Assembly (NCBI GenBank): GCA_017889545.1
Contig: JAGFZV010000011.1
Coordinates: 17,247 to 81,246 of the forward strand
Direction of reading: 5' to 3'
DNA length: 64,000 bases
Origin: Bacillota bacterium
Lineage (GTDB): Bacteria; Bacillota; Negativicutes; CTSoil-072
Position 1 is the stretch's first letter. Each line of letters opens with the position of its first letter. The notes under the pieces are model-generated. The model saw only the letters and a program-made list of their open reading frames with translations, did no database searches and was not told the DNA's origin. Both the position numbers and the translations under genes were made by a program. This document shows, one piece after another, positions 1-64,000 of the stretch.

Positions 1-199
1 CAAACAGGATTACGATATGTTCGAAATCATGCGGCATATCCTCCGAATTGACGAACATCTGCCCTTCACCACCCCTCAAACGCAGAAGATCCTCGATTAT
101 GTTCAGCCGGATTATTTGGTGCATGAGTTTTTATACACTTCGATGGCTGATTGGAGCCAAAAAATCTGCCAGCAGCAAACTGCACTGCAAACGAAATGA
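1..199 (+). CDS. 3' end of an upstream gene (partial, product unknown)
   Basis: Frame is open from the window edge (KQDYDMFEIMRH...QTK, TGA at 197-199), 25 nt before exbB. Confidence 0.5.
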   Translation, partial: KQDYDMFEIMRHILRIDEHLPFTTPQTQKILDYVQPDYLVHEFLYTSMADWSQKICQQQTALQTK

Positions 200-224
200 T
201 ACCAATTAAAAAAGAGGGAATAAT

Positions 225-863
225 ATGATTGATTTTTTGAATGTCAGCACAACATTTTTCAGCAAGGGCGGTTTTGTCATGTACCCGCTCTTGGCGTGTT
301 CGATCCTTGTGATCGCCATTACCATCGAGCGATACTCTCAATATCGCAACGCACGCACCGATATTGAAACATTGCTGAATGCTCTTGAACCCCAGATGGA
401 AAACAAGGACTGGCAAGGCGCCATAGACATATGCCGCCGCAATCCGGGAATTGCCGCCGAGTTCTTGACAAAGGGGCTTCTTGCGGCAAAGGGACGCCGT
501 TCAACATTGGAGCAGCTTCTTGACGGCTGGGCTGTAATTGCCGCAGCAAAGCTGCGCTATCGTCTCAGTTATCTGGATACCATCGTCACGTTGGCGCCTT
601 TACTCGGATTATTGGGCACGGTAACCGGAATGATCCAGGCCTTCAGCGTACTTAATATCAAATCCGGTCAACCGTTCGCCATCACCGGCGGCGTCGGTGA
701 AGCATTGGTGGCTACCGCTGCCGGACTTTGTGTTGCGATCCTGGCATTGGCTTCTCATAGTCATTTTATGAATCAGCTTGATCTGGTTATTTCCGAGTTG
801 GAACAAGCGGCCAATTTTTTATTGGCTGCTGTGTCACGGAGTGATTCACATGAACCTGAATAA
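225..863 (+). CDS. exbB: MotA/TolQ/ExbB proton channel protein
   Basis: RBS agaggg; motifs LDTIVTLAPLLGLLGTVTGMI and GVGEALVATAAGL. Confidence 0.92.
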   Translation: MIDFLNVSTTFFSKGGFVMYPLLACSILVIAITIERYSQYRNARTDIETLLNALEPQMENKDWQGAIDICRRNPGIAAEFLTKGLLAAKGRRSTLEQLLDGWAVIAAAKLRYRLSYLDTIVTLAPLLGLLGTVTGMIQAFSVLNIKSGQPFAITGGVGEALVATAAGLCVAILALASHSHFMNQLDLVISELEQAANFLLAAVSRSDSHEPE

Positions 864-1257
864 ATTGCGTTCCCCGCGCTCGCCAAAACTGATGATTATC
901 CCCATGATTGACATCATTTTCTTTTTATTGGTCTTTTTCATGATGAGTACGCTGTACATGGTAGAACAAAATGTTCTTCCCATTGCATTGCCTCAATCGA
1001 CTTCCAGCCAAACGGATCAAACGGCATTGACACCGATTACTCTTACTGCACAAGGGAATATTCTGATCGGCCAGGAAGAAATTTCCCGGGAAATACTGTC
1101 GATACGAATTAAAGCGGAGTTATACCGAAACCCGGAAACCTCCTTTCTTTTGCGGGCTGATCGTCAAATCGAGTATGGCCGCGTAATCGAATTACTGGAT
1201 GAATTAAAACGACTTGGGGTACGCCGCGTCGCTGTAGCTACCGAATTAAAACCATAG
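850..1257 (+). CDS. exbD: ExbD/TolR biopolymer transport protein
   Basis: IIPMIDIIFFLLVFFM and LLRADRQIEYGRVIELLD motifs; ATG at 850 overlaps the exbB stop (ORF-track start at 778 is too long). Confidence 0.92.
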   Translation: MNLNKLRSPRSPKLMIIPMIDIIFFLLVFFMMSTLYMVEQNVLPIALPQSTSSQTDQTALTPITLTAQGNILIGQEEISREILSIRIKAELYRNPETSFLLRADRQIEYGRVIELLDELKRLGVRRVAVATELKP

Positions 1258-1277
1258 ACTTGGGGGTGTCGAAATCT

Positions 1278-1955
1278 ATGCAAAGTTGCAGACAATGGCG
1301 CCAAGCAATCACATTATCTGTTTTTGTCCACTTTCTCTTCTTGATGGGGATCGGCTGGTTTTCCGTCTTTGCACAGCCTTCTCCTTCACAACAAGAATAT
1401 ATCGAAATGGAATTGTTCAGCGATACAATACCGCAGCAATCGCCGTCTCAATCATCGCTATCGCCTTCAACTGTCCTGCCATTGGAAGCGTCAGCGCCGC
1501 AAGCCGTTCAAAATGCAGCCTCTGCGATTGCCGAAACTGCCAACGTTTCCTTTGCACCCATAAGTAGTCCTACTGTTGAGAATAAATCCGGATCGGAAAA
1601 CGCCGCGGGCGGTCAAATTGAAACTGCCAGTGCTGCCGGAGCAGATGGTCAAACAAAACCAATACTGATGGCACCGCGGATTTTACAAAAAGTTGATCCC
1701 GCTTATCCGGATCAGGCGCGTCGCGAAGGCTGGGAAGGCAGCGTAAGAGTCCGCTTCCAGGTATTGACGAACGGCAAAACGGAAAACATCAGCGTGGAAA
1801 CCTCCTCTGGTTTTGCAATACTCGACGAATCGGCTATGAATGTCATACAACAATGGCAATTCATTCCCGCCAAAAATCAAAATACAAACCAGTCCGTTTC
1901 TTGCTGGACCTACGTCACTCTTGTTTTCAAGCTAAACAATGCCCATTCAAAGTAA
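1278..1955 (+). CDS. tonB: TonB energy transducer
   Basis: N-terminal TM helix, Pro/Ser-rich linker, C-terminal PAYPDQARREGWEGSVRV...SSG..LD.SA...W.F.PA. Confidence 0.88.
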   Translation: MQSCRQWRQAITLSVFVHFLFLMGIGWFSVFAQPSPSQQEYIEMELFSDTIPQQSPSQSSLSPSTVLPLEASAPQAVQNAASAIAETANVSFAPISSPTVENKSGSENAAGGQIETASAAGADGQTKPILMAPRILQKVDPAYPDQARREGWEGSVRVRFQVLTNGKTENISVETSSGFAILDESAMNVIQQWQFIPAKNQNTNQSVSCWTYVTLVFKLNNAHSK

Positions 1956-1970
1956 CTTCGAACCCATACA

Positions 1971-1998
1971 AAAAAACCCGTCATACGACGGGTTTTTT
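1971..1998. terminator. Bidirectional intrinsic terminator
   Basis: aaaaaacccgtc-atac-gacgggtttttt between convergent tonB and ppdK. Confidence 0.85.
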
Positions 1999-2017
1999 CT
2001 GCAGTATATTACTCAAG

Positions 2018-2141
2018 CAGACTGTTCAAAAAGGTTAAGATGCCAGGAACGGCGAGGCTTGCGCTGCGCCGCGTACTAATCTCGTACGCAAGCAAGCAAA
2101 CGTAGCCGTAACGCCGCAGATTGGGCTTTTTCAACAGTCTG
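2018..2141. mobile_element. 124-bp MITE/REP-like element with 17-bp imperfect terminal inverted repeats
   Basis: cagactgttcaaaaagg ... gctttttcaacagtctg (15/17 complementary); internal cgtac-N7-gtacg and gcttgcg/cgcaagc arms; no ORF. Confidence 0.6.
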
Positions 2142-2142
2142 A

Positions 2143-4800
2143 TTACCGTGTGCCCAGATTTTCGCCCTGACTCACGGCAGCCTGTGCGGCCGCCAAGCGG
2201 GCGATCGGAACCCGGTAAGGCGAACAACTGACAAAATCCAAGCCAATTTCATGGCAGAACTCTATAGAATTAGGATCGCCGCCATGCTCACCACAAATAC
2301 CAATCAAAAGCCCTGGTCGGGTTTGTCGACCGCCTGCCACGGCAATCTTCATTAATTGACCAACCCCTTTGCGATCCAGAACGGCGAAAGGATTCTCTTT
2401 AAGGATCTTATGTTCCAGATAATCGGATAGGAATTTCCCTTCCGCGTCATCGCGGCTAAAGCCTAGACAAGTCTGAGTTAGATCATTGGTACCAAAGCTA
2501 AAGAACTCTGCTTCTGTTGCAAGTTCATGCGCAAGCAATGCCGCGCGAGGCAGCTCGATCATGGTGCCGGCAGTATAATGGAATTTCACTTCAAAAGTGT
2601 CCATTATTTCCTGCGCAATGGCAATAATCTTTTCCCGGAAAAAGGCCATTTCTTCTTTGCCGATCGTGAGTGGTATTTCAATCTCCGGCAATACAGTATA
2701 TCTTTCTTTCGTAAGCCGTGCCGCCGCATTCAGGATCGCTCTCATTTGCATTTCATAAACTTCAGGGTAGGTGATCCCCAACCGGCAGCCGCGATGCCCC
2801 AGCATCGGATTAAATTCATGCAGTTGCCGGACTTTTTTGAGAAGCCCTTCCTTTTCAGCCAGAAGGCTCGGGTCGTTGCCACGAACACGCAACTCGGTCG
2901 TTTCGATCAGTAAATCTTCCAGGCTGGGCAAGAATTCATGCAGCGGCGGGTCAAGCAAACGGATACAAACAGGATACCCTTCCATCGCTTTCAAAATACC
3001 GTAAAAGTCCCCTTCCTGCATCGGCAGCAAATGGGCTAAGGCTTTCTGACGCTGTTCCAAGGTTTCGGCTAAAATCATCTGCTGAACATACGGCAATCGG
3101 TCTTGTGCCATAAACATATGCTCTGTTCGTGTAAGGCCAATTCCTTGCGCCCCGAATTCGCGCGCTTTTTGCGCATCCTCAGGTGTATCGGCATTTGCCC
3201 GCACGCCCAACCGTTTGACTTCATCCGCCCAAGTTAACAAAGTCACATATTCAGCAGAAAGTTCCGGATCTTTCAATGCGATGTCGCCCTGGATCACCCG
3301 GCCGGTTGACCCATCAATCGAAATTTTGTCGCCTTCTTTGATAACAAGACTGCCAATCATGAATTGTTTATGCGCATAATCCATCTTGATCGCTTCGCAG
3401 CCGCATACGCATGGTTTTCCCATGCCGCGGGCCACTACGGCAGCATGACTCGTCATTCCGCCCCGGCTGGTAAGAATGCCTTGCGCAGCGACAATTCCAT
3501 GAATATCATCCGGCGTGGTTTCCGTACGAACCAGCAATACTTTTTTTCCTGTCTTGCCCAGGCGTTCGGCCTCGTCAGAGTCGAAAACAACAGCACCCGA
3601 AGCCGCGCCAGGCGAAGCCGGCAGTCCTTTTGCAATCACATCCAACTTAACCGAACCGTCAATTTGCCGATGCAGTAATTGATCCAACTGTCCCGGCTCA
3701 ACCATCAAAATTGCACTTGCCTTATCAATCAAGCCTTCTACAACCATGTCATGTGCGATTTTAACGCCTGCTTGCGCAGTTCGTTTCCCATTACGGGTTT
3801 GCAGCATATAAAGTTTGCCTTTTTCAATTGTAAACTCGATATCTTGCATGTTTTTATAATGTTTTTCCAAATTCAAAGCAGTATCCGCAAGCTGTTTATA
3901 AATTTTCGGCATTTCCGTTTTTAACGTGGCGATCGGCTGTGGAGTACGGGTGCCGGCCACTACATCTTCCCCTTGGGCATTAATGAGGTACTCACCGTAC
4001 AACGCATTTTCGCCTGTAGAAGGATTGCGGGTAAAAGCCACACCTGTACCGCAATCATTGCCCATATTACCAAAAACCATCGACTGAACATTGACTGCCG
4101 TACCCAAATTGTGGTCTATTTTATTTAAATTCCGATAGATTCTAGCCCGGTCATTATCCCAGGAACTGAATACCGCTTCAATCGCCATAAATAATTGTTC
4201 TTGCGGATCTTCAGGAAATGGCCGCCCGATTTGTTGTTGAACAAAATTTTTGTAGCTGCCAACCAATGTACGCAGTGAATCTTCAGAGAGTTCCTGGTCA
4301 TATTTTACACCTTGCTTTTCTTTTTTCTTTGCAAGGATATGTTCAAATTCATGCTTTGGAATATTTAGAACAACATCGGAAAACATTTGAATGAAACGGC
4401 GATAAGCATCATAGGCAAAACAAATGTTTTGCGTGTTTTTCGCCAAACCAAGAACTGTCTTTTCATTCAGGCCGAGGTTTAATACAGTATCCATCATACC
4501 AGGCATGGAAAAAACCGCACCCGAACGCACGGAGACGAGTAATGGATTCCCCTCATCGCCAAGTTTTTTTTCTGTCGTTTTCTCTAATTCAGCCAAATGC
4601 TCCAAAATTTCATTTTTCACTGCATCAGATAGCCGTTTGCCTGACTTATAGTACTCGCGGCAAGCATCCGTCGTGATCGTCATCCCCGCAGGAACCGGCA
4701 GTCCAATCTTCGTCATTTCTGCCAAATTAGCGCCTTTCCCCCCTAATAGCGAACGCATTGCGGCACAGCCTTCTTGAAACTGATAAACATATTTTTCCAT
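2143..4800 (-). CDS. ppdK: Pyruvate, phosphate dikinase
   Basis: 885 aa; GGKGANLAEM, VSVRSGA, GGMTSHAAVVARG (phospho-His), FSFGTNDLTQ, GICGEHGG. Confidence 0.98.
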   Translation of the reverse strand: MEKYVYQFQEGCAAMRSLLGGKGANLAEMTKIGLPVPAGMTITTDACREYYKSGKRLSDAVKNEILEHLAELEKTTEKKLGDEGNPLLVSVRSGAVFSMPGMMDTVLNLGLNEKTVLGLAKNTQNICFAYDAYRRFIQMFSDVVLNIPKHEFEHILAKKKEKQGVKYDQELSEDSLRTLVGSYKNFVQQQIGRPFPEDPQEQLFMAIEAVFSSWDNDRARIYRNLNKIDHNLGTAVNVQSMVFGNMGNDCGTGVAFTRNPSTGENALYGEYLINAQGEDVVAGTRTPQPIATLKTEMPKIYKQLADTALNLEKHYKNMQDIEFTIEKGKLYMLQTRNGKRTAQAGVKIAHDMVVEGLIDKASAILMVEPGQLDQLLHRQIDGSVKLDVIAKGLPASPGAASGAVVFDSDEAERLGKTGKKVLLVRTETTPDDIHGIVAAQGILTSRGGMTSHAAVVARGMGKPCVCGCEAIKMDYAHKQFMIGSLVIKEGDKISIDGSTGRVIQGDIALKDPELSAEYVTLLTWADEVKRLGVRANADTPEDAQKAREFGAQGIGLTRTEHMFMAQDRLPYVQQMILAETLEQRQKALAHLLPMQEGDFYGILKAMEGYPVCIRLLDPPLHEFLPSLEDLLIETTELRVRGNDPSLLAEKEGLLKKVRQLHEFNPMLGHRGCRLGITYPEVYEMQMRAILNAAARLTKERYTVLPEIEIPLTIGKEEMAFFREKIIAIAQEIMDTFEVKFHYTAGTMIELPRAALLAHELATEAEFFSFGTNDLTQTCLGFSRDDAEGKFLSDYLEHKILKENPFAVLDRKGVGQLMKIAVAGGRQTRPGLLIGICGEHGGDPNSIEFCHEIGLDFVSCSPYRVPIARLAAAQAAVSQGENLGTR

Positions 4801-4801
4801 G

Positions 4802-5629
4802 CTACTCTACTCCTCTACGATAAATTTCTAATACTTTGGCGGCAGTTTCTTCTGTTCCCTTGTTCGTTACATCAATTACCGGACAGCCGAGTTTGCGCAT
4901 CACTGCATCGGCGTAATCCAATTCAGCCAAAATACGTGAATAATTTGCATAATCAACATCTTTGTAAAGATCCTTGGTTATGCCCATGCTCTGCATGCGT
5001 TCATTCCGCATTTCCAATAGCCGCGACGGCTTGATCGTCAAACCAACAATCCGTTTAACCGGCACTGCAAACAATTCGCCCGGAACTTCCACTTCAGGAA
5101 CCAACGGAACATTCATAGCCTTATAGCCTTTATAAGCCAAATAAACGCATAAAGGCGTCTTGGATGTGCGCGAAACGCCAACAATGATGATGTCAGCTCT
5201 AATCATCCCTTGAGGTTTTTTGCCATCATCATATTCTACTGCGAATTCAATCGCTTCCATCTTTTTGAAATAAGCACCATCAATTTTGTGTATTAACCCC
5301 GGTTGGTTTTGCGGCTTTAATTGGTATACCTTTTCCAATGCGTCGATCACCGGCCCTGCGACATCAACTGCAGTCAACCCCAATAACTGAGTTTTTGCTT
5401 CCAAAGCAGCCCGCAAAGCCGGAAAAACAATTGTATAAACAACAATGGCATTCGCCTGCTTTGCCTCCATCAGCGCATCTTCAAGCTGCTGCACTGATTT
5501 CAGAAAAGGAATCCGTCGAATTTCCAAGTGTTCAAAGTCAAACTGGCTTGCAGCCGCCTTCGCTAGTGTTTCTCCTGTATCACCAACGGAATCCGATAGT
5601 ACGTAAATGGCCGGATCCAGATGGGTCAT
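4802..5629 (-). CDS. PPDK regulatory kinase/pyrophosphorylase (DUF299)
   Basis: SDSVGDTG, DDGK, GVSRTSKTPL motifs; adjacent to ppdK; start trimmed to ATG 5629. Confidence 0.93.
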   Translation of the reverse strand: MTHLDPAIYVLSDSVGDTGETLAKAAASQFDFEHLEIRRIPFLKSVQQLEDALMEAKQANAIVVYTIVFPALRAALEAKTQLLGLTAVDVAGPVIDALEKVYQLKPQNQPGLIHKIDGAYFKKMEAIEFAVEYDDGKKPQGMIRADIIIVGVSRTSKTPLCVYLAYKGYKAMNVPLVPEVEVPGELFAVPVKRIVGLTIKPSRLLEMRNERMQSMGITKDLYKDVDYANYSRILAELDYADAVMRKLGCPVIDVTNKGTEETAAKVLEIYRRGVE

Positions 5630-5836
5630 TTTTTGAATAATCGCAATCCCTCCCAACCAGTTCCTGTTTTCAAAAAACAGCTTCCGTTTTTTCTCGAGCG
5701 AATAGAAATAATCATCTTTATGCAATGATTATGCTATACTATTTGTGCAACATTGAATATATTATACTACATTATTGCGTTTTTTTCTCTAATTTATGCT
5801 GATTTTTATTAAAAAATATTCGTTGTCTGCCCGAAA

Positions 5837-6622
5837 TCAGGAATGATCCACCTGTTTTATTTCTTCTAATATCGCTCCACAAATCACTTCATTACCGGCA
5901 ATCAACGAAATGCCCCTGTCCTGACGAAAATAAACAATCTTTCCCCCTGCTTCCTCCACCAGCAAAACGGCCGCAGCAACATCCCATAGAGACAGTTTTA
6001 ACTCCCAGAAACCATCAAAAAAACCAGCCGCAACACAGGCCAAATCATACGCTGCGGCTCCCATTCTCCGTATCGCTCTTGCAGAAGGCAGCAACCGGTT
6101 GAAATAAGCAAGATTGTTGATCGGGTTTTCCCTTATATCATACGGAAACCCGGTGGCAAGAACACTTTTCGCCAAATCCTCCTTGGCAGAAACTTGCAGA
6201 CGTTTGCCGTTCAAAAAAGCCCCCTGTCCTTTTATGGCAGTAAAAAGCTGGTCGACAACCGGGGCATAGACAACCCCTAAAACTGTTTCATTTTTATATT
6301 GAAGAGCGATGGAAACTGCAAAAATCGGCAAGCCTTGTGAAAAATTAGTCGTCCCATCCAAAGGATCGACAACCCAAAGATATTCAGTTTCACTAGCCGC
6401 TAATCCTGATTCTTCCGCAAGAATAGAATGGCATGGATAGTTTTTTCTGATAAATTTGATGATCATCTGTTCCGATTGTTTATCAATCTCGGTAACAAGA
6501 TCAATTGACGTGGACTTCGTGTTCATCGCCAAATCTTTTCTTCCCAAATTGTCTTTCTGCATCTTTCCAACAGTAATTGCAAGTTCCTTTACTTTTTCCA
6601 TTGCTGCAAAGAGGTCGACCAT
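5837..6622 (-). CDS. suhB: Inositol monophosphatase family protein
   Basis: DLVTEID, ILAEE, WVVDPLDGTTNF, WDVAAA motifs; start at ATG 6622. Confidence 0.9.
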   Translation of the reverse strand: MVDLFAAMEKVKELAITVGKMQKDNLGRKDLAMNTKSTSIDLVTEIDKQSEQMIIKFIRKNYPCHSILAEESGLAASETEYLWVVDPLDGTTNFSQGLPIFAVSIALQYKNETVLGVVYAPVVDQLFTAIKGQGAFLNGKRLQVSAKEDLAKSVLATGFPYDIRENPINNLAYFNRLLPSARAIRRMGAAAYDLACVAAGFFDGFWELKLSLWDVAAAVLLVEEAGGKIVYFRQDRGISLIAGNEVICGAILEEIKQVDHS

Positions 6623-6638
6623 GCTGATCCTTCTTTCC

Positions 6639-7019
6639 TTATTTAATAAATGGTTTGCCCGCCTTGGCTTCCGTACCGCTTGCAGGCTTTTCCAGTGGCG
6701 GCATGGGCGGAGCCAGGGAGGCTGGCGGAGCTGTTTCTTTTGCCGATTTCGCCGCATCCGTGATATATTTTTCCAATTGTGCTTCCAATTCTTTGATTCT
6801 ATTGTTACTTTGCCGCAGACGCAATCGCAAACGAACTTGAATCATCATTTCAATCGATAAAGCAATCAGAATCCCGATCCCGGCAGCTGTCACCACAATT
6901 ACAGCTAACGAACTTTCCATTTTCCAAGTTAAAAAACTGATTGTGACCACTACAGCATTCTGAACCGCAAAAATTGCGATAATGGCAGAAAAAACCACTG
7001 CAAATAGAAGATAAAACAT
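6639..7019 (-). CDS. LapA-domain (DUF1049) membrane protein
   Basis: AIFAVQNAVVVTISFLTW motif, two TM helices, coiled tail. Confidence 0.8.
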   Translation of the reverse strand: MFYLLFAVVFSAIIAIFAVQNAVVVTISFLTWKMESSLAVIVVTAAGIGILIALSIEMMIQVRLRLRLRQSNNRIKELEAQLEKYITDAAKSAKETAPPASLAPPMPPLEKPASGTEAKAGKPFIK

Positions 7020-7234
7020 GATTGACACCACCCCTTTCTCCTCTTTGTCGTTCAAAAAACAGAAATTATGATCTATAATAACCTTCTCGTTTCATAATAA
7101 AATTCCTGTTTTTCGCTGGGAGCGAGTTTTTTATGCACTTTCGGTCCAAAACAAACCTTCCGCTTTTCTATTGCCGCATTTCGTGATAAGCTTTTTCTAG
7201 AAAGATGTTTCTATATTGGAAAGGAGTGCTGCAA

Positions 7235-7870
7235 ATGTATCGGAACCGATGGGAAGCAGGAGAATTACTGACGCAGCGACTTGCCGAATATCATTTTAAA
7301 GACGTCTGCGTATTGGGGATCCCGCGAGGCGGCATCGTCGTTGCCGCGCCAATTGCCCGTTACTTTAAGACGAAACTGGGCGTTCTTGTGACCAGAAAAG
7401 TCGGTCACCCCTTCAATGACGAGTTGGCCATTGGCGCAGTGATGCCGGACGGAAGTGCAGTACTTGATACGATGACGATCCAAACTCATCACATTTCCCA
7501 AGATTATCTGGACCATACAATTACCGCCCAATATGCAGAACTGCGCCGTCGGATGATTCTGTATACGGGATCAGAAGCGCCACCGGAAGTACAAGGAAAG
7601 ACGGTCATTCTCGTGGATGACGGAATCGCTACCGGTTATACAATGAAGGCGGCCATTACCTGGCTGAAAACATTAAAACCGGCGAAAATCATTGTTGCGG
7701 TTCCTGTTGCCCCACCTGAAACAGTCAGCGAACTGGCAAAAGCAGTGGATAGGATCGTCTGCCCTCTCCAACCGCCAGACTTTATGGCTGTCGGAATGCA
7801 TTATCAGGAATTCCCACAGACTACAGATACAGAAGCGATCGAATTATTGCAGGATCTTAGCAAATCCTAG
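7235..7870 (+). CDS. Phosphoribosyltransferase family protein
   Basis: LGIPRGG, RKVGHP, VILVDDGIATG PRPP loop; RBS aaaggag. Confidence 0.88.
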   Translation: MYRNRWEAGELLTQRLAEYHFKDVCVLGIPRGGIVVAAPIARYFKTKLGVLVTRKVGHPFNDELAIGAVMPDGSAVLDTMTIQTHHISQDYLDHTITAQYAELRRRMILYTGSEAPPEVQGKTVILVDDGIATGYTMKAAITWLKTLKPAKIIVAVPVAPPETVSELAKAVDRIVCPLQPPDFMAVGMHYQEFPQTTDTEAIELLQDLSKS

Positions 7871-7979
7871 CACCGAATGAATCAATCCCCTAATTGCGAG
7901 AACTTCTTCACATTCCGCAGGAAAATACGCTCATCCGCCGAAGTACCTTGTAAGAACATGAATGGAGGAGGTAGACGCT

Positions 7980-8243
7980 ATGCAAAAAAATGATCTTTTT
8001 CAGGTCAAAATTGGTGATACCGAGCGGACAATCGATGAGATCATAAGCAGTATCCATCATTCAGACTTGCCAATCACACAAATCCAACCCGATTCCATGG
8101 CTGCTGACCGTCGCGGTACCGGAGCAGTTCTTACGCTGCACATCGTTCCCGATAAAGTAACGGAGGAACAGTTAAAACGGCAGTTGAACGAATACGGTTC
8201 CTGCATGTTTCAGGTTGAATCCGTTGTCAAAGTTCCTGAATAA
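7980..8243 (+). CDS. Small hypothetical protein
   Basis: Strong RBS ggaggagg, 87 aa, no recognised family. Confidence 0.6.
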   Translation: MQKNDLFQVKIGDTERTIDEIISSIHHSDLPITQIQPDSMAADRRGTGAVLTLHIVPDKVTEEQLKRQLNEYGSCMFQVESVVKVPE

Positions 8244-8283
8244 AACAACGGATCACATTTTTCAATAGCAAGGGGGCCCACTG

Positions 8284-9390
8284 GTGTACGAACGACAAAC
8301 TTGGGCGGAAATTGATCTTGACGCCTTGACTCACAACGTAAAAGAAATAAAAAAGCTACTCAAAAAAGAAACGAAATTTTGCGCTGTGGTAAAGGCAGAT
8401 GCATATGGTCATGGCGCAATCATTATAGCAAAAGCGGCTTTAGCCGCAGGAGCTGATACCTTGGCTGTGTCAATACTGGGCGAAGCGATTGAGCTGCGCG
8501 AGGCCGGAATTACCGTACCGATTTTAGTATTAGGCTACACGCCTCCTTCTCAGGCGCCGTTGCTTGTTGCCTTTCATATCACGCAAGCAGTATTCTCTCA
8601 GGAGGTCGCAAAAGCAATTTCGCAAGCTGCTGTTGCAGCGGGAGTTACAGCCAAAATTCATTTGAAGATTGATACAGGGATGAGCCGGATCGGCATCAAC
8701 TGCCAGGAAGCCGGTTCTTTCGCGGCTGAGTTGGCAGCTTTGCCCGGACTCCAAATTGAAGGCGCCTTCTCTCATTTCGCCACCGCCGACAGCATCGACA
8801 AAACATATGCCCATGTTCAGTATCGCTGTTTCCAGGAAGCATTACAGCAAATTGAAGACCATGGCGTTAAAATCACAGTGAGGCATATTGCCAACAGCGC
8901 AGCAATTGTTGATATGCCGGAAGCGCATCTGGATATGGTACGAGCGGGTATTATCCTTTATGGATTATGGCCATCCCTGGATGTGAGCAGAAAAATTCAT
9001 TTAAAACCGACCATGCGGTTCAAAACCCGATTGGCGTTTATTAAGTATATAGCGGCAGGAACGTCTGTCAGCTATGGGCGAATATATACTTCGGATCGAA
9101 CACAGCGTATCGCCACTCTTCCGGTTGGGTATGCCGACGGCTGGCCCCGCTCTCTCTCGAATATAGCCCATGTTTTGCTGCATGGAAAACGGGCGCCGAT
9201 CATCGGCAGGATTTGTATGGATCAGTGCATGATCGATGTCACCCATATTCCAGACGCAGAACCTGGCGACGAAGTATTATTATTCGGGGGGCCGGATTTG
9301 CCGGCTGATGAAGTGGCCTCACAAATCGATACGATTTCCTACGAACTTGTCTGCATGGTGGGAAAGCGGGTACCTAGAAAATACATATAA
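8284..9390 (+). CDS. alr: Alanine racemase
   Basis: AVVKADAYGHG PLP site, HLKIDTGMSRIG, LPVGYADG, GRICMDQ. Confidence 0.96.
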   Translation: MYERQTWAEIDLDALTHNVKEIKKLLKKETKFCAVVKADAYGHGAIIIAKAALAAGADTLAVSILGEAIELREAGITVPILVLGYTPPSQAPLLVAFHITQAVFSQEVAKAISQAAVAAGVTAKIHLKIDTGMSRIGINCQEAGSFAAELAALPGLQIEGAFSHFATADSIDKTYAHVQYRCFQEALQQIEDHGVKITVRHIANSAAIVDMPEAHLDMVRAGIILYGLWPSLDVSRKIHLKPTMRFKTRLAFIKYIAAGTSVSYGRIYTSDRTQRIATLPVGYADGWPRSLSNIAHVLLHGKRAPIIGRICMDQCMIDVTHIPDAEPGDEVLLFGGPDLPADEVASQIDTISYELVCMVGKRVPRKYI

Positions 9391-9433
9391 AAAAAACTCC
9401 TGCGGCAGCAACGATTCTGCACAGGAGTTTTTT
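9391..9433. terminator. Bidirectional terminator
   Basis: aaaaaactcctg...caggagtttttt between convergent genes. Confidence 0.8.
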
Positions 9434-9437
9434 GCAT

Positions 9438-10445
9438 TTATCCAAGTTCACGGGCAATCTGTTTCATCCGTTCCCGAATCGGTATATCATACGGGCATCG
9501 TTCTTCGCAAACTCCACATTCGATACAATCGGAAGCCTTGGACGAAAAAGTTGCATATCTTTTCGATATCGCATCTTTCATACCATAACGGGTATATTGC
9601 AAGTGGAAAATGAACGTCGTAGGAATATCGATGCCTACGGCGCATGGCATGCAATAACCGCAGCGACGGCAAAAGTTGGGACCGAGAATTTTTGCTTCCT
9701 GCAAAAGCTCTTGGCGTTCTTGATCCGATAATGGTCTAAATTTTTCTGAGGCCGCTGCATTTTGTTGGATCTGCTCGATTTGATCCATCCCGGGAATAGC
9801 TGTGGAGATATCATGCTCCAGAATAAAACGCAGTGCCAAATCAATCTGTTCAAGCTGTCCGCCGCCTAACGGTTTCATCACAATCCGACCGATATTCATC
9901 GCTTTAGCTAATGGAAACAGTTCTTCCAACGCCTGTTGTTCGATACAGTTAAACGGAACCTGGACCGTACTGAATTCTCCGGTCCGCAGCCCTTCAATCA
10001 GCAGGCTGATCGTATGGCCGGTGATGCCAATATGTCCGATTTTACCGGCTTTTTGCGCTTCCTTCAGAGCTTCCAGCGCACCACCCGGAGCCAAGACAGC
10101 GTCAAGGTCTTCACGGCCCTTAATATTATGGACTTGGTAAAGATCTATATAATTTGTCTTCATCGCAGCAAGACTGAGGTCAATGTCTTTGGCCATTCCT
10201 GCACGATCCCTTGCCATGCTTTTACTGGCTAAAAAATATTCTTTTCGGCGGTCTGCCAGATGGCATCCGATTTTCGCCTCACTATCCGTATAAGCTCGTG
10301 CCGTATCGATGAAGTTAATGCCAGCATCTAAAACGGCGTGCAGCACAACCCCTGCCTCTTCCATATTACAGCGTTGTATTGGCAACCCACCGAAACTAAT
10401 TTCGGTTACCTCTATGCCAGTTTTTCCCAGAAGTCGTTTCTTCAC
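9438..10445 (-). CDS. Aldo/keto reductase with C-terminal 4Fe-4S dicluster
   Basis: GINFIDTARAY, YIDLYQVH, MKPLGGG; CRRCGYCMPC and CIECGVCEERCP; GTG start. Confidence 0.88.
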   Translation of the reverse strand: MKKRLLGKTGIEVTEISFGGLPIQRCNMEEAGVVLHAVLDAGINFIDTARAYTDSEAKIGCHLADRRKEYFLASKSMARDRAGMAKDIDLSLAAMKTNYIDLYQVHNIKGREDLDAVLAPGGALEALKEAQKAGKIGHIGITGHTISLLIEGLRTGEFSTVQVPFNCIEQQALEELFPLAKAMNIGRIVMKPLGGGQLEQIDLALRFILEHDISTAIPGMDQIEQIQQNAAASEKFRPLSDQERQELLQEAKILGPNFCRRCGYCMPCAVGIDIPTTFIFHLQYTRYGMKDAISKRYATFSSKASDCIECGVCEERCPYDIPIRERMKQIARELG

Positions 10446-10564
10446 ACGAATTTCTCCTTTCTCCCGTCGCATCAATTAATAAAAAAGAAGGCCACAAGCG
10501 ATGGGACAGCGGGTAATTTGTTCCATTCTACCATTTCGATTGCAGAACAACGGTTTCCTTCTTC

Positions 10565-11941
10565 TCATCCAAAATAGCGACCCCAAAAATAAGCAAACAA
10601 TATTCCTTCCCCAAAGAGCAGTGAACTATAAACCCAGTTCCACGAAATAGAAATATCCATCGTCCGGCAATTGAGGAACTTGGAAAGCATCAGGACCATG
10701 CCCGCAAAAGGCGATACGATATAGGAAATCGATCCTCCCAATGCCAGGCATAACGCAATGGAAATCGCAGGAATGGGCAGTTGCAAGGAAGTAAGGATAT
10801 GACCAAACATCACAATCGAAATAAAAGGATGAATTCCGATGATCGCACATAGGATCAGCAAAACCGGAATTACTGCTATGGCATAAATTCCTACCGCATT
10901 CGCTCCGGCTTGCAAATACGGCTGAAGCAATGCGAGCAAACCGGATTTTTGCAGGGCTGTTGAAAAAATCCCCATCGATATGAATAATGGCGCTAAATCG
11001 ACCGTTTTTAAAAGATCTTTGTTCCAATAATTCTGTATTGTTTTTGCGAAACCAGGTTGTTTAACAAAAAAGCCGATCCAGAGCAAAACGACAATTGCGC
11101 CGGCAACCATGATTCGATTGGCAGGTGAAGCACCAAAATTAATTTTTTCTAAAAACAGGATGAAAATCAAAAGCCCCAGCACCACAGCCATAACAGGAAC
11201 CGCCTTCTTACTGACGAACGCTGCACTTGCCTGAGATTTGCCAACAGGCTCTTGTGCAAAATTCATTTTATCTGATACGTGATATTTTTTCTCCAGACAG
11301 CAAGAAGTCGCAATGCCGATTATGCTCAAAATCATACTGGGAATAAGGAGTTCACTCCACTTAACCCCAGTTGCTTGAATAACCAGCATCACATTGATTG
11401 CCCCGGGAGCCCATAAAACAACCAGTCCGAAACCGCGTGTGACTGCAGCTGAAATAAACCGTTCATACTGCGATATCCTGCCTTTCAGCGTATCTCCCAA
11501 TAATGAAACCATGACCGGTATAACGCCAAAACTCAAGATACTCGCAAGGATGTGGCTAACGATGGTAGCGAAAAGAAAAAGCGCATTTTCTCCTGTAAAC
11601 GATTTGGTTAACCAATTTCGCACTGCCAAGTGAACATTACCCAATTGAATGGGAATCGAGTATAATTGCATGATAGCCAATATTGAGATAAGACTTGTCA
11701 TAGAAACGACTGCAGCGATCCATACCGATGACGGCTGCTGAAAAAAAAGCAGCAACCCTATACCGAGAAATAAAAACACGATCGTAATTTTTTTAAACCC
11801 TTTGCCCATCAGGGGGAGACTCGAGAAGAGCACGGTAACGGCAGCAGCAAAAACGGCTGGAGTTAAATCAATTGGTATAAGCGGCATAAAGAATTGCAAT
11901 GCAGCTAAAGACAATATGGAAATTTTACAAAAATAATACAT
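10565..11941 (-). CDS. Polytopic membrane protein, probable transporter
   Basis: 458 aa, about 12 hydrophobic segments, RBS ggaggagagg; family not recognised. Confidence 0.7.
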   Translation of the reverse strand: MYYFCKISILSLAALQFFMPLIPIDLTPAVFAAAVTVLFSSLPLMGKGFKKITIVFLFLGIGLLLFFQQPSSVWIAAVVSMTSLISILAIMQLYSIPIQLGNVHLAVRNWLTKSFTGENALFLFATIVSHILASILSFGVIPVMVSLLGDTLKGRISQYERFISAAVTRGFGLVVLWAPGAINVMLVIQATGVKWSELLIPSMILSIIGIATSCCLEKKYHVSDKMNFAQEPVGKSQASAAFVSKKAVPVMAVVLGLLIFILFLEKINFGASPANRIMVAGAIVVLLWIGFFVKQPGFAKTIQNYWNKDLLKTVDLAPLFISMGIFSTALQKSGLLALLQPYLQAGANAVGIYAIAVIPVLLILCAIIGIHPFISIVMFGHILTSLQLPIPAISIALCLALGGSISYIVSPFAGMVLMLSKFLNCRTMDISISWNWVYSSLLFGEGILFAYFWGRYFG

Positions 11942-11971
11942 TGCACGCCTCTCCTCCCTATGAAAATTTTT

Positions 11972-12001
11972 AAGACCCCGCGCCGTTAAGGCCGGGGTCT
12001 T
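11972..12001. other. GC-rich hairpin between the Mo-enzyme gene and the transporter gene
   Basis: aagaccccg...cggggtctt; no clear U-tract on the sense (minus) strand. Confidence 0.6.
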
Positions 12002-12010
12002 CTTGGCCCA

Positions 12011-14191
12011 TCATGCGCGTGACACACGACAAGGCAAACCGTTATACGCAGAGGTCCCGATCAACGGATCCGCTGTTTCATAGTCGGCATTCGTTAAAAT
12101 GTTGGCGTTGGCAATCCATAGCCCGCCCAAACTGGGTTCAGCCGCTTCCATTTCCGGATACCACCAGCCATATTCCACGCTGATTACCTGATCACACATC
12201 GCAGTAATTTTTACAACAAAGCGGGCTTTCCCTCGCTCCGTTTCGACCCATACCGGACACCCGTCCTCCAACCCCAAGCGGGAGGCCGTACCGGCGCTCA
12301 TTTCCGCCCAAGCTTCAGGGTGAATGGCTCTGAGTGTATCAAACTGGCGAAAACTCGATGCATAATAAGGTTGAAACCGTGCGCCTGTTATCAGTCGCAA
12401 AGGGAAATCCTGCTGCTCTGCAAGCGGAATTTTCGGTACCGGCAAAGGATCATAACCAATCTCTGAAAAAAGTTCGCTGTACAATTCTATTTTCCCGCTG
12501 ATCGTAGCAAAGCCAATCGGTTCTCCGGTCTGCGGATTTATTTGCGCGTATTTTTGATGATCTTCCGGCGGACAATACAGTCCCGTGTCGCAAAAATCAT
12601 TCCAAGTAAAGCCGGTAGGAGCCAATGTCGCTTCCAGGCTGGCAACAAGGCTTTCCCATGGCCACTCGGTTTCTTGTCCAAGACGCAATCCCAGTTCCCG
12701 CCAAAAATCGTAATCAGTCCGACGCTCATAATAGGGTTTAACCGCCTGTCCGCCGCCATAGGCGATATTCGCCGTCCCGGCCTTGGTTTCAAACAACGGG
12801 CGCTCCAAGGCGCCGGCGCTGGGCAAAACATAATCCGCCAGCATAGAAGTTGGCGTTTGGAACAATTCCAAGACGACCAGCAAGTCCAAACTCTTTAATG
12901 CTTCATAGATCAGCTTCGTATCGGCTTGGGTCAACAATGGGTTGGTTGCCATAACAACCAGCGATCGCACCGGATAAGGTTTGTTGGTTACCATTGCTTT
13001 CCAAACCAAGTTCGGTTGCGCAGACGTCAAATACCGCATCGGCAGCCGTTTCCCATGCTGAAGAGTCAACTGCCGAACCCGTTCATACCCTGAATAGGAT
13101 TGCAACGCTAATTCGTTCAGTTGCTTTTGGCGTGCTTCTTGCGGAAACTGCTCACTCAACTCCAAGTCCAGTTCCGGAATGAAGTCCGGCATCTCGTTTA
13201 GATGGGAAGCGCCGGGCAAATCCACGTTGCCGGTAATCGCCTTTAAGATCGCCAACGCATGATGGGTTGGAACACTGTCACAGCCAATTTGATCAATGCC
13301 CCGCCCCGAAAACAAAGTCGCCGGGGCGCTTTGCGCATACAATCGCGCCGCTTGGACAATTACGCCTGCTTCAATGCCGGTAATTTTTTCTACATATTTA
13401 GGGGTGTAAGAAGCGACATGTTCGATCAAACGCTCAAACCCATGGCACCAGTTTTTTACAAACTCGGCATTATACAGCCGTTCCGTAATGATGACGTGCA
13501 ACAATCCAAGCGCTAAAACACTATCCGTTCCCGGCCGCACCGGCAGCCAGAGAGTGGCCAATTCCGCAGTTCGCGTTCGCCTTGGATCCACCACAATGAT
13601 CGGCTTGCCCGTCTTCCTAAACCGTACCACTTCTCGCCATAACAAGGAATTATCCGACTCTGACGGATTTACACCCCAGAACATTGCACAGGTTGTATTC
13701 TCTGTGTCCAACTCACTTTCCATTGGCCAGCCAAAAATCAACGTATTGAGCCAAATCCCTGGGTTCCAACAGATCTGGCCAATTCCCATATTGTTTGGAC
13801 TGCCAAACAGGTTCATAAAGCGATGTAATGGCCAATAAACAGCATGAGGCCCTCCGATGCAGGTCGCCAGCATCTCCGGCCCATACCGTTCCTTAAGGGA
13901 CTGCATTTTTTCGGCAATTTCATCCATTGCCTGCTCCCAAGTAATTTGCTGCCATTGTCCGCTGCCGCGTTCGCCTACCCGTTTCAGCGGGTAATTAACC
14001 CGCTTGGGGTGGTCAATAAATTCCGGCGCTAAACGCCATCGATAACAGCCGCGTTGAATACTTTCGTCGCCGGGATATTGAGTAGGATCCGGGTGAACTG
14101 CTTTAACTTGTCCGTTTTCAGTCACTGCCATTAATCCGCACTGATAACCGCAAAAACGACAGTTCGTTTTAAGAAGTTGTTCTTCTGCCAT
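12011..14191 (-). CDS. Molybdopterin oxidoreductase catalytic subunit (DMSO reductase family, acetylene-hydratase-like clade), paralog B
   Basis: CRFCGYQC...C cluster motif, RFMNLFGSPN, GQICWNP (Cys ligand), DPRRT, ADYVLP, GWWYPE; no Tat signal. Confidence 0.88.
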   Translation of the reverse strand: MAEEQLLKTNCRFCGYQCGLMAVTENGQVKAVHPDPTQYPGDESIQRGCYRWRLAPEFIDHPKRVNYPLKRVGERGSGQWQQITWEQAMDEIAEKMQSLKERYGPEMLATCIGGPHAVYWPLHRFMNLFGSPNNMGIGQICWNPGIWLNTLIFGWPMESELDTENTTCAMFWGVNPSESDNSLLWREVVRFRKTGKPIIVVDPRRTRTAELATLWLPVRPGTDSVLALGLLHVIITERLYNAEFVKNWCHGFERLIEHVASYTPKYVEKITGIEAGVIVQAARLYAQSAPATLFSGRGIDQIGCDSVPTHHALAILKAITGNVDLPGASHLNEMPDFIPELDLELSEQFPQEARQKQLNELALQSYSGYERVRQLTLQHGKRLPMRYLTSAQPNLVWKAMVTNKPYPVRSLVVMATNPLLTQADTKLIYEALKSLDLLVVLELFQTPTSMLADYVLPSAGALERPLFETKAGTANIAYGGGQAVKPYYERRTDYDFWRELGLRLGQETEWPWESLVASLEATLAPTGFTWNDFCDTGLYCPPEDHQKYAQINPQTGEPIGFATISGKIELYSELFSEIGYDPLPVPKIPLAEQQDFPLRLITGARFQPYYASSFRQFDTLRAIHPEAWAEMSAGTASRLGLEDGCPVWVETERGKARFVVKITAMCDQVISVEYGWWYPEMEAAEPSLGGLWIANANILTNADYETADPLIGTSAYNGLPCRVSRA

Positions 14192-14211
14192 CGCATTACC
14201 CCGAGCAATGA

Positions 14212-15513
14212 TTACTTGCTCTTCCTTTTCCCATCAATATCAGTCAATTGGAACACACAAAATGGAACAATATGGCCGTCCGGCCCTGTAACCGTCATAC
14301 TGCATTCTCTAAGTTTTTTTAGATCAAAATTCATCGCATCCATAAAATTCATCATAACAATCGACAAGCCTGGCTCCAATTCCGGAAACATTTTGTCGGC
14401 AAGATCAGGAAACACCGACCCTTGCGGGCTGTCCGAATCAAAATTATTAATATATTCTTGAGGAGTGATCATGGAAGTTAACGGCTTAATCACGCCTTGA
14501 TCCTCAATAAGGTATGTAGCCGCATCACATAGCGGATGCGAACAGCCCAGAGGCCAAAAGTCGTAAGGCTTCAAAATTCCATTGCTCTGTTCCGCCAGCA
14601 TAAACGCCACATTGCCAATTGTTAAACGTTGTTCCGGAACAACATCAAACCGGCCGGATCCAAACGCCGGCTGGTAAGCAATACCCGCAATCACATCCCG
14701 ATTTTTCAATGCAAATTCCAAGACGGCGCCCATTTGGTCATCGTTGATCCCTGAGATCACCGTCATGGCAAGAACGACCTGAACACCGGCTGCTCGGCAG
14801 TTTTCAATCGCCTGTAATTTCATCGGCAGTATATCCGCGCCACGGATTGTCTGATAAACCTCATTGGTCATACCGTCAAACTGCAGATAAACTCCACTGA
14901 TCCCGGCTTCTCTCAACCGCGCCAAATAAGCTGGGTCCTGCGCGATTACCATTCCGTTAGTATTGATTTCAATCGCTATAAAACCAATTTGTCTTCCCAA
15001 TGCGACAATTTCCGGTAAGTCTTGCCGGGTTGTAGGTTCTCCGCCCGTCAATTGAATACTGGTTAACGGACCGGTTTTCGCTAAAATGTCTTTATACATC
15101 GCTTCAAAAACCGCCATGTCCGGATCCGGCGGGGCGGATGCCTGTACTTCGCCTGCTGCCATAAAACAAACCGGACAACGCAAATTACACTTTTGTGTCG
15201 TTTCAAACTCAACTAAAGTAGGATGCCTCAAATGCGCTGAACATAACCCGCAATCCTGGGGACAGCCTTGCAGAGAAGGAGTAGGCTGCGATGGCCGAAC
15301 GTACGGGAATTGGAAACCTTTCATCCATTGATAGTGGTCGACATCCGGCCACAGATAGGCTGTAAACGGTCCATGCTCCGGACATGTTTTTTCCATGTAC
15401 ACAGCTTTGCCTTTAGTAACGATTTCTGCTTCAATAACATTCAGGCAGACCGGGCAAACGCTTTTCGTCGTGTCCAGGACATCATTTTTCACAGTATTTT
15501 CAGCTGATTGCAT
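14212..15513 (-). CDS. Radical SAM protein, MJ0619/Tes-like family
   Basis: CPVC..CPEHG, CPQDCGLCSAH, CNLRCPVC SAM motif, GGEP, C-terminal REC...IVPFC. Confidence 0.8.
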   Translation of the reverse strand: MQSAENTVKNDVLDTTKSVCPVCLNVIEAEIVTKGKAVYMEKTCPEHGPFTAYLWPDVDHYQWMKGFQFPYVRPSQPTPSLQGCPQDCGLCSAHLRHPTLVEFETTQKCNLRCPVCFMAAGEVQASAPPDPDMAVFEAMYKDILAKTGPLTSIQLTGGEPTTRQDLPEIVALGRQIGFIAIEINTNGMVIAQDPAYLARLREAGISGVYLQFDGMTNEVYQTIRGADILPMKLQAIENCRAAGVQVVLAMTVISGINDDQMGAVLEFALKNRDVIAGIAYQPAFGSGRFDVVPEQRLTIGNVAFMLAEQSNGILKPYDFWPLGCSHPLCDAATYLIEDQGVIKPLTSMITPQEYINNFDSDSPQGSVFPDLADKMFPELEPGLSIVMMNFMDAMNFDLKKLRECSMTVTGPDGHIVPFCVFQLTDIDGKRKSK

Positions 15514-15579
15514 AACCTAATCTCCTAACCTAATCAATGCTCATATTTTATAATCGCATATTTTTTATTCATTATTCAC

Positions 15580-15626
15580 ACGACCTGTTTATCCCCGTCC
15601 TTTTGGTACGGGGATAAACAGGCCGT
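15580..15626. other. Long intra-operon hairpin
   Basis: cctgtttatccccgt / acggggataaacagg, 15-bp perfect stem, no U-tract. Confidence 0.7.
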
Positions 15627-15645
15627 AGTGAATATTCGACAACCC

Positions 15646-16569
15646 TTATTTATTCCATGCTTTAAGGAACGCTTCATTCCCCTTCGGCAATCTGGAACGA
15701 TATTTTTGTTCGCCCGGGAACCAGGTACGGTCTTCACCGCCACGAACAACCAGCATACGCATCAGAGCGCCGCCCAACAGCACTAACGCTGCGCCGACTG
15801 CCTGGAGGCTTGGTGAAGACGACAAGGATAACACTAACGGCGCCAAGGTCCCGAATAACAGGAACCCATATTGGAAGCTAGAGGAAAGATCCCCATTGAT
15901 CCATCGTTGCGTGGCAATTGATTCCGACGTAGTGCCACCGCTTTTCTTCACCCAAATATAGCCAAACCACAACAGCAGTTGAAAAGCCAGTAATCCAGCC
16001 GTGAACTTGGGGAACATTCCCAAAACATCAGTCAGTGTAGACGGCGGGAAAACAAAACCAGCTAAGCTGTGCGCTGCAAAACCGGTAACCAGTGAAGAAA
16101 GCAAAAACAGGATCATAATCCCAGGTCCATGCCAGAACGGACGGCCTTTATGGCGTCCCAGCAAAATGCCAGGGTAAGTAGCTACTACTAAACCAGTGAT
16201 GAAACAAAGGGCCGCCAGAACTTTACGAGCGAATACCCAACTGCTCCAGAAAAACATATCGAGACCAAACGTAGCATACACGAGACCAAACGTAATCGCA
16301 AAGGACATAAACCAAGCGCCGGCAGTCAGGATCGCCTTCGGATTCACAAATACCCGCAAGGCCTGAAACGGACGGCCCAACTCCAAAATCAGCAGGGATG
16401 ATCCGATGCCGATGAATACCGGTCCAAGCACATTCCCAAGCAGAGAGGTTCTTCCCTCGCCGACAAACAAATCCAAGAGCCCAACAATAACAAGCATTCC
16501 GCCGCCCATTCCCGCAAAGAAGAAATCGACAGCCAACATCCAGCCCCAAACATCATGCTTTTGACTCAT
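15646..16569 (-). CDS. NrfD/PsrC-type membrane anchor subunit
   Basis: WGWMLAVDFFFAGMGGG, LILELGRP, YPGILL, about 8 TM helices. Confidence 0.88.
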   Translation of the reverse strand: MSQKHDVWGWMLAVDFFFAGMGGGMLVIVGLLDLFVGEGRTSLLGNVLGPVFIGIGSSLLILELGRPFQALRVFVNPKAILTAGAWFMSFAITFGLVYATFGLDMFFWSSWVFARKVLAALCFITGLVVATYPGILLGRHKGRPFWHGPGIMILFLLSSLVTGFAAHSLAGFVFPPSTLTDVLGMFPKFTAGLLAFQLLLWFGYIWVKKSGGTTSESIATQRWINGDLSSSFQYGFLLFGTLAPLVLSLSSSPSLQAVGAALVLLGGALMRMLVVRGGEDRTWFPGEQKYRSRLPKGNEAFLKAWNK

Positions 16570-17129
16570 CAGAGCTTCACCTCCGAATCGACAATATAAA
16601 ACACGTACGGTTCCGTGTTCAGTTCTCCCAATAAGCGTACTGGGTAGCCATTGTTTACCAATTTGTAAACCTCACTGGTAGGATCATCCATATCGCCAAA
16701 AATACGCGCCTTTTGGTGACAGGTCTTTACGCAATGCGGCAGCTTGCCTTCATCAACCCGGTCCATACAGAAATTACATTTCTGTATCGTTCCCTTTTCA
16801 TGATTGGGGACCCGCGCTCCATACGGACAAGCCATAACACAAGCTTTACAGCTGATACATTTTTTTTCTTCGACGAAAACAATTCCATCCGGACGCTGTT
16901 GAGACGCGCCGGTAGGACAAGCATCCACACAAGGCGAATTATCGCAATGCATGCATATGAGAGGCAGGTTCGTCATACGAACGTTAGGAAAAACTCCGGT
17001 AGGTCCAACCGTTACTACTGGATTATAGATCATGTCCAGAGGCAATTCATTGTGCACTCTGCAAGCAACCGTGCACGAATGGCATCCGACACACCGCCGC
17101 GTATCCATAACCATTGCATAGCGTGCCAT
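16569..17129 (-). CDS. 4Fe-4S dicluster electron-transfer subunit (DmsB/PsrB-like)
   Basis: CVGCHSCTVAC, CMHCDNSPCVDACP, CISCKACVMACP, KCNFC...CVKTC. Confidence 0.92.
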   Translation of the reverse strand: MARYAMVMDTRRCVGCHSCTVACRVHNELPLDMIYNPVVTVGPTGVFPNVRMTNLPLICMHCDNSPCVDACPTGASQQRPDGIVFVEEKKCISCKACVMACPYGARVPNHEKGTIQKCNFCMDRVDEGKLPHCVKTCHQKARIFGDMDDPTSEVYKLVNNGYPVRLLGELNTEPYVFYIVDSEVKL

Positions 17130-17130
17130 C

Positions 17131-19371
17131 TTATTTCGCCTCCTTTTCATTCTCTGCCGTTACTTTATATACTTTGCATAATAAGCCACGGTTCGCCCAA
17201 GAGCCGCTCATAGGATCACAATCATCATCATCACAACTGGTCAAAATATTCGTGTTTGATTCCAAACAACCGCCCAGTTCCGGATCACGCATATCGCGTT
17301 CCGGGTACCACCAGCCACGCGGGGTGAAAATGACACGCGGGTCAATGGCTTGCGTCAAATTGGCTTTTTGCTTGATCCGGCCGCGCTTGGTTTCAATCCA
17401 AACCCAATCGCCCTCTTCAATCGACAATTTGGCTGCTGCCGCCGGGTTCATGCTCATGTAAGGCTCGTGGCTGAGGAACCGCAATGTCTTAATTTGGAAA
17501 TGTTCGGAATGATGGTATGGCATGTGACCGCCGCCGGTGGTCAGCACAAACGGATATTCCGCCGCAATTTCCGGATCATCTGTTTCATTTTCTGCCGGCC
17601 CGATGTATGGCGGAAGAGGCGGATAGCCTAATGCTTCCAGCGTGCTGGAATATAACTCCACTTTTCTCGAAGGAGTGGCAAACCCAATTCGCTTGTATTT
17701 CTGATATTCACGTTCTGGAAAATGGAAACGGTGGTTTTCAACAAATTCATCGTAACTTTCCACCCCGTAGCCCAGCGGTTCAATTTTAGCAAAATAAGCG
17801 TCTTCTACGGTTTCCCACGGCCACATTTCCTTTTGTCCCAGCTTGACACCTAAATCGCGCCAGAAATTATAATCGTTGCGGCGTTCATACATTGGCTGGA
17901 TGGCCCGTTGCGATGCCAGCAAAAAGTCAGCACACCCGTAGGAACTGGTAATTGTCGGCCGTTCCAGCGCGCCGGCAATCGGCAACACGTAATCCGAAAG
18001 CATTGCTGTCGGAGTCAGCCAATATTCACAGGTAACCATGAACTCAACAGCCTTCAACGCTGCCAATGTCAGTTTCGTTTCACCATAAGAATTGATCGGA
18101 TTGGTGGCCGAAACCAAAAGCGCTTTGACCGGATATGGTTTTTCCGTCAGGATCGCCCGGAATACAGATGGCGGATGGGCTTCACACATCCACTCGGCGG
18201 TCGGAGCTTTTCCCCACACTTCTTTCGTCAATTCAGCGATGCGGCTATAGCCCGGCCAGGTAACCATTTTAAATTTATCGGAACCAATTTGTTTGGCTTT
18301 CTGCTCTTCCGGCAACTGGTCATTCGCTTCCATTTCTTCGTCCGTGACATACTCAAGACTGGGACCGGTCAAAAGGTCAGAACCAGGAACATCCAAATTA
18401 CCGGTAATCGCGCGCAATAAAGCACGTGCGTGCATCGCTGCTCCGGCCGGTTTGCCGATTTGGTCAATGGACGTACCCCATTGAATATTTCCCGGCTTAT
18501 TGGAAGCATACATGATCGCACTTTCACGGATCTGCTCTTCGGTCAGCCAAGTCAGCGGCGCTGCCCACTCCGGTGAAAAGTCCGCAACATGTTCTGCCAA
18601 TTCACCAAACCCAACGCACCATTCGTCCGTAAATTCCGGATCGAACAGTCCTTCATAAATGATGACATGCAGCCAAGCCAGCGCCAGTGCCAAGTCCGAT
18701 CCAGGACGAATCGGCAGCCACATATCCGCTTTGGCGGCTGTTTCTGAATAACGAGGATCTATAACGATCAGTTTGAGGCCTTTTTCTTTTAATTCCATAA
18801 TATGATGTATTTCCGGCATGCCGGAAACGCCCGGATTTTGCCCCCACAAAACCAGACAGCGGCTGCTGCCCAAGTCCAAGTCAAACGGGCACCATCCGTA
18901 GATCGCCGTTTCTACCATGAATGTAGGAATCCAGCACAGATGAGAGTTGTGAAATCCATTGGGGCTGCCAAACAAGTTCATAAATCTCCGGCGGGCCCAG
19001 TCGTCTGTTCGCTGAGTTCCGCCAGCCGTAGCAACAGCCTCTGCACCAAATTCATCACGAATATTGGCAAGCTTCTCGGCAATTTCCGTCAACGCCTGAT
19101 CCCAAGAAATTTCTTGCCATTGTCCGGCACCGCGTTCACCAACCCGTTTCAACGGAAAATTTACCCGCGCCGGATGGTCAAGATGGTCCATGGCAATATT
19201 TCCCCGGCAGCACAATCCGCCCTGATTAGTAGGAAAATCAGGATCTCCCTCGATATCAAGGACTTTGCCGTCTTTTACATAAGCCAGTACCCCACAATTC
19301 TGGTGGCAAAAGTAACAGGCGGATTTTTTCACTTGAATACCTTCTTGTTGTAAATCAATATTCTTGCTCAT
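17131..19371 (-). CDS. Molybdopterin oxidoreductase catalytic subunit, paralog A
   Basis: CYFCHQNC...C, RRFMNLFGSPN, HLCWIP (Cys ligand), HHSEH, GWWYPE; RBS gggagg; no Tat signal; start at ATG 19371. Confidence 0.9.
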   Translation of the reverse strand: MSKNIDLQQEGIQVKKSACYFCHQNCGVLAYVKDGKVLDIEGDPDFPTNQGGLCCRGNIAMDHLDHPARVNFPLKRVGERGAGQWQEISWDQALTEIAEKLANIRDEFGAEAVATAGGTQRTDDWARRRFMNLFGSPNGFHNSHLCWIPTFMVETAIYGWCPFDLDLGSSRCLVLWGQNPGVSGMPEIHHIMELKEKGLKLIVIDPRYSETAAKADMWLPIRPGSDLALALAWLHVIIYEGLFDPEFTDEWCVGFGELAEHVADFSPEWAAPLTWLTEEQIRESAIMYASNKPGNIQWGTSIDQIGKPAGAAMHARALLRAITGNLDVPGSDLLTGPSLEYVTDEEMEANDQLPEEQKAKQIGSDKFKMVTWPGYSRIAELTKEVWGKAPTAEWMCEAHPPSVFRAILTEKPYPVKALLVSATNPINSYGETKLTLAALKAVEFMVTCEYWLTPTAMLSDYVLPIAGALERPTITSSYGCADFLLASQRAIQPMYERRNDYNFWRDLGVKLGQKEMWPWETVEDAYFAKIEPLGYGVESYDEFVENHRFHFPEREYQKYKRIGFATPSRKVELYSSTLEALGYPPLPPYIGPAENETDDPEIAAEYPFVLTTGGGHMPYHHSEHFQIKTLRFLSHEPYMSMNPAAAAKLSIEEGDWVWIETKRGRIKQKANLTQAIDPRVIFTPRGWWYPERDMRDPELGGCLESNTNILTSCDDDDCDPMSGSWANRGLLCKVYKVTAENEKEAK

Positions 19372-19503
19372 GTTGCCTCCCTTCAGGCGTTCCCAGATTA
19401 CCAATTTTCTTTCCAAAGCTTGACTATCCCGACTTGCCAATGCAAGTTATAGCTTTTCGCCCGGACCTCAATTCGGTTGTTCGCGTCGCCTGAACCTTAT
19501 TCA

Positions 19504-19520
19504 TGCAATAAACGTGCCAG
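19504..19520 (-). promoter_or_regulatory. sigma54 -24/-12 promoter
   Basis: CTGGCACGTTTATTGCA, matches TGGCACG-N4-TTGC. Confidence 0.9.
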
Positions 19521-19605
19521 TCCGTCAGCAGGCGGGCTAAATGGCTTAATATTGCGATTACACTGGATTTTCACTGCATTTTCTAAGAAAATCTGCATGT
19601 ATTGT

Positions 19606-19622
19606 CGTGTCAAAATGATACG
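19606..19622. promoter_or_regulatory. Putative enhancer-binding-protein site (UAS)
   Basis: CGTGTCAAAATGATACG, identical to 22180-22196; pseudo-palindrome GTRTCA-WWW-TGAYAC. Confidence 0.7.
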
Positions 19623-19669
19623 CTAATCCAAACAAATTGCCAAAAAGAAAAGTATTCTGCCGATTCCGA

Positions 19670-19697
19670 TTTTGCGATTGCTTTATCATTTTAAGAT
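19670..19697. promoter_or_regulatory. 28-bp upstream motif, copy 1
   Basis: TTTTGCGATtgctttaTCATTTTAAGAT; related copies at 41712 and 46287. Confidence 0.65.
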
Positions 19698-19897
19698 CTT
19701 TTCGTCTGTTTTTTCCGCAAAAGCGATAAGGAATTGAAAAAAAATATAACGCATTATAAAAAAACCTTGATTCGAGTTGGTTTTGAAAATTTTCCGGAGT
19801 TTAATCCCCGTATTTTGAATAAAAAAAAGAGCTTGCCTCTCTGCAAACTCTCGTTTTCATCACACGCCAAAGAAAATGCACACCACCGATTTTTCGA

Positions 19898-22057
19898 TTA
19901 ATATTCAATATTATATTCTTTTAATTTTCTGTACAGAGTGGACCGGCTGATTCCCAATATTTCAGCTGCAACCGGCACACAGTTGTTCGCATGCAGCAAC
20001 GCCGTTTCTATCGCAGCCTTCTCCAGCTTCTCCAAACAAAGCATCTCACCGATTGCCTCACTGCTCGTCGCCGACATCCCATCGATTTTGATCGGGCAAG
20101 TAGCCAAGAGAATATAGCTGGGAAGATTATCCGGTTTGATGATTCCATCCAAAGAAGTATTCACCGTATAAATCATTGCGTTTTGCAGCTGCCGGGCATT
20201 GCCCGGCCATTCATATTCATTAATTTTCTTTTGCGCCGCTGAACTGATCTGCGGAACTTTCCAGCCTTTTTTCTGACAGTAATTTTCAATAAAAAACTTG
20301 CTTAAATTTTCGATGTCACTGCCCCGGTCACGCAACGGAGGTATATTTACCGGCAATACCGCCAGACGGAAGAATAAGTCTTCACGAAATTGATTTTCTG
20401 TTACCATTTTGTACAAATTTTTATTTGTAGCGGTAACCAGCCTAAAATCAACTTTCTTATAGCGCCGGCCCCCTAAGCGCATTACCTGCTTGTCCTCTAA
20501 CGTTCTGAGCAAAACAGCTTGCAATTCGATCGGCATATCGCCAATTTCATCAAGAAAAAGCGTGCCGCCATGCGCTAACTCGATTTTACCAGGTCTGCCG
20601 CTGCGTTCAGCACCGGTAAAACTGCCGCCTTCATAACCAAACATTTCACTTTCGATCAATTCTCGCGGCATAGCGGCACAGTTTACTGCGACAAAAGGTC
20701 CCTGTGGACGATGAACATTATGAATAGCTTGTGCAAAAAGTTCTTTCCCGGTTCCGCTTTCGCCAATCAAGAGAATGTTTTCTCCCGATCCAGCAAAACG
20801 CCGCGCCATTGCTATGCTTTTTTTAAATTCCGAGTTTTCGCCGACAATGTTTTCAAATGTATTACTCGCCACCCCGCCGGCTTTGGTGTTCAATTGAGCA
20901 GTTATTTTTTCGGAAGAATTGAACTTAAAGACGACAATATCTAATTTCTGCGTATACGGATTAAAAGCCGGACGAATGCAAATTTGGTAAAGCTGCCGGT
21001 CGCTGCCCGCGCAAACGAATTCCTCAACAGTGAGATTTTCCCCTTTCTCAGCCAAGGTCATAATAGAAGAATCACTGCTCAGAAAATCATTAATATTTCT
21101 GCTATCCATTTCTTCCGTCCTGAGCCTCAAAATCCGCATGCCTTCTTGATTGATATGAATTATTTTCCCCGTGCGATTGGTAACAACAATCCCTTCATCG
21201 ACCAAGGTCAAAGTAGTATTCAATGTATTGTGAACCGTTGCAAACCGATCCATCGCAATCTGAAGATGACAATTGAACGTTTCTGCTTTTTCACTCGCAT
21301 CACAAAAATCATTCGTCGCTTTAACGAGCTTAAAATGAGTCTCGATGGCGATCGCCAGCGAAGTAACGAGCCCTAAACTATGCAGGCACAGATTTTCCAG
21401 AATTTCTTCTCCCGGCGGTTCCAACAATGGTTGATTCAACAATACCAGCGCTGCATTGATTTCTCCATTCTCATCGCGAATTGGCGCCGCAGAAGCAACA
21501 CAGTTCTGAAAAGCTACGCAGTAATGTTCCGGTCCCAGCAATTGCACAGGACGGCCCAGTCGAATGCACAATTCATGGGCTGTAGTTCCTTCCGAGTTTT
21601 CATCGGCAATGATCCCCATTCGAGGATGATTTTCAGGAAACAGATGAGTTTTTTCCCAGCAGCCTTCATTCAGCAAAACGACTCCGGTCTTATCAAATAA
21701 ATATAAAATATCTCCGCAAGACAGCAGCATATCTTTAAACGTTTCAACCATCGAATTCGTGACCTTAATCAACAAATGATGTTTTCCCAGAATTTCAGAT
21801 AATTTTTCGGGGTTCATGTTTGAGGATGTCACTACCGAATAAGGATTGACTCCCATATTGCGGGATCGAACCCACGAAGCGGCAACATCCTGATTCATGA
21901 AAGGGTATTGACATGGGTCTTCCGCATTATTTTGCAAGAAATCCTGCTTATATCGCAGGATGGCTTGCCAGCGTTCTTGGGCATGTGTTTTTCTTGTATT
22001 CGCTGCAGTGTTATTTTGTTCATGAATGATTTCAGGAGACTGGTTTAATATGCCCAC
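19898..22057 (-). CDS. sigma54-dependent transcriptional activator (GAF-PAS-AAA+-HTH, AcoR-like)
   Basis: GESGTGKELFA, GSFTGA loop, GTLFLDEIGD, WPGNARQL, C-terminal LGISRSTLYRKL. Confidence 0.95.
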   Translation of the reverse strand: MGILNQSPEIIHEQNNTAANTRKTHAQERWQAILRYKQDFLQNNAEDPCQYPFMNQDVAASWVRSRNMGVNPYSVVTSSNMNPEKLSEILGKHHLLIKVTNSMVETFKDMLLSCGDILYLFDKTGVVLLNEGCWEKTHLFPENHPRMGIIADENSEGTTAHELCIRLGRPVQLLGPEHYCVAFQNCVASAAPIRDENGEINAALVLLNQPLLEPPGEEILENLCLHSLGLVTSLAIAIETHFKLVKATNDFCDASEKAETFNCHLQIAMDRFATVHNTLNTTLTLVDEGIVVTNRTGKIIHINQEGMRILRLRTEEMDSRNINDFLSSDSSIMTLAEKGENLTVEEFVCAGSDRQLYQICIRPAFNPYTQKLDIVVFKFNSSEKITAQLNTKAGGVASNTFENIVGENSEFKKSIAMARRFAGSGENILLIGESGTGKELFAQAIHNVHRPQGPFVAVNCAAMPRELIESEMFGYEGGSFTGAERSGRPGKIELAHGGTLFLDEIGDMPIELQAVLLRTLEDKQVMRLGGRRYKKVDFRLVTATNKNLYKMVTENQFREDLFFRLAVLPVNIPPLRDRGSDIENLSKFFIENYCQKKGWKVPQISSAAQKKINEYEWPGNARQLQNAMIYTVNTSLDGIIKPDNLPSYILLATCPIKIDGMSATSSEAIGEMLCLEKLEKAAIETALLHANNCVPVAAEILGISRSTLYRKLKEYNIEY

Positions 22058-22179
22058 TCTTATTTTCCTCCTAGCATCTTCTTTTCAGCCATACATTTAC
22101 ACTATAATCGTAAATTTCCTCTGCAAATAGCAGTAATATGTGAAGATTTCCACTTTTTATTTTACATTATTTTTGGTCT

Positions 22180-22196
22180 CGTGTCAAAATGATACG
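22180..22196. promoter_or_regulatory. Putative UAS
   Basis: CGTGTCAAAATGATACG, identical to 19606-19622. Confidence 0.7.
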
Positions 22197-22311
22197 ACAA
22201 GAACGATAAAATTATCAAAAAGAAATTTTATACTCCTGCTACAAGCAATCATCCTGAGAAAAAAACGGTCATTTTACAATAGAAATCAAGCAATTGCCAT
22301 TTTGAAACAGG

Positions 22312-22328
22312 TTGGCATGAAGTTTGCA
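22312..22328 (+). promoter_or_regulatory. sigma54 -24/-12 promoter
   Basis: TTGGCATGAAGTTTGCA upstream of the MFS gene. Confidence 0.8.
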
Positions 22329-22455
22329 TAAATAATTGCTGCTGGATAGTATTCGCAACTTCTATGCTGCAAAATGAGAATCTTGACTCTGTCGCACAAT
22401 GACGAACATGTATTGGAATACTTTCAAAGCGCAATAAATGATTAAGGGGTGTACA

Positions 22456-23742
22456 ATGGCTAGCAAGGGTAATTTTTATGGTTGGAAACTGGTTGGTGTT
22501 TTATGGTTCCTGTACATGGTAAATATGGGCTTTGCATATTATGGCGGACTCATCGCGAACACATATATGTTAAAAGACATCGCCATGGACCGTACGTCAT
22601 TCGGGCTGGGCGTATCAATTTGTCTCTTCGCCCTTGGTTTGCCGTCAATGTTAATCGCTATGACAATAGACAAATGGGGAGCCCGGTGGACATTGGCAAT
22701 CGGTTCGGCATTTCTGTTCGTCGGTTCAGTTATTATGTCTTTTGCGACTGCGCCATGGCATTATTATCTCGGATTTGGCGTTTGTATCGGTACAGGCGTC
22801 GGTTTCTCCACCGTGATGCCATGTTCGACTTTAGTAACCAGATGGTTCAAGCGATATCGCGGTAAAGCTATGGCTATGACAATGACTGCTGCAGGGTTTG
22901 GCGGTTTTATCGGTTCACCGGCAATCAACAAAGTATTGGCGTTGAACGGTGGAAACTGGCATCAGGCCTGGTTGATCATCGGCGGCATTGCACTAATCGG
23001 TATGGTTGTAGCACTCTTGTTTGTCAAAGAACGTCCGGAGGATCTGGGCCAAGTTCCCGACGGCGGAATTGAGGAAGTAGCTTCCGAACAAAAATCCAGC
23101 TCAAGCAAACTGCAAACTTCTTACCTGTGGACTCCGGCGGAGGCTTATAAAACGAAAGCGTTTTGGCTCATTATCATTGCCGGTCACGCCACTTTTTATC
23201 CCTTCTACTTTCTCGGAGCACACTGGGTTCTCCATTTGAAGGGTTTTGGAATTTCGGCTGCGGATGCTGCCTGGGGCATGGGGATTTTTACATTGTTTAC
23301 CATGGCAGGAAAAATGGGCGGAGGTATTCTGATGGATAAACTTGCCGCCCGCCACGTTTTCGTCATTGGAATTGCCATTACTGCTATAGGATCCTTTGTC
23401 GGGATCGGCGCCAATTCCCAACTAATAGCCTACACTGCATCGGCATTACTGGGACTTGGCTTCGGTTGGACATTTGTTACTTCTTCAACGATCATCGCCA
23501 ATTACTATGGTCCGGTTGCGTTTCCCAAATTATTCGGATTATTTTATTTGATCATCAGTGTAACCTGCCCATTGGCAGGCGTTATCGGCGGAAGAATCTT
23601 CGATATGTTTAACAGCTATACGTTCGCGTTATACATCAATATTGCCGTTTGTCTGGTTTGTATCTTCGCCATTTTATGTGCTGTTCCTCCTGTGAGTAAG
23701 AAGGAGCTTGGCGACAAAAGCAAAGTTTCCGCCAGTGTATAG
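22456..23742 (+). CDS. MFS transporter (OFA/MCT-like)
   Basis: 12 TM helices, IDKWGAR motif A, RWFKRYRGKAM. Confidence 0.88.
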   Translation: MASKGNFYGWKLVGVLWFLYMVNMGFAYYGGLIANTYMLKDIAMDRTSFGLGVSICLFALGLPSMLIAMTIDKWGARWTLAIGSAFLFVGSVIMSFATAPWHYYLGFGVCIGTGVGFSTVMPCSTLVTRWFKRYRGKAMAMTMTAAGFGGFIGSPAINKVLALNGGNWHQAWLIIGGIALIGMVVALLFVKERPEDLGQVPDGGIEEVASEQKSSSSKLQTSYLWTPAEAYKTKAFWLIIIAGHATFYPFYFLGAHWVLHLKGFGISAADAAWGMGIFTLFTMAGKMGGGILMDKLAARHVFVIGIAITAIGSFVGIGANSQLIAYTASALLGLGFGWTFVTSSTIIANYYGPVAFPKLFGLFYLIISVTCPLAGVIGGRIFDMFNSYTFALYINIAVCLVCIFAILCAVPPVSKKELGDKSKVSASV

Positions 23743-23757
23743 AGAATAATGAACATT

Positions 23758-23805
23758 AAAAACCGGGACATCCTCAACCAGCAGGTTGGGATATCCCGGT
23801 TTTTT
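23758..23805. terminator. Bidirectional terminator
   Basis: aaaaaccggga...tcccggttttt between convergent genes. Confidence 0.8.
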
Positions 23806-23821
23806 ACTGTCATTCTTCCGA

Positions 23822-24652
23822 TCAATTTCCCGGAACCTGAGCAGCCGACTCAATGCCCATTTCCCGCAGAATTCTTATCGTTCTTTTCGGCGCCACGACT
23901 TTAGGATCATAGCGTTCCGCCAACTGCAGGGTATTCATTACCGGGATAAATCCGCCCAAATCTTCAGGGATGTCAATATCCGGCACCATCTCAATCAGAC
24001 TGATCGGGATCGTTTTTTCTACCGCCTTTTGCACTACCAAGTCCAGAACGGTACCGCCTTCCATATTATAAAAAATCTCCTCAAAATTAAAAGGCGTAGT
24101 GCACGTATAACCAATAATATTGAAACCGCCAGCCTGATCGGCAGATTCAACAATTGCAGCGCCAATACCCAAACCAAAGCGATCGCACTGTTTGGCGCAT
24201 TCGAGGGCTTTTTTGCTCGCCGCCAATTCTTCCAACTTTTTCACAGCGTCCGCAATGGTCGCAGGCTGCAGCCCCGGCATATCCCCGCCAACAATGAAAA
24301 CACTGTCCGCCAATCGTTCCGGGCCCCCGTCCTGCAGTATATAATCAGCCGCATATTGCATAGCTGCATCAAAACAACCCCCTTGATCCGGGAAAATTCC
24401 TTTGATCGCTTCCGGGGCAGAAATTGTCGCAATAATTTGTTCCAGATAACACCGGTCTCCTGAGTGATTATAACAGATATATACATCACAGCAAGCCGAT
24501 GCAATGCACTGGTCTACCACGTCTAAGAGGGAGGCTTCATAGAACTGTTTCGCTTCTTCAGGCGTGAATATCCCCCCACGGTCTATTGTCAGCCTGGTTT
24601 TGGTTTCACCCGCTTTAGGCACTTTCGTAAAAATAACAACCGCATTTCGCAT
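23822..24652 (-). CDS. DUF2064/TIGR04282-like (CofC-fold) nucleotidyltransferase, copy 2
   Basis: FTKVPKAGETKTRL, IVGGDMP, GGF, DIDIPEDL. Confidence 0.75.
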   Translation of the reverse strand: MRNAVVIFTKVPKAGETKTRLTIDRGGIFTPEEAKQFYEASLLDVVDQCIASACCDVYICYNHSGDRCYLEQIIATISAPEAIKGIFPDQGGCFDAAMQYAADYILQDGGPERLADSVFIVGGDMPGLQPATIADAVKKLEELAASKKALECAKQCDRFGLGIGAAIVESADQAGGFNIIGYTCTTPFNFEEIFYNMEGGTVLDLVVQKAVEKTIPISLIEMVPDIDIPEDLGGFIPVMNTLQLAERYDPKVVAPKRTIRILREMGIESAAQVPGN

Positions 24653-24694
24653 CCAATATCATCTCCAGCTTACTTATAACGTTGTCTTCAAACT

Positions 24695-25285
24695 CTAATC
24701 CTGTGCAGTTTTTTCTTGTTTCGCGATTTCATAGTCTGCCGGCGAATTCAAATTGGCAAAAATTTTCTCCATGGTTGCCTGCGGAAAAAATCTCTCCACT
24801 TCAAGATAACCGACACGAACCTGGGGAAAGATATCCAGCGGGCATGTGTACCCATCTTCCAGCAAACGCCGGATGACAGGCAAGCAGGCCTCCTTTGAAA
24901 GCCATGTGCAAAGCGGTTCATTCCCCTCAGAATGAACCGGAAGCACCACATCAAATTTCTTACTGTTCGCCACGAGCACCATTTCCTCAAGCACCCGCAC
25001 CGGCAGTGTCGGCATGTCGCAAGGCAATATCAGCGCACTATCGAACGATGCCTCTTCCAATCCGGCATGCAAGCCGGCCAAAGGTCCTTTGCCAACGTAG
25101 CGGTCTTGCGTCCACCGAACTTCCCTTTCTAATGGCCGCTGCGGCCCCACCACGATCACTTCCTTGCAGAACAAACGCAGCTTATCTACCGCTTCCGTCA
25201 GCAAAGTGCCTGATTTCCAGGGAAGTTCCGCTTTATCCTTGCCCATGCGGCGGCTGCGGCCGCCAGCTAATACAATACCCGTCAT
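24695..25285 (-). CDS. mobA: Molybdenum cofactor guanylyltransferase
   Basis: GIVLAGGRSRRMGKDKA, GPLAGL, PCDMP, NLNSPAD. Confidence 0.92.
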   Translation of the reverse strand: MTGIVLAGGRSRRMGKDKAELPWKSGTLLTEAVDKLRLFCKEVIVVGPQRPLEREVRWTQDRYVGKGPLAGLHAGLEEASFDSALILPCDMPTLPVRVLEEMVLVANSKKFDVVLPVHSEGNEPLCTWLSKEACLPVIRRLLEDGYTCPLDIFPQVRVGYLEVERFFPQATMEKIFANLNSPADYEIAKQEKTAQD

Positions 25286-25306
25286 GATTTGCACCTCTGC
25301 AATCAA

Positions 25307-25741
25307 TTAATCGACAATCTCTATTTCATCACCCGGTTTTACCCAGCCAGGAATGAGCACTTTGGCAAAAATACCTTCTCTGGGCATAACACAGTCACCG
25401 GTTTTTTGCCTGATCGCACATCCACTGTGACATTCTTTCCCAATCTGGGTTACTTCCATCAACGACTCGCCGATCTTGAGTTTCGTTCCAATCGGAAGCT
25501 CAAACAGAATAATCCCGTCTGTCGTTATATTCTCAGCGAAACTTCCTGTTGCCAAATCAGCCAGCCCTTTTTGTTTCATCTTATTCACGCTTTCCATTCC
25601 CAGCAAGCTTACTTGCCTATGCCAGGCCCCGGCATGCGCATCACCTTTTAATCCGCAGTCTATTTCAAAATACCCTTTTTCAATCGTATCTTTGGGTACT
25701 CCTTTTGTCTCACTAATATTGATCGCTGCGACTTTTGCCAT
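25307..25741 (-). CDS. MOSC domain protein
   Basis: GDAHAGAWHRQVSLL, FAENITT, TQIGKECH, CVMPREGIF. Confidence 0.9.
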   Translation of the reverse strand: MAKVAAINISETKGVPKDTIEKGYFEIDCGLKGDAHAGAWHRQVSLLGMESVNKMKQKGLADLATGSFAENITTDGIILFELPIGTKLKIGESLMEVTQIGKECHSGCAIRQKTGDCVMPREGIFAKVLIPGWVKPGDEIEIVD

Positions 25742-25778
25742 GTTTCCGCCTCCTAATCAAGCTCATCCGTTGCTCTAT

Positions 25779-26276
25779 TCATTTCACCAGAAATTTGTTG
25801 ACAATGAACTCCGAAATCTTTTCATAATCATCCAACTGAAACGAAGGAACTGCAAAAGAGTCTTCTGTGACATCAGTGACAACTGCAATTAATTCATTGG
25901 CGGGTGATACCGCCCGGGTTCCTTTTTCTTTCCGTACAACCTCTATCTTTTGCTTGCCTGCCAGTTTGAAACCTTCTACCAGCGCGATATCAATTCCTTC
26001 CATCGATGCAACAATTTCATCAAGATCTTTTTTTTGGTTTGTCTCCTGAATCAAAGCATACTGGTTCGGGCCGACAATCGCAACCGCTTTGGCTCCGGCT
26101 TGCCCAAAACGCCAAGAGTCCTTGCCCGGAATATCAATTGCAAAGCCGTGTGCATCACTTTTAACAGCTCCTACTTTATAGCCTCGGCGAACAATTTCGC
26201 CAATCAACTTTTCCGTCAGTGTGGTTTTCCCCGTATTTGAAACAGCAGATACAATACAAACAATTGGCGTGCTCAC
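25779..26276 (-). CDS. mobB: Molybdopterin-guanine dinucleotide biosynthesis protein B
   Basis: SNTGKTTL, KSDAHGF.ID.PGKDSWR, LVEGFK. Confidence 0.9.
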   Translation of the reverse strand: MSTPIVCIVSAVSNTGKTTLTEKLIGEIVRRGYKVGAVKSDAHGFAIDIPGKDSWRFGQAGAKAVAIVGPNQYALIQETNQKKDLDEIVASMEGIDIALVEGFKLAGKQKIEVVRKEKGTRAVSPANELIAVVTDVTEDSFAVPSFQLDDYEKISEFIVNKFLVK

Positions 26277-26306
26277 TATATACCCCCTATTTGAATATCG
26301 ATTTGG

Positions 26307-26792
26307 TTAGCCGGCATTTCTGATCACATGTCCGCTTTTTCCACCTGATTTTTCCATCAGTTTAATATCCGTAATTTCCATCCACCGGTCAATCGCTTTG
26401 CTCATGTCATAGATCGTCATGGCCGCAATACCGGCTCCGCTGATCGCTTCCATTTCCACACCGGTTTTGCCGGTAGTTTTAACCTGGCATTGGATCGTTA
26501 TGCTGGAATTTTGGTCGTCCATTTGAAATGAGATATCGACGGAAGTCAGTATCAGCGGATGACACATGGGGATCAGCTGTGACGTCTGTTTTGCGGCCAT
26601 AATTCCTGCGACCTGCGCCACACTTAAGACATCCCCTTTTTTAATGCCGCCGCTCTTGATGGTCGCCAGCGTAGATGGCTGCATACGAACAGTAGCTTGC
26701 GCAACAGCGATCCGTTCGCTGTCCTGCTTACCGCCAACATCTACCATTCGCGCATGACCTGTTTCATTAAAATGTGTAAAGTCCATTGTCAT
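26307..26792 (-). CDS. moaC: Cyclic pyranopterin monophosphate synthase
   Basis: ARMVDV, AGIMAAKQT, LIPMCHPL, TGVEMEA. Confidence 0.96.
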   Translation of the reverse strand: MTMDFTHFNETGHARMVDVGGKQDSERIAVAQATVRMQPSTLATIKSGGIKKGDVLSVAQVAGIMAAKQTSQLIPMCHPLILTSVDISFQMDDQNSSITIQCQVKTTGKTGVEMEAISGAGIAAMTIYDMSKAIDRWMEITDIKLMEKSGGKSGHVIRNAG

Positions 26793-27769
26793 CCCCCAAT
26801 CTGATACATTTTGCGCTCATTGCCAACGCCCCAGCCCTCGTCCATGTGATGACGAGCGGGTTTTTTCTTGATTGCTTCGCCAAAAAGCCGCACAAGTTCT
26901 TCGTCGTTTGCATCATTTTCCAATGCTAGCTTTAAATTAACTTCCCCTTTATCAAATAAACAACCTCGCAATTTGCCATCTGCCGTCATGCGAATGCGGT
27001 TGCACTCAGAACAAAAATGATTGCTCATCGCACTAATAAAACCAATTGTTCCCATGCCGCCTTTGATTTGGTAAGACTTCGCCGGTCCATTGCCTTTCAG
27101 CATGGAACTTTTCAGCAGTTCATACCGCGATTCAACAGTTTGTTTTATTTCCGACATGCTGACCAGGCGCTCTTTTTTGTAAAATGGCAGATCGCCAATC
27201 GGCATAAATTCAATAAATCGTACATTTAAAGGCATTTCATACGCTAGTTTGACAAAATCCAAAATTTCATCGTCATTAAAATCTTTCATAACAACCGTAT
27301 TGATTTTTACCGGGGCGATTCCTAACTTAAGGGCTTTTTCTATGGCGCGAGTCACATCATGCAAATTACCCCGTCGCGTAATGTAGCGGAACTTTTCCGG
27401 AACAAAAGTATCCAAGCTGAAATTCACTCTTTTTAAACCGGCTGCTTTCAGATCTTCTGCCATCCCATCAAACAACATGCCGTTTGTCGTAATGGCAATA
27501 TCCTCGATTTGCGGGATTTCGGCCACCTCTGCAATAAGTTTGACGATATCTTTGCGGACCAATGGCTCACCGCCGGTAAATCTCACTTTGCGAATTCCGA
27601 CCTTGGTAGATACCTTTACAAGACGGGCAATTTGTTCCAGCGTCAAGATATTTGAATGGCCTTCATCTGCGATTCCTTCTTCCGGCATGCAATATCTGCA
27701 CCGCAAATTACACCGGTCCGTAACAGAGACTCTCAAATACTCTATTTTACGATCATAGCTGTCCAACAT
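26789..27769 (-). CDS. moaA: GTP 3',8-cyclase
   Basis: SVTDRCNLRCRYC, FCSECNRIR, C-terminal MYQIGG. Confidence 0.97.
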   Translation of the reverse strand: MLDSYDRKIEYLRVSVTDRCNLRCRYCMPEEGIADEGHSNILTLEQIARLVKVSTKVGIRKVRFTGGEPLVRKDIVKLIAEVAEIPQIEDIAITTNGMLFDGMAEDLKAAGLKRVNFSLDTFVPEKFRYITRRGNLHDVTRAIEKALKLGIAPVKINTVVMKDFNDDEILDFVKLAYEMPLNVRFIEFMPIGDLPFYKKERLVSMSEIKQTVESRYELLKSSMLKGNGPAKSYQIKGGMGTIGFISAMSNHFCSECNRIRMTADGKLRGCLFDKGEVNLKLALENDANDEELVRLFGEAIKKKPARHHMDEGWGVGNERKMYQIGG

Positions 27770-27816
27770 GAAGTACTCACCCTCTCTCCATAGCAATTAT
27801 TCCCACTCGTTTCGCC

Positions 27817-29055
27817 TTACGCGTCAATATAATCGATATTTCCCATAACGTGCGCCGATACGATGTCGCCAGGCTTCAGCGGTCCGCTTCCGGCTGGAAC
27901 ATCCACAAAAATGTTGCACTCCATCATGGATTTTAGTGCGCTGTTATTCTGGATGCCTGTTAACTTGACCAACGTATTTCCATCTTCCAACATAAGACGG
28001 GCCCGTAAAAATCTCCGCTTTTCACTGGATTTTTTGAAACCATCCCGCATGGTTCCCTGGATTTTGGAGTACAAATATTTTTCCCGACCCATCATTTTCT
28101 TTAACAGAGGGACTACCAACAGGTCAAACGTGAGCAATGCTGCGACTGGATTGCCCGATAACCCGATAATGATCTTTTGATCCTTCATCGCGGCTAAAAT
28201 TGGCGACCCAGGTTTAATATCGACTTTCCAAAAAAGGATTTCCGCGTCAATTTCTTTCAGTGCATCCTGTATCACATCATAATCGCCTACCGAGACCCCC
28301 CCGGTAGTTATGAACACGTCAGCCTGTTTGAGGCCTTCGCGAATGCGATCAGCAACCTGTTCCTTGCGGTCCATCACTGTTCCCATCATAACCGGCTCAA
28401 GCCCCAGCGCCAAGCAGCGCGCTTGGAGAGTATACCGGTTACTGTCATATATTTTCCCAGGCCGCAATGCCTCTCCGATACTCATCAATTCATCACCGGT
28501 GCTTAAAATGCCTACTTTAACCGGATGATATACCGGCACGCTGGCAATTCCCATCCCAGCCAGAAGACCGACGAGCGCGGGGGATACAACAATTCCTTTT
28601 TTGGCGACTACTTCGCCCTGTTTTACGTCTTCACCGGCATAAACTACATTCTCTTGGAATTTGAGCGGTTTAGAGAGAAAAACAAAATCTCCCTGCCGGT
28701 CAACTTCTTCATATTTCACCACCACATCCGCTCCTACAGGGAGAGGAGCGCCAGTCATCACTTTGATCGTAGTCCCGGGGGTAACTTTGTTTTCTGCCAC
28801 ATAACCCGCCGGGATTTCTTCCAGTACTTTCAAACGAACCGGCTGGGATGATGTAGCCGTTACGGTGTCGCTCGTTAACAGAGCATAGCCGTCTACCGGC
28901 GAACGATCAAAAAACGGAATGTTTTGTTGTGACACAATATCCTGACTCAAAATTTTCCCCAACGCGTCAATAAGCGGGAGTTGGCGTTCTTCCGGCAGGG
29001 TAATATTGGCCAACAGCATCTCTTGCGCTTCCTCGAGTGAAATGTTCTGTTTCAT
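27817..29055 (-). CDS. moeA: Molybdopterin molybdotransferase
   Basis: SPVDGYA, MTGAPLP, STGDEL, TGGVSVGDYD, LSGNP. Confidence 0.95.
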   Translation of the reverse strand: MKQNISLEEAQEMLLANITLPEERQLPLIDALGKILSQDIVSQQNIPFFDRSPVDGYALLTSDTVTATSSQPVRLKVLEEIPAGYVAENKVTPGTTIKVMTGAPLPVGADVVVKYEEVDRQGDFVFLSKPLKFQENVVYAGEDVKQGEVVAKKGIVVSPALVGLLAGMGIASVPVYHPVKVGILSTGDELMSIGEALRPGKIYDSNRYTLQARCLALGLEPVMMGTVMDRKEQVADRIREGLKQADVFITTGGVSVGDYDVIQDALKEIDAEILFWKVDIKPGSPILAAMKDQKIIIGLSGNPVAALLTFDLLVVPLLKKMMGREKYLYSKIQGTMRDGFKKSSEKRRFLRARLMLEDGNTLVKLTGIQNNSALKSMMECNIFVDVPAGSGPLKPGDIVSAHVMGNIDYIDA

Positions 29056-29064
29056 GTTTCCCTC

Positions 29065-30087
29065 CTACGCACCCGTACCAAAAGGACAAATTGGATAATG
29101 GCAAACCGGACATTGTAAGCAAAGCCCGCCTAAACCGAATTTGGCAATTTGTTCTTTTGTGATCTTTTCGTCAGTGATAATGAACGGCAAAAGAATGTCC
29201 AGCGCTGATACTTTGGAATACATAACCCCGCCCGGAAGCCCTAATACTGGAATTTCGCCAAGGTAGCCGACCATCAGCATGGCCCCCGGCAGTACCGGTG
29301 TACCGTACGATACGATCGTCGTCCCGCTTTCTCTAATCCCCTTAGGCGTAACATCATCCGGGTCTACTGACATTCCACCGGTTGTCAAGATAAGCTGCGC
29401 GCCCTTATCCGCCATATCCCGGATCGCTTGAGCAATTTTTGAAGAATCATCCGGAAGAAATTGCTGTTCCATGAGTTCACAGCCATATTCAGCCAGTTTG
29501 ACGCGTAAAAATGGGCCAAATTTATCTTGGATTAAACCAGAATACACTTCATTGCCGGTTGTCACAACACCGACTTTCAGCGCTTGCATTGGTTTTACCG
29601 CAATCATTTCAACATCTTTACATAGCGCTTCAACCTGTTGAAGCAGGGCTTCGTCGATCGTAAGCGGTATGGCGCGAAGTCCGGCCACGGTATCGCCTTT
29701 TTTTACTAGTTTTAGGTTGCTGCGGGTTGCAACCATCACATCCTTAACCATATTGACCTGCAGCAAAACTTCTTCATTGATCATACACATGCCATCATAT
29801 TGCGCGGTGAGCATAATTTTCCCCTCTGCCGGAGCGCTGCAGCCGAGCCCTTTGCCCTTCACCGCATTCGCAATCCGGACAGCCGCATCATTTTCATGAA
29901 CCTTGCCATCCACTTCTTCCCAAATGAAAATATGCTCTTTGCCTAACTTACGCAGCTCGAATATATCCGCTTTTGTAATAATATGACCTTTTTTGAAGGC
30001 TCTCCCTTTGAATTCTCCTGGAACAATTTTCGTAATGTCGTGGCAACACACACAATTTTCTGCATCTTCCAATCGAACCGTTCGCAT
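29065..30087 (-). CDS. MoeA-like molybdopterin-binding protein
   Basis: HDITKI, TTGNEV, TGGMSVDPDDVTP, YGTPVLPG, C-terminal CLQCPVCHYPICPF. Confidence 0.85.
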   Translation of the reverse strand: MRTVRLEDAENCVCCHDITKIVPGEFKGRAFKKGHIITKADIFELRKLGKEHIFIWEEVDGKVHENDAAVRIANAVKGKGLGCSAPAEGKIMLTAQYDGMCMINEEVLLQVNMVKDVMVATRSNLKLVKKGDTVAGLRAIPLTIDEALLQQVEALCKDVEMIAVKPMQALKVGVVTTGNEVYSGLIQDKFGPFLRVKLAEYGCELMEQQFLPDDSSKIAQAIRDMADKGAQLILTTGGMSVDPDDVTPKGIRESGTTIVSYGTPVLPGAMLMVGYLGEIPVLGLPGGVMYSKVSALDILLPFIITDEKITKEQIAKFGLGGLCLQCPVCHYPICPFGTGA

Positions 30088-30185
30088 GCTATAATCTCCT
30101 TTCCATTTTGGCACATCTTACACCAGCAAAAATAAAAACTTCTGTGCAGAACGCGCACAGAAGTTTCATTGAAAACTTATGAGAC

Positions 30186-30297
30186 GCCTCCTTTCCCATT
30201 CGGGAGGTAGCAAAATTTCTTTTACTACCCCGTGGGCCTACATACAGGCCCAGGCTGTACAACCATGGTTCGCTTTAGGTCGTACGGCTCGGAGAGC
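30186..30297 (-). ncRNA. Moco RNA motif (riboswitch), P3-containing
   Basis: CUCCGAG..ACCUAAA..AUGGU, P3 gggccu/aggccc, P4 with GAAA loop, CCUCCC-GAAU-GGGAAAGGAG; directly upstream of the Moco biosynthesis genes. Confidence 0.88.
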
Positions 30298-30312
30298 TAT
30301 TCAGTTATTTCG

Positions 30313-31107
30313 TTATAACGGCAACGTCATGCCGTCATAAGCGATCATTACGCCCGAATGCCTGGAAGCAATTCCCTGCAATTCCTTGACGGTAATTGGC
30401 TGGCTATAATGAACCGAGAGGTGCGTAAGCACGGTATATTGCGCTTTGACCAACCTGCCAAGTTCAATCGCCTCTTCCACTGACATGTGACTCATTGGGA
30501 ACCAGTTGTCTCCATGGAACGTTGCGTCGCAGATAAGCCACTCAACTTTTTCCACTTTCTGCGCTGTTTCCGGAGGCAGTCCGGCAGTGTCGGGAAAATA
30601 GGCCAATTTTATATCCGGTGACTGTACCAGAAAACCTGCAGTCTCAATCCCGTGATTGGCAGCGAGCGGCGTGATCGACAATGGACCGACACTGTATACT
30701 TTGCCGACCTCCCACGGAATAACCTCAAATACTTCTTCCAAATCCGGAAAAGCCTGATGAAACTGTTCAACAGCGCTCGGCGGCAAATACAGCGGCAACG
30801 CTTCTTTCCGTTTCAGTTTCACATAGTACTCCAGTTCCCCGATGCCGCCGAAGTGGTCGTAATGCCAGTGCGTCAAAAAGATTTTGTCAATATCAGTAAT
30901 CTTTTCCCTAATCAGCTGAACTCGAAGATCCGGAGGCGTATCAATCAGGATCGTGCTATGTTCTGTACTGATCACTGCCCCGCTTCGCGTTCTAGAAAGC
31001 GATGGATTATCCTGCGCTTCCAGACAACCGCGACAATTACAGAAGAACGAGGGCGCTCCGGGTCCTGCCCCTGATCCTAGAATTTTAAAGGTCGTTTTAG
31101 CAGTCAT
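30313..31107 (-). CDS. MBL-fold metallohydrolase (PhnP-like)
   Basis: CNCRGC, LIDTPPD, THWHYDHFGG, SHM, THLS. Confidence 0.85.
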   Translation of the reverse strand: MTAKTTFKILGSGAGPGAPSFFCNCRGCLEAQDNPSLSRTRSGAVISTEHSTILIDTPPDLRVQLIREKITDIDKIFLTHWHYDHFGGIGELEYYVKLKRKEALPLYLPPSAVEQFHQAFPDLEEVFEVIPWEVGKVYSVGPLSITPLAANHGIETAGFLVQSPDIKLAYFPDTAGLPPETAQKVEKVEWLICDATFHGDNWFPMSHMSVEEAIELGRLVKAQYTVLTHLSVHYSQPITVKELQGIASRHSGVMIAYDGMTLPL

Positions 31108-31579
31108 TCGTTTTGCACCCCATGAACATCATTGCCGCCGGATTACAATTACTCCGGTCTGGGCAGTCATCACACTGTTGATCAAATGGATAGTCGAGCT
31201 GTGAAAAATCACAGACCGCAAACCCGTTTTTTTCATAAAATTTTGCACTTTCGCCTTTGGCGACCGTAGTGATCTTATAATCACCAGCAGTACTTCCTTC
31301 GCCATTCAGGCAATATTTCCAAGGCTGCTTTATCAATTCATTTAACAGGATCCTGCCAATACCGAGGCCGCGATCACCCTGCCGTACTGCGAATACCAGC
31401 AAATGATATCGATTTGTCCCGGTTTGCGCCAGCATTCCGCCACCCAAAATTTCATTGTCTTTCTTGATCACCGCATGTTCCGTTATATCGCCGGCAATGC
31501 CCATGTCGGTTTCTATTAGAACGGCTTGCAGCACCTCTTCATCATCCGGGCCTGCAAAAGTGATTTGATAGTCCATCAT
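31097..31579 (-). CDS. GNAT-family N-acetyltransferase
   Basis: RGLGIGRILL acetyl-CoA motif, FYEKNGF, C-terminal CDDC...C. Confidence 0.7.
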   Translation of the reverse strand: MMDYQITFAGPDDEEVLQAVLIETDMGIAGDITEHAVIKKDNEILGGGMLAQTGTNRYHLLVFAVRQGDRGLGIGRILLNELIKQPWKYCLNGEGSTAGDYKITTVAKGESAKFYEKNGFAVCDFSQLDYPFDQQCDDCPDRSNCNPAAMMFMGCKTNDC

Positions 31580-31597
31580 AGATTACCCCTAAAATTC

Positions 31598-32560
31598 TTA
31601 CGATTTATCTTGAAATAATTCTAGCTGGATTGCTTTTTGCGGGCACTGTCCGACGCAGGTATAGCAAGCGCAGCATTTTTCAGAAGCAATTGCCGCAGCT
31701 TTTGAAGTATTGTCTACCAGTTTCATTTCAATAACCGCTTCCGGGCAAAAAGCCTCGCACAACCCACAGCCATCGCAACGGTCTTCATTAATCCGCACCT
31801 TGACGGAACACGTTCCCGCCTGGTCAGAAGAAATCCCGCGGTCAATCACCGGCGGCATGTAAATTTTCTTTCGCGCTTCCGGAATACTCTTGACTGACAA
31901 TTTTTCCAGCGATTCTGCCAACGACTGCAACTGATTAAATGGGACGGAAAGATAAGCTTCAAAATCATTAATATCACTTATAGCCCTGGCGCCATAACAG
32001 CCAAACGATATGTTCATTTTTTGACTTTTCATGACCTGCACCGTCAAATCCGCGCAAGTCGAATTGTAGCCGGAGGTATGGAATACATGCCGTTCGCCGC
32101 TGCCATAACTGGAAGCGCAGCAAAGCCACATGATCTGTTCCGGATAAATCGTGAAAATAACCACATCCGGTTCGAAAGTCGCATCCTCCAACGGGGCAAC
32201 AACCGAAGCCCTGTATTCTCCCGCTTCGAATTCCGGTCGGGACGCAATCATTTTTTGCGCGCACTCAATATTGGGCAGTTTTTTAAATAAAAGATATAAT
32301 TCTCCTGACCGTAATTTAGGCGACATGGGAACCAATCCCATAATCGCCGAACCATCCGGGCAGGCGTGCTTGCTAGGCGGCATATAGAGGCTGTTTCCGC
32401 GCCGGGCAACCGTAATTGCCTGACAGTGCCGAAGCGGAACAGACGGCTCCGAGATATTATCCGGAATAGGCTCATCCGGCTTCAACAGCTTTACAGCGAC
32501 AGGCGACCAACGTAGTGTCAACATATTTTTAAATGCTTCAGCAAGTTCTTTGTTGTTCAA
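31598..32560 (-). CDS. DUF169 protein fused to a 4Fe-4S ferredoxin domain
   Basis: SPVAVKL, RHCQ, HACPDG, SFGCYGAR; CDGCGLCEAFCP and CCACYTCVGQCP; probable TTG start. Confidence 0.78.
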   Translation of the reverse strand: MNNKELAEAFKNMLTLRWSPVAVKLLKPDEPIPDNISEPSVPLRHCQAITVARRGNSLYMPPSKHACPDGSAIMGLVPMSPKLRSGELYLLFKKLPNIECAQKMIASRPEFEAGEYRASVVAPLEDATFEPDVVIFTIYPEQIMWLCCASSYGSGERHVFHTSGYNSTCADLTVQVMKSQKMNISFGCYGARAISDINDFEAYLSVPFNQLQSLAESLEKLSVKSIPEARKKIYMPPVIDRGISSDQAGTCSVKVRINEDRCDGCGLCEAFCPEAVIEMKLVDNTSKAAAIASEKCCACYTCVGQCPQKAIQLELFQDKS

Positions 32561-32574
32561 AATTCTTCGTCCTT

Positions 32575-33678
32575 TCAATCTGCCATAATTTCTTCCCAGC
32601 GTTTTTCTCCGTCCGAACCGCTGAACATCTTTTCCAGGCGATCCTTGCCGCCCTTATAGTCTTCCTTCAATCCCAGCAGCAAATTCAACGCATGAGTCAC
32701 TGGAATTTCAGATGGATAATTATCATATTTCAAGACGCAGCTGAGGCAGTATCCAACAAGCACATCCGCGTTTGCCAGACGGACTTCTTGCTGTCGCAAA
32801 TCAACCAGCTCCTCGACCAGATCAGGACGAAAATGCGATAATTGTCCGCCACTTCCACAGCAAATCGTATTCGTCTTAGCATGGACCATCTCTACCAGCG
32901 GGAAACCGCACTCTGTCATTGCATGCCGTACTTGGTTCCCGAATACCCCCGCAAAACGGTCCGGGCAAGAATCATGAACCGTATATTGTTTCTTCTCAAC
33001 TTTTTCTTGTTTTACAAAGTCCAGTACTTCATAAACGGTTTGAACAACTACGTCGCAGTCTTGGAATACATCCCGCAATTCATAGTAGCATCCCGGGCAA
33101 GCCACAATGATCCGTTTTATATTGTGTTCCTGTATAAATTCTTTAAGCCGGTTGCGCAGATCTTCCAGCCGTTGCTGCACGCCAATCTGATCCAGCAGCT
33201 TTCCGCAGCACTCTGTCCATACGCCCTTGCATCCGCAACGATCTTTTAACCGTTCATAAATTGATCGCGTCAATTCCGGCGAATAGGTCATCAACGTGCA
33301 ACCCGGAAAAAAACAGGTTTCTGCATTGTCAAAGGAATTAATGTCGCTGTAATCAATGCCGTAATAATTGCGGTAAGCACTCATGACATTTTTTTTACGG
33401 TCAGGCAATAGATACCGGTACTCGGCACTGTCAATCTCGCCGCTGCTGACGGCTTGTTGCCGCCGGGCCAGAAACAGTTGTTTCGGACTCAACCCTTTAG
33501 GGCAGGCAGTTTCGCACGCTCCACATAAAGAGCAGCTTAACGCCTCATATAGCTCAATCCCTCGTTTTGCCATTTCCAGCGGAGATTGGCCGCTTTCTGA
33601 CAAAAGCGAACAGCAATCGGCACATTGCTTGCATTCCACACATTCTTCCAAGAGTTCTTTTCGATCATCGTGTTCCAT
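32575..33678 (-). CDS. (Fe-S)-binding CCG-domain protein (GlcF/HdrD-like)
   Basis: CVECKQCADCC, CSLCGACETACP, FFPGC, CCG, CPGC, HDSC, CCGSGG. Confidence 0.85.
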   Translation of the reverse strand: MEHDDRKELLEECVECKQCADCCSLLSESGQSPLEMAKRGIELYEALSCSLCGACETACPKGLSPKQLFLARRQQAVSSGEIDSAEYRYLLPDRKKNVMSAYRNYYGIDYSDINSFDNAETCFFPGCTLMTYSPELTRSIYERLKDRCGCKGVWTECCGKLLDQIGVQQRLEDLRNRLKEFIQEHNIKRIIVACPGCYYELRDVFQDCDVVVQTVYEVLDFVKQEKVEKKQYTVHDSCPDRFAGVFGNQVRHAMTECGFPLVEMVHAKTNTICCGSGGQLSHFRPDLVEELVDLRQQEVRLANADVLVGYCLSCVLKYDNYPSEIPVTHALNLLLGLKEDYKGGKDRLEKMFSGSDGEKRWEEIMAD

Positions 33679-33716
33679 TGTTATTCGTCTTTTCCTTTGA
33701 TGTTTTCTTTTCAGGT

Positions 33717-34547
33717 CTACCTCTGCGGCGGTGTCGTGCAACTTTCTAATCCAATTTTTTCCATTATTTCAATGGTATTGATGGGAACCATAACGCTGTC
33801 GTCATAATTGGCAGACAGCTGCAGAGCTTTCAGTACCGGGATCATGCTCGCCAGATCAATGGGAATATCCACATCCGGCGCCATTGCAACTGTAGCCAGC
33901 GGGATATTCTTATCTTTCGCTTTGGCTACCAGCATATCCAAAGCGGTGATTCCGTCCATATTATAGAATACTTTATGGAAATCAAACGGCGTCTCGCAAG
34001 TGAAACCAATGATCGAAAAACCGCCTTCCTGACAAGCGCCTTCAACAATCGCCGCTCCGATTGGCACATCGGACTGTGCCGTCTTGGTTGCGACTGCCAG
34101 GCCTGCCTCGCTGCGAGCCAGTTTTGCCATTTTTGCGTAGGCGCCCTGCAGCATTTCCGGCTGCAGACTCGGAATATCGCCGCCAACAATCATCACACTG
34201 TCGGCAATCCGGTCCGCTGCTCCGTTTTTCAGAACATAATCGGCCGCATACTGTATGCAGTCATCAAAGCTTCCGCCTTTGTCCGCAAAGGTTCCGCGTA
34301 TCTGCGCCCTGTCAGCAGTTCTAGTTAAGAAACTTTCCAGATACTCACTGTCGCCATCCTGATTATAACAAATCCATACGTCGCCGCTTTTCGCAGCAGT
34401 ACATACGTTAATTACATCTAATACGCATCCTTCATAGAAGGCTAAGGCTTCTTCATCTGTCATGATCCCGCCTTTTTCTGTCGTCAGGCGTGTTTTCGTC
34501 TTACCCAATTTTGGCACTTTCGAAAAAACAACGATTGCATTTCGCAT
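33717..34547 (-). CDS. DUF2064/TIGR04282-like nucleotidyltransferase, copy 1
   Basis: FSKVPKLGKTKTRL, IVGGDIP, DVDIPIDL; colinear with 23822-24652, both 276 aa. Confidence 0.75.
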   Translation of the reverse strand: MRNAIVVFSKVPKLGKTKTRLTTEKGGIMTDEEALAFYEGCVLDVINVCTAAKSGDVWICYNQDGDSEYLESFLTRTADRAQIRGTFADKGGSFDDCIQYAADYVLKNGAADRIADSVMIVGGDIPSLQPEMLQGAYAKMAKLARSEAGLAVATKTAQSDVPIGAAIVEGACQEGGFSIIGFTCETPFDFHKVFYNMDGITALDMLVAKAKDKNIPLATVAMAPDVDIPIDLASMIPVLKALQLSANYDDSVMVPINTIEIMEKIGLESCTTPPQR

Positions 34548-34625
34548 ATATTTACTCTCTCCTTATAAATGAACCTTCAAACAAATCTATTCTTCATATC
34601 ACATTCATCTGCACAATAATAGATA

Positions 34626-34642
34626 TGCAAGCTCCGTGCCAA
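34626..34642 (-). promoter_or_regulatory. sigma54 -24/-12 promoter
   Basis: TTGGCACGGAGCTTGCA. Confidence 0.88.
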
Positions 34643-34757
34643 GAAATTCGCCGACAGCAAAAACGCATTGTTCCCTGTCGTAGAGCGATCCTTTTCATCG
34701 TATATGAATGCACTTCAAAAAATCCTTTTTCTTTTTTGGGAATTCTTCGTTTTCAGC

Positions 34758-34772
34758 GTTTCATTTTGACAC
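34758..34772. promoter_or_regulatory. Putative UAS
   Basis: Reverse complement is GTGTCAAAATGAAAC, 14/15 identical to the 19607/22181 core. Confidence 0.65.
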
Positions 34773-34818
34773 AGCCCAGGCAAACAGCAATTTATACTTC
34801 ATTCGATTAAAATCATTG

Positions 34819-35565
34819 CTATGCGGAAATTTCGTGGTAAATTTCCCGACGAAGGCGGATGAATTGTTCATCCGTCTGACACTTGTTCACATTGTCAGGA
34901 ATAATAAATTCTTTTTTGATTTTGCCGGGACGCGGCGACATGACGATCACTCGCGTTCCGAGGTAGATGGCTTCTTCAATATCGTGGGTAACCATAATCA
35001 TTGTTGTCTTTTCTTTTTTCCAAATATGCAATATTTCTTTTTGCATATTGAGACGCGTCAATGCATCCAAGGCTCCGAGCGGTTCATCCAAGAGAAGAAT
35101 TTCCGGCTGATTAACCAAGGCGCGGGCGATGGAAACGCGCTGCGCCATTCCGCCGGATAGTTGGTTGGGGTAATATTTTTCCGTACCAGACAATTCAACA
35201 AGCGCCAAATATTTTTCAATCAATTCTTTTTTTTGCGCTTTGGTATGGTTGTTTAACGCAAATTCAATATTTTCCGCAACTGTCAGCCATGGCAGAAGCC
35301 GGTGTTCCTGGAATACGATCCCACAGTGCAAGCCCGGAGCGGTCACTTTTCTGCCATTGACATATACATTGCCGCTATGTTCGCTATCTAAGCCACAGAT
35401 AATGCGCAGAAGGGTGCTTTTCCCACAGCCGCTTGCCCCCACAACGCTTACAAATTCGTCTTTGGCCACAGAAAGATCTAGCTCCTGCAGCGCTGTTACA
35501 TGATGTTTTTTTACCGTATAGGTTTTGCTGACTTTTTCGATCCGCAAATATGCTTTATCACTCAT
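34819..35565 (-). CDS. ABC transporter ATP-binding protein (SsuB/TauB-like)
   Basis: GASGCGKST, LSGGMAQR, LLDEP; start at ATG 35565. Confidence 0.92.
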   Translation of the reverse strand: MSDKAYLRIEKVSKTYTVKKHHVTALQELDLSVAKDEFVSVVGASGCGKSTLLRIICGLDSEHSGNVYVNGRKVTAPGLHCGIVFQEHRLLPWLTVAENIEFALNNHTKAQKKELIEKYLALVELSGTEKYYPNQLSGGMAQRVSIARALVNQPEILLLDEPLGALDALTRLNMQKEILHIWKKEKTTMIMVTHDIEEAIYLGTRVIVMSPRPGKIKKEFIIPDNVNKCQTDEQFIRLRREIYHEISA

Positions 35566-36358
35566 TGCCGGTATAGAACTCCTTTCCCTTAATAATTCTT
35601 TCTTCCAGCAACAGCAGTAAACTGTCCATGCCTTTCCCGATAACACCGATCGCCAGCATACCGACAATAATCCGATCGGTTTGGATCATCGCTCTTGCAT
35701 CAGTCAGCATGTAACCAATCCCTTGCATGCCGGCGGATAATTCGGCCGCGACAACACACATCCAAGCATAGCCCAGGCCTGTACGCAGTCCGGTCACAAT
35801 GAAGGGCAGCGTTCCCGGCACAACGACTTTCATAATAAATTTTCGCTGAGGAATTTGCAGGGCCTTAGCCAGTTCAACAAATTTATTTTCGGTCTGACGT
35901 ATCCCGCCTAACACATTTGTAAAGATCGGAAAAAACGAACCCAAGACAATAATAAACACTTTCGATCCTTCTTCGATTCCAAACCAAAGGATTGCCAACG
36001 GTATCCAGGCAATCGGCGGAACTGGGCGCAATAATTGAATTGTCATATTCAACAGCGAAAAAATGCGTGTGAAAATGCCCATAGCGCTGGCTAATACCAG
36101 CGCTAATGCAGACGCAATGAAAAAGCCTTCAATTACTCGAATAAAACTGATTTCCAGATGTCTGACCAATTCCCCGCTTTTCAGCATCTCTGCCGCTGCG
36201 CCCAAAATGCTGGCCGGCGAAGGCATCAGTATTGGATTGGCAATTCCTGCAACTGAAATTGCCTGCCATATTGCCAATACCACAAACGGGAAAATAATTC
36301 CTTGCTTTTCGTCATCCGCTTTAAGCCAGCACCGATTTTTGTTTTTTTCCTCTCCCAT
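35558..36358 (-). CDS. ABC transporter permease (SsuC/TauC-like)
   Basis: LRPVPPIAWIPLAILWFG, VVAAEL. Confidence 0.92.
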   Translation of the reverse strand: MGEEKNKNRCWLKADDEKQGIIFPFVVLAIWQAISVAGIANPILMPSPASILGAAAEMLKSGELVRHLEISFIRVIEGFFIASALALVLASAMGIFTRIFSLLNMTIQLLRPVPPIAWIPLAILWFGIEEGSKVFIIVLGSFFPIFTNVLGGIRQTENKFVELAKALQIPQRKFIMKVVVPGTLPFIVTGLRTGLGYAWMCVVAAELSAGMQGIGYMLTDARAMIQTDRIIVGMLAIGVIGKGMDSLLLLLEERIIKGKEFYTGNE

Positions 36359-36418
36359 TCCTTACTCCCATTCTGCCATCCTGCATTATCAGCAACGCAC
36401 GGAAACATTCTTATGATA

Positions 36419-37390
36419 TTAATTTTGCCGGATAAACGTTTTGATGTCCACCGGATTTTTCGTAATGCCGTTTTTGCTCAAAAAAACCTCTTGCCCTTTC
36501 AGATCCGTTAGAACTTTCTCGTCAATCGGCATCGGCTGGTATTTGGAGATCATTTTCTTCAGCTGCGGTTCAGGAATTTTAAACTCGACCGTTAACATCT
36601 TCAAACACTCGTCCATATTTTGTTTCATGAACTCGTTGCCGCGGTTAAATGCTTTTTGTACGGCGGCTGCCGCTGCCGGATTGTTTCGCAAAAAGTCATC
36701 CCCAGCCAGTAAAACATTGTAATTCGGACAAAAAGCTCCATCCATAATCAATTTCATTCCACTGTCTTCTAGACGAGTAACCGAAGGTTCCCAAATTACT
36801 GCAGCGTCAATGTCCCCTTTGATCAACGCTTGACTCAGATCGGCCGCTGACATATTGATGAAAATAATATCGTTGAGGGTCATTTCTTCTCTTTCTAATA
36901 AAGCCGCCAAAAGTTCATGCCCGGACGTATTTTTCGTAGCCGCTACCTTTTTCCCTTTCAAATCAGCCACGTTTTGAATTCCTGATTTAGGATTCGTCAG
37001 CAGAGCTTGCGATTTTGCCATGTCCGAAACCGATACAATCGTGTACTTGATACCGGAAGATCGACCGACAAAAGCCGGCAAATCACCCATGACACCCATA
37101 TCGATTTCTCCAGCAGCAAAGGACTCACTGACCACCGGCCCCAAATTGATCGGTTTCCAGGCCAGTTGGTAACCTGCCTTGTTCAGTTCCTCTGTAAGGA
37201 AGCCTTTTTTGTAAGCGACCCACATATGAGAATAAAACGGCAACGGAACCATACCGATCCTTACGGTTTTTGCCGCTCCGGCACTTTCACCCGGTTTCGC
37301 ACTTTTCTCCTTTGCCCCGCCGCAGCCCCCGGCAAACAGAGCAGACAGGATCATCATCATGGTGATGACCAGCGTTAAAAATTTCTTCAT
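36419..37390 (-). CDS. ABC substrate-binding lipoprotein (SsuA/TauA-like)
   Basis: Lipobox AGGC, VADLKGKKVA, IDAAVIWEP. Confidence 0.88.
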   Translation of the reverse strand: MKKFLTLVITMMMILSALFAGGCGGAKEKSAKPGESAGAAKTVRIGMVPLPFYSHMWVAYKKGFLTEELNKAGYQLAWKPINLGPVVSESFAAGEIDMGVMGDLPAFVGRSSGIKYTIVSVSDMAKSQALLTNPKSGIQNVADLKGKKVAATKNTSGHELLAALLEREEMTLNDIIFINMSAADLSQALIKGDIDAAVIWEPSVTRLEDSGMKLIMDGAFCPNYNVLLAGDDFLRNNPAAAAAVQKAFNRGNEFMKQNMDECLKMLTVEFKIPEPQLKKMISKYQPMPIDEKVLTDLKGQEVFLSKNGITKNPVDIKTFIRQN

Positions 37391-37428
37391 TCTTTCCGTT
37401 TCCCTTCAATCCACTGATTTAGAACCGC

Positions 37429-38379
37429 CTAATCTAAACTGCCCTGGCAGCTGCTTCCGGCGCCGGCTGTACAGCAGTAACAATGGTCATCTACTAAGAC
37501 TTCACACAATAATTCCTCCGGCGTCATTTCCGCAATAGTTTTTACTCCGCCGACGCGCATCCCCAGCACTTGGTTGAAATCACAGTCATAGATAGCGCCG
37601 TCCCAGCCGATATTGACCTGCCCTACACACATCACTTTTGATAAATTGTCTTTGTTATAATTGTCAGTAAGCAGCTTCATATAAGCATCCAACTCGCCGC
37701 TGACCTGCAAATCTTGTTTAAAGCGCCCGCACGGTGCATTGGTGATCGTAAAAAGATGATTAAAATCGATGCCGTGCTGGTTCTTCAACTGCTCTTTGTA
37801 TGCCGCTTGCAGTTCAGCCTGCGGCCCCGGCAAAAACGCTCCGCCCGGATTATAGACAAGATCCAACGCCAGATTGGATCCGTCCTGCCCGTAGCCCACA
37901 CGGTTCAACAGTTTCAGAACATCAATGTTATTGTCAAAAACACCTTCGCCTCTTTGCGCATCAACATTTTCTTCCCCGTAGCAAGGCAGCGATCCGACAA
38001 GTTCAACCTGGTTGGTTTTGAAAAGGTCAATAAAGTGCTTATATTTTTCTGTTCCTAACATCGTCATGTTCGTTCGAACCAGAATGCGGTTCACCGTAGC
38101 AATCTTCCGAAGCTCTTGAATCAGCATAGGAAGATGCGGATTCATTTCCGGCGAGCCGCCGGTAATATCAACGGTGGAGGCCCCTGCCGCTTTAATAAAC
38201 TTCAGACAGTCCCTTACCGTTTCGAGACTCATTTGTTCCGTGCGGTTCGGACCGGCTTGCACATGGCAATGTTTGCACTCTAAATTGCAGACATATCCAA
38301 CGTTGATCTGCACGATATCAATTGTATTCCTAAAAAGTTTGTCGCCGGTTTTTTTGATCTTGTCGCCAAATGATTCCAT
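37429..38379 (-). CDS. arsS: ArsS-like (TIGR04167/DUF3641) radical SAM protein
   Basis: QINVGYVCNLECKHCH, DITGGSPE, SLPCY, YDCDFN, C-terminal HCYCCTAGAGSSC. Confidence 0.8.
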   Translation of the reverse strand: MESFGDKIKKTGDKLFRNTIDIVQINVGYVCNLECKHCHVQAGPNRTEQMSLETVRDCLKFIKAAGASTVDITGGSPEMNPHLPMLIQELRKIATVNRILVRTNMTMLGTEKYKHFIDLFKTNQVELVGSLPCYGEENVDAQRGEGVFDNNIDVLKLLNRVGYGQDGSNLALDLVYNPGGAFLPGPQAELQAAYKEQLKNQHGIDFNHLFTITNAPCGRFKQDLQVSGELDAYMKLLTDNYNKDNLSKVMCVGQVNIGWDGAIYDCDFNQVLGMRVGGVKTIAEMTPEELLCEVLVDDHCYCCTAGAGSSCQGSLD

Positions 38380-38440
38380 GGATGCTTTCCTCCTGTTGCT
38401 CTTATTTGAACAAAATTATAATACGTTCGGTATTGATCCT

Positions 38441-38501
38441 ATTGTATAACGAAAGCCTATCGATTGCAAGGCTTTTTTGCTTTGCAATCGATAGGCTTTC
38501 G
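38441..38501 (-). promoter_or_regulatory. sigmaA promoter overlapped by an inverted-repeat operator
   Basis: TTGCAA-N17-TACAAT (38469 to 38441); 20-bp perfect IR 38450-38469/38482-38501 with core GATTGCAA-N12-TTGCAATC. Confidence 0.8.
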
Positions 38502-38524
38502 AATTCAGCGAACGTGAATATATT

Positions 38525-39328
38525 TTAAAATTTGCTTTTCACCAATTTTTCTTCCGGAAGAGAAAATTTAAAATCCGGCTCGTGTTTTCGCAATTCTCTC
38601 GCTTCATCGCCAATCACAACTTCAAACCAGACGCCTTCCACCCTGCGCCCCGAAAACGCAGGACCAAAGCGAACAAAGATCGAATCGTCCCAAGAATAGA
38701 TTTCTTCCAATGAAGGTTCTAAAACACGAAGCTTTAGCTGCCCATAAGAATACCGGGTATTCTCCAGAGACAATTGCCGCATTAGTTCCGGGATAGAAAG
38801 TTCGGTTAGACCCTTCGATCTCCATGGCCAAATGATATTAAAAACAGCTAACGTATGCTTGCCTTTATATTGCAATTGCTTCGCCAGCTGGTATTCGGCA
38901 GCATTCGGAGCAAAATAGGCCAGCAAAGGCAGCATTTTCTCAGCAAACTGAAATGTGATTGTCTTTTCATCGTACTCGATTGCCTGAAACCACAAGGTAC
39001 GTGTCAATTTTTTATTCATCTCATCGTATAATGAAACGCCTTTTTTCAATACCTTTGCGATTTCATTTGTCAGATGGAAATAGATATCTTCCTGGCGGAA
39101 ATCACAAATCGTTAAAAAATCGCCGATTGCCATCGTGTATTCTGTTCTATTGCACTCAAGTTGGTCTACCTTATGTCGTAAAGAGATTGCCGCAGTAATC
39201 ATTTTCTGCTGCAACTCCGTCAGCGGATCCCGCCTGCCGATAAACCCATCCAACCGTATGATCTGATTTGGTTTCACCGTCAATTCTTCCGGTTTAAGAG
39301 CCGCAGCGACTAACTTCTCAAAATCCAT
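38525..39328 (-). CDS. Rep_3 family (plasmid RepB/RepE-like) winged-helix initiator homolog
   Basis: LTELQQKM, WFQAIEY...FQF...LL, LSIPELMRQL, YGQLKLRVLEPSLEEI, GRRVEGVWFEV; RBS gaggtg; start at ATG 39328. Confidence 0.72.
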   Translation of the reverse strand: MDFEKLVAAALKPEELTVKPNQIIRLDGFIGRRDPLTELQQKMITAAISLRHKVDQLECNRTEYTMAIGDFLTICDFRQEDIYFHLTNEIAKVLKKGVSLYDEMNKKLTRTLWFQAIEYDEKTITFQFAEKMLPLLAYFAPNAAEYQLAKQLQYKGKHTLAVFNIIWPWRSKGLTELSIPELMRQLSLENTRYSYGQLKLRVLEPSLEEIYSWDDSIFVRFGPAFSGRRVEGVWFEVVIGDEARELRKHEPDFKFSLPEEKLVKSKF

Positions 39329-39347
39329 GGAGTTCACCTCATGAAAC

Positions 39348-39396
39348 ATTGTACAGTGTGCTTCTATTGATTGCAAGCAAAATCTAATTTGCAATC
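39348..39396 (-). promoter_or_regulatory. Second copy of the promoter/operator module
   Basis: TTGCAA-N17-TACAAT (39376 to 39348); GATTGCAA(39369-76)-N12-TTGCAATC(39389-96). Confidence 0.8.
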
Positions 39397-39409
39397 GCGA
39401 TAGAAACAC

Positions 39410-39444
39410 AAACTGCACTGAGAATACACTTCCCAGTGCAGTTT
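39410..39444 (-). terminator. Terminator of the MFS gene
   Basis: aaactgcactg-N13-cagtgcagttt, 11-bp IR followed by a U-rich tract on the minus strand. Confidence 0.65.
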
Positions 39445-39501
39445 AAAGCCGTCTTTCACGTTAACGTAACGCAATTGAATGAATATCCATGGATCAGGTT
39501 T

Positions 39502-40866
39502 TTAGCGAGCTGGTTTTTCCGTTACATCGGCAAGCTGGTCAAGAGATTTGCCTTTGGTTTCTCTCTTAATGAAGACAAAGGCTGCCAATCCACCGATCAC
39601 TGCCGGAATAATATAGAACAGGAACGACATCTGCGGTCCCAGTTGCATTGCCATGATAGCCCCGGCAACGATCGGAGCCAGAGCCCCGCCAAGCCGGCCA
39701 AACGCTTGGCACCAAGCAACGCCCGTATTTCTAAACTCGGTTGGGTAACTTTCTGCCATCAGAGGCTGTACCGCCGTGATCGCATAGTTAATCGCAAAGC
39801 CCATGAAAATATTGGCTGCCAGAATGGCGTAGAAGCTGCCGCCGACAAAGGCCATAATCAGAATGGATGCGCCGCCAATGAAATAGCTCATAATCAGATT
39901 TGGTCTGCGGCCTATCTTTTCAGCGACAAAGCCGGTCGAACAGTTAGCAAAAATTGCAGCCGCATTATTAGCGATTGCCAAGCCATAAGCCGAAGTGAGC
40001 TTCAATCCTTTTTCCAACATTAAGGAAGGCAGCCAGGCATTGATGCCGTAAACGATGAAGCATCCGCAGAAGTAAGTAATCCAGACGCCCGCAGTTGCCA
40101 TCCGATATTCCTTGGAAAACAAAGCTTTCGGTCCAGCCACTTTGGGAACCGGCGGAACAGACAATAAGTTTGGATCCCAATTTGTTGATTTTCCAGTGGC
40201 CGTTTTCTCAATATATTTAAGAATTTCGACCGCTTCTTCCTTCCGCCCTTTATTGGCGAACCAATAAGCCGATTCATGCATTTTGAAGAAGATGAAAATT
40301 GAATATAAGAAAGGAATACCGCCGATCAAATAACAAATTCTCCATCCGTATTTCGCTACGAGCAGCGTAGGAATAAGACCGCCCAAAACCCAGCCAACGA
40401 TCATCCACGCCATACCGAAGGTGATAAAGAGAGCACGGTATCGGGTCGGTGTGCACTCGGAAAAAATCGTAGTAACTACCGGAATACAAGCACCTAGTCC
40501 AATTCCGGCGCAAACCCGGAAAAAGGCGAACTGTTCAAAACTTTGGGCAAAGTAGATCGGAATACTTAACAGGGAGTACATGGCGATAGCACCCACCAAG
40601 GTTTTTTTCCTGCCGATTTTGTCGGAAACAATACCGGAGATTGCACCGCCGAGGATCAAGCCGAAAAGACTCCAGGAAGACAAACTGCCTGTTTGTACTT
40701 TGGTCAAGCCCCATTCAGCCGATATTTGCGGCATGGTATAGGAAACGATCATATAGTCATAGCCATCGAACACCATGGACATACCGAGGAAAAAAAATAC
40801 AGCCCAGGTAAACTTGTTGACCCCCAATGAATCTATTACTTCAGAGATAGTAAAGTTCTTACTCAC
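39502..40866 (-). CDS. MFS transporter, aromatic acid:H+ symporter-like
   Basis: FDGYD, SDKIGRKK, FRVCAGIGLG, SECTPTRYR, ESYPTEFRNTG, GRLGG; GTG start after gaggagg. Confidence 0.82.
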   Translation of the reverse strand: MSKNFTISEVIDSLGVNKFTWAVFFFLGMSMVFDGYDYMIVSYTMPQISAEWGLTKVQTGSLSSWSLFGLILGGAISGIVSDKIGRKKTLVGAIAMYSLLSIPIYFAQSFEQFAFFRVCAGIGLGACIPVVTTIFSECTPTRYRALFITFGMAWMIVGWVLGGLIPTLLVAKYGWRICYLIGGIPFLYSIFIFFKMHESAYWFANKGRKEEAVEILKYIEKTATGKSTNWDPNLLSVPPVPKVAGPKALFSKEYRMATAGVWITYFCGCFIVYGINAWLPSLMLEKGLKLTSAYGLAIANNAAAIFANCSTGFVAEKIGRRPNLIMSYFIGGASILIMAFVGGSFYAILAANIFMGFAINYAITAVQPLMAESYPTEFRNTGVAWCQAFGRLGGALAPIVAGAIMAMQLGPQMSFLFYIIPAVIGGLAAFVFIKRETKGKSLDQLADVTEKPAR

Positions 40867-41120
40867 GCACATTCCTCCTCAAAATATAAATAATACCGTT
40901 GGTATTTCATAAATTGAACATTATTCGTGATCAATTGAACTTACAAAAGGCCGACTATTTGTGTCAAAATAGTAAGGACTCTGTATCTGTAATTTTTCAG
41001 CGAACTATTTGTCTCATATGCAACGGGATCCGGAATAAGAAATTGCTCATCTGACCATGAGTAACTCTTGTATCTGGATGCCTTTTTCTTTATCAAAGCG
41101 ACTTGCTGTTGGCTCTGATA

Positions 41121-41291
41121 TTAAGAAGGAGATTTCGGTGTTTCTGGTGTTTCCGCTTTATCTGCGTATTGCGTTAAATCCACTTTACAGAAAGGGCATT
41201 TTTTTTGATAAACCCCTCCGATAGGAACCAATTTTTTGCCGCAATTAGGACAAACTTGAGTTTTTGCTGCTCCTGCTGGTCTAAAGCACAT
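41121..41291 (-). CDS. 56-aa zinc-ribbon/rubredoxin-like peptide (not in ORF track)
   Basis: RBS aaaggagg; MCFRPAGAAKTQVCPNCGKKLVPIGGVYQKKCPFCKVDLTQYADKAETPETPKSPS; two CxxC. Confidence 0.8.
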   Translation of the reverse strand: MCFRPAGAAKTQVCPNCGKKLVPIGGVYQKKCPFCKVDLTQYADKAETPETPKSPS

Positions 41292-41541
41292 TGCATGCTA
41301 CCTCCTTTGGTAATCATCATCTTTGTTCATAACTGTTAGTGAGGCGAACCGCCCCGTTCGTTGGATATTTGCAGAGTATTTTTTCTGGTTTTTTTCCGCC
41401 GCTCCACCTCCTCCTGGTTTTACCGGACCAAATTATCCATTCAAAGTTTAAAATCTGGTTGGATTATGACTGTATAAACTAAAATATAGTTTATAGCCCG
41501 GAAATCAACGCAAAATGCTTATATCGCCTAATCTGTTACGT

Positions 41542-41558
41542 TGCAATAATCGTGCCAT
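41542..41558 (-). promoter_or_regulatory. sigma54 -24/-12 promoter
   Basis: ATGGCACGATTATTGCA. Confidence 0.88.
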
Positions 41559-41711
41559 TTTGTTGAAAGTTGAACAAATCGGCTTGTAACTTGGGTTTAT
41601 CGGTTTTTTGCATTTCATCGGCTGAAAGTCCATGATCTCTTTTTAGGATCCCGAATCAGGTTCCTGGAAGTGAACAAGGCAGCAAAACCGCAGAAAAATC
41701 AGAAAATCTTT

Positions 41712-41739
41712 TTTTGCGATCACAGTTTCATTTTAAGAT
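41712..41739. promoter_or_regulatory. 28-bp upstream motif, copy 2
   Basis: TTTTGCGATCACAGTTTCATTTTAAGAT. Confidence 0.65.
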
Positions 41740-41889
41740 GTTCTTTGCGCTGCAGCCCACACTTCTTCACTTTCTAATCGAATTTTCTGCCTTTTGGCGA
41801 AACAGTCGCTCATTTTTTGTTTATGGACAGGGATATTGATTTTAAAATAACAACCCAGTATAATAAGAAAAACAGTAAATAGGGAAAGG

Positions 41890-42228
41890 GTGGATGATTT
41901 TTACATGTTTACCACAAAGATTGGCGAAAACAACTTGAGCGTGACCTTTGACGAAGCGGTACAAAAAGATCTGAAAAGCTCCTATGTGAACCCTGCTGAA
42001 ATATATAAGCTGATTTTAAACTTCGCAGGCACTCTGCTTGCGGTAAAAAAAGATGAAGAGTTTTATATTGCCAACGAAGAAACCGGCGCCAGTATGGTTC
42101 TTAGTATGAAATGGACGTCTGAAAAAGACGTAACGGTCCATGTCATGAAAGCAGAGAATATTGTTGACGAGAAAAACAAGCGCGTAGATTTGACGCCTCA
42201 TTCGGAAGAAACCCCGCCTGCAAATTAA
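41890..42228 (+). CDS. Hypothetical protein
   Basis: 112 aa; sigmaA promoter TTGATT-N17-TATAAT at 41836-41864; RBS gaaagg; terminator follows. Confidence 0.7.
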   Translation: MDDFYMFTTKIGENNLSVTFDEAVQKDLKSSYVNPAEIYKLILNFAGTLLAVKKDEEFYIANEETGASMVLSMKWTSEKDVTVHVMKAENIVDEKNKRVDLTPHSEETPPAN

Positions 42229-42231
42229 CAC

Positions 42232-42275
42232 AGTAGAAATCCCCCTTGCCAAAATGGCTAAGGGGGATTTCTACT
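42232..42275 (+). terminator. Intrinsic terminator
   Basis: agtagaaatccccctt / aagggggatttctact, 16-bp stem. Confidence 0.8.
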
Positions 42276-42294
42276 TTCAAGACAAACCAAAAAA

Positions 42295-42340
42295 GCGAAA
42301 GCAGCCTTTCCAATCAAAAATTGGTCCGGCTGGCTTTCGC
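42295..42340 (-). terminator. Intrinsic terminator of the small minus-strand ORF
   Basis: gcgaaagcagcc...ggctggctttcgc, with an A-tract on the plus-strand left side. Confidence 0.65.
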
Positions 42341-42366
42341 AATAATCAATCTTTAAACTTTACAGA

Positions 42367-42534
42367 TTATTTTTTTTCTTCTTCCAACTTCAGTTGCTCT
42401 TTGTAAGTCTTCTCAGCTGCAAACGTCGCTGATCCGTATTTTTGTCCCGGTTTCATAGCTAACGGATTCAGAGGCTTTTCAATTTTCTTCTTTGGTTTCA
42501 CCGCTTGCTCTTCCACTTTTTTTTCTTCTGTCAC
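42367..42534 (-). CDS. 55-aa Lys/Glu-rich small protein (not in ORF track)
   Basis: RBS gaaggaggtga, GTG start; MTEEKKVEEQAVKPKKKIEKPLNPLAMKPGQKYGSATFAAEKTYKEQLKLEEEKK. Confidence 0.7.
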   Translation of the reverse strand: MTEEKKVEEQAVKPKKKIEKPLNPLAMKPGQKYGSATFAAEKTYKEQLKLEEEKK

Positions 42535-42718
42535 ATTAGTCACCTCCTTCTATACTTATATTATAATATCACCTGTGAGTGGTCAAATAGAAGGTGCACC
42601 CTCGAATATGCAATGATATTAACCAAGGAAACAGTTGACCGCCTACCTCCGGCTCCCTATAATAAAAGCATGAAAACACTTTCAAAATAGAAGTCCTTTA
42701 CGAATAGGGGGAAATACC

Positions 42719-43033
42719 ATGTGCTGGTCCTGCAATCCTTATTGCGGCGGATGCAAACCGCCCAAAGAAAGGCCGGTTAGATGCCGTGCCTGCAAGACGT
42801 TCAATTTCCGTGATGAGAGCAATAAATGCAAAAATTGCGGTGCAGTTTTGCCCGATCCCATCAAACGTCCCACCGTAATGTGCCTGCAAATTGGAAAGCT
42901 ATGCGCCAATCCTTGCAATAGACACAAATCCGCTCCGGATGACGGCATTCTTAAAACCTGTCATTTGCACACTCCGCCCAAAGAAGAAAATTCGACCGAA
43001 AAACCACACGGCAACGAACCTTGCGATCCTTGA
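42719..43033 (+). CDS. Cys-rich small metalloprotein
   Basis: CWSCNPYCGGC, CRAC, CKNC, C...CANPC...C; promoter TTGACC-N17-TATAAT at 42635-42663; terminator at 43042-43077. Confidence 0.75.
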   Translation: MCWSCNPYCGGCKPPKERPVRCRACKTFNFRDESNKCKNCGAVLPDPIKRPTVMCLQIGKLCANPCNRHKSAPDDGILKTCHLHTPPKEENSTEKPHGNEPCDP

Positions 43034-43184
43034 TTCCACTTACCCTGCTATGATGACCATGCAGGGTTTTTTTTTTTGCTCGCCAAATATCCCTGTTCGG
43101 TCGGAAACAATAGATTGACATCCTCCTGTAGGGCTGGCAAATATACGATTTTAACCAATATAATCCAGGTAAAGAATAAGCTGC

Positions 43185-43231
43185 CGTGTCACGACTGACC
43201 CGCCGGTTAAGGTGGGACTTATCGTGACACG
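43185..43231 (-). terminator. Hairpin after the ferredoxin gene
   Basis: cgtgtcacga / tcgtgacacg with inner cccgcc/ggtggg. Confidence 0.55.
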
Positions 43232-43256
43232 CTCACTTATTCATACTGTTTGAGGA

Positions 43257-43598
43257 CTAGACTACCGGAGCAAACATCATTACACGGGGGCCCTTTTCAG
43301 CCATTTTCTTGGCTAGTTCATCCAGCGGACCGTATTCCATGCATTGACCCAGGCAGTGAAGAACGCAAGATGGTACACCTTCTCTTGCCACACGATCTTC
43401 ACAAAGATCGCAAAGTTGAGTAGGAACCGCAATATAGTTCCATTCCCATTTATCCCCGGTCACTTGGAACGGGCCTACTTCAGTCAATTTAATGCCCCAC
43501 TTGCCATGAGGAATTTTATGCTCGTTCTTACAAGCAACTTCGCAGCTATGGCAACCTGTGCAATATTGGTAATCAATCAATAATCCGTTACGTGCCAT
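43257..43598 (-). CDS. Short 4Fe-4S subunit of the Mo-enzyme
   Basis: GLLIDYQYCTGCHSCEVAC, CDLC...CVLHC. Confidence 0.85.
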   Translation of the reverse strand: MARNGLLIDYQYCTGCHSCEVACKNEHKIPHGKWGIKLTEVGPFQVTGDKWEWNYIAVPTQLCDLCEDRVAREGVPSCVLHCLGQCMEYGPLDELAKKMAEKGPRVMMFAPVV

Positions 43599-43639
43599 TT
43601 ATTTCCCCTCCTGTCTCTATAATTGTCTGCTAGATCGAT

Positions 43640-45907
43640 TTACGCTTTAAATCCGACATCGGATTCTAACGAATCGACTCTGTAAACCTTGCAGATCATT
43701 TGTTTGAACGGTGCGCCGAAACCAAGTTTTCCAATGTGTTTGTGCGGCACAAGGGTATTAATATTCGATTCCCAAACGCCAAACAGACTCGGTTCTTCCG
43801 CTTTCTTCTCCGGATACCACCAGCCGTGAGTTGCATGAACGACTTTAGGATGGATAGTCGGCGTCAGATGCGCTCTTTCTTTTGCTTTACCGAACATGTT
43901 TTCCAAGCAAACCCAGTCGCCCTCTTTGATACCGAGTGCGGCAGCAGTCTCCGGATGGATTTCCATTTCCGGCCAAGGATCGATTTCACGCAATGTCGGA
44001 ATTTGTCTGTGCTCCGAATGGAAGGAAGTGAATTTTCTAGCTCCGGTTGTAAGGATCAAAGGATATTCTTTGAACAGCTCCGGAGTGCTGAACGGGCTGT
44101 ACGGTGGCTCTTTGAAGTACGGAAGCGCATCATCGCCCCATGCTTCGAACAGCGTTGAGCTCAACTCAACCATCCCCGTTACAGTATTAAAGCCAGGGTC
44201 GCCGTCGCCGCGCAATTGGCCGGTCTCATATTTTCGATAAGTATATTTCGGTTGATATACACCCATCTCTCTCAAGTCGTTGAAGTCAATGCCGAGTTCC
44301 GGTTTCAGCTGTTTGCTGAAGAAGTCTTCAACACTGTCAAACGGCCACATATTCGGGTGAAGTTTTTTGCCCAATTCAATGCAGACTTCGATATCGGATT
44401 TGCAATCGCCAGTTTCAAACGCTTTGTTGATCGCGCCCAGGAACACAGCGTTACGTCCGAAGTGTGTGACAACAACGCCATCATGCTCAGCAAACGTCGG
44501 CAACGGCAGGAAGATATCGCCAAATGCCATCGCAGTCGGAGTCATGAAGCAATCTTGCACCACGTTGAATTCCAAAGATTTCAATGCACGGTACCATCTG
44601 TCAGGCTGCGCCGAACAGGTAGGAGTAATGAAGTTGCTGCTGTTGAACCAGCCCATCCGCAGTCTGTATGGTTTGCCTGATTCAAGAGTATCCAACGTTT
44701 CATCCGGGTGAGTAGTAGCCATAGCAGTACTCAATGCAGGCCATTCTTTGGCGCCGATGCGTTTGTCCCAAAGCTCTTCGGACAGATTGCTCCGGGTTTC
44801 TACACGCCATTTGCCAAGCAATGCAGCAGGTGGCCCTAAGGTGATGCCGCCAGGCACGTCGAGGTTACCGGTAATAGCGGACAGCGAAAGGATCGCATGG
44901 CCGAGTTGTACGCCGTTCGGGTTTTCGTCAACAGCCAGACCCCACTGAATAGCGGAAGGCTTGTTGGTGGCGAATTCGCGAGCAACTTCTCTGATTTTTT
45001 CTGCAGAAACCCAAGTCAGGTCTGCAACTTTTTCAGGCGGATATTCCTGAACGCGTTCTTTCAGCTCATCAAAGCCATAGCACCAGTTGTCAACGAAATC
45101 ATGATCATAAAGATCTTCGTTGATGATAACATTGAGTAAGCCCAGTGCGAGAGCGGTATCGGAGCCAGGACGCAATTGCAGAACATATTCTGCTCTGGTG
45201 CCGAGCCAAGTAATCCGTGGGTCAACACAGATCATCTTCGTGCCGCGTTTCATCATGTCGATCAGGGAGTGACCGAAGAATCCATCAGGATTGGACATTA
45301 ATGGGTTTTTGCCCCATTCCATGATGTATTTCGGCAATACATAGTTCGGATTGTCATAACGATCCGGGTAAGTACCGGCAAAGTCAATTTCCGGATAGCC
45401 TGCACCCAGAATGTAGTCGGTAATCGAGCAACGAGGACCGTAGCAGGACCAGCCGCTCAACGGATAGCATACGTTAGGAGTACCAAGTGATGCGAAGCCC
45501 AGCGGATAGTAATACAAGCATGCTTCACGGCCGGTACCGCCGAATACAACGATTGATTCAGCGCCATGATCTTCCTTCAATTGTTTCACTTTAGGAACGA
45601 TGATATCCCACGCTTCATCCCAGGAAATCTTAGTCCATTTATCTTTACCGCGATCTTCAGGAGCACGCTTCATTGGGGATAAAATACGTTGCGGATGGTT
45701 TACAAATTCAGGAAGTGCTAAACATCTGACGCACAACCGGCCATTCGTAATAGGATGTTCAGGATCTCCCTCTACCTTTACAAGCTTACCGCCTTTAACG
45801 GTCAATTTCATTCCGCATCCAACCGGATGGTCTCCTGGCGGTGACCAACCGCAGGTTCTGACTGTGTAAGAGCCATCTTCGTTTTGCGTTTTCCACTCTT
45901 TTTTCAT
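43640..45907 (-). CDS. Molybdopterin oxidoreductase catalytic subunit, paralog C (catechol-dehydroxylase-like)
   Basis: CGWSPPGDHPVGC...GRLCVRC, GGTGR, WSCYGPR, FHSEHRQIP, HGWWYPE; no Tat signal. Confidence 0.9.
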   Translation of the reverse strand: MKKEWKTQNEDGSYTVRTCGWSPPGDHPVGCGMKLTVKGGKLVKVEGDPEHPITNGRLCVRCLALPEFVNHPQRILSPMKRAPEDRGKDKWTKISWDEAWDIIVPKVKQLKEDHGAESIVVFGGTGREACLYYYPLGFASLGTPNVCYPLSGWSCYGPRCSITDYILGAGYPEIDFAGTYPDRYDNPNYVLPKYIMEWGKNPLMSNPDGFFGHSLIDMMKRGTKMICVDPRITWLGTRAEYVLQLRPGSDTALALGLLNVIINEDLYDHDFVDNWCYGFDELKERVQEYPPEKVADLTWVSAEKIREVAREFATNKPSAIQWGLAVDENPNGVQLGHAILSLSAITGNLDVPGGITLGPPAALLGKWRVETRSNLSEELWDKRIGAKEWPALSTAMATTHPDETLDTLESGKPYRLRMGWFNSSNFITPTCSAQPDRWYRALKSLEFNVVQDCFMTPTAMAFGDIFLPLPTFAEHDGVVVTHFGRNAVFLGAINKAFETGDCKSDIEVCIELGKKLHPNMWPFDSVEDFFSKQLKPELGIDFNDLREMGVYQPKYTYRKYETGQLRGDGDPGFNTVTGMVELSSTLFEAWGDDALPYFKEPPYSPFSTPELFKEYPLILTTGARKFTSFHSEHRQIPTLREIDPWPEMEIHPETAAALGIKEGDWVCLENMFGKAKERAHLTPTIHPKVVHATHGWWYPEKKAEEPSLFGVWESNINTLVPHKHIGKLGFGAPFKQMICKVYRVDSLESDVGFKA

Positions 45908-46116
45908 TATCTCACCAACCCTTTCAAGAAATTCTAAAAAAAGCTAAATTGTCAATCCTAGTTTCCCTAAACCATAACACCTCCCTTAACGCAGTCGGAC
46001 CAGATTACCCATTTACTCTCCAAGGTGTAATGCATTTTTCGTAGCCCTTGATGAAATGAGCCTATATCTTAATAGTCCGGATATCAATTTGGTTTCATAT
46101 CACCACCTAGTAATTA

Positions 46117-46133
46117 TGCAATAAGCGTGCCAA
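46117..46133 (-). promoter_or_regulatory. sigma54 -24/-12 promoter
   Basis: TTGGCACGCTTATTGCA. Confidence 0.9.
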
Positions 46134-46286
46134 CCTGTTAAAACTTGGACAAACCGCCGTAATACCAGTATTATTCCGGTTTTATCATTCGAATCAAATA
46201 AGACGCCTGATCTTTTTTTGAGATGAATACATTCCTGCATATAACTTCATAAAGCAGGAAAATAACAGAAATATCGCATAATCCTT

Positions 46287-46314
46287 TTTTGCGATCACAA
46301 TATCATTTTAGGAA
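46287..46314. promoter_or_regulatory. 28-bp upstream motif, copy 3
   Basis: TTTTGCGATCACAATATCATTTTAGGAA. Confidence 0.65.
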
Positions 46315-46533
46315 CTTTGCTTAATACTAAGATCGTTCGAAACGCTATGACGTTACGGAAGTCCAGCTTTTTCATTTCTATTTCCAGCAAATTTAAAATT
46401 CGGCAAAAAAATTAGAAGAAAGCACATCAAATGATTTGCTTTCTTCTAATTTAATCGGCAATATTTCCTATCTGGATGACTGTAATAGTATTGTGGCTGC
46501 TCAAATATGATCCTTCAGAACGGTACTATCCCG

Positions 46534-48222
46534 TTATAGTTTCATAACAGCGCCTTTGTCAGCAGAACTAGCCAGTTTGGAATAAACCGCAAGATAGCCT
46601 TTGGTATATTTCGGCTGAGGCCGCTGCCATGTGGCTAGCCGGTCGCCAATTTCCTGATCCGATACATGCAGATGCAAATTTCCGTTTGGAATATCAATCG
46701 TTATTTTATCGCCATTTTTTACAATGGCCAAAGGTCCGCCTTCAGCCGCCTCCGGCGATATATGGCCGACGAAGCAGCCGTTATTCGTGCCGGAAAAACG
46801 ACCATCTGTAATCAAGGCTGTTTTTTCTGCAAGCCCCATGCCATACATGTACTTCATTGCTTTGTACATTTCACGCATTCCCGGCCCGCCTTTGGGTCCT
46901 TCATAGCGAATGACAACAACATCGCCCTCGATAATTTTTCCGCCCAGGATCGCCTCTTCCGCCATTTCTTCCGAATCGAATACTTTGGCGCTGCCCGAAA
47001 ACGTATGCATATGCGGAACAATTGCCGCCGGTTTGGTGACAGCAGTATCCGGAGCAAGATTACCCCGCAGAATCGCTACCCCTTTGCCCTTGCTAAATGG
47101 TTCGTCGAATGAGCGAATGACATTCGCATCAAAAGGATATTTGAATTTATATTCCTGCAAATTCCGGCTAACCTCTTTGCCGCTGACCGTCATACTATCA
47201 AGATGCAGCAATGTTTCAATTTCCTTCATCACTTTGGGAATTCCGCCCGCTTTATAAAAATCTTCCATATCGTATTTTGAAGCAGGATTCACCTTCGCAA
47301 TTTGCGGCGTCGCTTCGCTAATCCGCTGATAGGCTTCCATCATCTGTTCTGCCGGGATGTCCAATTCCGCCGCAATGGCAGATAAATGAAGGATCGCATT
47401 CGTCGAGCCGCCTGTAGCCATCAAAACACGGGTAGCGTTCTCTAGAGATTTCATGGTCATAATCTGGTCCGCGTTAATTTGTTGAAGAACCAGATTGACA
47501 ATTGCTTTCCCGGTATCTTCGGCCAAACGGAGCCGCTCTGCATAAACAGCCGGTACCAATGCCCCGCCAGGCAAAGACATTCCCATCGCTTCCGCTAAAC
47601 AGCACATCGTATTAGCCGTCCCATAAAAAGCGCAGGAACCGCAGGACGGTCCGCACAGTTCTTCCAACTGATCGTACGCCGTCTCATCAATTTTGTGGCT
47701 TTTCAGCATGCCTAACGCTTCCGACATCGTCGTCAAATCCGATTTTCGCTTGTCAAATTCCACTCCGCCCAGCATTGGGCCGCCTGGCAGAAAAATGGCC
47801 GGTATTTTTAGGCGTGCTGCAGCCATCAGCATTCCGGGAACGATCTTATCACATGATCCAAGCAATACAATTCCATCCAGGCGATGCGCTTGGACCATCA
47901 CCTCAATATCATTGGCAATTAAATCCCGCGACGGCAGAATAAAATGCATTCCGGCATGGCCCTGTGCGGTTCCGTCACATGCGGCAATTACGCCGAACTC
48001 TGCTGTCGTCCCTCCGGCTCGATGTATTCCTTTGCGAACATGTTCTGCAACTTGGCGCAGGTTGGCGTGGCCCGGGACCAATTCATTCCACGAATTGGCA
48101 ATTCCAATCACCGGCCTGGACAAATCATCATCCGAATAGCCGATCGATTTGAAGACACTGCGGTTGAACGACCAATTAGGCTTGGTTAAAATATCGCTGC
48201 TGCGGCAACCCATGAAAACCAT
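46534..48222 (-). CDS. IlvD/Edd-family dihydroxy-acid dehydratase
   Basis: CDG, CDKIVPGM, GSCAFYGTANTM, RYEGPKGGPGM, TDGRFSG. Confidence 0.92.
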   Translation of the reverse strand: MVFMGCRSSDILTKPNWSFNRSVFKSIGYSDDDLSRPVIGIANSWNELVPGHANLRQVAEHVRKGIHRAGGTTAEFGVIAACDGTAQGHAGMHFILPSRDLIANDIEVMVQAHRLDGIVLLGSCDKIVPGMLMAAARLKIPAIFLPGGPMLGGVEFDKRKSDLTTMSEALGMLKSHKIDETAYDQLEELCGPSCGSCAFYGTANTMCCLAEAMGMSLPGGALVPAVYAERLRLAEDTGKAIVNLVLQQINADQIMTMKSLENATRVLMATGGSTNAILHLSAIAAELDIPAEQMMEAYQRISEATPQIAKVNPASKYDMEDFYKAGGIPKVMKEIETLLHLDSMTVSGKEVSRNLQEYKFKYPFDANVIRSFDEPFSKGKGVAILRGNLAPDTAVTKPAAIVPHMHTFSGSAKVFDSEEMAEEAILGGKIIEGDVVVIRYEGPKGGPGMREMYKAMKYMYGMGLAEKTALITDGRFSGTNNGCFVGHISPEAAEGGPLAIVKNGDKITIDIPNGNLHLHVSDQEIGDRLATWQRPQPKYTKGYLAVYSKLASSADKGAVMKL

Positions 48223-48244
48223 CCTTTCTTTTCATCGCATGATA

Positions 48245-49252
48245 TTATTGTTTCTTATTCTTGGCCAATTCAATAGCCACATCAATAATCATGTCTTCTT
48301 GTCCGCCTACGGTTTTTCTCTGTCCCAGTTCCATTAAAATATCACGGGCATCAACGCCGAATTTCTCAGCCGCGCGGCGGCTATGCAGCAAAAAGCTGCC
48401 ATATGCTCCCGCATACCCGATCGCCAGCGTATCCGCATTAATGCTTTGCGGGCGGTGCATCAATTTTTCCACCACGTCTCTGCTCATATCCATCAATTTG
48501 TACAAGTCAACGCCAGTTGTATACCCGCCTTTGTGCAACACTGCCACCAGCGCTTCAAGCTGTGAATTACCGGCTCCGGCCCCTAGCCCGCAAACCGTTG
48601 CATCGACAGATGTCGCCCCAGCCTGGATTGCTGCAAAAGTATTGCCTATGGCTAATCCCAAATTATTATGGGCATGAAACCCTACAGGAATGGATAATTC
48701 CCGGCAAACCAATCCTATTCTCGCCGTTATATCGGTCGGCAGCATTGCCCCGGCAGAATCGGTAACATAAACCATATCCGCCCCATAACTTTCGAACTTC
48801 TTGGCCTGCTCAAGAATCTTTTCCGGTGGCGCCATATGTGACATCATAAGAAAGCCAATGGCTTCCAGTCCATTGTTTTTCGCAAATTTGATATGTTGTT
48901 CTCCGGCATCAGCTTCTGTGACATGCGTAGCAACCCGCACCGTTTTCACGCCATATTCCATTGCCGCTTCCAGATCTTCAACTGTTCCAATGCCCGGAAT
49001 AAGCAAAACCGCGAGTTTGGTCTTTTTTAAAACTTGCGAAACCGCCTTGAAATATTGCGCTTCCGGCGCTCTGGAAAAACCATATTGAATGGAGGATCCG
49101 CCCAGCCCGTCTCCATGTCCTACTTCAATCGTGTCAACCCCGGCGTCGTCCAGCTTGGATGCGATGACAGCCATTTGCTCCGGAGTGAATTGATGACTGA
49201 CGGCATGCATTCCATCCCGCAAAGTGCTATCAATAATACGAATTGATTTCAT
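48245..49252 (-). CDS. dmpG: 4-hydroxy-2-oxovalerate aldolase
   Basis: DSTLRDGMH, EVGHGDGLGGSS, HAHNNLGL, VGGQEDMI. Confidence 0.95.
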   Translation of the reverse strand: MKSIRIIDSTLRDGMHAVSHQFTPEQMAVIASKLDDAGVDTIEVGHGDGLGGSSIQYGFSRAPEAQYFKAVSQVLKKTKLAVLLIPGIGTVEDLEAAMEYGVKTVRVATHVTEADAGEQHIKFAKNNGLEAIGFLMMSHMAPPEKILEQAKKFESYGADMVYVTDSAGAMLPTDITARIGLVCRELSIPVGFHAHNNLGLAIGNTFAAIQAGATSVDATVCGLGAGAGNSQLEALVAVLHKGGYTTGVDLYKLMDMSRDVVEKLMHRPQSINADTLAIGYAGAYGSFLLHSRRAAEKFGVDARDILMELGQRKTVGGQEDMIIDVAIELAKNKKQ

Positions 49253-50133
49253 CAGATAGCCCCCTCGTGTTTTAATGTGGCATATCGCTCGGCTACAGTG
49301 ACTGCAGCAGCAGTAATAATATCAAGATTCCCGGAATATTTGGGCAGATAATCGCCTGCGCCTTCCACTTCCACTACCGTGACCACACGGTCTCCGTCCG
49401 CATAGGGCAAAACTTTGATGCGGTATCCCGGTGAATAGCGCTGCACCTTGGCAACCATGCCCTCCACTGATTTTACAATCGCATTAATCTTGTTGGAGTC
49501 GCATAATGTATAGATCGTGTTCCGCATCATAATCGGCGGTTCGGCAGGATTCAAAATAATAATCGCTTTTCCCTCTTTTGCACCGCCCACCTTAATTAAA
49601 GCGCTTCGGGTAGTCTGGGTAAATTCGTCAATGTTCTGCCGCGTTCCAGGGCCGGCACTGCGGCTGCTCAGCGTGACAACGATCTCCGCATATTGAACCG
49701 GCGCAACTTGATTAATCGCGTAAACAATAGGAACCGTCGCCTGCCCGCCGCAAGTAACCATATTAATATTATCTTCCCGAAAAAGGTGTTCATCGATATT
49801 AACGGAAGGAATGACATAGGGACCAACTGCGGCCGGAGTCAGATCCACGGCAAAAATGCCTGCTTGTTTCAATAGTGGCGCATGCTGATGATGAGCGCTT
49901 GCACCCGTAGCATCAAATACAACATCCAAACCAGGAAACGCAAGTACACCGTCAATCCCCTTATCGGTTGTGGCAATTCCATACCCGGCAGCCAATTCCA
50001 AGCCTTGCGACCCTGGCACAATCCCGGCCATCAGACTCATTTCCAACACTTTGCTGCGTCTAATCTTCATCATCAAATCAATACCGATATTACCTGGACC
50101 GATGATTGCTGTTTTTAGTTTTTTTTCTTCCAA
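49252..50133 (-). CDS. dmpF: Acetaldehyde dehydrogenase (acylating)
   Basis: [45 protein letters not shown]. Confidence 0.95.
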
Positions 50134-50172
50134 AATCAGTCATCCTTTCATCCTTATCGATTTTTCGAAACA

Positions 50173-50189
50173 GTTCTACATTGTCGAAC
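50173..50189. promoter_or_regulatory. Candidate IclR operator
   Basis: Pseudo-palindrome GTTCTACATTGTCGAAC; related GTGCGATATTACAGAAC at 51098-51114 upstream of the iclR-family gene. Confidence 0.5.
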
Positions 50190-50270
50190 GCTGTTCATGT
50201 TTTTTCTACCACTTTTACTTTATCTTAATAGCGCGTTTACTGTCAATACTAAATTAATTGTCTATTTAAA

Positions 50271-51077
50271 TTATTTAACCGCACTCGCTTTTTGTTTGCC
50301 CCGGTATCCCAAACGCCCGGAAATCTGCATGGCCGCTTTTGCAACATTTTCTGCAATTTGTTCTATATTATGGAAACGGTTAGCCGGACCGGAAAGGCTG
50401 ATGGCTGCAATTACCGTCCCCTGGTTGTCTTTTATTGGCGCGGCAACGCACTGCAGGTCAGGTTCGATTTCTTCCATGTCTAATGCATAACCCATTTCAC
50501 GGATTCTGCGCAATTGTTCGAGCAAGGCATTCGTATCAGAAACTGTATTCTTCGTGAACTTCTGAAACTGTTTGCCTGCATACATTTCTGTTACTTTATT
50601 TTCACTTAGCCCAGACAATAATACTTTGCCAACACCGGTACAATATGCAGGGTTCCGTCCGCCGATCCGGGTTCGGATTCCTATGGAAGAACGAGATTCA
50701 TCGACTTTATCGATATAAACAACATCATCCCCGGAAAGGACAGCAAGATGTGCCGTTTCTTGGTAAAGTATCGACAGTTCCCGCAAGTCCGGCAAAGCGA
50801 TTTCCCGCAAATCAAGATTCGCAGCGTACGCTTGGCCAAGTTCAAAAGTTTTTAAACCAAGCGAATATTTTCCGGTAACGGGGTCCTGCTGCAGATAACC
50901 ATATTTCTCTAATGTAGCGATCAAACCATGCGCAGTGCTCTTACTCAACCCCATTTTTTGGCTCACTTCCGTTAAACTGATCACATTGTCATTTTCCGCC
51001 ACACACTCCATTATCTTTAGGGCGCGAAATACGGATTGTATATGACGTTCGCCGTCACTACCATGTTTGACTATCAT
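50271..51077 (-). CDS. IclR-family transcriptional regulator
   Basis: HTH SLTEVSQKMGLSKSTAH, CTGVGKVLL, AAISLSGP. Confidence 0.93.
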   Translation of the reverse strand: MIVKHGSDGERHIQSVFRALKIMECVAENDNVISLTEVSQKMGLSKSTAHGLIATLEKYGYLQQDPVTGKYSLGLKTFELGQAYAANLDLREIALPDLRELSILYQETAHLAVLSGDDVVYIDKVDESRSSIGIRTRIGGRNPAYCTGVGKVLLSGLSENKVTEMYAGKQFQKFTKNTVSDTNALLEQLRRIREMGYALDMEEIEPDLQCVAAPIKDNQGTVIAAISLSGPANRFHNIEQIAENVAKAAMQISGRLGYRGKQKASAVK

Positions 51078-51268
51078 AAATAAAGCCACACTCCTTAGTG
51101 CGATATTACAGAACCAAGTTCGGCTATTATTTCACAAAAAAATTTTGCTCGTTTCCTTTGTACTGCCATGTAGATCAGTTTATTTCGTAAAAACTAAACC
51201 GATCTACATGTATACTAGCATAGTTTCCCAAGCATATCAACGAATACATCGGCAAACGCCGCTTTTCC

Positions 51269-53182
51269 TTAGCGCACCAGCGATTTTGCCGTGGCAGCAA
51301 TCTCTTCACATCGGGCAGTCACTTCCTGAATTGTTGCCGAGATTTCAAGCGTTTTTTCATTTACTCGCTGTACTTGCTGTTCAAGGTCATCGGCAATTTT
51401 CAATACTTCGATATTGCGGCTCCTGATATCCCGTTCACTCTTTACTGTAGAACTTACAACATCTTTTGACTGCTCAGCCAATTTTCTTACCTCGTCAGCC
51501 ACGACAGCGAACCCTCTGCCATGTTCTCCTGCTCTTGCCGCTTCTATGGATGCATTAAGCGCCAACAAATTCGTTTGACCGGAAATATGGACAATTTCAC
51601 CGGACGCATTGGCAAAATCATTCAGTTTCTGTTCAACATCATGAATCGCTTTTCGCAATACTGTCGCATTTTGCTGAATGTCCTGTATTTGCCGGCTGAT
51701 CTTTTCAATTGCATCGGCGTCGTTTCCGCTCCCAATCGCCACTTCGTCAATCGCCTGGGTAATTTGGGCCACCGTCTCCACCATCCGGTTTCTGTTATTT
51801 TCCTTTTCTTGATTTAAGCGTTGAATATCCTCAAACATTTGTTGAAGATCGCCGAATTCTTTAATTTTATCCTCCACTTTCGCATGCTCTCTCTGCACCA
51901 GGGAACGTTCATAATTAATACAATTCTCCAGAATATTGTCGCCGTTCAGCATTGCACGCACAAATCGTTTGCAGTTTCCATAACCGCACGCGTAACAATT
52001 AATGTTTCGCTCCACCTCAGAGTACTTATTCATTTCTTTAAAAACCTTTTCATACTCCGATTCAGCAAAATCTTGCGTATCAACCATATCTGCTTTGTTT
52101 TTGTACGTCCTGACAAAGTCCTGTAAATTGAGTTCCTTGTCAAATTGTTCAAACAGCGGATACACTGTTTTGAACAATTTTTTCTTGGTTTTCTGAGTCA
52201 ATTTCTCGGCTTTGTACCGGTTCATCGCAAAATCAATATCATCAACCCGAATATCCTTGCAAGTGCCGGTCCCTAAATTGCATCCATTGCTGCAGTTTAA
52301 AATATCCACAAGCAACGGCAGCTTTTCGTTCTTTTTGATCCGGTCAGCATACTCCGAAAGATAATCATACGCGTGAACGCCTTCCACCTGTCGAACCCAC
52401 GCTTTGCCGCCAGTATGAAACTCCACGTTTTCGCGGAGTCCGCCAGGGCGGCTAAACGTTAATCCCAATCCGCAGCCTATATCGTCAAAGTCTTTTTCGG
52501 GAAAACTATCCGGATTAAGCTGCATTTTTTGCAGGTATTCCGCTAATTTTCTATAGGTAACATTATAATCAACATAAGGAGCAGTATCAGCAAACTCCTC
52601 AACCTTCCCCAGGCACGGAGAAAGAAACGCAAGCTTATCAGTCATTCCCTTGTATTTTTTCATATAGATTGCTGTGCACAGCGAAGGGCTGTGGATAGGA
52701 GCCAAACAAGGGATCAGTTCAGGAACGTATTTTTCGATATAAGAAACAATGGCCGGGCACGGTTGGGCAATGATCGAAGCCAGTTGCTTTTCCTTGATCG
52801 CTTTCAGATAGGCCCAGGTTGTAATATCAGCGCCAAAGGAAACGTCATAAATTACTTGAGCGCCTTTTGACTTCAGAAAACCGAATAATTTTTTATAGTT
52901 AGCGAAATTATAACGGATAGCCGGAGCGGCTATGATGGAAATGGGCGTTCCCTTTTCCAAATCGGCAAAAAATCGTTGCGTGTCATCTTCGAAGGTTCTT
53001 GCTTCATGATCGCATATTTCAACACAATGGCCACACAGAATGCATCTGTCCGAATTGATTTTAACTTTGTTTTTCCCCTCCACCAAGTACGCGACATTTG
53101 CGTCATCTGCCGGGCATTTGGCAATGCACTTATTACATCCCACACATTTTTGTTCATCGAGGTGAATAATATTGCTGATCAT
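51269..53182 (-). CDS. Soluble chemoreceptor with N-terminal ferredoxin and [FeFe]-hydrogenase-like domain
   Basis: 2x[4Fe-4S]; [23 protein letters not shown]-cluster-like motifs; CYACGYGNC; MCP signature [25 protein letters not shown]. Confidence 0.85.
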
Positions 53183-53268
53183 GATCCCATCCTCTCATCT
53201 GTTGCTTGCTGCATCACCAAAGAGATTCTTTTTCTTCACGCAAATGTGAATTCTTTGTCAAACCCTAA

Positions 53269-54084
53269 CTAAACGATCTCCGCAATCCGTTCAATTTCCA
53301 TCGCCAACGCCGACAGTTGCTGCATGGAAGCCGATATCTCCTGTGTAGTCGCTGCTTGACGTTCCGACAACTGCGCCGTCTGGGCGATCGCGTTAACCAT
53401 TTCTTCGTTTTCTTTTTGAATATTTTGCAAAAGTTTTTTGATATCTTTGACCGCTTTTTCACTGTTAATCGCCATTTTACGGATCTCATCGGCTACAACG
53501 GCAAATCCACGGCCTTGTTCTCCTGCTCTGGCAGCCTCGATCGCGGCATTCAATCCCAGCAAGTTTGAGTTTGCTGCAACATCGCTGACAAATCCTAAGA
53601 TTTCGTCCGTTTTTTTGACTTCATCTAAAACCCGTTCACTGCTGTTTTTGGTTCGGTCTACTTCTTTTGCCAGCTGCGAAGAGTGAGCGGCAATTTCTTC
53701 CATAGCGGCTGTTAATTGTTCCGCAGTTGCCGCAATATTTTCCGCAGCGCCATGAAGCTTTTCCTGCGTTTCAAAACTGATGCCCGAGGTAAGAACACCA
53801 ACAAAGTTGCTGCCATCAAAAATCGGCGTACTAATGACCTTTACAACTCTGCCATAAATCTCCTTGGGAAGAGTTTTGCGAACTTCTTGCCGGGTCCGGG
53901 TACAATCGGCAACCGCTCCCTGCGAAGCGACTTGATCGCCAACTTTTACATTCATCGTGAAGGTTTGCGCCTGTAAAAACAGCACAATTACACCTTCCGG
54001 ATCAGTAATCGCAATGTAGTTATCCAGCGGATTTTGTTTTTGATAAAGCGGGGCCGCATCTATTACTGAGTTAAGTATGCTCAT
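53269..54084 (-). CDS. Cytoplasmic methyl-accepting chemotaxis protein
   Basis: [26 protein letters not shown]; no TM helices. Confidence 0.9.
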
Positions 54085-54368
54085 AGTCTCTCACTCCTGC
54101 CTTTCACAATAAATACATGACAAAACCAGCCAAATTTAAAGTATTTTATATTTTCACACAGTTTTAATTTAACCATATTTCCCAACGATTTACAACGTAA
54201 ATTTAATTCTGCCGAAAAGTTTTTCTCTCTGCAATTTTTCTATTCTCATGGATCATTTTTTAACAATTTGTTTCAAATATATGCTATGATAAATTACAAT
54301 ATAATCCCATATACCCTTTTCCGTCGTGATTTAAAATTAACAGATCGTGAATAAGGAGGACTGCGAAA

Positions 54369-54956
54369 ATGAATAATGTGGGTATTTTTCTGTTCAATGA
54401 TATCGAACTTCTGGATTTTGCCGGTCCCTACGAGGTTTTTTCCGTGACATCCGAACTAAATGAGCAAAAACTGTTTCAGGTCTTTAGCATATCCGACGAT
54501 GGCGGCGAGATAAAATCCATCAATGGATTGAAAGTCGTTCCCGACTACAGCTTTGCCAACCATCCTCCCATTGATATCCTGATTATTCCCGGCGGGATAG
54601 GAACCAGGGCGGAAATAACAAAAAATCATGTTCTTGAATGGTCTAAAAATGTTGCCGCCAGCGCACAAATTACCATGACCGTATGCTCCGGCGCAAGGAT
54701 CCCTGCGAAACTGGGTCTGCTTGACCATCTTGAAGCGACAACGCACCATACCGTTTTTGCTTCTCTAAAAGAACTCGCTCCCAATATCATCCTCAATCCT
54801 GACAAAAGATTTGTCGACAACGGGACCATTATGACCGCAGGAGGAATATCCGCCGGTATTGATCTGTCTCTTCACATCGTCAAAAAATTGCATGGCGAAG
54901 CAGTCGTCAATAAGACCATTCGCTACATGGAGTATGGCGACTGGCGTTCACTGTGA
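54369..54956 (+). CDS. DJ-1/PfpI family protein
   Basis: ELLDFAGPYEVF, IPGG, VCSG, TAGGISAGID. Confidence 0.9.
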   Translation: MNNVGIFLFNDIELLDFAGPYEVFSVTSELNEQKLFQVFSISDDGGEIKSINGLKVVPDYSFANHPPIDILIIPGGIGTRAEITKNHVLEWSKNVAASAQITMTVCSGARIPAKLGLLDHLEATTHHTVFASLKELAPNIILNPDKRFVDNGTIMTAGGISAGIDLSLHIVKKLHGEAVVNKTIRYMEYGDWRSL

Positions 54957-54980
54957 TCCATCCGGAAGGAATAGAATACT

Positions 54981-55025
54981 AAGGCGGAGTGCGTGAATGA
55001 TCGTTTCACGCACTCCGCCTTTTTT
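54981..55025. terminator. Bidirectional terminator
   Basis: aaggcggagtgcgtgaa / ttcacgcactccgcctt plus T-tract. Confidence 0.85.
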
Positions 55026-55078
55026 CCTCTTCAATTACCAGTGCAATTTGCCATTTTACCATTTATAAAATTTTAGAG

Positions 55079-55873
55079 TCAATTTTTCGCCTTTATCCAG
55101 CCGGCCCGTTCAAATACATGAAAAAACCGCGGGGCAAATTCTTTGTCACGCATGGTTAAATCCAAGTTCCATGAGGTCAGATAATGAAGCGGGTAGGTAA
55201 GAATATCAGGTAATGCGTTGCGCATATCGTATACCTTCAAATAAGATTTGCATTCCTTGCAGGTCTCAACCAGCCAATTAGGTTCTTCCTCCGCCGTGTA
55301 AAAGATGGCGCCCCGCTCTTCAATATGTCCGCACAAGCCGCAATTAATACGCGGATAGACCCATACCGTCTGACAATGACTGCATACCAGGTTTTTTTTG
55401 CCTGATGGAGCAAGGAATCCCATTGCGGCGCCGGCGCCGCAAATCGGACAGTCAAGCTCAAGCCAATTGATCGCTTCTTCTTCATCGGAAGTGATTACGC
55501 TTTCGATATAAGCGGCAATAAGCGAATGAAGTTCAGCGATGACAAAACCGGTTTCGTCAGGCGAAACGGTTAATTTTTCAAATAAAGGGATTTCTTCCGG
55601 GAATACAGTTTGGGGTAATGCCAGTCCGAAAGGAGTGCAAAAAGCTTCCGCTAATTTTTCCATCCCCTCCTGCGGTATACGAATGCTTTCATACGCCAAA
55701 AAAGGTTTTCCGTCGGCCAAATGGGCGAGAAAATCAGATTGTTCCAACACCGTTTCGTCCAGGATGGAGGGTAAAAGCCCCCACACATTGTCCCTGGCTG
55801 TCAGATATTTCCCCCAAAAATCAAGATTAGCCTGTAAAAAAGGATATTTATTGCCAAAAGAGATTAAATCCAT
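55079..55873 (-). CDS. fdhE: Formate dehydrogenase maturation protein
   Basis: CPICG, CSHC..W...RINCGLCG, CKECKSYLK; last gene of the fdn operon. Confidence 0.85.
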   Translation of the reverse strand: MDLISFGNKYPFLQANLDFWGKYLTARDNVWGLLPSILDETVLEQSDFLAHLADGKPFLAYESIRIPQEGMEKLAEAFCTPFGLALPQTVFPEEIPLFEKLTVSPDETGFVIAELHSLIAAYIESVITSDEEEAINWLELDCPICGAGAAMGFLAPSGKKNLVCSHCQTVWVYPRINCGLCGHIEERGAIFYTAEEEPNWLVETCKECKSYLKVYDMRNALPDILTYPLHYLTSWNLDLTMRDKEFAPRFFHVFERAGWIKAKN

Positions 55874-55979
55874 AACGTTTCCTCATTTCATCGTGATCAA
55901 TTAACAACCATATTTCCCGTGCAAAACTGTACCAAAGATATTGAAGCGGGAGACCGCTCTCCCGCTTCAGGGCCACATG

Positions 55980-56630
55980 CTATTTTTTCGCTGCAACTTG
56001 TTGGTACCACTTGCTGTTATGATGTTTGGCAAAATCTTCTTCAATATAACCGCTGCCTAACATCGTCTTGAGTTCTTTGCTGGAAGATGGATTAACAGCC
56101 GCAAGATAACCGTGCACAATCACGCCGCACCCCAGAAAGATGCCGGAAAACGAATGGAGCAAGTACGCCCAGCGTACCAGAGCCGGTGATACATTTTGAT
56201 AATAGATCATTACCAAACCGCTGGCCGCCAGCAAGCACGAGAAAAAGATGACCATCAAGCCGAGCATTTTTTGTCCGGCATTGTACTTGTCCTGCGGAGG
56301 CACTTCCCCTTTAAGAAAAGGCTGCAAATAGCCGCCGCCTACCTTAAGCCACTGTAAATCATCGGCCGTGTAATGAGTAATCGTGCTCAAGAAACGCTTG
56401 AAAAGACCAAAGTTCAAAACGATGTAAATCAATGGGACAACGATATAGGCATATCCCAAATATCGATGAACAGCAGCCGCGTTTTTCAATCCCCCGAAGA
56501 TCACCGCAAGAAAATGCAGCTTAGGACTAAAGATCGCCAAGCCAGAGCATAGGAGCAAGAGAAATACGATGAGATTGACCCAATGGAAAATTCGGGTAGG
56601 CGTTTCGTGTTTCAAAACATAGCCTTTCAT
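55980..56630 (-). CDS. fdnI: Formate dehydrogenase cytochrome b subunit
   Basis: RIFHW, HRYLG, KYNAGQK, heme His pairs. Confidence 0.9.
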   Translation of the reverse strand: MKGYVLKHETPTRIFHWVNLIVFLLLLCSGLAIFSPKLHFLAVIFGGLKNAAAVHRYLGYAYIVVPLIYIVLNFGLFKRFLSTITHYTADDLQWLKVGGGYLQPFLKGEVPPQDKYNAGQKMLGLMVIFFSCLLAASGLVMIYYQNVSPALVRWAYLLHSFSGIFLGCGVIVHGYLAAVNPSSSKELKTMLGSGYIEEDFAKHHNSKWYQQVAAKK

Positions 56631-56634
56631 AATC

Positions 56635-57459
56635 CTACATATCCCCCTTTCCGTTGCCGGCATCATGGTCTGACGAATGGTTGTCATTCTGGCCTCGCTG
56701 CATCAAACGATGCACAATGGTGACTCCAAAAGCGCCGGCCATCATCAAGAGACCCAGCGGATTGAAAAAATCCTTCCAGACAGTGACTTCAACAGGGATT
56801 TTCGGATTAGCAGGAAGGCCATAATGCTGCGGCGCGTATTTGAGCACCGGAACAATGCCAAGCCCGCCCAGGCTATTGGCCTCATATACATTGGCATCCT
56901 GGTATCCGCGTGATTTCAGCCATTCCACTCTTTTTTGCGCTTTTGCGAGCATGGCTGTGCGGTCGCCAAATTCCATGGCGCCAGCCGGACAGGTTTTCAC
57001 GCAAGCCGGAATAGAGGTCCGTTCTTTATCGTTGCCGCTTTGCGTACGGCTAAGACACATGTCACATTTGTTTACATTTTTACCAATGCTCGGTATCGAG
57101 AAGGGACAAGCATTATGACAGTAACCGCAGGAAATACATTTGTCCTGGTCGACAGCCACGATCCCATTTTCCGTTTTGGACAAAGCGCCGCTCGGGCACA
57201 CTTTTACACAAGCCGGGTCGCCGCAATGAAAACACTGGTACTTGAGGAAGTTGAGGTTCATCGGGTTCGTGTCTTTTTCCATGCCTTCGTAGTAACGCAT
57301 AATCATCCGGGTATCCGGACTTAACGCAGGCGGATTGCCATAGCCTGTTGTAAAATGAGTTTTTACTGCTTTTTCCTGGTTCCACTGTTTGCAGGAGATC
57401 TGGCAGCCATGGCAGCCAACGCACTTGGAACTGTCGAAATAATATGCGACTCTTGCCAT
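56635..57459 (-). CDS. fdnH: Formate dehydrogenase Fe-S subunit
   Basis: CVGCHGCQISCKQWN, four cluster motifs, C-terminal TM helix. Confidence 0.92.
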   Translation of the reverse strand: MARVAYYFDSSKCVGCHGCQISCKQWNQEKAVKTHFTTGYGNPPALSPDTRMIMRYYEGMEKDTNPMNLNFLKYQCFHCGDPACVKVCPSGALSKTENGIVAVDQDKCISCGYCHNACPFSIPSIGKNVNKCDMCLSRTQSGNDKERTSIPACVKTCPAGAMEFGDRTAMLAKAQKRVEWLKSRGYQDANVYEANSLGGLGIVPVLKYAPQHYGLPANPKIPVEVTVWKDFFNPLGLLMMAGAFGVTIVHRLMQRGQNDNHSSDHDAGNGKGDM

Positions 57460-57462
57460 TGG

Positions 57463-60456
57463 CTACACCCTCCTTATATTGACCATGAATGATTTGTATT
57501 CCGGAATGCGGGAATTGGGATCGCCGCCGGCCAATGTAACCTGGTTCGCAACGTGGACATCTTTCGTTTCACTCATCGGGTCAATACCGGTAAAGCCCCA
57601 GTTCCATGGCATTCCCAGAAGATGAATTTTCTTGCCATCCACAACGAAAGGCTGGATACGGGGAGTTACAAACGCTTTGGCTTTTACCTTGCCGCGGATG
57701 GAGGATACTTCAACCCAATCACCCAATGCAATATTTTTTTGTTTCGCCAATTCCGGGTCAATTTCTACGAACAATTCAGGCATTGCCTCAACCGTGGTTG
57801 TCAGTTTCCTTGTAATGTTGCCGCTCTGGTAATGTTCAGCCACACGATACGTAGTGCACATATAGGGGAAATCTGCATCGCCTACGGCCGAAAACTTGTC
57901 ATAAACAGATTTAAAGGTAACGGCCAGTGGATTATTCTGCGATGATCCGATCATATTTTGAACGGGAGACTCTAATGGCTCATAGTGCTCCGGCCACGGT
58001 CCTTCCGCCGTCATTCCGCCTGGAGCAAACAACCGGCCATGACCGCCGCCAATCATAATAAACGGCGCCGTCCCTAAAGGAGCATCCGGAGCACGTCCGC
58101 CGATGAAGTCAGGCACATCAATCCCCGACCACGCTTTTTTCACGGCATCCCAGCGAACCAGCGCCTTTTTATCGCTCCAAGGGTTCCCTGCCAAATCGCA
58201 GGAAGCGCGATTATAGAGGATGTGGCGGTTCATTGGCCACGTCCAGCCCCACTCAAGGTTGAGGTTGATCCCCGATTTTTCACGGATACGCCGTTTAGCC
58301 AGGTTACCGGCAGGCGGATACAGGCCGCAATAAATCCAACAGCCGCTTGCCGTTGATCCATCGTCCTTCAGTGCGGCAAACCCAGGCAGCTGGGCCTTGG
58401 TATTGACATCCCAGCCATTGATTTCCTTGAAAACCGAGTCCGCATCATAATGATGCCCATCGCCATAGTTCCAGGTCAAGTTGACAATCGGATCAGGGAA
58501 AACAGCACCAGGATCATTGGCGTACAGTTTTTTCAATTCCTGGACCAATAAGTTCAGGATCGCTCCGTCTTCTTTGCAATCACCAATCGGATCGACTGAC
58601 TTGTAGCGCATTTGCAGCAACCGACCGGTATTGGTGGCGGAACCGTCCTTTTCAACCATCGATGCGGCTGGCAACAAGAAGACTTCGGTATTAATCTGTT
58701 TGGGATCGACTCCGGGACGCTTCCAAAAACGGGCCGTTTCCGACTCGAAGAGGTCCACACACAGAAGCCATTCCAAGTTTCCCAGCCCATTGACCGTTTT
58801 TTCATAGTTCGGTCCGGAAACAACCGGGTTCATACCCCAAATCATCAAGCCTTTCAATTTGGAATCCACCATGTCATTAAACATGTCCATCCAAGAATGG
58901 GGACGGGAAAACTTCGGCAGCCAATCGTAACAAAAGTCATTTTCTTTGGTTGCCTTGTCGCCCCAAAAGGCTTTGAGCATGCTAACCATGTATTTGGGGG
59001 AATTTTCCGCCCAACTGTCTTTGACTGTGATTTTTTCCTTGAAAACATTCAAGTTCGGATGGTTTTTGACGTGGGGTGCAGGCAGATAGCCGGGCAGATT
59101 GCCAAACAGCAGCGCCATGTCAGTGGACCCTTGTACATTCGCCTCACCGCGCATCGCATTCACTCCGCCGCCAGGAACGCCCATATTACCGAGCAGGAGC
59201 TGCAAGATGCAAAAGCCGCGAATATTTTGCGTACCGACCGTATGCTGCGTCAATCCCATCGCATAAACCAGGCACCCTGATTTGTCCGGGACGCCCGTAG
59301 CCGAATAGGTCTCGCAGATTTTAGTGAATAATTCTTTCTTCATGCCGGTTACTTTTTCTACCGTCTCCGGAGTATAACGGCTGTAGAAAGTAAGCATGCG
59401 TTGGAAAACACAGTTCGGATCTGCCAAAGTCATATCCTGCAGCGCTTTGCCGTCTGGTCCGGTTTGGTAAGCCCAGCTGTCATAATTGTACGCTTTCTTG
59501 GCTTCGTCCCAGCCGCTGAAATAACCATCTTTAAAAGCAAACTCCGGCTTCAGCAGGTAGCTGGCATTGGTATAATGACGAACATAGGCATCAAAATATT
59601 TTTTTTGCTGCAGCACATAGTTAACCATTCCATTAAAAAAGACGATGTCCGTACCGGGGCGTATCGGCGCATAGATATCGGACAAAACAGAAGTCTTTGT
59701 ATATCGTGGATCTACAGAGATTACCGTACCGCCCTTGTCACGGGCGCGGTTAATAAAGCGGGCAATGCCAGGATGGTTTTCGGCAGGATTTCCGCCGCAA
59801 ATCATGACTACATCAGCATTCGCCACGTCGGTTAACGGTTGAGTCATGGCGCCACGGCCGAATGAAGGTGACAAACTTGCCACCGTAGAGCTGTGTCAAA
59901 TACGCGCCTGATGCTCAATATTCACAATTCCCAGGGAACGGGCAAGTTTGGAAAGAAGATAACATTCATCCGTATCGTGAGAAGCTCCGCCCAGATGGCC
60001 CAGTGCATTGGCTCGGTTGGCGATCACCTCCCCGTCTTTTATCGTAAAGTTGGCGTCGCGGGTTTTCTTGATTCGCTTCGCGATTTCAGGAATAGCCCAG
60101 CTCCATTCTTTTTCTTCCCATTGATCCGAGCCCGGCGCACGATAAAGAATTTTTTGAAGTCGTTTGGGGCTGGCATATACTTCGTAGGCCGAAGCTCCTT
60201 TGCCGCAAAGACCTCCTTCGTTATTTGGGTTATCCGGATCGCCTTCCACGTTAATGACTTTGCCATCTTTAGCATACACCAATAAACCACAGCCTACACC
60301 ACAATAGATGCATACGGAAGGGCTTACCTTAGTATCTTTCAGACGGTACGGCGTAGCCGAAGCCATCGCCGGAACGGCGGCGTTACCTTGCCACATAGCA
60401 GCAGCAGTACCTGCAGCCACCAGCTTGAGGAACGTTCTTCTGCTAACAGTTCCCAT
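57463..60456 (-). CDS. fdnG: Selenocysteine formate dehydrogenase-N alpha subunit (Tat-exported), 997 aa, Sec187
   Basis: SRRTFLK Tat signal, CIYCGVGC...C, in-frame TGA at 59896-59898 in EHQARI-U-HSSTV; joins ORF-track entries 59896..60684 and 57463..59883. Confidence 0.95.
59867..59884 (-). promoter_or_regulatory. Bacterial SECIS hairpin
   Basis: GGUGGCA-AGUU-UGUCACC starting 11 nt after the UGA, with G in the loop. Confidence 0.75.
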
Positions 60457-60489
60457 ATGTTTTCTCCTCCCATTAAAATTTTTCTTATC

Positions 60490-60595
60490 CTTCTTTCCAC
60501 AATGGGAGGCATGATGGTTTCCCAACATACCCTGCAGGTCCAGACGCCATGAAAGAAAATTCATTGCCTTTTTAGGCAGCCCGAACTCGAAGAAC
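60490..60595 (-). ncRNA. Moco RNA motif lacking P3 (Tuco-type)
   Basis: UUCGAG..CCUAA..AUGG, CAGGGU, GAAAC, GCCUCCC-AUUG-UGGAAAG; no P3 between P2 and P4; upstream of fdnG. Confidence 0.8.
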
Positions 60596-60774
60596 ATTAT
60601 AGTGTTAACCCAGGGTTCACGCAATAAGCAATGCAACAACAAATAATTGTATTTTACGAAGTATCTGTCTGCATGCAGCAGCATTCAACCATGGGGCCAC
60701 CTCATTTCCAGCAGATTTTATACAGTTTACACGATATATATCATTAGCAGTAAATGTGTTTCCTCTTCGTGCAT

Positions 60775-62628
60775 TTATCCGAGACCCAGTCTGTTTATCG
60801 TAGTTAACAACGGTCGCCCATGATCATCCCAACCTCTGGCCGCATAATACTCGATCAGCATAGCGGCAAGCGGCGGCAAATTGTCTGCCGCTCCACCGTC
60901 AGGACGGGGAACTTCGGCAATACGCCGGGGCAAAGTGTCGTCCAAGCTGGATATGCCGCATTGCACGTTAAACATTCGTTTTATCGTAAAAATACGTTCA
61001 CCGGCAGTCAATACCTCTTCAACAGTGTAATTAAATCCGGTTAACGCATTAAGCCAACCTGTGATTATTGTCAGGTCGATTCCGCCATAAAAAAGAAATT
61101 TGCATAACTTAAGCGAGTCCATAACCGACATCGTATTCTGCAGACAGGCTTGGACAAAACCCTGGTTGTCAGCACGAAACCGGTCCAACACTTCCATAAT
61201 TCCGATTTCAGGCAAAATAGCCACTTTTTCAAAAAAATAACTGCCGCCTTGCAAATGGCAAGCCCCGCGATTGGAAGTGGCATAGCCGAGCGCCAAGCTG
61301 TTGAAAGCCCGCGGGTCATGCGCCGGCAACTCAAGACCTTTGACATGAAACGCATAGTCTTCTGTCCCGTTGCCAATCGCCTCTGCCGCCCGCCTAACAC
61401 CCTGTCCCAGCAATTTGCCAATCCCCCGCTGACGGCCTATCGAATGGAGAAGCGAGATCATCGCCTTGGCATCGCCCCATAGCGGCTTTAACTGCTGACC
61501 ATCAACATCGGTAATATCAGCGTCAGCAATTAGTCCTTGTTCATAAATATCCATCAGGAACGCAATCGCCCCGCCGCTGGATATCGTGTCAATCCCATAC
61601 CGGTTGCATATTTCGTTGGCCTGAACAATGGCGTCCAGATCAGACACCATGCAGGCGCCGCCAAACATGCCCAACGTTTCGTATTCCGGTCCCTTGCCGT
61701 CAACCGAGCCATAACCGCTCTCACTTTTGACGGTCCGACCGCAGGATACCGGACAGGAATGGCATTTCGATTTTCCTTTGACTATGCTGTCAGCCATGGT
61801 TTGTCCGGATATTTTATCAATTTCAGACCAAGTCCCCTGCGACCAATTCTTTACTGGCAAATCACCAATTCGTTCCGATCCGATCAAAGCGCCGGCTGTA
61901 CCATAATCCTGCAGACCTTTGGTTTTTTCTGCAATTCCAGGAGTTACGGCATCTATTTGAGCCTGCAGCGCAACCCTGTCATAGACCGCAATCGGGTTAT
62001 CGCCCTTTACAACAACGGCCTTCAGGTTTTTAGAACCCATCACGGCGCCCAGTCCGCCCCGGCCTGCTGAACGGCCCTTTTTCCCCTCATGAAGGATCGT
62101 AGCAATGAGAACTTGGTTTTCGCCGGCAGGACCAATGCTGGCTACTGCGATATCCTGGCCATGCCGCTCCTGCAGCACTTCATTCACTTGATAGTTATCC
62201 AGTCCCCATAAAAAATTGGCATCCAAAATCTGCACGCATTTTTCATGAACAAAAGCATACGCCGGACGTTCTGATTTCCCCTTGAATACCAAGCCGTCGA
62301 ATCCAGCCCGCTTTAACACGGCGCCCCACTTGCCGCCGGCATCCGCTTCGCCATAAATCTCAGTCAACGGCGACTTCGTCACCACTTGATGCCGTCCCGA
62401 ACCGGGAATATTCGTCCCCGTCATGGGACCGGTCATAAAAATCAAAGGATTGTCCGGACTCAACGGATGCGTGTCAATCTTGCACTCCTCCATTAAAATC
62501 TTGGCTCCCATGCCGCTGCCGCCAAGCCACAGCCGTTTATCCTGCTCAGAAGTGGTCCGACATTCCATATGTCCAGCGGTTAAATCAATATAGGCAATAT
62601 TTCCGGTATAGCCGCCAACAGTCATCAT
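60775..62628 (-). CDS. aor: Aldehyde:ferredoxin oxidoreductase (tungsten AOR family)
   Basis: KSPLT, AGRGGLGAVMGSKNLK, CHSCPVSC, EYET, DTIS, NRGACH, C-terminal YYAARGWD. Confidence 0.92.
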   Translation of the reverse strand: MMTVGGYTGNIAYIDLTAGHMECRTTSEQDKRLWLGGSGMGAKILMEECKIDTHPLSPDNPLIFMTGPMTGTNIPGSGRHQVVTKSPLTEIYGEADAGGKWGAVLKRAGFDGLVFKGKSERPAYAFVHEKCVQILDANFLWGLDNYQVNEVLQERHGQDIAVASIGPAGENQVLIATILHEGKKGRSAGRGGLGAVMGSKNLKAVVVKGDNPIAVYDRVALQAQIDAVTPGIAEKTKGLQDYGTAGALIGSERIGDLPVKNWSQGTWSEIDKISGQTMADSIVKGKSKCHSCPVSCGRTVKSESGYGSVDGKGPEYETLGMFGGACMVSDLDAIVQANEICNRYGIDTISSGGAIAFLMDIYEQGLIADADITDVDGQQLKPLWGDAKAMISLLHSIGRQRGIGKLLGQGVRRAAEAIGNGTEDYAFHVKGLELPAHDPRAFNSLALGYATSNRGACHLQGGSYFFEKVAILPEIGIMEVLDRFRADNQGFVQACLQNTMSVMDSLKLCKFLFYGGIDLTIITGWLNALTGFNYTVEEVLTAGERIFTIKRMFNVQCGISSLDDTLPRRIAEVPRPDGGAADNLPPLAAMLIEYYAARGWDDHGRPLLTTINRLGLG

Positions 62629-62666
62629 AGGCCTTCCTTTCCCAGCTCCCTTTCCCGGCGAACGAC

Positions 62667-62939
62667 CTATCCGCCCATGATGGGTGGGATAATCTCCAGA
62701 TCGTCGTGGTTCTCAAGACAGTCTTGCGGCTTTAACAAGTATCGTCCGTTTTTCAATACCATGAGAAGATTCGGCACATAAGACTTCCCAGGATAGTCGT
62801 CCTGGAATACCTGGGTTTGAGCGAATCTGCGGGATAACAGACAGACTACTTCTTCAACCGTTACCGTACTGTGTACAGTAATGTCATAGTCCCGTTGACC
62901 AATCATTTTGGCCAGCGGACTGGCGAAATAGATACGCAT
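62667..62939 (-). CDS. MoaD/ThiS sulfur carrier
   Basis: Ubiquitin-like size, C-terminal PPIMGG. Confidence 0.85.
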   Translation of the reverse strand: MRIYFASPLAKMIGQRDYDITVHSTVTVEEVVCLLSRRFAQTQVFQDDYPGKSYVPNLLMVLKNGRYLLKPQDCLENHDDLEIIPPIMGG

Positions 62940-63276
62940 TTCTGTCCACACCCCCATCAAATTTCAGAATAAGTAATCAATGACGAAAAAAACAAGAACG
63001 CAGTTTAATATATTAGTAAAGTGTATTCTATTATGCGTTCTAGAATTCCTTCTACAAATATGAAACATCAGAAAATTTCGTCAAGATGAAGCTATATTCT
63101 CTTTTTATTCTTCAATACCTTCAATGAAAGCGAACCAGCAGAAAAATTCATCAATATAAGTGCATCAAGACACCATCTAAGCAATGCTCATAAAGGAAAT
63201 AACCAGTTTGATCGCCAATAATATAACCCAGATGGTAAATGAAGTCTATCATGATGAAACAAGCGAGGTTTTTATC

Positions 63277-64000
63277 ATGCTGCTTTGGTTGAAATTTGCT
63301 TTCTGTACATTATTGATCGTTCATTCCGGCGCCCAGTTATCGAAATACGGCGATATCCTGGCGGAAAAAACCGGCGCAGGCCGATCAATTATCGGCGTAG
63401 TCTTGCTGGCATCGGTAACCTCGTTACCAGAGTTGGTCACGGGGATTAGCGCCGTCACTTTCGCCAATGTTCCGGATATCGCCGTTGGCGACGTGCTGGG
63501 CAGCTGTGTTTTCAACCTGTTTATCTTGGCTGCCCTGCTTGATGCCATCTATCGCCGAAAGCCTATCTCGACTTCGGCGCATCACGGACACATCCTGTCG
63601 GCCGCTTTCGGCATACTACTGCTATGTATCGTCGCCATAAGCATTTTGTTTCCCCAATACAATTTGCCCCTTTGGTGGATCGGAAGCAGCAGTTTGCTCT
63701 TTGTCATGACTTATTTTCTAGCTTTAAAGTTGATCAGTTCCTATGAAAAAAAACAAATGGACCGAATTTTGCTTGAACTGGCGGTAGAGCTAAAATATGA
63801 TGATATTTCCACCCGGCAAGTGGCAACCAATTTTGCCCTCAATGCGGCAGTCGTCACTGCGGCCGCTACGTTCTTGCCGAAAATCGGCGCGGAGATCGCC
63901 TCCTCCACCGGCTTGGGAGAAACGTTCGTAGGCAACATCTTCATGGCTCTGGCTTCCTCGTTGCCAGAAGTAGTTGTCTCCATAGCTTCTGTCCGTATGG
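63277..64000 (+). CDS. Sodium:calcium antiporter family (CaCA), runs off the window end
   Basis: Alpha repeats ASVTSLPEL and ASSLPEV, GSCVFNL; not in ORF track because it has no stop in the window. Confidence 0.85.
   Translation, partial: MLLWLKFAFCTLLIVHSGAQLSKYGDILAEKTGAGRSIIGVVLLASVTSLPELVTGISAVTFANVPDIAVGDVLGSCVFNLFILAALLDAIYRRKPISTSAHHGHILSAAFGILLLCIVAISILFPQYNLPLWWIGSSSLLFVMTYFLALKLISSYEKKQMDRILLELAVELKYDDISTRQVATNFALNAAVVTAAATFLPKIGAEIASSTGLGETFVGNIFMALASSLPEVVVSIASVRM

Follow-up and report, generated by a model that had tools for sequence, protein, structure and literature searches.

A probable aldonate-degrading operon in Negativicutes that pairs an IlvD-family dehydratase with the aldolase-dehydrogenase DmpFG

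Four described systems are closest to the locus analysed here. In the meta-cleavage operons (mhpDFE, dmpEFG and bphHIJ), an MhpD/DmpE-type hydratase accompanies the acylating dehydrogenase DmpF and the aldolase DmpG. Leu87 and Tyr290 (BphI numbering) make the BphI aldolase strictly (4S)-specific. In the L-rhamnonate operon of E. coli, yfaX(rhmR)-rhmD-yfaV(rhmT)-yfaU(rhmA), an IclR-type regulator is encoded together with a dehydratase for acid sugars, an MFS importer of the ACS family, and a metal-dependent pyruvate aldolase whose action frees an aldehyde. The Dahms pathway, represented by the dehydratases CcXyDHT and RlArDHT, uses an IlvD/Edd dehydratase followed by an aldolase to form pyruvate and an aldehyde. 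Finally, SalH (salinosporamide) and FdrB (Streptomyces sp. MA37) are homologues of dihydroxy-acid dehydratase (DHAD) proposed to convert 5-chlororibonate into 5-chloro-4-hydroxy-2-oxopentanoate. Within the IlvD/Edd family, roles have been assigned to the C-D-K motif, three cluster cysteines, the catalytic serine in T-D-G-R-x-S-G, and the Mg ligands (PMC5770437).

The window, meaning the whole 64,000-nucleotide stretch of DNA that was analysed, contains an apparent operon on its minus strand that combines elements of these systems: iclR (50271..51089), dmpF (49252..50133), dmpG (48245..49252), and a member of the IlvD family that we name ilvDx (46534..48222), followed by a terminator. The first-pass annotation had placed dmpF, dmpG, and the IlvD-family gene at these positions, and profile HMM scores above the respective cut-offs confirm all three. 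dmpF encodes a CoA-acylating aldehyde dehydrogenase of 293 aa with a TTG start; dmpG encodes a 335 aa class II pyruvate aldolase of the 4-hydroxy-2-oxovalerate aldolase type, and its start overlaps the dmpF stop (ATGA). A gap of 22 nt separates dmpG from ilvDx, which encodes 562 aa as called. Its true start is probably M4 at 48213, preferred because database homologues are 559 aa long.

The iclR gene lies 137 nt upstream of dmpF and encodes a regulator with HTH_IclR and IclR_C domains. Its top NCBIfam matches, BhcR and KdgR, both fall under their cut-offs, and it shares 29% identity with E. coli YfaX. Orthologues (60-73% identity) precede dmpF in the Pelosinus, Sporomusa, and g11 loci, and this IclR is the likely regulator of dmpF-dmpG-ilvDx. 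The gap between iclR and dmpF holds a putative minus-strand sigma-70-like promoter, TTGACA-18-TAAAGT (50217..50246), a consensus-scan match at 10/12 positions. About 85 nt past the ilvDx stop, the minus strand can be read directly as an intrinsic-terminator-like hairpin, ttagaagaaagc / gctttcttctaa followed by T7 (46405..46449), which is likely to mark the operon end; a simple terminator scan misses it because its loop is 14 nt long. The next gene encodes a Mo-oxidoreductase (43640-45907) and is preceded by a sigma-54-type promoter read from the sequence, TGGCAC-N5-TTGCA (46117..46132, minus strand). The Mo-oxidoreductase therefore appears to form a separate transcription unit outside the operon. 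Only in this genome and in the congener G008 is ilvDx followed by a Mo enzyme.

DmpG and DmpF are ordinary members of their families. DmpG has HMGL-like and DmpG_comm domains, scores 508 bits on TIGR03217 (cut-off 286), aligns with 1NVM_A at 353 bits, and is encoded by the only dmpG in the genome. It retains R17, D18, H21, L88, I90, H200, H202, Y291, G323, and G324 (DmpG numbering), and its pocket is hydrophobic and unaltered. The stereo-determining Leu88 and Tyr291 (DmpG numbering) are kept in all 13 IlvDx-linked DmpGs. DmpF contains an AcetDehyd-dimer domain and scores 429 bits on TIGR03215, the acetylating acetaldehyde dehydrogenase family (cut-off 282). Its best solved relative is 7Z3S, with TCGGQAT conserved in the alignment, and 1NVM_B also matches. 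IlvDx-linked and hydratase-linked DmpFs differ at three alignment columns only.

IlvDx carries the ILVD_EDD_N and ILV_EDD_C domains (PF00920, 1.6e-121; PF24877, 1.4e-72). Its motifs AACDGTAQGH, GSCDKIVPG, GSCAFYGTANTM, GRFSGTNNG, and HISPEA include all the IlvD/Edd superfamily signatures (AACDG, GSCDKIVPG, GSCAFYGTANTM, TDGRFSG, and SPEA). On TIGR00110 (ilvD) it reaches 675 bits against a cut-off of 618, the score of a DHAD equivalog, and given this score it may possess DHAD activity. By the same measure it ranks fourth of the five IlvD/Edd paralogues in the genome, behind copies at 781, 763, and 685 bits; it shares 46-47% identity with three of the others and 36% with the fourth. IlvDx is not the sole ilvD, a case the first-pass annotation had allowed for, and none of the five paralogues adjoins ilvC, which is on contig C41. 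No ilv genes lie next to IlvDx, and a better IlvD is encoded elsewhere in the genome, at odds with a role as the principal ilvD. A better-scoring IlvD likewise accompanies it in all 12 of the 12 genomes checked, marking it as an accessory paralogue. IlvDx is thus probably an accessory Fe-S dehydratase rather than the cell's main branched-chain DHAD.

Residues at the specificity hot spots also set IlvDx apart. DHADs are defined here by SGGT or SGA[ST] after the catalytic serine, a small residue or Pro at recognition-helix position 73, and DG-I-[AS]-M-G. IlvDx instead has SGTN, in which S-G-T is as in the sugar-acid dehydratases, a recognition-helix Phe in S-F-N-R, and DGTAQG in place of the DGIAMG of canonical DHADs. 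Its likeness to the SADHT class (L-arabinonate/D-xylonate dehydratases) is limited to two hot spots. Thr554 is kept but Asn follows it, the motif is SCDKIV and not GCDKTT, the C-terminus (...GAVMKL) lacks the C-terminal His of the class, and the score on NF009559 is 460 bits against a cut-off of 882. IlvDx belongs to a 'TNNG' clade separate from the canonical IlvD copies (support 100/100), in which CDGTAQG and GRFSGTNNG are invariant; SGTN, the Phe of S-F-N-R, and DGTAQG are invariant across 120 members. Proteins of this clade are annotated everywhere as dihydroxy-acid dehydratase.

The adjacency IclR-DmpF-DmpG-IlvDx is found in 13 Negativicutes genomes from 4 families. DmpFG and IlvDx also occur together in five further gene orders from other lineages, including an alphaproteobacterium: IclR-IlvDx-MFS-DmpG-DmpF in Telmatospirillum siberiense, LysR / DmpF-DmpG-IlvDx-Gate transporter (L090), IclR-DmpF-DmpG-IlvDx-SDR (L087), IclR-GntP-IlvDx-SDR-DmpF-DmpG (L144), and IlvDx-MFS-2-hydroxyacid dehydrogenase-DmpF-DmpG (L145). 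Such recurrence implies more than chance. The minimal conserved set is a regulator, a transporter, IlvDx, DmpG, and DmpF. In the tree, the IlvDx proteins form one tight monophyletic clade. The linked DmpGs, by contrast, are polyphyletic, with the Negativicutes copies nested among hydratase-linked DmpGs and the Telmatospirillum copy sister to Pseudomonas DmpG. The same dehydratase therefore recruited standard DmpFG modules several times, and the IlvDx-DmpFG pairing arose independently in several phyla. Counting against the catabolic reading proposed below, 'TNNG' members 74-75% identical exist without DmpFG: one group lies inside a methylmalonyl-CoA mutase operon in Korobacteraceae and another stands alone beside LysR genes in Aliiruegeria. 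A Clostridium member (71% identical) is accompanied by a DHDPS-type aldolase and a Fe-ADH resembling lactaldehyde reductase, a context that follows the same logic of dehydratase, aldolase, and aldehyde-processing enzyme.

The claim that DmpG and DmpF are fed by an IlvD-family dehydratase instead of the meta-cleavage hydratase is borne out by this conserved and repeatedly rebuilt linkage, and an MhpD/DmpE-type hydratase is missing from 10 of the 14 carrier genomes. At 16 other Negativicutes DmpFG loci, the hydratase is adjacent. The further claim that the hydratase is absent holds for this contig, which has no FAA-hydrolase/MhpD-type gene and hence no meta-cleavage operon, but not for the genome. 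Its three FAA-family genes lie on contigs C33, C3, and C40, and the C40 gene encodes an orphan MhpD-like hydratase (315 bits against the dmpE cut-off of 409). This gene is monocistronic and flanked by genes for a helicase and an EamA transporter. An orphan of this kind is present in the source genome and its congener G008, and counts against feeder replacement here.

Transporters elsewhere point to the nature of the substrate. The cluster MFS is orthologous across four lineages (58-75% identity) and resembles YfaV of the E. coli L-rhamnonate operon (34-40% identity) more than DgoT, GarP, GudP, ExuT, or LgoT (19-26%); L144 has a GntP permease in its place. The company of YfaV/RhmT-like MFS or GntP permeases therefore indicates uptake of an aldonic acid. 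The operon of this window has no adjoining acid importer, which counts against that reading here; the nearest MFS (39502-40872) is of aromatic-acid type and lies beyond the separate Mo-enzyme unit.

We therefore consider it likely that iclR-dmpF-dmpG-ilvDx is an inducible catabolic operon that converts an external organic acid, an aldonate, non-phosphorylatively into pyruvate and an acyl-CoA. IlvDx would dehydrate the aldonate across C2-C3 to a 4-hydroxy-2-oxoacid, which DmpG would cleave into pyruvate and a short aldehyde. The aldehyde would then be channelled to DmpF and oxidised with NAD+ and CoA to the acyl-CoA. We infer the order of reactions, the substrate, and the direction of flux from the genes, as we do regulation by IclR. 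The substrate is most likely an aldonate that bears hydroxyl groups at C2, C3, and C4. Among individual acids, a 5-deoxy-pentonate of L (4S) configuration, which would yield acetyl-CoA, is the favoured though doubtful candidate; we know of no natural source of 5-deoxy-L-pentonates, and our literature search found no mention of 5-deoxyribonate. A 6-deoxyhexonate of the L-rhamnonate type, yielding lactoyl-CoA, is also favoured but slightly more doubtful; the unaltered hydrophobic pocket of DmpG argues against polar aldehydes such as lactaldehyde. L-lyxonate or L-arabinonate (releasing glycolaldehyde) and tetronates (releasing formaldehyde) are less likely. Such a kinase-free, three-enzyme route would conserve the aldehyde as a thioester, a feature useful to fermenters and acetogens.

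The order of steps could instead be reversed, with IlvDx downstream of DmpFG: DmpG would split an imported, KDG-like 2-keto-3-deoxy sugar acid into pyruvate and glyceraldehyde, DmpF would form glyceroyl-CoA, and IlvDx would dehydrate the resulting glycerate to pyruvate. Dehydration of D-glycerate by DHAD-family enzymes is known (PMC6982167), and the LarA-type racemases that adjoin some clusters could interchange L- and D-glycerate. This sequence of steps, however, requires a CoA-transferase or thioesterase that is missing from the conserved core, and DmpG has the usual hydrophobic pocket. Direct feeding of DmpFG by IlvDx accounts for the minimal conserved set with no missing step, and we regard the reversed order as improbable.

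The first-pass annotation had predicted a 5-deoxypentonate pathway for acids such as those derived from the radical SAM by-product 5'-deoxyadenosine. In its specific form, an enzyme such as the AOR would oxidise the 5-deoxy-D-ribose released from this by-product, and IlvDx, DmpG, and DmpF would convert the resulting 5-deoxy-D-ribonate into pyruvate and acetyl-CoA. The chemistry is sound, with a published analogue in the proposed action of SalH/FdrB on 5-halo-5-deoxyribonate, and an ordinary, unaltered DmpFG suits an acetaldehyde product. A BCADHT-type DHAD accepts D-ribonate, of (2R,3R) configuration. An orthologous SDR of the glucose-1-dehydrogenase subfamily, found beside IlvDx in three lineages, could oxidise the deoxysugar. 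The conserved core contains no dehydrogenase that would make the acid from 5-deoxyribose. Stereochemistry weighs against this route: from 5-deoxy-D-ribonate, which has (4R) configuration, the product would be (4R)-4-hydroxy-2-oxopentanoate, whereas all 13 linked DmpGs keep the (4S)-specific Leu and Tyr of BphI. The genome also encodes an MTAP-MtnA-class II aldolase set resembling the DHAP shunt, and each of the 14 carrier genomes encodes MtnA. The AOR is real (60775-62628), but it lies 10.6 kb away, past chemoreceptor and formate-dehydrogenase genes, and is near none of 15 orthologous loci. Radical SAM enzymes are universal, yet the cluster is present in just 13 of 301 Negativicutes genomes. 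This patchiness, together with acid importers and substrate-type regulators (IclR/LysR/GntR), suggests a nutrient operon for an external acid and not housekeeping salvage. Disposal of 5-deoxyribose is accordingly very unlikely and, with it, the part assigned to the AOR and the radical SAM enzymes falls away.

Least credible of all is that the adjacency reflects chance or regulation, with IlvDx a redundant branched-chain DHAD and the C40 hydratase feeding DmpFG: the TIGR00110 score, the MhpD-like gene in this genome and G008, and the 'TNNG' members outside aldolase contexts would fit, but the adjacency holds in 13 genomes and was re-created in five other gene orders and other phyla, 10 of the 14 carriers have no hydratase, at least two better-scoring IlvD copies are present with no ilv genes nearby, and the C40 gene is monocistronic.

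The preferred reading, an aldonate operon in which IlvDx feeds DmpFG, compares as follows with the systems described above. All four elements of the E. coli L-rhamnonate operon have counterparts in the clusters; the Telmatospirillum order mirrors yfaX-rhmD-yfaV-yfaU, and its IclR is 37% identical to YfaX. The likeness is nevertheless one of architecture, transporter, and regulator homology, as the cluster enzymes are not homologous to RhmD or RhmA: the dehydratase is an Fe-S IlvD/Edd protein where that of rhm belongs to the enolase superfamily, and the aldolase is DmpG (an HMGL-like TIM barrel with a communication domain) where that of rhm is of HpcH/HpaI type. The CoA-acylating DmpF is an addition, and the aldehyde would end as a thioester.

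Relative to the meta-cleavage systems, DmpG and DmpF are bona fide members that keep all catalytic, stereo-determining, and channel residues. With the hydratase exchanged for an IlvD-family dehydratase, a polyhydroxy acid would be dehydrated to the 4-hydroxy-2-oxoacid, in place of the hydration of a dienol. SalH and FdrB, likened here by their described chemistry, offer the reaction type proposed for IlvDx, dehydration of a 5-substituted 5-deoxy-ribonate. They differ in being biosynthetic and actinobacterial, in acting on a D (4R-type) substrate, and in preceding a 2-oxoacid decarboxylating enzyme instead of an aldolase.

IlvDx shares with CcXyDHT and RlArDHT the Thr at S-G-T and an aromatic recognition-helix residue. 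It is nonetheless nearer the DHADs (446 bits to 6NTE, against 358 to RlArDHT and 222 to CcXyDHT), lacks GCDKTT and the C-terminal His, and carries the CDG cysteine that typifies 4Fe-4S enzymes. A further difference from the Dahms route is that the cluster encodes the channelled DmpFG pair as its aldolase and dehydrogenase. We propose tentatively, with confidence somewhat short of even, that the 'TNNG' IlvD proteins are a distinct, horizontally mobile, oxygen-sensitive class of aldonate dehydratase, and that their repeated joining to DmpFG defines an undescribed three-enzyme route from imported omega-deoxy aldonates (of the 5-deoxy-L-pentonate or L-rhamnonate type) to pyruvate and a channelled acyl-CoA. 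If so, fermenters and acetogens would possess an equivalent of the Dahms and Rhm pathways that needs no kinase and conserves a thioester.

The window encodes, on the minus strand, an IclR-family regulator (iclR, 50271-51089), the CoA-acylating aldehyde dehydrogenase DmpF (49252-50133), the 4-hydroxy-2-oxoacid aldolase DmpG (48245-49252), and an IlvD/Edd-family dehydratase, here termed IlvDx (46534-48222). DmpF matches TIGR03215 (429 bits; cut-off 282), DmpG matches TIGR03217 (508 bits; cut-off 286) and contains the DmpG communication domain, and IlvDx matches PF00920, PF24877, and TIGR00110 (675 bits; cut-off 618). The observation that dmpF and dmpG are accompanied by an IlvD-family gene, with no adjoining hydratase gene, is thereby confirmed. 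The dmpF and dmpG genes overlap, and 22 nt separate dmpG from ilvDx. A putative sigma-70-like promoter lies between iclR and dmpF, and approximately 85 nt past the ilvDx stop codon a run of seven T's follows a 12-bp hairpin. Since a canonical sigma-54 promoter (TGGCAC-N5-TTGCA, 46117-46132) precedes the next gene, the transcription unit appears to be (iclR)-dmpF-dmpG-ilvDx. No acid importer is encoded within this operon.

The genes downstream (43257-45907, minus strand) encode a 755-aa molybdopterin oxidoreductase and a truncated-looking 113-aa Fe-S protein. They were rejected as pathway members because the terminator-like hairpin and their own sigma-54 promoter intervene, and because their synteny with ilvDx is found only in one congener. 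A 47%-identical paralogue of the 755-aa protein is encoded on contig C18, and the genome has several others of greater divergence. Elsewhere in the window (57463-60684, minus strand), a molybdopterin oxidoreductase gene is split into two ORFs by one in-frame TGA (59896-59898; R-I-TGA-H-S-S) and is followed by Fe-S subunit and cytochrome b genes (56635-57459 and 55980-56687). It most likely encodes the selenocysteine-containing alpha subunit of a formate dehydrogenase.

The genome (3.27 Mb, Negativicutes, near Pelosinus) contains five IlvD/Edd paralogues, scoring 781 (contig C22), 763 (C27), 685 (C38), 675 (IlvDx), and 513 bits (C7) against the dihydroxy-acid dehydratase (DHAD) model. IlvDx is 46-47% identical to the C22, C27, and C38 paralogues and 36% identical to the C7 copy. 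The possibility that IlvDx is the housekeeping ilvD or the sole one, the latter set by the first-pass annotation against its own reading, can be dismissed on the basis of these five paralogues, the higher scores of the C22 and C27 copies, and the location of ilvC on a separate contig, adjoining none of the five. A better-scoring IlvD is also present in all 12 examined genomes with a member of the IlvDx group.

The catalytic apparatus of IlvDx is intact: its cysteines (in CDG, CDK, and GSC), its serine (in TDGRFSG), and its glutamate (in SPEA) are all present. Beside these residues lie substitutions that are invariant across the 120 database clusters nearest to IlvDx (71-100% identity) and largely shared by Clostridia relatives at 61-64% identity. 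The clade has CDGTAQG where canonical DHADs have DG[IS][AS]MG, GRFSGTNNG in place of SGGT or SGA[ST], REMYKAMKY in place of REML.PT, GSCAF[YL]GTAN in place of GSC[AG]G[LM]FTAN, and (W)-S-F-N-R in place of S-P-N-R-A in the recognition helix. According to published mutagenesis, SGxx and the helix position are hot spots, and sugar-acid dehydratases typically have a Thr straight after S-G and an aromatic residue in the helix (PMC5770437, PMC9314677). Of the other marks of the sugar-acid class, IlvDx has neither GCDKTT nor the C-terminal His and does not reach the equivalog cut-off. A phylogenetic tree places IlvDx with its relatives in a clade (support 100/100) that a long stem parts from canonical Firmicute IlvD, the C38 and C7 types, and the Synechocystis and M. 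tuberculosis DHADs. Judged by its sequence, IlvDx is best described as belonging to a separate clade and is probably not an ordinary DHAD.

DmpG orthologues in 301 sampled Negativicutes genomes fall into three groups. The IclR-DmpF-DmpG-IlvDx arrangement occurs in 13 genomes (four families, five genera), a classical arrangement with an MhpD-like hydratase gene beside dmpF and dmpG in 16, and neither linkage in four. In three of these four (loci L078, L079, and L080), the genes after IclR-DmpF-DmpG encode FAD and CCG Fe-S oxidase proteins resembling GlcD/GlcE/GlcF, which suggests that 4-hydroxy-2-oxovalerate there arises from oxidation of a 2,4-dihydroxy acid. Outside the Negativicutes, linkage to DmpFG recurs in close relatives of IlvDx (73-78% identity), with differing gene orders, regulators, and transporters: IclR-IlvDx-MFS-DmpG-DmpF in the alphaproteobacterium Telmatospirillum siberiense, LysR / DmpF-DmpG-IlvDx-Gate-domain transporter at locus L090, IclR-DmpF-DmpG-IlvDx-SDR at L087, IclR-GntP permease-IlvDx-SDR-DmpF-DmpG at L144, and IlvDx-MFS-2-hydroxyacid dehydrogenase-DmpF-DmpG at L145. 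The cluster MFS is orthologous at 58-75% identity in Pelosinus, the g11 genus, Telmatospirillum, and L145, and the SDR at 51-57% identity in three lineages. LarA was considered as a constant partner and rejected; it is recurrent, but its subfamilies differ (unassigned, LarAH10, and group 22) and it is absent from the window.

While IlvDx is monophyletic, the DmpGs linked to it are polyphyletic. Those of Negativicutes are nested among DmpGs of the same class that are hydratase-linked, that of Telmatospirillum groups as sister to Pseudomonas DmpG (1NVM), and those of L087 and L090 branch elsewhere. One dehydratase lineage has thus been combined repeatedly with local, ordinary DmpFG modules, implying that its product is accepted by unmodified DmpG. 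This repeated joining is the strongest evidence for functional coupling of IlvDx and DmpFG. We consider it reasonably probable that dehydration by IlvDx feeds DmpFG. The first-pass interpretation is supported in part: its feeder logic holds.

Not every clade member is accompanied by an aldolase gene. The clade takes in over 100 nearby clusters, defined at 90% identity and 71-100% identical to IlvDx, from Bacillota, Alphaproteobacteria, and Acidobacteriota. In two Korobacteraceae (Acidobacteriota) loci, L086 and L088, a 74-75% identical member lies between methylmalonyl-CoA mutase genes and meaB; an Aliiruegeria member also lacks a nearby aldolase gene, as do those of L146, beside a split transketolase and an ADH, and L009, beside an Aco-like 2-oxoacid dehydrogenase complex. 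The clade may thus serve several downstream modules or several substrates. The Korobacteraceae genes are downstream of transcarboxylase genes, and the MAG contains nine IlvD/Edd paralogues.

A hydratase encoded elsewhere could in principle supply DmpG, of which the genome has one copy only. An MhpD-like gene does exist (C40:31834-32652), but it is a monocistronic orphan that scores under every family cut-off and is flanked by helicase and EamA transporter genes. No MhpD/DmpE-type gene was found in 10 of the 14 genomes with dmpFG-ilvDx, including complete Sporomusa and Telmatospirillum genomes. The C40 product shares 74% identity with a hydratase from another genome (L076), where the operon is complete (hydrolase-MFS-hydratase-DmpFG), and the C40 gene may be a leftover of a lost classical operon.

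Residues R17, D18, H21, L88, I/L90, H200, H202, Y291, G323, and G324 of DmpG, which cover all catalytic, metal-binding, stereo-determining, and channel positions, are identical in IlvDx-linked and hydratase-linked copies, and identity between the two groups reaches 78%. Only two to three columns discriminate between them within the Negativicutes (A298S and position 265 in DmpG; T252, R25, and position 51 in DmpF), and A298S is not common to the Telmatospirillum or L087 DmpGs. Comparison of the two groups thus revealed no residues of note that hint at a new aldehyde. In BphI, Leu87 and Tyr290, the counterparts of L88 and Y291, make the enzyme strictly (4S)-specific, and chain length is restricted by Leu89 (PMC3962088). 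The expected DmpG substrate is therefore a (4S)-type 4-hydroxy-2-oxoacid that releases a short aldehyde.

The minimal conserved set consists of a regulator, an acid importer, IlvDx, DmpG, and DmpF. The substrate is thus probably an imported acid needing only dehydration before aldol cleavage, namely a 2,3,4-trihydroxy acid. By CIP-rule reasoning, L-series acids (5-deoxy-L-lyxonate, 5-deoxy-L-arabinonate, L-rhamnonate, L-lyxonate, and L-arabinonate) share their C4 geometry with the (4S) substrate. A hydrophobic pocket left unmodified in DmpG, together with the recurrent recruitment of standard DmpFG, points to acetaldehyde as the aldehyde, and hence to a 5-deoxy-L-pentonate, an assignment we make only tentatively. 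We know of no natural source of 5-deoxy-L-pentonates, and a literature search found none.

Ecology and analogy with the Rhm pathway instead favour L-rhamnonate, which would give lactoyl-CoA; we regard this as possible, if somewhat doubtful. Among the six E. coli K-12 ACS-family transporters tested, the cluster MFS is closest to YfaV of the L-rhamnonate operon (244-289 bits, versus 40-97 bits for the others), and it scores 343-363 bits on the HpaX model, under the cut-off. Gene order in Telmatospirillum is that of E. coli yfaX-rhmD-yfaV-yfaU. A Clostridium clade member (71% identical) has nearby genes for a DHDPS-type aldolase, a lactaldehyde-reductase-like Fe-ADH, an aldo-keto reductase, and a FAH-family hydrolase whose best match, a weak one, is the L-rhamnonate-pathway hydrolase. 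The MFS is replaced at L144 by a GntP (aldonate-type) permease. Pentonates or tetronates are less likely still.

The first-pass annotation had derived a 5-deoxypentonate from the radical SAM by-product 5'-deoxyadenosine, and this link does not hold. The same CIP-rule reasoning gives D-series 5-deoxypentonates, including 5-deoxy-D-ribonate, the (4R) configuration, leading to (4R)-4-hydroxy-2-oxopentanoate where DmpG is expected to use (4S). The genome also has one block (C25:62974-68055) encoding MTAP (309 bits; cut-off 275), MtnA (445 bits; cut-off 279), AhcY, a class II aldolase, and an MTA/5'-deoxyadenosine-deaminase-like protein, a salvage cluster resembling the known DHAP shunt. MtnA is encoded in all 14 genomes carrying the dmpFG-ilvDx cluster, which itself is confined to 13 of the 301 Negativicutes and resembles a nutrient operon in its build. 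Nor is a role for the AOR (60775-62628) as an aldose oxidase supported: chemoreceptor genes and a formate-dehydrogenase operon separate it from dmpFG-ilvDx, and none of 15 orthologous loci has an AOR within some 236 kb.

Other acid-sugar genes were observed in these genomes. A second module (C7:41483-50047) encodes a DUF1537 four-carbon acid-sugar kinase, PdxA2, LarA, IlvD2 (the 593-aa IlvD paralogue), EamA, DeoC, and PMM. In Sporomusa (L060:10797-16908 and L056:40-6132), genes for a sigma-54 activator, a DUF1537 kinase, IlvD2, and a PanB-like enzyme directly adjoin the dmpFG-ilvDx operon; as no more than an idea, the PanB-like enzyme could act on 4-hydroxy-2-oxobutanoate as a THF-dependent retro-aldolase. 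In another Negativicutes genome (L064:2594-9096), genes for a ferredoxin/BFD protein, a 474-aa protein lacking any Pfam match, a QRPTase-like protein, and one with a MoCF domain lie upstream of a hydratase-linked DmpFG pair, and a BenE transporter gene lies downstream. This operon may belong to an anaerobic N-heteroaromatic or aromatic acid pathway.

The DmpFG channelling complex is classically linked to aerobic aromatic meta-cleavage. Three kinds of feeder lie beside it in Negativicutes: the hydratase, the IlvD-type dehydratase, and the GlcDEF-like oxidase. If the proposal is correct, strict anaerobes use DmpFG as a general 4-hydroxy-2-oxoacid module with interchangeable upstream feeders, and a large IlvD clade that pipelines label 'dihydroxy-acid dehydratase' would gain a catabolic role. 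An ATP-independent three-enzyme conversion of an aldonic acid into pyruvate and acyl-CoA would also be of interest for biocatalysis. No description of an IlvDx-DmpFG route was found in the searchable literature, and searches for 5-deoxyribonate catabolism and for this dehydratase/DmpFG gene pair in Sporomusa or Pelosinus returned no match. The proposed route would be a non-phosphorylative variation on the Rhm/Dahms theme for acid sugars, with a dehydratase from a distinct IlvD clade and with DmpFG as the channelled pair.
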